Virus record (IMG/VR): IMGVR_UViG_2690316152_000014
Direction: 5' to 3' (one strand)
Length of the DNA: 14,138 nt
DNA from: a virus
Lineage: Duplodnaviria > Heunggongvirae > Uroviricota > Caudoviricetes
In this document: positions 1 through 14,138 of the stretch, one piece after another
Layout: every line of letters starts with the position of its first letter
Position numbering within the stretch: the first letter of the stretch is position 1
Program-made: the position numbers and the translations under genes
The notes under the pieces: model-generated
Seen by the model: the letters and a program-made list of their open reading frames with translations, nothing else
Told to the model about the DNA's origin: nothing
Database searches by the model: none

Positions 1-387
1 ATGTTCAATATCATGATTCGTAAATTTGGTGAGATGACTTTCGAGAAAGCTGGTGTTGCTCGTACCGAAGAAGAAGCAATGGCCTTAGTTCTGGTAGCAC
101 TGAGATCATCACCTGAGATTATCGACGCTGAATATGTAGCCGCAGAAGGTGAGATTAAAGAGATTAAAGCGGTGGCTAAGGAATTAGGTGTTAAAGGTTT
201 CCGTAAGCTGAGATTGAATCGTGAGACTTATGTAATCGGTAAACAGGGGCAATATATGGATGAGAATAGCATAATTGTTCTACTGAATAAGATTACCCGC
301 TACGGTTGGAAGATTGAGCAATATAAAACGTGTTTCGAATTATACGAAAAAGGTTTGCTGGATACTCTGACCATCGTTCGCGCTTAA
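1..387 (+). CDS. hypothetical protein (128 aa); may be 5'-partial because the ORF begins at the window edge
   Basis: Open frame from position 1 to a TAA stop at 385-387, followed by a hairpin terminator. No motif recognised. Confidence 0.5.
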   Translation: MFNIMIRKFGEMTFEKAGVARTEEEAMALVLVALRSSPEIIDAEYVAAEGEIKEIKAVAKELGVKGFRKLRLNRETYVIGKQGQYMDENSIIVLLNKITRYGWKIEQYKTCFELYEKGLLDTLTIVRA

Positions 388-400
388 TTAATTTCTAATT

Positions 401-427
401 TGGTGGGTGCAATTCCCACCGCTTTTT
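401..427 (+). terminator. Rho-independent terminator candidate
   Basis: Stem GGTGGG/CCCACC with a 7-nt loop, followed by GCTTTTT, directly after the stop of the first ORF. Confidence 0.5.
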
Positions 428-445
428 AAACTAGGAGAATCAAAC

Positions 446-526
446 ATGTTAGCTTTTATCTCATTCGTGGGAGGTAGTCTCACAACTATGATTAGTCTTT
501 CTTATATTGTCGTTAGTATGGGGTGA
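446..526 (+). CDS. small hydrophobic peptide (26 aa, MLAFISFVGGSLTTMISLSYIVVSMG), not in the ORF track
   Basis: ATG at 446 preceded by AGGAG (433-437) at about 8 nt spacing. Entirely hydrophobic, consistent with a single transmembrane helix. TGA stop at 524-526. Confidence 0.3.
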   Translation: MLAFISFVGGSLTTMISLSYIVVSMG

Positions 527-529
527 GCA

Positions 530-655
530 ATGAAACAATTTCATGATGGCATTTCATCTAAGACATTCAAGAAAGAATATAGCGGCTTGCGTATTGACTG
601 GATGGATTTGATTGGCGCGGTTGTGTTTGGTCTGATTATTAGCATCAACTTTTAA
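530..655 (+). CDS. small membrane peptide (41 aa, MKQFHDGISSKTFKKEYSGLRIDWMDLIGAVVFGLIISINF), not in the ORF track
   Basis: ATG at 530 lies 3 nt after the stop of the preceding mini-ORF and is preceded by GGGGTGAG. Polar N-terminus and hydrophobic C-terminal helix. TAA at 653-655. Confidence 0.3.
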   Translation: MKQFHDGISSKTFKKEYSGLRIDWMDLIGAVVFGLIISINF

Positions 656-671
656 CGATATAAATATATCG
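656..671. promoter_or_regulatory. dyad-symmetric element CGATATA-AA-TATATCG containing TATAAATA; candidate operator or -10 region
   Basis: Inverted repeat with 7-bp arms read directly from the sequence, about 30 bp upstream of the ATG at 701. Confidence 0.3.
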
Positions 672-700
672 TAATTCAAACAACAAGAGGAAATTCTACT

Positions 701-1114
701 ATGAAAAAGATTATCGCTGGTATCGTTCTTGCTATGGGTTTGGTTGGTACTGCTAATGCTAATACCTATTATGTGTGTAATTCCTACTTCGAACATAAAG
801 GAGATGATACACGCTACCTGAGTGATGGCGACCGTTATTATCATGCACCGTCTGGAAAATACCGTGGTTTTATCGGTGTAAAGGTTCGAGTGAATGATGA
901 TAATAGTCAATTTGCTTTCAACGATCCGGTATTTGATAGAACAATCAAAAGCCCGAAACTGAAAGAAGATAAGAACGAGAAAGAAGAATATTATGGTTCC
1001 GAAGATGGTAAGTCTTACATCAAATATCTGCATTCTATAGATGGCGCTCCTATATTTGATGTTAAAAAAGGTGATACATCTTATACCCTGATTAGCTGCC
1101 GTGAAATTCTTTAA
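701..1114 (+). CDS. secreted/periplasmic protein of unknown function, with a cleavable signal peptide
   Basis: N-terminus MKKIIAGIVLAMGLVGTANA has an n-h-c signal-peptide layout and an A-N-A signal peptidase I site, with no lipobox. RBS AAGAGGA upstream. Two Cys in the mature part (CNSY and ISCREIL). Confidence 0.7.
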   Translation: MKKIIAGIVLAMGLVGTANANTYYVCNSYFEHKGDDTRYLSDGDRYYHAPSGKYRGFIGVKVRVNDDNSQFAFNDPVFDRTIKSPKLKEDKNEKEEYYGSEDGKSYIKYLHSIDGAPIFDVKKGDTSYTLISCREIL

Positions 1115-1129
1115 TCTTTAATCACCTAG

Positions 1130-1166
1130 CCCCTATCGTTATAATACACGGTAGGGGCGTTTTTGT
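1130..1166 (+). terminator. Rho-independent terminator candidate (loop holds a TATAAT hexamer)
   Basis: Stem CCCCTATCG/CGGTAGGGG (one G-U pair), 10-nt loop TTATAATACA, then CGTTTTTGTTT. Confidence 0.5.
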
Positions 1167-1177
1167 TTGGAAATGGT

Positions 1178-2860
1178 ATGAAAACTAAACTGTATTCGTA
1201 TATTCGCTTCTCTTCCATGAAGCAAGCAGATGGTAGTTCATTTGAACGCCAGAAGAGAACAGCGAAAGAGATAGCCGCAAAATATGATCTTGAGCTAGTT
1301 ACTTCCTATCAAGATTTCGGTGTATCTGCATTCAAAGGAGCTAACAGTAAAACAGGTGCATTATCTCGTTTTCTGGATGAGATTGGTCGATCCGTTCCGG
1401 TTGGTAGCTGGCTGGTGGTGGAAAACTTAGACCGTATCTCCCGTCAATCTGTTATTGAAGCTCAAGAGCTATTCCTTTCAATCATCCGCAGGGGAATAAC
1501 AATTGTTACTGGTATGGATGGGAAGGTCTATAGCAAAGAATCGGTTAATGCTAATCCCATCGATTTACTATTGAGTGTAATGTTGTTTGCTCGTGCAAAT
1601 GAGGAAAGTCAGACTAAACGCAATCGCACTAACTCAAGCGCACTACTCAAGGTTAAAGCCCATCAGGAGAATCCACAAAATCCGGCAGTGGCAATCGAGG
1701 AAATTGGTCGCAATATATGGTGGGCTGATACTTCATCGGGTTATGTGCTTCCACATCCGGTGTATTTTCCTGTTATCAAGAAAATCGTTGAATTAAAACA
1801 GAATGGTTATTCTAATGGTCGGGTTCTTGATTATCTGAATGAAAGAATCACCCCGCCTAATTACACAACGAACAAAGATACCCCTAAGAAATGGGCGCGT
1901 TCTATGTTAGCCAGGATGTTCTCTAACCGCGCTTTGCTTGGTATCAAAGAGATAACCATTGAAGGTGTGACATATGAGTTAAAGGATTATTACCCACGAG
2001 TGATGGAAGATGCCGAGTTCTATCAACTCAAGAAGACTATAGGACTGAGGTCGTTTTCTTATCCCACTAAGTCTAGTCCTGTTATTACCCTGTTAAGTGG
2101 TGCTGGCTTGCTTCGATGTGGTCATTGTGGGGCAAGTATGGTTAAGAGAAGCGGAGCATCAAAAGAGAGATTAGCCCAATATCGTTATATGTGCGATGGC
2201 GCAGATAGCAGGAGGACTAATTGTGATCATCCAAATTGGGGCTTTCGTGGTGATCAACTGGATAAGGCTGTATTGCAATTGCTGGCTGATAAAATCTGGA
2301 TTGCTGAGGATAAGGCTAATCCGATCCCAGGTATGCAAGCCCAGATTGAAGACATTTCACGCAAGATTGATAACCTGATTAGTCTTTCTGCAATGACAGG
2401 AGCAACGAAGGAACTAGCCGATCAGATTACTACCCTGAATCATGAGCGTGAGACCATCTATAACCAGATTAAGGTAATAGAAGAGAACATGTATTCAGTT
2501 GATTCTCAAGGCTGGGAGAAGCTAGCACAATTTGATTTAGAGGATGTTTGCAGCGAGGAACGGTTAAAAGTTCGATTGAAGATTAAAGAAGCTGTTAAGT
2601 CTATAAATTGTTACAAGATTGATACCAATTATAATCATTTTTTAATGGAGTACATCGACGGGAAGACACAAAGGATAGTGATCGAGAGGTCACGCCGTAA
2701 CAGGAAAGGGAGAATTTTTGTAGACGTGAAGACTATCAATGATAGGCAGATTCTGGAGAGCAACGGGCTTGTTCTGCATCCATGTTTAGACATGCTGACA
2801 GATAAGAACTGGAAACCGGAGGAAGAAATACCAGGTCCATTACAGGAATTTGGAATTTAA
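1178..2860 (+). CDS. large serine recombinase (probable phage integrase)
   Basis: N-terminal resolvase-type catalytic motifs: YIRFSSMKQ (catalytic Ser), SFERQ, and LVVENLDRISR. C-terminal zinc-ribbon cysteines (LLRCGHCG ... YMCDG ... NCDH) followed by coiled-coil-like sequence. Start set to the ATG at 1178; the track's 1163 is a TTG. Confidence 0.88.
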   Translation: MKTKLYSYIRFSSMKQADGSSFERQKRTAKEIAAKYDLELVTSYQDFGVSAFKGANSKTGALSRFLDEIGRSVPVGSWLVVENLDRISRQSVIEAQELFLSIIRRGITIVTGMDGKVYSKESVNANPIDLLLSVMLFARANEESQTKRNRTNSSALLKVKAHQENPQNPAVAIEEIGRNIWWADTSSGYVLPHPVYFPVIKKIVELKQNGYSNGRVLDYLNERITPPNYTTNKDTPKKWARSMLARMFSNRALLGIKEITIEGVTYELKDYYPRVMEDAEFYQLKKTIGLRSFSYPTKSSPVITLLSGAGLLRCGHCGASMVKRSGASKERLAQYRYMCDGADSRRTNCDHPNWGFRGDQLDKAVLQLLADKIWIAEDKANPIPGMQAQIEDISRKIDNLISLSAMTGATKELADQITTLNHERETIYNQIKVIEENMYSVDSQGWEKLAQFDLEDVCSEERLKVRLKIKEAVKSINCYKIDTNYNHFLMEYIDGKTQRIVIERSRRNRKGRIFVDVKTINDRQILESNGLVLHPCLDMLTDKNWKPEEEIPGPLQEFGI

Positions 2861-2896
2861 GCGGCCTAAATCGCTGCATAACGAGATAAACGCTTT

Positions 2897-2917
2897 AAGG
2901 GGTACGTACCCCTTTTT
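2897..2917 (+). terminator. hairpin terminator / perfect 18-bp palindrome AAGGGGTACGTACCCCTT followed by T-run
   Basis: Perfect palindrome at 2897-2914 plus TTT, located 37 nt after the recombinase stop. Confidence 0.45.
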
Positions 2918-2929
2918 AATTTAATTGCG

Positions 2930-3925
2930 TTACGCGGCCTCTAAGGGGCTTAAATCAAGTTCTAGGTCTTCCGGTTCCAACTCGGCTAATGGCATTGAGT
3001 GCATCATAGCGAAATCACGTTCTATATCATCTTCGGTTATGTAGTCTTCTGGGTTGATTTCGAAATCAGCATCAAAATATATTGGTTCGGGCGAATTGTT
3101 ATAAATGTACTCCTGTATGAATTTTTTCACATCATCCATTTTGCTGATTGGTAAAGTTTCAGTATAACCACGAGACATTAATTTACGACTAATCCGCTTA
3201 CCTTTGATGTGTTTTTTGATGCCACTTTCTAAATCACCAGCTTTCCAGCCGCAATCAAACGTGTGTGAATATTCAAGGGATAATATTTCATCGGTGTATC
3301 TTTGAGTTTCATACATTCGACGTAGTGGATTTTTGCGCGTAGTTATACCAAATTTTAAAAATTTTTCTCCTACACGAAAAACATAAAAAATAACTGGTCG
3401 ATGTGTATCTTTGTTCATCAAAGCATGTTGTTTCCCGTTTGAAAGAGCAGTTATAGCGCCACGTATAAGAGGACAAGTTAAACTCCCCCGATTACGACTA
3501 CTAAACAAATCGGCTTTGTTGTATATTTTACCATGACAATTACATTTTAGTTTTAGATGGGTTGTTATTCCTCTGTATGGTTCGGCTAGCCCTAAAACAT
3601 CCCAGCCAATCTTATTAAAGAAATTGGTTGAAACTTGTATGTACTCATGTTCTGTATACATGCAAGGTTTCTTATATGTTGGGTGATGGTCTTTTCCTGT
3701 AAACTTACCCATTAAGACACGTTGTAATAAAGGAGTTTTAACTTTATCGCCAACTTTTATATAAACTTTTGTTCGCTGGAATGGCTTATGGATAGGTAGA
3801 ACGAATCCCCCATAAATCCATCCATTAGATTTACATTGGTCAACAACCATTGATTCATATTCAGATGGGCTTTTAGCCGTTGATTTTTTGATGAAAGGAA
3901 TATCTTTAGCAAAAACGGTTTTCAT
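2930..3925 (-). CDS. Cys-rich GIY-YIG-like (T5orf172-like) putative homing endonuclease, paralog A
   Basis: ATG at 3925 with GAGGA RBS. Segment VIFYVFRVGEKFLKFGITT resembles a GIY-x(10)-YIG signature. Cys/His clusters upstream (LKLKCNCHG, LTCPL). Acidic C-terminal tail. Clearly paralogous to the 5053-6090 protein (shared WIYGGFVLP/LIYHGFVMP, KFGIT/KYGIT, GYTET). Confidence 0.55.
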   Translation of the reverse strand: MKTVFAKDIPFIKKSTAKSPSEYESMVVDQCKSNGWIYGGFVLPIHKPFQRTKVYIKVGDKVKTPLLQRVLMGKFTGKDHHPTYKKPCMYTEHEYIQVSTNFFNKIGWDVLGLAEPYRGITTHLKLKCNCHGKIYNKADLFSSRNRGSLTCPLIRGAITALSNGKQHALMNKDTHRPVIFYVFRVGEKFLKFGITTRKNPLRRMYETQRYTDEILSLEYSHTFDCGWKAGDLESGIKKHIKGKRISRKLMSRGYTETLPISKMDDVKKFIQEYIYNNSPEPIYFDADFEINPEDYITEDDIERDFAMMHSMPLAELEPEDLELDLSPLEAA

Positions 3926-3996
3926 AATAGCGAATCCTCATAAATTAAATTCACTATTATTTATTAGTATTTTTCTTGATAATAAAGATTGTTATT

Positions 3997-4668
3997 ATGT
4001 GTGATATTAAAATTAGCTTCATCAATTATAGCCATGTGAAAATTGATTATTCTCCTTCCATTGCAATGGAATTGAGAGATTATTTTAGCTTTGAAGTGGA
4101 AGGAGCCAGATTTAGTCCCAGATACAAATATTCGGGCTGGGATGGTCGTATTAGACTTTTTACCTATGAAAATTTGATGCCTATTGGCTTAGTTCGAATG
4201 GTTAGCGTGTTTTCAAAAAATATGGGTTATAGTGTTTTGATAGACCCTAGACTTTTGGAGCGGGAAAATGTCGATGAAAAGGAAATCGAAAAATGGTGCA
4301 ATGTCCTAGAATTATATTCTGGTGCTAACAGAGTTACCCCGCACTGGTATCAATCAAAAGCAGTCTTTGAAGGTATTCATCATAAACGTAGAATGTTAGT
4401 TCTTCCTACGTCCGCTGGCAAATCTGCTATCGCTTGTATGTTATCTCGTTGGTACTTAGAGAACTACGAAGGCAAAGTGTTGATCATTGTCCCGACGACC
4501 TCGCTTGTTCTCCAGATGCGGGATGATTTTGTTGATTATCGCCAGTTTCCTTATGAAGCTATTCATACTATCATGAGCGGTACTAGTAAGCATGTAGGGG
4601 ATCGCCTGATTGTTGTCAGTACATGGCAATCCGCTTGTAAACAGCCTCGTGAATGGTTTAAACAATAA
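3997..4668 (+). CDS. uvsW: UvsW-like SF2 DNA helicase, N-terminal fragment (223 aa), stops just before motif II; likely a gene remnant
   Basis: Collinear with the T4 UvsW N-terminus as recalled from memory: N-terminal domain, PHWYQ, Walker A LPTSAGKS, YLENYEGKVLIIVPTT, and WQS..KQPREWF. The ORF stops immediately before the expected DECH box. Start set to ATG 3997 (the track's 3976 is TTG). Confidence 0.7.
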   Translation: MCDIKISFINYSHVKIDYSPSIAMELRDYFSFEVEGARFSPRYKYSGWDGRIRLFTYENLMPIGLVRMVSVFSKNMGYSVLIDPRLLERENVDEKEIEKWCNVLELYSGANRVTPHWYQSKAVFEGIHHKRRMLVLPTSAGKSAIACMLSRWYLENYEGKVLIIVPTTSLVLQMRDDFVDYRQFPYEAIHTIMSGTSKHVGDRLIVVSTWQSACKQPREWFKQ

Positions 4669-4697
4669 AAAAGCGCCTACTATGAGGCGCTTTAATT
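4669..4697. terminator. bidirectional hairpin terminator between convergent genes
   Basis: AAAAAAGCGCCT-ACTATG-AGGCGCTTTAATTTTA: GC-rich stem flanked by an A-run and a T-run, between the uvsW fragment stop and the peptidase stop. Confidence 0.55.
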
Positions 4698-5051
4698 TTA
4701 TCCATACCAGCGGGATTTAGTGGAACGGCTATCAATATGGGTAAAGGTTTTATATTTGCCTAAGCCATATTGATTAGGATATTTGCTATCTAGATACGCG
4801 TGAACAATATCAGGCGAGACACCTTTCACTACAATATCTGCGGCCTTGCCCGTGATATGAATCGAACGAGAAGCACCACCAACTTTCTTATTGTGTGCCG
4901 GACAACGGTTAGCACTGTTAATAACTACTGGTTTCCCGAAGTGTTCGCGTACATCCTCAAGAATTGCCAGTAATTCCGCGTCTACGGTATCTTGTCCGCA
5001 CTTTCCACATTTGCATTCAAATTCCTTGCGAGAAAAATGTTTGCTTAACAT
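4698..5051 (-). CDS. peptidase M15-family protein (zinc D-Ala-D-Ala carboxypeptidase-like); possible cell-wall hydrolase
   Basis: Motifs SANRCPAHNKKVGGASRSIH, GKAADI and FTHID fit the H...D...H zinc site of M15 peptidases. N-terminal CKCGKC cluster. Start is 1 nt after the stop of the upstream paralog-B gene, with a GGGGG SD. Confidence 0.6.
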   Translation of the reverse strand: MLSKHFSRKEFECKCGKCGQDTVDAELLAILEDVREHFGKPVVINSANRCPAHNKKVGGASRSIHITGKAADIVVKGVSPDIVHAYLDSKYPNQYGLGKYKTFTHIDSRSTKSRWYG

Positions 5052-5052
5052 A

Positions 5053-6090
5053 TTACCCCCTATATGTAATTTTATAGTTGTTGGAGTTTTTACAAAAATC
5101 CATTGCCATTTTTCTAATCTGCGCTTCTTTGGTTATGTCACATGTTTCTGTATATCCGTCTGGGATTAGTTCTTTTGGTGCAGCGTGACTTCCTATGTTA
5201 TGTTTTACGGAATATTCTAGGTCATTGGCAACTTTTCCGTCACCGAAAGTTATATACCACAATAACTTGTGAGATAATCCTGACTCTCTTGATTGTTGTG
5301 TGATTCTCTTTTGTGGGTTTAGGTGATTTGTTATTCCATATTTGATATAATCGCCTACTTGCTGGACATAGAAAACACCTGGTTTACTTTTGTTATACCC
5401 ACTCTTAGAACAGCACGGACAACCATCGTTTTCGTAAACCAAACCATACGCAACAATAGTATCTGATATATGGCCTTTTTCACACTTTAGTTTTAGTTTT
5501 GACATAGCCAAAATTGGGGATTTAGGTCGTTTTATTAATTTGAGTCTCTTTTCTTTGCACCCGTCTTCAATTAATCCCAACCATTCGTCGTCTGTGTGCT
5601 TTCTCTTATTAATTCCTCTCTTAATTGACCCACAATGACGGCACCCAGCATCATTGTTTATGATTCTTGTGATTATCGTTTCGTATGTGGTGTTACAACA
5701 AGTGCATTTATATGATGCCTTTGTATCAAGCCCTTTATATTCTTCCAACAAACCAACTAAAACCATCTCTTTACGTTCTAATACATTGCTTGCTTTGGTG
5801 AGAATGGTTTCTTCGTCTCTATTATTTTTCTTTGGTAGTTTTAAAGAATCTCTATAACATTCAATACAAGCACCTTGTTTCTTAAGGGATTTGAATACTA
5901 TCGTTCTTGATGTGTTGTGTTTTTTGCAAGTTACATAAACGTGTGTATATTGACCTTTCCACGGCATGACGAAGCCATGATAAATCAAACCTAATTCACC
6001 ACATCGTTTAATTGCAATTGTTTCATAGTCGTGCGGAGTTTTTCTTTTGAATCCGGTGTAATCGATATATTCAGCAAATAAAACTTCCAT
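5053..6090 (-). CDS. Cys-rich GIY-YIG-like (T5orf172-like) putative homing endonuclease, paralog B
   Basis: Three Cys-rich modules (KRCG..VTCKKH..CIEC; KCTCC..GCRHCG; LKCEKGH..GCPCC), then GVFYVQQVGDYIKYGIT (GIY-YIG-like) and DGYTET. GGGGGA SD upstream of ATG 6090. Confidence 0.55.
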   Translation of the reverse strand: MEVLFAEYIDYTGFKRKTPHDYETIAIKRCGELGLIYHGFVMPWKGQYTHVYVTCKKHNTSRTIVFKSLKKQGACIECYRDSLKLPKKNNRDEETILTKASNVLERKEMVLVGLLEEYKGLDTKASYKCTCCNTTYETIITRIINNDAGCRHCGSIKRGINKRKHTDDEWLGLIEDGCKEKRLKLIKRPKSPILAMSKLKLKCEKGHISDTIVAYGLVYENDGCPCCSKSGYNKSKPGVFYVQQVGDYIKYGITNHLNPQKRITQQSRESGLSHKLLWYITFGDGKVANDLEYSVKHNIGSHAAPKELIPDGYTETCDITKEAQIRKMAMDFCKNSNNYKITYRG

Positions 6091-6100
6091 TAGTCCCCCA

Positions 6101-6128
6101 AATAAAAAAGCGACCGAAATTGGTCGCT
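6101..6128 (-). terminator. Rho-independent terminator ending the post-J cassette
   Basis: On the minus strand: stem AGCGACC/GGTCGCT with loop AATTTC, followed by TTTTTTATTT. Confidence 0.6.
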
Positions 6129-6142
6129 TGTATTTATTCGAG

Positions 6143-6490
6143 TTAAATGTATTGTAGAAGATACCCGGTAAAGCGGAGTCCCTTGATATAGTAGTTAGTA
6201 GTGCCTAGACATACCGCTCGTGTATCGCCAATACAATTGAAGTTGTAAGGATTAACTACATCAATCTCCTGCCCTACACGAAAGCGATACTTAGGACGTT
6301 TAGCGAGTGTCGCAACACAAAACACTAGCCCGTTACCATCATCGCGGATCATCTGCTTGAATTGTTTATGTTGGACTCTCTTCGCCTCAAAATCATAGGT
6401 CATTGATTCAGGGCTAATGCCATTGATAAAAATACCGGAAAGCTGATCGACCGGATAAGTAGGAAATTCAGTGAAAATATTTTTAGCCAT
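6143..6490 (-). CDS. hypothetical protein (115 aa)
   Basis: ORF with a GGGGG SD 7 nt upstream of ATG 6490. Last gene before the terminator. No motif recognised. Confidence 0.55.
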   Translation of the reverse strand: MAKNIFTEFPTYPVDQLSGIFINGISPESMTYDFEAKRVQHKQFKQMIRDDGNGLVFCVATLAKRPKYRFRVGQEIDVVNPYNFNCIGDTRAVCLGTTNYYIKGLRFTGYLLQYI

Positions 6491-6529
6491 GTTATACCCC
6501 CCATAAGTTTCTATGAGGGTATTTATGGA

Positions 6530-7213
6530 TTAAACGTATTTCATGCGTGATTTAATGTGCTTATTGATATGTTCAAGCATCATTACTTCGTTGCTTTCCC
6601 ACGATCCTAGCGTCGAATAACGAGTAGAAATTTTATCCGACTTAACGGCAACAATTCGCTTACTCTGTTTCTGTGTGCGTTTCTCTAAGCGACGTTTTGC
6701 CACCGCCGATCCATTCTTAGCGCGTTTGGTTCGGGATTTCTTAGGCTTGTACTTCTTCATGATAAAAGTCCCTTCCTGGTTCTCTACCTTGATGAAGTTG
6801 CCGTTTTCGATGTTACGCATCATCTTACCGCCTTTGATGGCCTTAATGTTCCCGTGAGAGTCTAAGACCTTACCGTTAGCGATTGGCACTAGCTTATTGA
6901 TTTTGCCACCATCGAAATAGTGTTTCAGATAGTCGTCCTGACTGCCGATCTTCTTGTCCTTATCCCTTGCTCCCTTGATGAAGATTTGGTGTCTGGTCCC
7001 TGATCGGTTCTTGTAGTTGGTATTGCCTACCGCTTGCTGAGTCCATCGAGTAGGTCTATCAACATTCTTGTTAATCTTCTTCTGGAGTGCTCTGGAAGCA
7101 AAGATCGCCCCTTCCCCTATCGCCTTTTCGAATGTATCGGTTGCCTTATCAGTCCATTGGCGTAACGCTTTCTTAGTCCTTAGAGCGTTTCGTTTATTGG
7201 TACTGATTGACAT
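6530..7213 (-). CDS. hypothetical highly basic protein (227 aa, Lys/Arg-rich)
   Basis: GGGGGG SD. Start is 1 nt after the stop of the 56-aa ORF. Long K/R-rich stretches (KKYKPKKSRTKRAKN, KRRLEKRTQKQSKR) suggest nucleic-acid binding or a virion-internal role. Confidence 0.6.
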   Translation of the reverse strand: MSISTNKRNALRTKKALRQWTDKATDTFEKAIGEGAIFASRALQKKINKNVDRPTRWTQQAVGNTNYKNRSGTRHQIFIKGARDKDKKIGSQDDYLKHYFDGGKINKLVPIANGKVLDSHGNIKAIKGGKMMRNIENGNFIKVENQEGTFIMKKYKPKKSRTKRAKNGSAVAKRRLEKRTQKQSKRIVAVKSDKISTRYSTLGSWESNEVMMLEHINKHIKSRMKYV

Positions 7214-7214
7214 A

Positions 7215-7385
7215 TTACCCCCCTAATAACGAAAAGACCCCCGCTAGTGTCCTGAGTAATTGTTCATCCACGGTCATAGCCGGGAGTTCAAGCCCAAAGG
7301 ACGTAAGCAGAGGTCTAATAGCTACGTTATAAGTGAGGGCGATAATCAAGAGATAACCAAAATATTTCTTAAGTCTATTCTTCAT
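7215..7385 (-). CDS. small membrane protein (56 aa, MKNRLKKYFGYLLIIALTYNVAIRPLLTSFGLELPAMTVDEQLLRTLAGVFSLLGG), not in the ORF track
   Basis: ATG at 7385 preceded by GGGGTG at about 6 nt. Hydrophobic helix YFGYLLIIALTY. Ends GGG-GGG-TAA, and that stop is coupled to the start of the 227-aa gene. Confidence 0.4.
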   Translation of the reverse strand: MKNRLKKYFGYLLIIALTYNVAIRPLLTSFGLELPAMTVDEQLLRTLAGVFSLLGG

Positions 7386-7405
7386 ATATTCACCCCTTTT
7401 TATTA

Positions 7406-7684
7406 TTATTTTTGTTTGAGTATGTCGAGAACTTGGTCAAATTTAGCATCCATCGCAACCACTTTTTTCTCTATGCCGTGTAGTGTTTGTTCCATTTGGT
7501 AAACACGTTCAGCAATCTGAGTATGGTTGTTCTGCATCGTCTCAAACTTCTGGTTTAACAATGCGTCGCTGGATTCCAATTTAGATAACCTATTTTCAGT
7601 TGCTATTTGATTTCGGTGAAGTCTCCAAAGACCACCACAAATTAAGGCGATAACACCGATACCGCCATATATAATTTCAGTCAT
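7406..7684 (-). CDS. membrane-anchored coiled-coil protein (92 aa); function unknown
   Basis: N-terminal helix IIYGGIGVIALICGGLW, then heptad-like sequence rich in Q/E/K/L. GGGGGCG SD 4 nt upstream of ATG 7684. Confidence 0.55.
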   Translation of the reverse strand: MTEIIYGGIGVIALICGGLWRLHRNQIATENRLSKLESSDALLNQKFETMQNNHTQIAERVYQMEQTLHGIEKKVVAMDAKFDQVLDILKQK

Positions 7685-7726
7685 TACGCCCCCGATATTT
7701 TTATAATTTAATGGCAGAATTATTTA

Positions 7727-7769
7727 GATAAAAATAATCCCGCCTAATCACAAAGTATTAAGCGGGATT
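7727..7769 (-). terminator. hairpin terminator candidate downstream of the J-like gene
   Basis: On the minus strand: AATCCCGCTTAA ... TTAGGCGGGATT stem-loop followed by ATTTTTATC. The long loop lowers confidence. Confidence 0.35.
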
Positions 7770-7787
7770 TATTATTAAATTAAATTG

Positions 7788-10700
7788 TTAACGAATAGAA
7801 ATACCAGAAGTGGCTTTTTTAGCGACCATCACAACAACATCGGTCGCACTACCCGATCTACGGGTTGAAACAGGCCATGCTTTAAACTCTAAAGTCACGC
7901 TACCCTTACCCGCTGGCATGTCTATAACGCTACTGTATGCAATAGGTATTGGTCCGCCTGATTCTAATGCTTTCAGTAAAGTACCATTTTTACGCACTTC
8001 TAAACGCATACGGCTATACCCGGTTCTGCCCGGATTATCACCAGTTCCTGCAATATCGTATTCAGCGCCAGCAACAATAATTGGCGGAATGATGATTTGA
8101 CGGTCAAATTTATGGTCATCATTGATCGTTACGGTAACAGCACCATCAGGAACACCAGCATCACCTAAAGTAGCAGCACCACGAGGAAACGCCTTAGATA
8201 CAGTCTTAACAAAATCACCGCGTACCTGAGTAGCTTCTAACATACCCTTAATAACACAGGATTCGTTAATCGTGACGTTGTTCAGAGTACCGGAATCAGC
8301 CGTGATATTACCTTTGATTTTGGCATTCATGAACGTAGCGGACCCGTTCTTGTTGATATGCCATCCGGTAGATCCGTTCCAGTTGGAAGACTGGATATAG
8401 TTACCGATTTTAGCGTTATCAATTGCACCGTTTACAATCTTGGCGTTAGTGATCGCCCCGTCCTGAATCTTCGCGCTATTAATTGCAGCATTGCCGATTT
8501 TAGCCGTGGTGATTGCCGCATCAGTAATCTGGGCTGTGCCGATTGAGGCATTACGGATCATGGACCAGTCCATATACACCTTGTTTCCTTCGACACCAAA
8601 CGGAACAACACCCGCCGCGCCATCCTGTGGAGCTACCACCAGCTTATCAGCCGTAAAGATGATTTTAGTCGGTTGTGCCGGATCGTTAGTTGCGCTCATG
8701 TGAATACCAGCCACACGACCATCTGCATTAACTGCAAGATTGTATTTGCTGTTAATGGTTCCCTTCAAAGCATCGATCTTAACGTCCGCTTCTTGGTTAA
8801 CACCAGCAATCTTGCCATCCATTTCTACCCGAACTTGATCAATCTTACTTGCGCTTGCTGCCTCACTGGTTGCAATTGCTTGTTTCAGGGTAGTAGCAGA
8901 TGCGCTAACTTCTTTGGTGATATCACCTTTCAATTCAGCTTTAACCTGATCAATCTTAGTGGAGCTAGCTTGATCACCAGAGACAATCAGACTCTTAAGA
9001 GTATCGGCTGAGGCTTGGACCGTCTGTCCTGTTTCAGTAGTGATTTGCTTGTGCATTGCATCAATTTTAGCATCGGCATTTTCGCCAGCTTGAGCAATAG
9101 CATCAGCGATAGTTTCATCTAAGCGATCTTGTAAACCAATCAGGTCTTCCAGTGCTTCTTTGTCCTGATCTTCCCAACTAATCGAAGATTTCATAGACAT
9201 GAAATACGGTTCAGACCAGACAGCATCATCCATGCCGAAAATATCGTAGTGAGCACCACGGATATAATAATCACCATCAGCCAAATCAAAGGAAGTATGG
9301 CTAACACTATTCGTGCTTACTGCCCTTGCATCGGAGAAAGTGTTATCGGTTGCATACTGGATGATTGACCCTGCATAGTCATGTTCTACGTCATCTGTCC
9401 AGCTAACAAACGCAGTATTAAAGCCACCACGCGCACTAAAACCTTTCATCGGCTTATGCTGTGGGTTGATAGCCACTAAACGCGCTGGGGCGCTCTCTGA
9501 GTTGTTATATCCTTTAACCGATACTTCCACCGTCAGTTGACGCGAAAGGCCGTTAAACTGGTTCATATCAAGCGTATAAGTCCATGATTCAGGATCGCGG
9601 GTACGGTACTGAATAGACTTACCAGCCTTGTTAGTAACCTTGATAATGTATGCTTCAAACAGGTCACTAAACTTGTTAGCTTCGCCGTTGATCATCACAT
9701 CTAAGCCTTGCTGGTTATCCCATTCGATAATCAGATCATTACCTTCGAAAGTGCCAGCCGTGCTACCCTGATTTTTGATTCGAATAGTCGGAGTCGGCAA
9801 TTCATAGGTAACAGTAGGATTCTGGTTAATCAGTTCTACCCAATCGGATCGCGCGATGATACCGAAAGCACAAATACGGTAATCGTAAGAACGATCTTTA
9901 GCCAGTGCATTGACATTGAAGATTTGCTGTGAAGTCTGACCCAGCTTAATCCAGTTAGGTGATCCGCTTACACGATAATCAATCTGGAAACCATAACGGT
10001 TAAAATCTTCCGGTGCATCCCATGTCAAAGTAACGTTTTTACCGTAAATCGTCTCGCCAGTTGCCTTAATTCTGAAATTAGTAGGCTTCTGTACTGTCAT
10101 TGAATCCGGTAAACCACTTGGTCTATTGTCTGGAGTTGCCGCATAGTTCAGGTCAGTATAAACCTGAGAATTATATTCTGTAGCGGTGATAGTCATCATC
10201 CCAGCAATACCAGAATCAATCGAGCGATCAATTGCGGTAATACGCCATAAAGAATTATTCAGTTTTAATTCATCATAGGTTACGCTAATAACATCCCATA
10301 CTTCGGCAGTGAATGCGTCAGTAGTCATAAAGCTGATAACCTGAGTGATACGAGATTTATTTCGTTCAATGCTCGCTAGTTTATCAATCTGGTCTTTAGA
10401 CTTAACGAAACGATATTCTACATCCTTAGCAATAATTCGACCATCTGCGCGAACAGTAGCATCGTTTTCAGCATCAGCCGGATAACGTAGCATTTGCTCC
10501 GAATAGTCGATTGATGGTTCTTGATATACCGCGTTAATGGTATTGAAATAACCGTTAGTACCACCAGTTTTAAGGGATACTTTACCCATCATAATATTGT
10601 CTTCATTGAAGGTATGCTTAACAATATCAGGAGCATCCAGTTTCAGAGTAATTCTTCCGAAGGATTCGAACATTACCCCGCCGAAAGTCTGCATTAATCC

Positions 10701-11567
10701 GGTTAAGTTCTCTTTAAAGCTGGCGTTCGGATCACATGCACCGTTTGAATGTAGATCCATCTGGCGTACTTGTTTACGCACTTTCAGGAATGAATCAACG
10801 TTAATGTTTTCAATTGGTACACTAAGACCATATTTTGTATTTGTCAGATAATGGAAAATCTGATCCACGCCGTTAGTGCTTGCCTCAATAGCATTGGTTT
10901 CAAGGTTACGGATTTTAAGGCCGCAAACGTCTACTGTTACCTGGCTATTCGTTTGCAGAATATCAACACCAGCAGCCAGAGATTTGTCATCACGGCGTAA
11001 AACAATACACATGGTCGCAATACCGTTACCCTTGTAAGCATCGGTCCAGTCTGAGCCTAAATGATGTTTAGCCAGTGACAATGCGGTGTTAGGATTCTTA
11101 CCCGTGCGAAACTCAACTTCTAAAACTTTGCGGTATTCGTCTTTAATGTTGCCCTTATCGAGTACACCATCACGGATCGTCATGTTCTTACCGACCAACA
11201 CATTTTTATTATCGATAAAGAGTGCTTTGTAATGGTCGATTTCACCCTCTGCAACAGAAAAGATTTGCACTAACTTATTGTTTTCTTTCTTAGAAATAGC
11301 TTTGTAAACGCAGTTTGTGCCAGTACGGGTAACACCAAAAAGAACGGGTACTACTGTTTTTGGATCGGTTGATGTTCCTAGTGTCACCGCATTATCTGGG
11401 CTTTGTACTTTAGGCGTTTTTGGCGTAGCAGCTACGGAAGCAATCAAGGTCATTGCACCAGCAGCCATACCGATAGCAACTGCGGTCATAACAGAGAATG
11501 TTGCAGCAGCAGCCATCCCAGCAGATGCACCCGCAATAACCGCACCTACTAATACTTCAATTCCCAT
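7788..11567 (-). CDS. lambda J-like central tail fiber / host specificity protein (1259 aa) with an N-terminal extension resembling the C-terminus of tail assembly protein I
   Basis: Size and position after the K-like gene. C-terminal ~200 aa match my recollection of the lambda J receptor-binding region (SGTLNNVTINE, DDHKFDRQIIIP, VIDMPAGKG, VVVMVAKKATSGISI). N-terminal Gly/Ala-rich hydrophobic segment and VVPVLFG motif resemble the gpI C-terminus. ATG at 11567 overlaps the upstream stop (TAATG). Confidence 0.85.
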   Translation of the reverse strand: MGIEVLVGAVIAGASAGMAAAATFSVMTAVAIGMAAGAMTLIASVAATPKTPKVQSPDNAVTLGTSTDPKTVVPVLFGVTRTGTNCVYKAISKKENNKLVQIFSVAEGEIDHYKALFIDNKNVLVGKNMTIRDGVLDKGNIKDEYRKVLEVEFRTGKNPNTALSLAKHHLGSDWTDAYKGNGIATMCIVLRRDDKSLAAGVDILQTNSQVTVDVCGLKIRNLETNAIEASTNGVDQIFHYLTNTKYGLSVPIENINVDSFLKVRKQVRQMDLHSNGACDPNASFKENLTGLMQTFGGVMFESFGRITLKLDAPDIVKHTFNEDNIMMGKVSLKTGGTNGYFNTINAVYQEPSIDYSEQMLRYPADAENDATVRADGRIIAKDVEYRFVKSKDQIDKLASIERNKSRITQVISFMTTDAFTAEVWDVISVTYDELKLNNSLWRITAIDRSIDSGIAGMMTITATEYNSQVYTDLNYAATPDNRPSGLPDSMTVQKPTNFRIKATGETIYGKNVTLTWDAPEDFNRYGFQIDYRVSGSPNWIKLGQTSQQIFNVNALAKDRSYDYRICAFGIIARSDWVELINQNPTVTYELPTPTIRIKNQGSTAGTFEGNDLIIEWDNQQGLDVMINGEANKFSDLFEAYIIKVTNKAGKSIQYRTRDPESWTYTLDMNQFNGLSRQLTVEVSVKGYNNSESAPARLVAINPQHKPMKGFSARGGFNTAFVSWTDDVEHDYAGSIIQYATDNTFSDARAVSTNSVSHTSFDLADGDYYIRGAHYDIFGMDDAVWSEPYFMSMKSSISWEDQDKEALEDLIGLQDRLDETIADAIAQAGENADAKIDAMHKQITTETGQTVQASADTLKSLIVSGDQASSTKIDQVKAELKGDITKEVSASATTLKQAIATSEAASASKIDQVRVEMDGKIAGVNQEADVKIDALKGTINSKYNLAVNADGRVAGIHMSATNDPAQPTKIIFTADKLVVAPQDGAAGVVPFGVEGNKVYMDWSMIRNASIGTAQITDAAITTAKIGNAAINSAKIQDGAITNAKIVNGAIDNAKIGNYIQSSNWNGSTGWHINKNGSATFMNAKIKGNITADSGTLNNVTINESCVIKGMLEATQVRGDFVKTVSKAFPRGAATLGDAGVPDGAVTVTINDDHKFDRQIIIPPIIVAGAEYDIAGTGDNPGRTGYSRMRLEVRKNGTLLKALESGGPIPIAYSSVIDMPAGKGSVTLEFKAWPVSTRRSGSATDVVVMVAKKATSGISIR
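8395..8545 (-). repeat. in-frame tandem short repeats inside the J-like gene, encoding (D/N)(A/G)AI(T/N)x-AKI(G/Q/V) units
   Basis: Protein segment TAQITDAAITTAKIGNAAINSAKIQDGAITNAKIVNGAIDNAKIGN. Matching DNA repeats of GCCGATTTTAGC / CGCGAAGATTCAGGA type were read by eye; coordinates are approximate. Confidence 0.45.
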
Positions 11568-11986
11568 TATTCACCCCCGAATCTATAAACTTGTTCATAG
11601 TCAATGTCTGAAACAGGAACGGTCATCCAGATACCATCTTCGGTAATAAGGCCATAACCGGAATAATGAGGAACTACGGAATAATAATTGCGGTTTCCTA
11701 ACTTGTGAGCGGTAACTAATAAGTCGCCGTCCTGTAAATCATCAGTGACTAATTTGAAATGCTTCTTAATTGGTTGAAGGATGTTTGTATATCCGCTTAA
11801 TTCTTTGCAGACTTTCAAGCCTTCTTCTTTCGTAGAATATTTTTTATAAAGAGAATCATGCAGGTCAGTACCAGCGAGAATATCGATGATCTTACATGCA
11901 ATTAAATTGCAATCATTCTCACCTTGAACGAACTCCTGACCTACTAATGAATTGATATAATCGGTGATAAGCCTAGTTTTTAGCAT
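11567..11986 (-). CDS. tail assembly protein K-like, NlpC/P60-type domain only (139 aa)
   Basis: GENDCNLIACKI resembles the catalytic-Cys motif of NlpC/P60 and of the gpK C-terminal domain; a His lies downstream (PHYSG). No JAMM/MPN HxH motif. Start chosen at ATG 11986 with GGAGG 8 nt upstream; the track's longer ORF (start 12142) overlaps the preceding gene by about 110 nt. Confidence 0.6.
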   Translation of the reverse strand: MLKTRLITDYINSLVGQEFVQGENDCNLIACKIIDILAGTDLHDSLYKKYSTKEEGLKVCKELSGYTNILQPIKKHFKLVTDDLQDGDLLVTAHKLGNRNYYSVVPHYSGYGLITEDGIWMTVPVSDIDYEQVYRFGGE

Positions 11987-12032
11987 GTTGAATACCTCCA
12001 TGCAGTTATTTACTAGGCTTAGGGAGAAGGGA

Positions 12033-12686
12033 TTATTTTTTAGAAGAATGCCACTTGCTTTCTGAGTTCCACTTCCCGGCACGAGAGAAGAATAGATCGT
12101 TCTCGTTTCCAACATAGGATCGGTGGATACCATCGGAAGCATGACTACGGGCGTTTTTATCTAGAACTTCCCAGATACTATTAAGCTGAAATTCTGATTC
12201 GTTTTTACACTCATCATCTTCATGTTCGATGTTAATCCCGATGGAATCGACTACCCCACGGAAAACAGGGTAAGTAGTTTCAACCTTGCCCGTGTTAGGG
12301 TTCAGGAACACCATTTCGATTTTTACATCAGATTTATCGAATTGCTTGTTTCGAATCAGGGTGATGTATTCCTCGCGAACGTTAGAAACGGTTACGTTAA
12401 TCCCGTTGTTGTTGATCTCCTTCTCTTCGGTATTCGATGAGATTTGAAGAAAATCACCCGTTGCGAGATATGTAAAACCGTTGTAGTCCAAATCGAAATA
12501 CCCATCAGTAAGCCGTAGAACGTCCCCTGACGCGGTGACTGCTTCGATAATGTAAAACATCGATCCAGTGGAGAAAAGCTGTGGTAACGTCAATTTAGAC
12601 ACGTTCTGACCTGTCTGGTCGTTGTAGACCTCGATGAAGTCCAGATTAGTGCATAGTTTGCTGAATGATTCCTGAATAGTTGCCAT
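12033..12686 (-). CDS. minor tail protein (gpL position; 217 aa)
   Basis: Synteny between the upstream minor tail protein and the K-like gene. Start ATG 12686 overlaps the upstream stop (TAATG), with GGAG upstream. Unlike lambda gpL there is no C-terminal Cys cluster, so the assignment is positional. Confidence 0.5.
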   Translation of the reverse strand: MATIQESFSKLCTNLDFIEVYNDQTGQNVSKLTLPQLFSTGSMFYIIEAVTASGDVLRLTDGYFDLDYNGFTYLATGDFLQISSNTEEKEINNNGINVTVSNVREEYITLIRNKQFDKSDVKIEMVFLNPNTGKVETTYPVFRGVVDSIGINIEHEDDECKNESEFQLNSIWEVLDKNARSHASDGIHRSYVGNENDLFFSRAGKWNSESKWHSSKK

Positions 12687-13246
12687 TATACATTCTCCAC
12701 TAATTCGAATTTCATCTTGCCAATCTGGGCGATCTTCCAATCGATTTCTTCGGTTTTGAGAAGAAATTCACCCTCAACGTTCTGATACTTGACTACCTCA
12801 CCCGCTAGAACATGCTGACGCAAGTTAGGAAAGAGTTTCATTTCACCACCTGATTTCACGTCTTCGGTGATCGTGTAGATTTTCTTGTGGTTCTCAAACT
12901 GTACAATCGTTCCCGCTTTCAGTGTTCCGGTGAAGTTGGAGAGTCTTACCTTACGCCCACCACGGTCAGTACGAGCAGCAGCCGTAACCATCTGGCGTAC
13001 ATCACCTGTATATTTTGAAAAGTAAGATAGTGGCACACTGAAAGGACGACCAAAAAGGTGACGTGCTACAAATTCTTTTACTTCGTTAATATCCTGAGCC
13101 ATGAAATTAGCTGTAAATTCTGCTTCATAAAAATGAATGCCAGTAAAGCGACGCTGGAACTTACCAGAAATAGATTGCGCCTTGAAGAAAGGCTGTTTTG
13201 ATTTAAGAGTAAAATCTGTGATTTTAATATTCTTGGATTTGAACAT
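12686..13246 (-). CDS. minor/distal tail protein (gpM or Dit position; 186 aa)
   Basis: First gene after the tape-measure-like ORF. Its GGGGG SD lies inside the 3' arm of a 12-bp hairpin. Assignment is positional only. Confidence 0.5.
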   Translation of the reverse strand: MFKSKNIKITDFTLKSKQPFFKAQSISGKFQRRFTGIHFYEAEFTANFMAQDINEVKEFVARHLFGRPFSVPLSYFSKYTGDVRQMVTAAARTDRGGRKVRLSNFTGTLKAGTIVQFENHKKIYTITEDVKSGGEMKLFPNLRQHVLAGEVVKYQNVEGEFLLKTEEIDWKIAQIGKMKFELVENV

Positions 13247-13296
13247 AGAAAAGCCCCCATAGTTTTATGATTATTTATCACTATGGGGGCTTTTAA
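13244..13296 (-). promoter_or_regulatory. intercistronic stem-loop with a 12-bp perfect stem that sequesters the SD of the downstream gene
   Basis: AAGCCCCCATAG (13251-13262) pairs with CTATGGGGGCTT (13281-13292), with an 18-nt loop. Lies between the tape-measure-like stop (13297-13299) and ATG 13246. Confidence 0.55.
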
Positions 13297-14018
13297 TTAC
13301 ATCTTACGACGCTGGACGTCTTCTACATGCTGCGCAACTAATTTAGCATGACGTTTGATAGCATCCATGACCATCTTGTCTGAGCTATTAACGTTGCCGT
13401 TAATGTTCAAAGGCGCATTAACTTCAATCGGCTGAGAGTTGCCGCCTGATTTTTGAGCAGATAAGAAGTCTTTCAAATCACCGTTAGTACGCTGATCAAC
13501 TACTCGTTCACCCTTATCAAGCAACCATGTACCCTCACGCGGGATGTTATCGATACCATCATGCGCCATACCACTAACGTTAGTAGACTTGATGTTAGCA
13601 ATGCTTCCCATGTTCTGAGCAACAGCCAAAGCACTAGCGGCGATCTTCTGTCCTGTGGTTACGTTGGTCGGATCGTTCCATGCATCGGTGGCAGCCGTCC
13701 ACATGTTCACCGTCGCTTGCCCGATAGAGAATGCTTTATGAGCATTAAAAGCCATTTGCATAGCTTTAGTGTTTTCCTGCCCGAAAAGAGTCATTGCAGC
13801 AGAAAAACCACTGTACATATCATCGGCTATTGACTGGCGAGCATCAGCATATTTCTTCTCAATTGCAGCCATCCGTTTTTGATGGTTTTCGTTGAGTTTT
13901 TCTAATGCAGCCATCCGTTTAGCCGGATCATTAATACCATCGATCTTAAGACTTTCGGTCTTATAGTCTTGTTCAGCTTCCGATTTCTCTTTATCGATTG
14001 CATTAAATTTAGCAAACG
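13297..14018 (-). pseudogene. tail tape-measure-like protein, C-terminal fragment; 5' part cut off by an IS insertion
   Basis: The frame stays open upstream of Met 13914 to the IS junction at 14018/14019 and meets a stop only inside the IS (TAG at 14044-14046 on the minus strand). Ala-rich, helical composition and the position upstream of the M/L/K/J-type genes suggest a tape measure protein by synteny. Confidence 0.5.
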
Positions 14019-14138
14019 TGAACCGCCCCGGGAATCCTGGAGACTAAACTCCCTGAGAAAGAGGTAAACAGGATGACTAAAAATACACGTTTTTCCCCCG
14101 AGGTCCGTCAACGGGCAGTTCGTATGGTTCTGGAAAGT
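14019..14138 (+). mobile_element. IS3-family insertion sequence (IS629/IS1203/IS3411-like), left end; continues past the window
   Basis: Starts with TG: TGAACCGCCCCGGGAATCCTGGAGACTAAACTCCCTGAGAAAGAGGTAAACAGG, then an ATG encoding MTKNTRFSPEVRQRAVRMVLES. I recognise this as the IS629-group left inverted repeat and OrfA N-terminus. Confidence 0.8.
14073..14138 (+). CDS. IS3-family transposase OrfA, N-terminal 22 codons (partial)
   Basis: ATG at 14073 preceded by GAGG. Translation MTKNTRFSPEVRQRAVRMVLES is typical of the helix-turn-helix OrfA N-terminus of IS3-family elements. Confidence 0.8.
   Translation, partial: MTKNTRFSPEVRQRAVRMVLES

What the first reader, a model, noticed from the sequence alone, without database searches (positions are those of the whole stretch)
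8395..8545. Tandem short repeats inside the J-like gene
About six consecutive units of an xAKIxNGAI-type motif are encoded by near-repeated DNA just upstream of the receptor-binding domain. Such repeats can form fibrous beta-structure and are prone to slippage or recombination, which could alter fibre length or host range.
Basis: seen in the sequence. Interest (0 to 1): 0.35.

Follow-up and report, generated by a model that had tools for sequence, protein, structure and literature searches.

The report
Pentad repeat spacer in phage tail fibre
The repeat is real: eleven five-residue units inside a prophage tail-fibre gene that most likely build a short rigid beta-helix rod just above the receptor-binding tip. 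It is a conserved structural spacer, not an unstable repeat.

Summary
On the minus strand, the 1259-aa J-like central tail fibre gene (7788-11567) encodes 11 consecutive pentads x-I-x-x-A. That equals 5.5 decapeptides of type AIxxAKIxxG, at aa 1003-1057 (window 8397-8561). The array lies 65 aa upstream of the lambda/434-type receptor-binding domain.

The DNA periodicity is real: identity at a 30-nt offset is 0.585 against 0.315 after codon shuffling. However, it equals what the peptide sequence alone imposes (0.587). The longest exact repeated word is 11 nt, and Tandem Repeats Finder reports nothing here.

The copy number is the same in 119 of 120 homologue clusters and in a phage only 40% identical overall. 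There is one clean 60-nt in-register deletion variant. Across the wider superfamily (8,858 representative clusters), arrays that end in the same anchor motif span 4 to 64 pentads.

Homology to the F-pyocin central fibre and the position in the lambda fibre both point to a trimeric beta-helix/prism spacer. The AlphaFold monomer model matches no pentapeptide-repeat fold, which fits this reading.

The slippage-prone idea is largely not supported. This is an ordinary member of a known kind.

The parts
7788..11567 (-). J-like central tail fibre / tail tip gene, 1259 aa (the stop codon is 7788-7790)
   Evidence: ORF list and translation. Pfam Phage_Tail_Tip aa 931-1029 and Ig_GpJ_C aa 1123-1258. PHROG tail fibre families. 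It sits downstream of tape-measure, distal-tail and hub-like genes. 120 homologues in E. coli, Salmonella and Providencia prophages.
8397..8561 (-). The repeat: 11 pentads x-I-x-x-(A/G), aa 1003-1057, equal to 5.5 decapeptides AIxxAKIxxG. Proposed beta-helix spacer of the trimeric fibre.
   Evidence: Pentad table. Periodicity statistics. Ten of the eleven core Ile (aa 1009-1054) and seven of the position-5 Ala/Gly (1012-1032, 1047, 1052) are invariant in 19 diverse homologues. Sequence match to the F2-pyocin fibre, SU10 needle and gp24 J-like protein.
8562..8762 (-). Core of the Phage_Tail_Tip (formerly DUF1983) domain, aa 936-1002. Proposed non-switching upper beta-prism strands.
   Evidence: Pfam PF09327. 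A single sequence type in all 121 family members. The equivalent lambda J segment is VAGIGLS...GNQIFMND. The structural role is inferred from PMC12874032.
8763..9167 (-). Ala/Asp/Lys/Gln-rich segment, aa 801-935. Presumed alpha-helical shaft (coiled coil); length-polymorphic in the family.
   Evidence: Aligns to the coiled-coil parts of 9l9p_S, 7z4b_EA and 23gd_D. Lengths of 98, 102 or 135 aa among homologues. No coiled-coil predictor was run, so the helical state is inferred.
8202..8396 (-). Stem, aa 1058-1122 (IQSSNWNGSTGWHINKNG...). From aa 1068 it is homologous to lambda J 946 onward (the lower central straight fibre).
   Evidence: PDB sequence alignments to 9wca_J, 8xcj_Z and 8iyk_J start at aa 1068. 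The module is linked to the distal half of the repeat across the family.
7791..8201 (-). Ig-like receptor-binding domain, aa 1123-1259, about 60% identical to phage 434-type J.
   Evidence: Pfam PF12421, 85.4 bits against a cut-off of 26.2. tblastn hits to 434, mEp460 and lambdoid J at about 60%. The RBD type is unique among 121 homologues. DNA identity to the nearest relative falls to 0.65-0.75 over 7820-8240.

Best explanation
The tract is a protein-level structural repeat. Eleven pentads (x-I-x-x-A/G, alternating AIxxA and KIxxG) lie in the distal shaft of a trimeric J-like central tail fibre.

Most likely the three chains wind around the three-fold axis as an intertwined triangular beta-helix or narrow prism. 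Each pentad would form one short strand. The invariant Ile would stack in the core, and the invariant Ala/Gly would sit at the tight corners.

The array joins the upper beta-prism of the tail-tip domain, which sits under a long helical shaft, to the lambda-type stem and Ig-like receptor-binding domain. It would act as a rigid spacer of fixed length. At about 4.8 A per beta layer, 11 pentads give roughly 5 nm; this is an inference from general beta-sheet geometry.

By analogy with lambda gpJ and the F-pyocin, it would also pass the receptor-binding signal (a twist) from the RBD up to the shaft. That step is inferred, not shown.

Shown here: the repeat, its conservation, its position, its homology and its copy-number behaviour. 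Inferred: the trimeric intertwined geometry, the length estimate and the signal transmission.
For: 1. Pattern and selection. Ile occurs every 5 residues and Ala/Gly three residues after it, and most of these positions are invariant in 19 homologues at 70-97% identity while the other positions vary. Against phage DCP80 (40% identical overall) the tract reaches 90% amino-acid identity. Identical residues there use the same codon in only 14-37% of cases, so this is purifying selection on the peptide, not recent transfer.

2. Homology to fibre segments with structural data.
- The F2-pyocin fibre 25vf_A residues 1137-1189 align to the last pentads plus the anchor (E 6e-5). gp24 J-like 23gd_D (E 8e-6), 9l9p_S, and the SU10 needle 7z4b_EA residues 229-292 also match.
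- In the F7 pyocin central fibre, residues 1119-1167 form 'a short intertwined beta-helix' between two beta-prisms (PMC12874032).
- The SU10 needle C-terminus is modelled as a beta-prism (PMC9509320).

3. Position. Lambda gpJ reads hub - FNIII x2 - alpha-helical shaft - beta-sheet prism - RBD (PMC11101478). Between the shared landmarks GNQIFMND / GNKVYMDW and the stem, lambda has about 17 aa and this protein has 65 aa. The AF2 monomer model of aa 930-1259 aligns along its full length to the lambda central fibre chain 8xck_F (Foldseek E 2.8e-18).

5. Spacer behaviour. Arrays ending in the same KIGNxIQSxNW..GW anchor contain 4, 6, 12, 22, 28, 30, 34, 36, 39, 46, 48, 58, 60 or 64 pentads in other proteins, mostly even numbers.
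Against: - No multimer prediction or coordinates were available, so the trimeric intertwined geometry is not demonstrated for this protein.
- The mapping of F7 residues 1119-1167 onto the F2 residues that align here assumes similar numbering. I could not check this.
- The MSA used for AF2 was shallow: 19-20 sequences at 50-97% identity.
- Long arrays of the same motif pass Pfam's Pentapeptide_4 threshold, which leaves a monomeric four-sided solenoid possible.
- Signal transmission is pure analogy.
Confidence: 0.7

Rival explanations
1. Each chain folds on its own into a classical pentapeptide-repeat (Rfr-type) right-handed four-sided beta-helix, with four pentads per coil, as in Qnr, MfpA or HetL. 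There would be three such solenoids side by side rather than one intertwined helix.
For: - The A-x-I spacing equals the i-2/i pattern of A(D/N)LXX.
- There are weak PDB sequence hits to designed pentapeptide-repeat proteins and NP275-NP276 (E 0.04-0.2).
- Longer arrays of the same motif in relatives score above Pfam Pentapeptide_4 gathering (P0123 92.5 bits, P0129 69.6, P0172 46.9, against a cut-off of 38).
- Those arrays also hit NCBIfam HetL/Qnr models, but below their cut-offs.
Against: - The tract itself hits no Pfam pentapeptide model even at E<=10.
- The i-1 residue is Lys/Ala, not Asp/Asn.
- Eleven pentads would give only 2.75 coils.
- The distal part of the F7 pyocin central fibre, to whose F2 counterpart this tract aligns, is reported as intertwined.
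- The tract lies on the three-fold axis of a trimeric fibre.
Confidence: 0.12
2. The tract is a hypermutable tandem repeat. Replication slippage or unequal recombination between units frequently changes fibre length and thereby host range.
For: - One natural variant (P0094, ENA metagenome) lacks exactly 60 nt (four pentads) between two imperfect AITNAKI copies. Its gene is otherwise 98.6% identical upstream to P0076.
- Array length varies from 4 to 64 pentads across the superfamily.
- Some distant proteins carry near-perfect tandem copies such as ANVTTAKIAD x6.
- Four-gamete combinations place a crossover between the shaft and the distal half of the array (the conserved block aa 936-1025), and DNA identity to a type-B relative falls across the proximal pentads.
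Against: - There is no DNA identity beyond that forced by the peptide (0.585 observed, 0.587 expected).
- The longest exact repeat is 11 nt, and Tandem Repeats Finder is negative.
- The copy number is identical in 119 of 120 clusters and in a 40%-identical phage.
- Family length polymorphism lies in the shaft, stem and RBD instead.
- The window's own RBD replacement breakpoint is near 8240 (about aa 1109), outside the array.
Confidence: 0.08
3. The periodicity is a compositional or low-complexity accident with no structural meaning.
For: The segment is rich in Ala, Ile, Asn, Gly and Lys, and BLAST-type filters may treat it as low complexity.
Against: - 0 of 5000 codon shuffles reach the observed periodicity.
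- The conserved register positions are invariant across homologues.
- 8,858 representative clusters match at E<=1e-3, mostly through exactly this stretch.
Confidence: 0.02

Closest known systems
Phage lambda gpJ central tail fibre (PDB 8XCK/8XCJ/8IYK; Ge et al. 2024, PMC11101478)
   Same: Same order of modules at the C-terminal end: tail-tip motif, beta-structured straight fibre, stem, Ig-like RBD. Residues 1068-1258 align to lambda J 946-1131 at 41% identity. The full-length AF2 model aligns to 8xck_F.
   Different: Lambda has about 17 residues (VFLKRLTAPTITSGGNPP) where this protein has 65, including the 11-pentad array. The N-terminal 1060 aa are not lambda-like: NCBIfam lambda_TipJ scores 177 bits against a cut-off of 1950, and only over the last 190 aa. 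The nearest sequenced phage for that part is E. coli phage DCP80, at 40%.
F-type pyocin central fibre protein (F7: He et al. 2026, PMC12874032; F2: PDB 25vf)
   Same: A long coiled-coil shaft is followed by a non-switching beta-prism, a 'short intertwined beta-helix' (F7 residues 1119-1167) and a narrower prism. F2 fibre residues 1137-1189 (..[22 protein letters not shown]..) align to the last pentads and the anchor motif here.
   Different: The pyocin has only about 4-5 pentads and no lambda-type RBD. Here the array is 11 pentads and the RBD is fused. Fold switching of the shaft has not been tested for this protein.
Pfam PF09327 Phage_Tail_Tip (formerly DUF1983)
   Same: Profile positions 78-133 cover two to four pentads plus the IQSxNW..GW anchor. 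The tract matches it in 2-3 stretches.
   Different: The profile models a short version. Here the pentad part is expanded, so the profile matches repeatedly rather than once.
Pentapeptide repeat proteins (Pfam Pentapeptide_4 PF13599; Qnr, MfpA, HetL; Rfr fold)
   Same: A five-residue period with a hydrophobic centre and a small residue two positions before it. Long arrays of this motif in relatives pass the Pfam threshold.
   Different: The i-1 residue is K/A, not D/N. This tract hits no pentapeptide model. The AF2 model does not resemble a four-sided solenoid. The context is a trimeric fibre axis.

Membership tests
J-like central tail fibre / tail tip protein of siphophages | C-terminal Ig-like receptor-binding domain (Pfam PF12421 Ig_GpJ_C) | tested here: met
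   85.4 bits against a cut-off of 26.2, aa 1123-1258. PDB sequence hits to lambda and A8 gpJ at E 1e-30 to 1e-38.
J-like central tail fibre / tail tip protein of siphophages | Phage_Tail_Tip domain (PF09327) | tested here: met
   64.3 bits against a cut-off of 22.
J-like central tail fibre / tail tip protein of siphophages | Fibronectin type III domains and N-terminal hub domains (PF13550 Phage-tail_3) | tested here: inconclusive
   fn3 scores 19.2 bits, below the cut-off of 25. PF13550 does not hit the query and is only precomputed or weak in some homologues.
J-like central tail fibre / tail tip protein of siphophages | Gene position downstream of tape measure, distal tail and hub genes | tested here: met
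   PHROG hits: tape measure C-terminus 13297-13914, distal tail protein 12686-13246, tail protein 12033-12740. DUF6950 at 11567-12142.
Lambda TipJ equivalog (NCBIfam NF049904) | Full-length match above the curated cut-off | tested here: not met
   177 bits against a cut-off of 1950, and only aa 1069-1259 align. The protein is a mosaic, not an orthologue of lambda J.
Pentapeptide repeat family (Rfr fold) | Five-residue period with hydrophobic i and small i-2 | tested here: met
   Ile at i in all 11 pentads. Ala/Gly/Tyr at the position that is i-2 of the next pentad.
Pentapeptide repeat family (Rfr fold) | Asp/Asn at i-1 (consensus A[D/N]LXX) and a Pfam pentapeptide model above gathering | tested here: not met
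   i-1 is mostly Lys or Ala. No pentapeptide model is reported for the tract at E<=10. Only longer relatives pass.
Pentapeptide repeat family (Rfr fold) | Right-handed four-sided monomeric beta-helix | tested here: not met
Intertwined trimeric beta-helix of central fibres (as in F7 pyocin 1119-1167) | Sequence homology to the solved segment | tested here: met
   F2-pyocin fibre 25vf_A 1137-1189 aligns at E 6e-5. The F7-to-F2 residue mapping is assumed.
Intertwined trimeric beta-helix of central fibres (as in F7 pyocin 1119-1167) | Three chains intertwined around a common axis | not testable with these tools
Hypervariable tandem repeat (contingency-type tract) | High DNA identity between units | tested here: not met
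   Units are 57% identical. The longest exact repeat is 11 nt. There is no excess over synonymous resampling. Tandem Repeats Finder is negative.
Hypervariable tandem repeat (contingency-type tract) | Copy-number polymorphism among close relatives | tested here: not met
   119 of 120 clusters have the same count. There is one 60-nt deletion.

The most novel reading that the evidence does not exclude
The AIxxAKIxxG pentad/decapeptide motif may define a very large and barely described class of trimeric fibre 'ruler' modules.
- It is present in at least 8,858 representative protein clusters.
- Arrays ending in the shared anchor motif reach 64 pentads, and one protein carries about 278 pentads in total.
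- It occurs in tail proteins of unrelated architectures (Prophage_tail, DUF5907 and F5/8-type-C contexts).

In this reading, pentapeptide-repeat-like sequence is used to build an intertwined three-chain helix rather than the classical monomeric four-sided solenoid. Array length (in steps of two pentads, about 1 nm) would tune how far the receptor-binding tip reaches through the host surface layers. In J-like fibres the array might also help nucleate the coiled-coil-to-prism fold switch of the shaft.
Probability: 0.25. Interest if true: 0.5.

Novelty: new member of a known kind. Interest (0 to 1): 0.25.

Why it matters
For this locus the result matters mainly as a correction. The repeat is a conserved architectural element, not a variable tract. 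Host-range change in this prophage family comes from module exchange of the stem and RBD, and the window itself carries an RBD type not seen in 120 relatives.

More generally, the tract links a common E. coli/Salmonella prophage fibre to the recently solved lambda and F-pyocin central fibres. It shows that the short 'intertwined beta-helix' of those fibres is one end of a length series running from a few pentads to about 64. That is useful for fibre engineering and for annotating the many 'hypothetical' giant tail proteins that carry the motif.

Tried and rejected
- Tandem Repeats Finder over the whole window at minimum score 30 found no array in 8300-8700.
- Megablast of the gene against 50,697 phage records found no match. 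Only tblastn found relatives.
- Pfam with E<=10 on the isolated tract gave only Phage_Tail_Tip, with no pentapeptide or decapeptide model.
- Supplementary files of He et al. were not held as text, so the F7 sequence could not be aligned residue by residue.
- Literature searches for 'pentapeptide repeat' or 'decapeptide repeat' together with 'tail fiber' found nothing relevant.
- I tested the He et al. fold-switch pattern SxSxxMxxLxS in aa 800-940. It gave 5 matches against 2.9 +/- 1.6 in shuffles (p about 0.16), which is not significant.
- I considered recent horizontal transfer as the reason for the high conservation with DCP80. It is rejected because synonymous sites are diverged.
- I considered assembly collapse as the cause of the P0094 deletion. 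It is unlikely because the two repeat copies share only 15 of 20 nt, but it rests on a single metagenome scaffold.
- The plus-strand ORFs 8358-8546 and 8491-8703 overlap the tract. They are taken as spurious because they lie inside the conserved minus-strand gene.
Full report
**1. What is in the sequence**

The finding lies inside a 1259-aa ORF on the minus strand (7788-11567). In that frame the segment reads [55 protein letters not shown].

This is eleven pentads with Ile at position 2 and Ala/Gly at position 5 (Tyr in the last pentad). The array covers aa 1003-1057, window 8397-8561.

**2. Is it more than chance, and is the DNA itself repeated?**

- Peptide identity at an offset of 10 residues is 0.56 here. 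That is the highest value in the protein (median 0.044).
- DNA identity at offsets of 15, 30 and 60 nt is 0.47, 0.585 and 0.60, against about 0.25 at other offsets.
- Codon shuffling gives 0.315, and 0 of 5000 shuffles reach the observed value.
- A sliding measure limits the periodic zone to about 8395-8575.
- When the same peptide is re-encoded with the gene's own codon usage, the expected identity at the 30-nt offset is 0.587 +/- 0.025. This is indistinguishable from the observed 0.585.
- The five full decapeptide units are only 57% identical in DNA. The longest exact direct repeat is 11 nt.
- Tandem Repeats Finder reports nothing here, and the repeat finder reports only 12-15 nt families.

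So the repeat is old and is maintained at the protein level. It is a poor substrate for slippage.

**3. The gene and its modules**

- Pfam finds Phage_Tail_Tip (aa 931-1029) and the lambda gpJ C-terminal receptor-binding domain (aa 1123-1258). fn3 is sub-threshold.
- Upstream genes are the tape-measure end, a distal tail protein, a hub-like tail protein and DUF6950.
- The window is about 90% identical to prophages found in a minority of E. coli genomes. The 1.8-kb segment 7700-9500, covering the distal third of the gene, matches in 55 of 5,426 complete genomes.
- The protein is a mosaic. Residues 29-1120 resemble only E. coli phage DCP80 (40%) and, more distantly, Vibrio phages. Residues 1069-1259 are about 60% identical to phage 434-type J, and align to solved lambda and A8 gpJ structures from aa 1068 on.
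- It is therefore not a lambda TipJ orthologue: NCBIfam gives 177 bits against a cut-off of 1950.

**4. Where the array sits in a fibre of known structure**

Lambda gpJ ends with two FNIII domains, an alpha-helical shaft, a beta-sheet prism called the central straight fibre, and the RBD (PMC11101478).

Two landmarks are shared: lambda GNQIFMND matches GNKVYMDW here, and lambda AFSLTPDGKLTAKNA matches GWHINKNGSATFMNA here. Between them lambda has about 17 residues and this protein has 65. The array is thus an expansion within the straight-fibre part.

An AF2 monomer model of aa 930-1259 has mean pLDDT 71.8, with 70-80 over the array. It aligns over its full length to the lambda central fibre chain 8xck_F (Foldseek E 2.8e-18).

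**5. What fold the pentads adopt**

The tract plus its downstream anchor matches four chains with structural data:

| Chain | Protein | Residues matched | E-value |
|---|---|---|---|
| 25vf_A | F2-pyocin central fibre | 1137-1189 | 6e-5 |
| 23gd_D | gp24 J-like protein | 1045-1113 | 8e-6 |
| 9l9p_S | Putative tail fibre protein | 1095-1134 | 0.003 |
| 7z4b_EA | SU10 tail needle | 229-292 | 0.006 |

- The SU10 needle C-terminus is modelled as a beta-prism (PMC9509320).
- The sequence logic fits. Ten of the eleven core Ile (aa 1009-1054) and seven of the position-5 Ala/Gly are invariant across 19 homologues, while the intervening positions vary.
- He et al. note that small residues occupy the buried corners of such prisms.

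The alternative is a classical monomeric pentapeptide-repeat solenoid. It is suggested by the A-x-I spacing, by weak hits to designed pentapeptide proteins, and by the fact that longer arrays in relatives pass Pfam Pentapeptide_4 (92.5, 69.6 and 46.9 bits against a cut-off of 38).

Against this alternative:
- The tract itself hits no pentapeptide model.
- The i-1 residue is Lys/Ala rather than Asp/Asn.

I therefore favour an open spiral that becomes an intertwined three-chain helix in the trimer. This could not be shown, because only monomer prediction was available.

**6. Copy number**

- Among 120 homologue clusters (70-87% identity; E. coli, Salmonella, Providencia), 119 have exactly the same number of pentads.
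- DCP80, at 40% overall identity, also has eleven. There the tract is the best-conserved part of the C-terminal half: 90% amino-acid identity over aa 1025-1054. Identical residues use the same codon in only 14-37% of cases, so this reflects purifying selection.
- One exception exists. P0094, from an ENA metagenome scaffold, lacks exactly 60 nt (four pentads) between two imperfect AITNAKI-encoding copies (15 of 20 nt shared). Its gene is otherwise 98.6% identical to P0076 over the preceding 2973 nt.
- Within the family, length differences lie elsewhere: helical shaft 98/102/135 aa, stem 55/68 aa, RBD 121-145 aa.

**7. The wider family**

- A full HMMER scan with aa 930-1125 found 8,858 representative clusters at E<=1e-3. 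Most match through the pentad stretch, with up to 40 matched stretches per protein.
- Examples include a 4,696-aa protein with about 278 pentads and contiguous runs of 31.
- Proteins whose arrays end in the same KIGNxIQSxNW..GW anchor have 4, 6, 12 (five cases, this lineage included), 22, 28, 30, 34, 36, 39, 46, 48, 58, 60 or 64 pentads. These counts include the preceding YMDWS-type pentad. Nearly all are even, which suggests the decapeptide is the unit of change.
- The motif occurs with Prophage_tail, DUF5907, DUF642 and F5/8-type-C domains as well as with Phage_Tail_Tip, and it matches 17 PHROG families, most annotated as tail proteins.
- Array length therefore does evolve, but over long times, not within this lineage.

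**8. Recombination**

- Clustering the 121 sequences segment by segment shows a single type for the tail-tip core and the first 23 residues of the array.
- The distal 32 residues of the array are strictly linked to the stem type.
- All four combinations occur both of shaft type with distal-array type and of stem type with RBD type.
- DNA identity profiles place one breakpoint class at the proximal end of the array (about 8500-8660, against a type-B relative). They place the window's own RBD replacement at about 8240, roughly 50 codons distal to the array.
- The conserved proximal pentads thus lie in a block where crossovers occur. This is ordinary modular exchange of tail fibre genes, not repeat-mediated length change.

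**9. Mechanism proposed**

The array is a fixed-length, rigid beta-helical spacer in the trimeric central fibre. Its length would be about 5 nm, assuming each pentad adds one 4.8-A layer; this is an inference.

It connects the prism under the helical shaft to the lambda-type stem and RBD. By analogy with lambda and the F-pyocin, receptor binding would be relayed as a twist through this segment to the shaft. That part is inference.

**10. Verdict**

- The instability part is largely refuted.
- The feature is a new member of a known kind, of modest interest.

Noticed in passing
window 7791-8240 (-), aa about 1109-1259: The receptor-binding module of this copy is a type found in none of the 120 homologue clusters. 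DNA identity to the nearest E. coli prophage drops from about 0.9 to 0.65-0.75 across it, then recovers downstream of the stop codon. This suggests a recent RBD cassette replacement by a 434-like (about 60% identical) domain.
   Followed up: partly
window 8763-9167 (-), aa 801-935: The presumed helical shaft is length-polymorphic among homologues (98, 102 or 135 aa). It contains an internal duplication, ASSTKIDQVKAE at aa 867 and ASASKIDQVRVE at aa 904, 37 aa apart. It holds five matches to the SxSxxMxxLxS pattern that He et al. link to coiled-coil-to-prism fold switching, but this is not significant against shuffles (p about 0.16).
   Followed up: partly
window 11427-11567 (-), aa 1-47: The J-like protein starts with a roughly 47-residue Ala/Gly/Ile-rich hydrophobic segment (MGIEVLVGAVIAGASAGMAAAATFSVMTAVAIGMAAGAMTLIASVAA) that looks like two membrane-type helices. 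It is also present in phage DCP80. Its role was not examined.
   Followed up: no
L002 (ENA ERZ28564691 scaffold_4849) compared with L003: A natural variant has a clean 60-nt in-frame loss of four pentads between imperfect AITNAKI copies. It is the only copy-number variant among 120 clusters, and it rests on a single metagenome scaffold.
   Followed up: yes
P0121, P0123, P0129, P0130, P0132: Giant proteins (up to 4,696 aa) carry hundreds of the same pentads. Some lineages have near-perfect tandem decapeptides (ANVTTAKIAD x6), which implies recent expansion there. Long arrays pass Pfam Pentapeptide_4.
   Followed up: partly
window 1163-2860 (+), 3976-4668 (+), 5053-6090 (-), 2930-3925 (-), 4698-5051 (-): The distal prophage arm carries a large serine recombinase (Resolvase + Recombinase + Zn ribbon) and a 230-aa UvsW-like helicase N-terminal piece that may be truncated. 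It also has two phrog_681 endonuclease-like ORFs, one with a CapR domain, and a 117-aa endolysin-like peptidase.
   Followed up: no
whole window against E. coli genomes: 5,805 records match some part of the window, although the 7700-9500 segment of the fibre gene matches in only 55 genomes. Some segment of the window must therefore be very widespread, possibly a mobile element. It was not located.
   Followed up: no
L001, PQ671644.1 Escherichia phage DCP80: The record is classified as Straboviridae/Tevenvirinae (a T4-like myovirus lineage). Yet it carries the closest phage homologue of this siphovirus-type J-like tail tip protein, in a 141-kb genome. The taxonomy label or the genome type deserves a check.
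   Followed up: no

What the first reader, a model, noticed from the sequence alone, without database searches (positions are those of the whole stretch)
13244..13296. 12-bp perfect hairpin sequesters the SD of the first minor tail gene
AAGCCCCCATAG and CTATGGGGGCTT flank an 18-nt loop 5 nt after the tape-measure-like stop, and the 3' arm contains the GGGGG SD of the 186-aa gene, whose ATG follows 4 nt later. This suggests translation of that gene depends on ribosomes finishing the upstream gene, or that the structure is a processing or stability element. The IS insertion upstream may therefore also reduce expression of the downstream tail genes.
Basis: seen in the sequence. Interest (0 to 1): 0.45.

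Follow-up and report, generated by a model that had tools for sequence, protein, structure and literature searches.

The report
Conserved hairpin masking a ribosome-binding site
A strongly conserved RNA hairpin between the tape-measure gene and the first tail-tip gene of a defective enterobacterial prophage hides that gene's ribosome-binding site, and its loop carries a phage-T4-late-promoter-like motif, so the gene is probably translated only from a transcript that starts inside the hairpin, not through ribosomes finishing the upstream gene.

Summary
The hairpin is real. On the minus strand a 15-bp stem (13294-13280 / 13263-13249) encloses a 16-nt loop. It lies between the tape-measure stop (13299-13297) and the ATG (13246) of a pb9-like distal tail protein gene. 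Predicted energy is -32 kcal/mol (z = -6.9). Relatives keep it with six doubly compensated pairs, and their G·U pairs fit only the sense RNA.

The 3' arm's GGGGG matches this phage's usual ribosome-binding motif, so masking is supported. The proposed release by terminating ribosomes is not. The site stays paired unless at least 9 nt past the stop are held open, and relatives with no co-oriented upstream gene keep the masking.

The invariant loop sequence GATAAATA resembles the T4 late promoter TATAAATA. Its core TAAATA is the commonest hexamer in this phage family's intergenic regions and often follows terminators. Across lineages down to 34% protein identity, the motif sits between anti-SD and SD wherever the site is masked. 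It is absent where the site is free.

Best reading (inferred, about 0.5): a terminator-like hairpin silences read-through RNA, while an internal promoter yields translatable mRNA, as at T4 genes e, soc and I-TevI. No gp55-like factor was found.

The parts
13297..14018 (-). C-terminal part of the tail tape-measure gene, cut upstream by an IS. Stop codon TAA at 13299-13297.
   Evidence: phrog_1506 tape measure protein, 1.4e-35. Intact homologues of 778-836 aa occur in relatives. The IS junction was read.
14019..14138 (+). Left end of an IS3-family element (IS1203/IS629-like) inserted in the tape-measure gene.
   Evidence: Megablast places it in 3594 E. coli genomes under features annotated as IS3 family / IS1203 transposase.
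13280..13294 (-). 5' arm of the hairpin, AAAAGCCCCCAUAGU. The C-run is the anti-SD.
   Evidence: RNAfold MFE and centroid. Covariation. RNAalifold.
13264..13279 (-). 16-nt loop, GAUAAAUAAUCAUAAA.
   Evidence: The 5' half is invariant in all relatives, and the 3' half varies.
13272..13279 (-). GATAAATA, a T4-late-promoter-like motif (7 of 8 matches to TATAAATA; core TAAATA 13277-13272).
   Evidence: Invariant columns in alignment A1. TAAATA is the top intergenic hexamer of the prophage (17 of 31 gene-upstream intergenic regions). All 6 minus-strand copies in the window are intergenic.
13266..13266 (-). Transcription start predicted if T4 spacing applies (box at -13..-6). This is an inference, not mapped.
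   Evidence: Spacing taken from PMC2988020. RNA starting here folds at only -3.4 kcal/mol and leaves the SD unpaired in the MFE structure.
13249..13263 (-). 3' arm of the hairpin, ACUAUGGGGGCUUUU.
13254..13258 (-). GGGGG, the Shine-Dalgarno sequence of the distal tail protein gene, 7 nt before the ATG and fully paired.
   Evidence: The phage's SD consensus GGGG(G)T is seen at unstructured junctions. It becomes GGAGG in L002, with a compensating change in the 5' arm. P(unpaired) = 0.0.
13247..13252 (-). U-tract UUUUCU directly after the stem. It is both a terminator-like tail and the SD-ATG spacer.
   Evidence: Tail score 3.84 and d-score +3.4; Salmonella relatives score +12.8 and +17.5.
12686..13246 (-). 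Distal tail protein (Dit, T5 pb9-like) gene, 186 aa.
   Evidence: phrog_1302, 1.9e-16; PF21430, 0.0023. The N-terminus is conserved in 18 homologues.
6497..6525 (-). Second SD-masking hairpin of the same design. TAAATA (6525-6520) abuts the anti-SD arm CCCUCAUAG (6519-6511), which pairs with CUUAUGGGG (6506-6498, within the G-run 6502-6497). The ATG is at 6490. There is no U-tract.
   Evidence: It is conserved in E. coli TO6 and Salmonella, with U·G becoming U-A. d-score -74, so it is not a terminator.
12007..12012 (-). TAAATA motif 20 nt upstream of the DUF6950 gene's probable ATG (11986).
   Evidence: CTAGTAAATAA is invariant in all E. coli and Salmonella relatives.
7721..7726 (-). TAAATA motif 9 nt after the terminator that follows the J-like tail tip gene.

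Best explanation
The element is a conserved mRNA hairpin with two shown properties and one inferred.

Shown:
- In any transcript that runs from the tape-measure gene into the distal tail protein (Dit) gene, a C-run anti-SD pairs with the Dit Shine-Dalgarno GGGGG in a stem of about -25 kcal/mol. This should block 30S binding.
- In the E. coli/Salmonella clade the same stem is followed by a U-tract and scores as a Rho-independent terminator, though only marginally so (d = +3.4) in the window itself. It can therefore also end or attenuate transcripts of the tube, chaperone and tape-measure genes and protect their 3' ends.

Inferred: the invariant GATAAATA in the loop is a T4-late-type promoter box with no -35 element. 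RNA polymerase starting about 6 nt downstream (near A13266) would make an mRNA that holds the 3' arm, SD and ATG but not the 5' arm. That mRNA would neither self-terminate nor mask its ribosome site.

Dit and the downstream tail-tip genes would then be translated only from their own promoter, while read-through RNA stays silent. This is the logic established for T4 genes e, soc, 49 and I-TevI.
For: Structure:
- Hairpin MFE and z-score.
- 6 of 14 pairs doubly compensated, 99.4% of cells paired, 0 of 500 shuffles as good.
- Three independent G·U pairs (L012, L023, L024) that would be A·C mismatches on the other strand, so selection acts on the sense RNA.

SD:
- Phage SD consensus GGGG(G)T.
- P(unpaired) 0.0 in read-through RNA against 0.54 in RNA starting at the predicted +1.

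Motif:
- TGATAAATA is invariant while the rest of the loop and the stem vary.
- In intact E. coli TO6 late genes, 8 of 9 sense-strand TAAATA copies fall in 706 nt of intergenic DNA out of 16,950 nt. Shuffles give a mean of 0.89, and 0 of 5000 reach the observed count.
- It is the most widespread hexamer upstream of genes, more so than SD hexamers (17 of 31 regions, against 2 of 21 in the host flank).
- All 6 minus-strand copies in the window are intergenic.
- Intergenic share in relatives: 9 of 10 in L030, 9 of 10 in L031, and 8 of 15 in L032 (which cover 8 of its 9 long intergenic regions).
- No -35 element is conserved.
- The motif occurs in both orientations in an 85-nt divergent intergenic region, 24-29 nt before each ATG.
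- The layout terminator, then 3-20 nt, then TAAATA, then SD-ATG recurs.
- The homologous structural module in the phage DCP80 record carries perfect TATAAATA boxes after terminators.

Comparative rule at the Dit start:
- The motif lies between anti-SD and SD wherever the SD is masked. This holds in the E. coli/Salmonella clade, L016-20, L068, L069-73 and L074-76 (34-35% identity, different stems, two motifs in the loop).
- The motif is absent where the SD is free (L014/L032/L065/L066 and DCP80).

T4 links and precedent:
- Relatives carry T4-type genes (UvsY, UvsW, endonuclease VII, Inh-like).
- T4 precedent: PMC3014915. Promoter definition: PMC2988020.
Against: - No transcription start has been mapped. 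The promoter role is inferred from sequence statistics and analogy only.
- No gp55 or gp33 homologue was found by tblastn in the window, in the held part of the TO6 prophage (L001 plus L025:1-16100; its recombinase end was not fetched), in L016/L019, in L030-32, or in 785 kb of 44 viral contigs. No sigma-like hit came from PHROGs or Pfam on the early-region proteins. What would read the motif is unknown.
- The box here is GATAAATA, and other sites are CTAAATA or GTAAATA. T4 adheres tightly to TATAAATA.
- Some TAAATA sites are followed by GC-rich anti-SD runs, whereas T4 late promoters are AT-rich downstream of the box.
- The predicted gain in SD accessibility from a motif-proximal start is not universal across intergenic regions.
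- A site-specific RNA cut in the loop would satisfy the same 'motif between anti-SD and SD' rule.
Confidence: 0.5

Rival explanations
1. Plain intrinsic terminator, attenuator or 3'-end stabiliser between the tape-measure gene and the tail-tip genes. The SD overlap would be incidental, or would merely keep Dit translation low. The TAAATA in the loop would have an unrelated role or none.
For: There is a GC-rich stem, an A-tract before it and a U-tract after it. The d-score is +3.4 in the window and +12.8 and +17.5 in Salmonella relatives. Canonical terminators sit after the capsid, terminase, tail-tube and J-like genes of the same phage, so internal terminators are part of its design.
Against: The U-tract is not kept in distant lineages that do keep the SD masking and the motif (L068-L076). 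A second hairpin of the same design has no U-tract at all (d = -74). A 16-nt loop is atypical for terminators. The invariant loop motif and the motif/masking correlation go unexplained. Dit is needed in amounts similar to the tape-measure protein (established siphovirus tail stoichiometry, from my own knowledge), so near-total SD occlusion without a relief mechanism is hard to reconcile.
Confidence: 0.2
2. Translational coupling. Ribosomes terminating at the tape-measure stop would melt the base of the hairpin, or re-initiate across it, and this would be the only way the Dit SD and AUG become available.
For: If at least 9-11 nt past the stop are held open, the SD becomes 50-80% unpaired. In L074-L076 the anti-SD begins 0-2 nt after the stop. 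RNAalifold adds a weak, invariant outer helix pairing GAUGUA at the stop with UAUGUU at the start.
Against: With 0-7 nt held open the SD stays at most 1% unpaired. In L013, L023 and L024 the anti-SD lies 16-19 nt after the stop. L016-20 and L068-73 mask the SD although the upstream gene is divergent. This model does not explain the invariant loop motif.
Confidence: 0.12
3. RNA processing site. An endoribonuclease (RNase E-type cutting in the AU-rich loop, RNase III on the roughly 20-bp interrupted helix, or a phage enzyme) would cut between anti-SD and SD. That would leave a 3' hairpin stub on the upstream mRNA and free the Dit SD.
For: The motif is AU-rich and single-stranded in the loop, or lies next to hairpins elsewhere. 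A cut would satisfy the same ordering rule of anti-SD, motif, SD. T7 and lambda offer precedents for processing-activated translation (my own knowledge).
Against: A strictly invariant hexamer is more specific than the degenerate RNase E preference. The motif occurs in short divergent intergenic regions where promoters must lie. The two halves of a 15-bp, -25 kcal/mol stem would not readily separate after a loop cut. The inner 4-5 bp helix needed to reach RNase III length is not conserved (L006-8, L024). The motif's likeness to TATAAATA, and the perfect boxes in the DCP80 module, favour a promoter.
Confidence: 0.12

Closest known systems
T4 genes e (lysozyme), soc, 49 and I-TevI: an RBS-sequestering hairpin with a late promoter inside or next to its 5' strand (McPheeters et al. 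1986, reviewed in PMC3014915)
   Same: The SD is paired in a stable helix in transcripts coming from upstream. A TATAAATA-type box is placed so that transcripts starting there lack the 5' strand. Two tandem boxes occur in some relatives (L013, L074-76), as at T4 gene e.
   Different: Here the box sits in the hairpin loop, not in the 5' strand (the 5'-strand version occurs in relatives L016-20 and L069-73). The hairpin doubles as a terminator-like structure. The setting is an integrated siphovirus-type element with no detectable gp55. The box is GATAAATA or nTAAATA, not strict TATAAATA. Nothing has been tested experimentally.
Rho-independent (intrinsic) transcription terminators inside phage late operons
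   Same: GC-rich stem with a C-rich 5' arm and G-rich 3' arm, flanking A- and U-tracts, an intergenic position after a structural gene, and a positive d-score.
   Different: The loop is 16 nt. The 3' arm is the next gene's SD. The U-tract is the SD-ATG spacer. The loop sequence is conserved. Distant relatives keep the stem but not the U-tract.
Translational coupling by SD occlusion (for example the RNA phage MS2 coat-replicase pair and E. coli ribosomal protein operons)
   Same: The downstream SD is hidden in a helix at a gene junction.
   Different: In the classical cases the complementary strand lies inside the upstream coding region, so elongating ribosomes open it. Here both strands lie beyond the stop codon.
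T7 RNase III processing sites and lambda N-leader processing
   Same: An intergenic, interrupted hairpin between late genes, which could leave a protective 3' stem and activate downstream translation.
   Different: The upper helix is 0-5 bp and not conserved. There is no evidence of cleavage.

Membership tests
T4-type SD-masking hairpin with internal late promoter (genes e, soc, 49, I-TevI) | The SD and/or AUG is paired in a stable helix in read-through RNA. | tested here: met
   P(unpaired) of GGGGG is 0.0 and the stem is -24.7 kcal/mol. Covariation is shown.
T4-type SD-masking hairpin with internal late promoter (genes e, soc, 49, I-TevI) | A late promoter is positioned so that its transcripts lack the 5' strand of the helix. 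| tested here: inconclusive
   GATAAATA sits in the loop. With T4 spacing the start would be A13266, 3' of the whole 5' arm. Promoter activity itself has not been shown.
T4-type SD-masking hairpin with internal late promoter (genes e, soc, 49, I-TevI) | Translation is repressed from long transcripts and active from short ones. | not testable with these tools
   This needs reporter fusions or toeprinting.
T4 late promoter (gp55-dependent) | An 8-bp TATAAATA box. | tested here: inconclusive
   This site matches 7 of 8 positions, with G at the first. Of 19 TO6 sites, 5 are perfect TATAAATA and 12 contain ATAAATA. T4 allows mostly A at -13.
T4 late promoter (gp55-dependent) | No conserved -35 element, and an AT-rich segment downstream of the box. 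| tested here: met
   No informative position outside the hexamer in 19 aligned sites. Downstream of this box is ATCATAAAA. Some other sites are followed by GC-rich runs.
T4 late promoter (gp55-dependent) | The gp55 recognition subunit (with gp33 and gp45) is available from the same genome. | tested here: not met
   tblastn with DCP80 gp55 and gp33 found nothing in the window, the TO6 prophage, L016/L019, L030-32 or 44 viral contigs. There were no sigma-like PHROG or Pfam hits. A helper phage or an unrecognised factor would be required.
Rho-independent terminator | A GC-rich stem immediately followed by a U-tract. | tested here: met
   An 11-bp core with 6 G-C pairs, then UUUUCU. Tail score 3.84 and d-score +3.4 (the formula was recalled from d'Aubenton Carafa et al. 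1990).
Rho-independent terminator | A short loop, typically 3-10 nt. | tested here: not met
   The loop is 16 nt. For that reason the consensus scan (loop 3-8) did not report it.
Rho-independent terminator | Transcripts end in the U-tract. | not testable with these tools
   This needs Term-seq or in vitro termination assays.
Translational coupling by ribosome-mediated unmasking | The masking strand lies within reach of the upstream ribosome. | tested here: inconclusive
   The C-run lies 8-12 nt after the stop. The SD opens only if at least 9-11 nt are held open. In relatives the distance varies from 0 to 19 nt.
Translational coupling by ribosome-mediated unmasking | Masking is always accompanied by a co-oriented upstream gene. 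| tested here: not met
   L016-20 and L068-73 mask the Dit SD behind a divergent upstream gene.
Known Rfam RNA families | A match at the gathering threshold. | tested here: not met
   No matches in the whole window.

The most novel reading that the evidence does not exclude
The 35-38 kb integrated elements that carry this hairpin have a large serine recombinase, a full siphovirus-type virion module and lysis genes. They also carry T4-type accessory genes: UvsW, UvsY, endonuclease VII, an Inh-like prohead-protease inhibitor and homing endonucleases. They have no detectable sigma factor or gp55.

They may be satellites or hitch-hikers of T4-like phages. Their genes would be fired by the helper's gp55/gp33/clamp machinery at TAAATA boxes. 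SD-masking hairpins such as this one would keep every gene untranslatable from host-driven or read-through transcripts until that machinery arrives. The chimeric 'phage DCP80' record (T4-like genes plus a homologous sipho module with perfect TATAAATA boxes) could be a co-assembly of such a pair.
Probability: 0.15. Interest if true: 0.85.

Novelty: new member of a known kind. Interest (0 to 1): 0.5.

Why it matters
If the model holds, it shows that the T4 strategy is not confined to T-even phages. That strategy is to silence read-through RNA by hiding the ribosome site, and to translate only RNA born at a late promoter inside the hairpin. Here it would be used systematically in a widespread family of enterobacterial prophage-like elements, found in 56 of 5426 complete E. 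coli genomes and also in Salmonella and Enterobacter.

In practical terms, gene-by-gene promoters with masked read-through would mean that polarity arguments, such as 'the IS upstream lowers tail-gene expression', do not apply.

It also poses a sharp, testable question: which polymerase factor reads a T4-late-like box in an element that encodes none? The answer might reveal helper dependence on T4-like phages.

Tried and rejected
- Rfam at gathering thresholds found nothing in the window.
- The consensus terminator scan missed the hairpin because of its loop-size limit, so I scored it by hand.
- A sigma-70 promoter in the loop was rejected. No -35 element is conserved, and TAAATA lacks the -7 T. 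The TG of an 'extended -10' is not conserved (TCATAAATA in L006-8, CCCTAAATA in L074).
- A DNA-level cruciform or antisense RNA was rejected because three G·U pairs would be A·C mismatches on the other strand.
- The conserved inner loop helix (UGAU/AUCA) was rejected as the reason for loop conservation. It is broken in L006-8 and L024 while the motif stays.
- A repeated mobile element (REP- or MITE-like) is unlikely. Other hairpins in the window have unrelated sequences.
- The search for gp55, gp33 or RpbA homologues and sigma-like domains was negative.
- Literature searches for a described T4-dependent satellite or a ycdX-integrated prophage of this kind found nothing relevant.

Full report
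**1. The observation**

On the minus strand the window reads TAA (13299-13297), TT, AAAAGCCCCCATAGT, GATAAATAATCATAAA, ACTATGGGGGCTTTT, CT, ATG (13246). RNAfold gives this stem as MFE and centroid: -32.4 kcal/mol for a 91-nt stretch, z = -6.87, and 0 of 200 shuffles fold as well. The opposite strand folds less well (z = -4.77). Rfam has no match.

**2. The surroundings**

The upstream ORF is the C-terminus of a tape-measure protein (phrog_1506). The 186-aa gene is a distal tail protein (phrog_1302, with a weak T5 pb9 B-domain hit). Downstream come a baseplate-hub-like gene, a DUF6950 gene and a 1259-aa J-like tip protein.

The tape-measure gene is cut at 14018/14019 by an IS3-family (IS1203/IS629-like) element. 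The window is therefore a defective copy of a low-GC prophage-like element.

Intact relatives at 90-95% identity occur in 56 of 5426 complete E. coli genomes. In strain TO6 the element's left end abuts a truncated ycdX gene.

**3. Conservation of the hairpin**

All E. coli relatives keep the hairpin. L002 has a C-G to U-A double change that turns GGGGG into GGAGG. L012 has a G·U pair.

Salmonella and other relatives (Dit identity 67-82%) have the same architecture with a different stem sequence. On a 12-sequence alignment, 99.4% of cells are paired and 6 of 14 pairs changed on both sides. No shuffle out of 500, and no slid register, comes close. RNAalifold recovers the stem independently.

Three independent G·U pairs would be A·C mismatches on the complementary strand. 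Selection therefore acts on the sense RNA, not on DNA or an antisense transcript.

**4. Is the G-run the ribosome-binding site?**

At unstructured junctions of the same phage the SD is GGGG(G)T, 5-7 nt before the ATG. The G-run in the 3' arm, 7-9 nt before the conserved ATG, is the only candidate here. It is fully paired, with P(unpaired) = 0.0. SD sequestration is therefore supported.

**5. Is the mask released by terminating ribosomes?**

The evidence is mostly against this.
- With the stop codon plus 0-7 nt held single-stranded, the SD stays at most 1% unpaired. It opens only at 9-11 nt or more.
- In relatives the anti-SD lies anywhere from 0 to 19 nt after the stop.
- In several lineages (L016-20, L068-73) the Dit gene follows a divergently oriented gene, yet still has an SD-masking hairpin.

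Coupling may contribute in some lineages, such as L074-76, but it cannot be the conserved mechanism.

**6. Is it a terminator?**

In the E. coli/Salmonella clade the stem has a U-tract after it and an A-tract before it. It passes the d'Aubenton Carafa score: +3.4 in the window, and +12.8 and +17.5 in Salmonella. The same phage has canonical terminators after its capsid, terminase, tail-tube and J-like genes.

However, the loop is 16 nt. Distant lineages that keep the masking lose the U-tract. A second hairpin of the same design (window 6525-6497) has none. Terminator capacity looks like an added feature of this clade, not the conserved core.

**7. The loop motif**

The 5' half of the loop, TGATAAATA, is invariant, while the 3' half and the stem vary. 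Its core TAAATA is a striking intergenic motif.
- In TO6 late genes, 8 of 9 sense-strand copies lie in 706 nt of intergenic DNA out of 16,950 nt. Shuffles give a mean of 0.89, and 0 of 5000 reach the observed count.
- Over the whole prophage it is the most widespread hexamer upstream of genes: 17 of 31 regions, ahead of SD hexamers, against 2 of 21 in the host flank.
- All six minus-strand copies in the window are intergenic.
- The same holds in diverged relatives: 9 of 10 copies in L030, 9 of 10 in L031, and 8 of the 9 long intergenic regions in L032.
- No -35 element accompanies it.
- It appears in both orientations in an 85-nt divergent region, 24-29 nt before each ATG, and as perfect TATAAATA upstream of several genes.
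- The layout 'terminator, then 3-20 nt, then TAAATA, then SD-ATG' recurs.

T4 late promoters are exactly such an isolated 8-bp TATAAATA box at -13..-6 without a -35 element (PMC2988020).

**8. The link to T4**

The closest isolated phage by Dit protein (42% identity) is the record 'Escherichia phage DCP80'. That record is a scrambled T4-like assembly, with rIIA three times and primase and spackle twice. It also holds a structural module syntenic with this prophage, in which perfect TATAAATA boxes follow UUCG-loop terminators.

Relatives of the prophage carry UvsY, UvsW, endonuclease VII and an Inh-like protein. The window has a UvsW-like fragment and homing-endonuclease-like genes.

**9. The comparative rule**

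At the Dit start, every lineage with a masked SD has the motif between anti-SD and SD.
- In the loop: the E. coli/Salmonella clade and L068.
- In the loop, with two copies: L074-76, at 34-35% protein identity and with unrelated stems.
- In the 3' part of the 5' arm: L016-20 and L069-73.

Lineages without the motif at this junction have a free SD (L014/L032/L065/L066 and DCP80).

With T4 spacing, the start would be A13266. RNA beginning there folds at only -3.4 kcal/mol and leaves the SD unpaired in the MFE structure (mean P(unpaired) 0.54).

This is the arrangement documented for T4 genes e, soc, 49 and I-TevI. There, read-through transcripts hide the RBS, and transcripts from a late promoter within the structure are translated (PMC3014915).

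**10. Weaknesses**

- No start site has been mapped.
- No gp55, gp33 or sigma-like gene was found in the held sequence of the element or in 785 kb of related viral contigs.
- The box deviates from strict TATAAATA.
- Some sites are followed by GC-rich runs.
- The computed gain in accessibility is not universal.
- A sequence-specific RNA cut in the loop would fit the ordering rule too.

**11. Verdict**

The ribosome-dependent unmasking idea is largely not supported.

The best explanation (confidence about 0.5) is a dual-purpose mRNA hairpin. It is terminator-like and silences read-through RNA, and it has a T4-late-type promoter box in its loop. This makes it a new member of the T4 gene-e type of control, found in an unexpected host element. 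The rivals are a plain terminator (0.2), coupling (0.12) and a processing site (0.12).

Noticed in passing
window minus strand 13277, 12012, 7726, 6525, 6136, 3963 (first T of each TAAATA): TAAATA occurs six times on the gene-sense strand, and every copy is intergenic, 20-40 nt upstream of a start codon. It looks like the phage's general promoter-like box (T4 late TATAAATA-like, with no -35 element).
   Followed up: yes
window 6488-6532 (-): A second SD-masking hairpin lies between the 227-aa and 115-aa genes. TAAATA abuts the anti-SD arm CCCUCAUAG, which pairs with CUUAUGGGG(GG). It has no U-tract. It is conserved in E. coli TO6 and Salmonella (L030, L031), with U·G becoming U-A.
   Followed up: partly
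L025 complement 1239-1300 and 7483-7530; L030 470-548; L031 454-523: Further junctions (capsid to the next gene, and the terminase start) have a C/U-rich anti-SD directly 3' of TAAATA that pairs with the downstream SD. Examples are TAAATACTCCTAAACAGGAGG and TAAATACCTTCAT..ATGAGGG. This suggests a family-wide design rule.
   Followed up: partly
window 14019-14138: An IS3-family (IS1203/IS629-like) end is inserted in the tape-measure gene, so this prophage copy is defective. In E. coli L73 (L011) a different IS3 insertion cuts the same gene.
   Followed up: partly
window 5053-6090 (-) and 2930-3925 (-): There are two paralogous endonuclease-like genes (phrog_681, CapR homology domain). The first is absent from strain TO6 at this position. 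It sits as a cassette with its own TAAATA box and terminator between the 115-aa gene and the endolysin, as a homing endonuclease would.
   Followed up: partly
window 3976-4668 (+); L031 17682-19618; L032 17630-18094; L001 17571-18026: The element family carries T4-type accessory genes: a UvsW-like helicase (only an N-terminal 230-aa ORF in the window), UvsY, endonuclease VII and an Inh-like 'inhibitor of prohead protease'. No replication genes or sigma or gp55 genes were recognised in the parts scanned, which raises the possibility of dependence on T4-like phages.
   Followed up: partly
PQ671644.1 (L026-L029): The GenBank record 'Escherichia phage DCP80' (Straboviridae) looks like a scrambled or chimeric assembly. 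It has rIIA three times, and primase, spackle, Ndd and exonuclease subunits twice. It also contains a siphovirus-type structural module homologous to this prophage, with an unannotated Dit gene at 16905-17462.
   Followed up: partly
window 11567-12142 (-) and 12033-12740 (-): The mechanically listed ORFs over-extend. From relatives, SD positions and the TAAATA box, the DUF6950 gene most likely starts at ATG 11986. The baseplate-hub gene most likely starts at the ATG that overlaps the Dit stop (12686).
   Followed up: partly
window 13301-13306 with 13242-13247 (-): RNAalifold predicts a weak outer helix pairing GAUGUA (the last tape-measure codon and the start of the stop codon) with UAUGUU (the Dit start codon). 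It is invariant in all relatives, so there is no covariation evidence either way.
   Followed up: no
window 1163-2860 (+), 1129-1158: A large serine recombinase gene is preceded by a terminator-like hairpin. In E. coli TO6 the opposite end of the homologous element abuts a truncated ycdX gene, which suggests ycdX as the integration site.
   Followed up: no

What the first reader, a model, noticed from the sequence alone, without database searches (positions are those of the whole stretch)
13297..14138. IS3-family (IS629-like) element inserted into the tape-measure-like gene
The minus-strand tail ORF stays open from 13297 up to 14018, then crosses an IS left end that begins TGAACCGCCCC at 14019 and terminates 9 codons into the IS. 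The OrfA start MTKNTRFSPEVRQRAVRMVLES is at 14073. The N-terminal part of the tail gene must lie beyond the IS. This would leave the tail module non-functional and implies the phage DNA sits in a bacterial replicon (defective prophage or phage-plasmid) rather than a virion genome.
Basis: partly seen in the sequence, partly recalled or inferred. Interest (0 to 1): 0.6.

Follow-up and report, generated by a model that had tools for sequence, protein, structure and literature searches.

The report
IS629 insertion splitting a prophage tape-measure gene
A common E. coli jumping gene (an IS629-type insertion sequence) has landed inside the tail-length "tape measure" gene of a chromosomal prophage, almost certainly disabling tail assembly; this is real but ordinary.

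Summary
Window 14019-14138 is the first 120 bp of a 1310-bp IS3-family element of the IS629/IS1203 group. It is 120/120 identical to a complete, annotated copy. Homology to IS-free relatives stops exactly at 14018. The interrupted minus-strand ORF (13297-14018) is the last 239 codons of an 809-aa tape measure protein, by PHROG profiles (E 7e-36 for the fragment, 2e-64 for the full protein) and by gene order. The window ends because the draft contig ends there (E. coli GCA_001285145.1, CYBG01000025.1). A second contig of the same assembly carries the missing 570 N-terminal codons fused to the IS right end. Both junctions carry a 4-bp duplication (CGTT, which is AACG on the window + strand). A 100% identical prophage without the IS exists in another E. 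coli, so the event was a recent, simple transposition. The same junction recurs in other assemblies and in metagenomes. The element is a chromosomal prophage, not a phage-plasmid. Loss of tail function is inferred, not shown. IS629 insertions in prophages are well documented, so interest is low.

The parts
13297..14018 (-). 3' remnant of the tape measure protein gene: codons 571-809 plus the stop codon, and 2 bases of codon 570, of an 809-codon gene.
   Evidence: Translation is open. PHROG tape measure families match, with phrog_1506 at E 6.6e-36 and phrog_13674 at 1.3e-32, aligned to the C-terminal ends of the profiles. It is 100% identical to L004:9229-9950, the end of the intact 809-aa gene L004:7521-9950.
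14015..14018 (.). One copy of the 4-bp target-site duplication: AACG on the + strand, CGTT in the sense of the tail gene.
   Evidence: The empty site in L004 reads ...AATAGCC CGTT TGCTAAA. The window has ...GGTTCA|CGTTTGCTAAA in the tape measure sense. The other junction, in L013, reads ...AATAGCC CGTT|TGAACCGCC. The fusion protein predicted for a 4-bp duplication exists exactly (P0001 = CTT74881.1). The predictions for 0, 3 and 5 bp do not exist.
14019..14138 (+). First 120 bp of an IS629-type IS3-family insertion sequence (full element 1310 bp), cut off by the end of the contig.
   Evidence: 120/120 identical to L002:2009-2128. There are 23,547 places in E. coli genomes under IS3 family transposase genes. 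The other 1008 bp, read from the right end, lie on contig CYBG01000029.1 and are 100% identical to the same reference copy.
14019..14043 (+). Left terminal inverted repeat (IRL).
   Evidence: Comparison with the reverse complement of the right end gives 13/13 terminal bases identical and 22/25 overall. The ends are TG...CA.
14073..14138 (+). First 22 codons of OrfA, the transposase N-terminal HTH part.
   Evidence: Translation is MTKNTRFSPEVRQRAVRMVLES. The full 108-aa OrfA of the identical copy matches Pfam HTH_Tnp_1 at E 1.4e-12, and OrfB matches rve at 1.1e-25.
12686..13246 (-). Distal tail protein gene (186 aa), the first gene downstream of the interrupted tape measure gene.
   Evidence: phrog_1302 distal tail protein, E 1.9e-16. 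Pfam DTP-pb9_B-dom, weak hit.
7788..12686 (-). The remaining downstream tail-tip genes of the same operon. These are a 217-aa tail protein (12033-12686), a DUF6950 protein (11567-11986) and a 1259-aa tail tip/J-like protein (7788-11567). They are intact but lie downstream of the IS.
   Evidence: Gene calls and Pfam hits (Phage_Tail_Tip, Ig_GpJ_C, DUF6950) in L011 and L004. PHROG tail and tail-fibre families.

Best explanation
A single copy of a 1310-bp IS629-type (IS3 family) insertion sequence transposed into codon 570/571 of the 809-codon tape measure gene of a temperate siphovirus-like prophage. The prophage lies in the chromosome of an E. coli strain (draft assembly GCA_001285145.1). The insertion duplicated 4 bp (CGTT).

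The transposase reads on the strand opposite to the tail operon. The insertion splits the tape measure protein into two parts. One is a 583-aa N-terminal product, made of 570 native residues plus 13 IS-encoded residues. The other is a 239-codon C-terminal remnant with no start codon at the junction; the first in-frame start is the ATG at 13914, with no evident Shine-Dalgarno sequence.

A tape measure protein is needed whole to nucleate and measure the tail. The downstream tail-tip genes now also lie behind 1.3 kb of antisense, untranslated IS. The prophage should therefore be unable to build tails, though it may still be able to excise, replicate and lyse.

Shown: the insertion, its exact site, both junctions, the duplication, the identity of the gene, the recency of the event and its recurrence in other samples. 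Inferred: loss of tail function and the polar effect on downstream genes.

The window ends inside the IS only because short-read assembly broke the contig at this multicopy repeat.
For: - **IS identity.**: 120/120 and 1008/1008 bases identical to a complete 1310-bp copy. That copy has TG...CA inverted repeats, OrfA with HTH_Tnp_1, OrfB with rve, and a PGAP-annotated programmed frameshift.
- **Exact breakpoint.**
- **Tape measure identity.** (PHROG E 2.2e-64 for the full protein, 6.6e-36 for the fragment). Gene order is tube, two small ORFs, 809 aa, distal tail protein, tail tip. tblastn hits to phage genes annotated as tape measure.
- **Other half in the same assembly.**: P0001 = CTT74881.1 on CYBG01000029.1. 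This contig is 100% identical to the IS-free prophage L004 up to the junction, then runs CGTT followed by the IS right end.
- **Recency.** There are 0 differences from L004 over 11,333 + 9,234 bases.
- **Not an artefact.** The same junction occurs in metagenome scaffold L012, in 6 contigs carrying the 191-aa call, and in a second assembly whose partial proteins of 239 aa and 570 aa end exactly at the junction.
- **Chromosomal context.**
- **Agreement with the literature.** IS629 makes 3-4 bp duplications and sits preferentially in prophages (PMC3271280).
Against: - No functional data exist. Loss of tail assembly rests on general knowledge of tape measure proteins.
- Pfam has no tape measure hit for this protein, so gene identity rests on PHROGs, synteny and remote tblastn hits.
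- 182 bp of the IS (about positions 122-302) are not assembled in the source genome. Short reads cannot exclude a later inversion or translocation by recombination with another IS629 copy, because that would leave both junctions unchanged.
- The name IS629 was not checked against ISfinder.
Confidence: 0.93

Rival explanations
1. The IS marks an IS-mediated deletion or truncation. On this view the N-terminal part of the tail gene and the head genes are gone, and the window shows the edge of a prophage remnant.
For: From the window alone nothing lies beyond the IS. IS629 copies often lack target duplications because of recombination. The reference copy in L002 has none, and only 21 of 47 O157 sites had one (PMC3271280).
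Against: The same assembly holds contig CYBG01000029.1. It carries portal, capsid, fibre, tube, the chaperone-position ORFs and tape measure codons 1-570. It is 100% identical to the IS-free prophage and joins the IS right end with the matching CGTT duplication.
Confidence: 0.03
2. The junction is an assembly artefact: a chimeric contig end in which repeat sequence was wrongly appended to the phage gene.
For: The junction lies 120 bp from a contig end in a short-read draft assembly.
Against: The identical junction appears in independent assemblies and metagenome scaffolds that end at different points in the IS (L012 ends 53 bp in). A second assembly has partial genes ending exactly at the junction. 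The reciprocal junction with a 4-bp duplication exists in the same assembly.
Confidence: 0.01
3. After the simple insertion, homologous recombination with another IS629 copy inverted or moved one half of the prophage. The two halves would then no longer be adjacent.
For: The two IS-bearing contigs do not meet, with a 182-bp gap. The element is multicopy in many E. coli genomes, with a median of 4 places per genome that has any.
Against: Nothing positive supports it. The orientation of the two IS ends fits one element in one orientation, and contig breaks inside multicopy IS elements are the normal outcome of short-read assembly.
Confidence: 0.05
4. The interrupted ORF is not a tape measure protein but some other tail component that is complete without upstream sequence.
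For: Pfam finds no family for it, and sources name it 'hypothetical protein'.
Against: Seven or more PHROG tape measure families match, and the fragment aligns to the C-terminal end of those profiles. The intact gene is 809 aa in hundreds of relatives. PGAP labels a tape measure protein within the matched region of one relative (H33). The gene position is canonical.
Confidence: 0.02

Closest known systems
IS629 / IS1203 / IS3411 group of the IS3 family, as described in E. coli O157:H7 and Shigella
   Same: Length is 1310 bp. The terminal repeats are TGAACCGCCCCGG...CCGGGGCGGTTCA. OrfA and OrfB are joined by a programmed -1 frameshift, and OrfB has a DDE (rve) domain. The target duplication is 3-4 bp, and the element prefers prophage DNA (PMC3271280). 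It is 99.5% identical to a 13-place element in an O157:H7 genome and 100% identical to copies in other E. coli.
   Different: Nothing differs at the level of the element. It is about 95% identical to the copies PGAP labels IS1203 or IS629 family. That is within the 4-5% sub-type divergence reported for IS629 (PMC3271280). The exact ISfinder isoform name was not determined.
IS629 insertions in the Sp and SpLE prophages of E. coli O157:H7 (Rump et al. 2011, PMC3271280; Ooka et al. 2009 as cited there)
   Same: The same IS is inserted in prophage genes. Presence or absence varies between closely related strains, and an IS-free allele of the same site is found elsewhere.
   Different: The host prophage is a different, uncharacterised lineage. 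It has a serine recombinase, is integrated beside codA/codB in the identical IS-free copies, has a T5-like pb9-type distal tail protein, and has no cultured relative closer than 36% aa for the tape measure protein.
IEE-mediated excision of IS3-family elements, which restores interrupted genes (IS600 in lacZ of O121:H19, PMC9397093)
   Same: An IS3-family element interrupts a coding sequence by a simple insertion with a target duplication. This is the kind of lesion that IEE-promoted excision can repair.
   Different: Neither the presence of iee in this genome nor any excision product was examined here. This is a possibility, not a finding.

Membership tests
IS3 family insertion sequence (IS629/IS1203 group) | Imperfect terminal inverted repeats ending 5'-TG...CA-3' | tested here: met
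   IRL is at window 14019-14043. IRR is on L013 of the same assembly. The terminal 13/13 bases are identical and 22/25 overall.
IS3 family insertion sequence (IS629/IS1203 group) | Two overlapping ORFs (orfA, and orfB in the -1 frame) fused by a programmed frameshift | tested here: met
   Only 22 codons of orfA lie in the window. On the reference copy, which is identical over 1128 of 1310 bp to the source assembly, orfA is 108 aa and orfB is in the -1 frame. PGAP annotates a programmed frameshift and an AL1L pseudoknot.
IS3 family insertion sequence (IS629/IS1203 group) | OrfA with a helix-turn-helix domain and OrfB with a DDE (rve) catalytic domain | tested here: met
   Pfam HTH_Tnp_1 at E 1.4e-12. 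Pfam rve at E 1.1e-25, plus HTH_21, all on the identical reference copy.
IS3 family insertion sequence (IS629/IS1203 group) | Short target-site duplication (3-4 bp for IS629) | tested here: met
   CGTT lies on both sides of the IS and occurs once in the empty site of L004. The 3-4 bp range is from PMC3271280.
IS3 family insertion sequence (IS629/IS1203 group) | At least 95% nucleotide identity to the ISfinder reference, which is the criterion for an isoform of a named IS | not testable with these tools
   ISfinder is not available. As a proxy, the element is about 95% identical to copies PGAP labels IS1203 or IS629 family and 99.5% identical to an O157:H7 copy.
Phage tail tape measure protein | Sequence similarity to tape measure families | tested here: met
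   PHROG phrog_13674 at E 2.2e-64, with phrog_1506, 2854, 339 and others. Pfam has no hit.
Phage tail tape measure protein | Gene position: after the tail tube and two small chaperone-position genes, and directly before the distal tail protein and tail tip genes | tested here: met
   The order in L004 and L013 is tube (157 aa), 168 aa, 102 aa, 117 aa, 809 aa, distal tail protein (186 aa), 217 aa, DUF6950, then the 1259-aa tail tip.
Phage tail tape measure protein | Protein length sets tail length, and the protein is present inside the tail tube | not testable with these tools
   This needs virions. No cultured phage of this lineage was found.

The most novel reading that the evidence does not exclude
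The insertion could be a reversible switch rather than a dead end. In a clone that carries the IS-excision enhancer, excision of the IS629 copy would restore the 809-codon tape measure gene of an otherwise undamaged prophage. That prophage is 100% identical to an IS-free copy over 20.5 kb. The lineage would then carry a prophage that is usually tail-less and non-transmissible but can occasionally be reactivated. The same insertion allele persists in several isolates and gut metagenomes, which is compatible with this reading but equally with plain clonal inheritance of a dead prophage.
Probability: 0.05. Interest if true: 0.3.

Novelty: already known. Interest (0 to 1): 0.08.

Why it matters
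This matters little beyond annotation.

- It shows why this draft contig ends where it does: at a multicopy IS.
- It links two contigs of GCA_001285145.1, CYBG01000025.1 and CYBG01000029.1, into one prophage.
- It identifies two database 'hypothetical proteins' (CTT72439.1, 205 aa, and CTT74881.1, 583 aa) as the halves of one IS-split tape measure protein.
- It predicts that this prophage cannot form infectious particles.

It is one more example of the documented preference of IS629 for prophage DNA. The insertion could serve as a clonal marker for the lineage that carries it.

Tried and rejected
- **Cultured phage relatives.** Megablast of the phage part of the window against cultured phages gave only an 85-89% match of 4216-4666 to T4-like uvsW genes. 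No cultured relative of the prophage was found.
- **Plasmids.** The same query against plasmids gave no match, so the phage-plasmid option was dropped.
- **Target-duplication predictions.** I predicted the N-terminal fusion protein for duplications of 0, 2, 3, 4 and 5 bp. The 0, 3 and 5 bp versions are not in the collection and the 4-bp version is. The 570-aa '2-bp' prediction coincides with a 'partial' protein that simply ends at a trimmed contig end.
- **Pfam on the tape measure protein.** No family matched.
- **PADLOC on the unassigned ORFs.** Nothing matched beyond weak helicase hits for the uvsW fragment.
- **Target-site consensus.** An apparent consensus left of IRL (..CAAA[C/G]G|TGAACC in several copies) was rejected as a ranking bias. 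Those copies were listed first because BLAST could extend into their flanks.
- **Outward promoter.** The promoter scan found no promoter-like site on the minus strand inside the 120 bp of IS that could drive the downstream tail genes.
- **Coordinate errors of my own.** A frame error and a one-base error in the IS end were corrected.

Full report
**Observation**

On the minus strand, the frame that ends with TAA at 13297-13299 stays open through 14018. It then runs on into the next segment for the junction codon plus eight full codons, up to an in-frame TAG at 14044-14046. TGAACCGCCCC starts at 14019. An ATG at 14073 opens MTKNTRFSPEVRQRAVRMVLES, which runs to the last base of the window.

**The right-hand 120 bp are an IS end**

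A 139-bp query across the junction finds 23,547 places in 3,581 of 5,426 complete E. coli genomes, all under genes annotated as IS3 family transposase. One complete copy (L002:2009-3318, strain OkiPb01684) is 1310 bp long. Its ends are TGAACCGCCCCGG...CCGGGGCGGTTCA, with 13/13 terminal bases and 22/25 overall in inverted repeat. It has a 108-aa OrfA and an OrfB in the -1 frame, and PGAP annotates a programmed frameshift and an AL1L pseudoknot. OrfA matches Pfam HTH_Tnp_1 (E 1.4e-12). OrfB matches rve (E 1.1e-25) and HTH_21.

The window's 120 IS bases are identical to this copy. The single mismatch in the 128-bp BLAST alignment lies in the flank.

The full element is 100% identical to copies in other E. 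coli and 99.5% identical to an element with 13 places in an O157:H7 chromosome. It is about 95% identical to copies PGAP labels 'IS1203 family' or 'IS629 family'. Rump et al. report that IS629 sub-types, including the IS1203 isoform, differ by 4-5%, make 3-4 bp duplications, and sit far more often in prophages than in the chromosome backbone (PMC3271280). The element therefore belongs to the IS629/IS1203 group. I could not consult ISfinder for the isoform name.

**The interrupted gene is a tape measure gene**

The 239-residue translation of 13297-14016 matches ten PHROG families, eight of them annotated 'tail length tape measure protein'. The best are phrog_1506 (E 6.6e-36) and phrog_13674 (E 1.3e-32). 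In each case the fragment aligns to the C-terminal end of the profile.

The intact gene in a 100% identical prophage (L004:7521-9950, 809 aa) matches phrog_13674 over nearly its whole length (E 2.2e-64). It sits in the canonical place. The order is tail tube (157 aa), a 168-aa ORF, ORFs of 102 and 117 aa in the chaperone position, the 809-aa gene, distal tail protein (186 aa; phrog_1302 and a weak pb9 B-domain hit), a 217-aa tail protein, DUF6950, and a 1259-aa tail-tip/J-like protein. Pfam has no model that matches it. The nearest cultured-phage homologues are at most 36% identical over most of the length, and several of them are annotated as tape measure proteins.

**Exact site and the other half**

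Alignment to a roughly 90% relative (E. coli E275a, L001) loses all similarity exactly after window 14018 (A1). L004 (GCA_050422215.1) is identical to the window for 11,333 bases starting at that same base. Its empty site reads ...AATAGCC CGTT TGCTAAA.... The IS therefore entered after nucleotide 1708-1712 of the 2430-nt gene, at codon 570/571.

The window is the end of contig CYBG01000025.1 of E. coli assembly GCA_001285145.1. L011 is 100% identical to the window and the contig ends one base beyond it. To find the other side, I predicted the N-terminal fusion protein for target duplications of 0, 2, 3, 4 and 5 bp, using the right end of the reference IS. Only the 4-bp version exists exactly in the protein collection. 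It is 583 aa, made of 570 native residues plus FEPPRFSWRVFYL, and is recorded as CTT74881.1 (P0001). The 205-aa call from the window is CTT72439.1, in the same accession series.

After a homology search returned P0001, its contig could be read. It is CYBG01000029.1 of the same assembly (L013). L013 is 100% identical to L004 for 9,234 bases, covering the end of the portal gene, capsid, fibre, tube, the chaperone-position ORFs and tape measure codons 1-570. Then comes CGTT, followed by TGAACCGCCCCGGTTTTCC..., and 1008 bases that are 100% identical to the reverse complement of the reference IS.

So both junctions, the 4-bp duplication (CGTT, AACG on the window + strand at 14015-14018) and 1128 of the 1310 IS bases are documented in the source genome. 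The transposase reads opposite to the tail operon. About 182 bp of the IS (roughly positions 122-302) are unassembled.

**Real, recent and inherited**

There is no substitution between the IS-bearing prophage and the IS-free L004 over 20.5 kb, so the insertion is recent. The same junction is present in a metagenome scaffold that ends 53 bp into the IS (L012). It is also present in six contigs carrying the 191-aa gene call. A further assembly has 'partial' proteins of 239 aa and 570 aa that end exactly at the junction. This excludes a chimeric contig end and indicates a clonal lineage carrying the allele.

**Replicon**

No plasmid matches the phage part. About 60 complete E. coli chromosomes carry relatives at about 90% identity. 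In E275a the element lies next to a truncated hicB and ydcR. The copies identical to the window lie next to lacI-lacZ-lacY-lacA-codA and a shortened codB. The window carries a large serine recombinase at 1163-2860. This is a chromosomal prophage. For the source contig itself the flank was not displayed, because places with the same neighbouring genes are shown only once, so this last point is inferred for that contig.

**Consequence (inferred)**

The tape measure protein is split into two parts. The N-terminal part is 570 native residues plus 13 IS-encoded ones. The C-terminal remnant is 239 codons and has no ATG, GTG or TTG between the IS-internal stop and the ATG at 13914. That ATG is preceded by GATCCGGCTAAACGG, which contains no evident Shine-Dalgarno sequence (read).

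From general knowledge of siphovirus tails, the tape measure protein is needed whole to start tail assembly at the tip complex and to set tail length. The distal tail protein and tip genes also now lie behind 1.3 kb of antisense, untranslated DNA, and no promoter-like site on the minus strand was found in the IS end. The prophage should therefore not make functional tails. Nothing here tests that. Excision of IS3-family elements promoted by IEE can restore interrupted genes (PMC9397093), but whether this genome has iee was not examined.

**Verdict**

The replicon is a chromosome, not a phage-plasmid. The duplication is 4 bp. The window ends at a contig break caused by the repeat. This is a textbook IS629 insertion in a prophage gene: already known in kind and of low interest.

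Noticed in passing
window 13247-13296 (minus strand): The whole 50-nt gap between the tape measure stop codon and the distal-tail-protein ATG is one hairpin. It has a 15-bp perfect stem (AAAAGCCCCCAUAGU / ACUAUGGGGGCUUUU) with UUUUCU at and just past its 3' end, so it looks like a terminator. Free energy is -26.3 kcal/mol, z = -6.8. The stem is invariant in relatives of 90-95% identity (one substitution, in the loop), so covariation cannot be tested. It could be an attenuator or an mRNA-stability element inside the tail operon.
   Followed up: partly
window 3976-4668 (+): This ORF is an N-terminal fragment (223-230 aa) of a T4-type UvsW helicase (Pfam UvsW_N, E 1.3e-33). It is 84-89% nt identical to Krischvirus and other T4-like phages over 4216-4666. 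This was the only megablast match of the window to any cultured phage. A related prophage (L007) carries a full 497-aa UvsW plus UvsY. T4-like recombination genes in a temperate siphovirus-like prophage are an unusual mosaic.
   Followed up: partly
window 2930-3925 (-) and 5053-6090 (-): Two paralogous ORFs (331 and 345 aa) match phrog_681 'endonuclease'; the second also matches an HNH endonuclease family. They flank the uvsW fragment and the M15 endolysin (4698-5051). In other relatives the matched region also includes genes annotated GIY-YIG nuclease or NUMOD3. This suggests homing-endonuclease traffic that may explain the truncated uvsW.
   Followed up: partly
window 1163-2860 (+); L015-L020; L001: The window carries a large serine recombinase (Resolvase, Recombinase and Zn_ribbon_recom domains). 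Prophages identical to the window sit beside codA and a shortened codB next to the lac operon. Relatives at about 90% identity, whose recombinase region is only about 82% identical, sit in hicB next to ydcR. Integration-site specificity appears to have switched within the lineage.
   Followed up: partly
L013:4554-9260 (outside the window, same assembly): The tail module upstream of the tape measure gene has a 1164-aa fibre with T4 Gp34_trimer and Peptidase_S74 domains, placed before the tube gene. A Gp38_N adhesin-like ORF lies between the tube and the chaperone-position genes. The distal tail protein resembles T5 pb9. No cultured phage has a tape measure protein more than 36% identical, so the lineage seems to be known only as a prophage.
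   Followed up: no
L002:1990-3340: The reference IS copy used for comparison lies between an antirestriction ral gene and a truncated Rz/Rz1 pair in another prophage. It has no target duplication (AGG on one side, TTC on the other). That copy has probably mediated a deletion or recombination.
   Followed up: no
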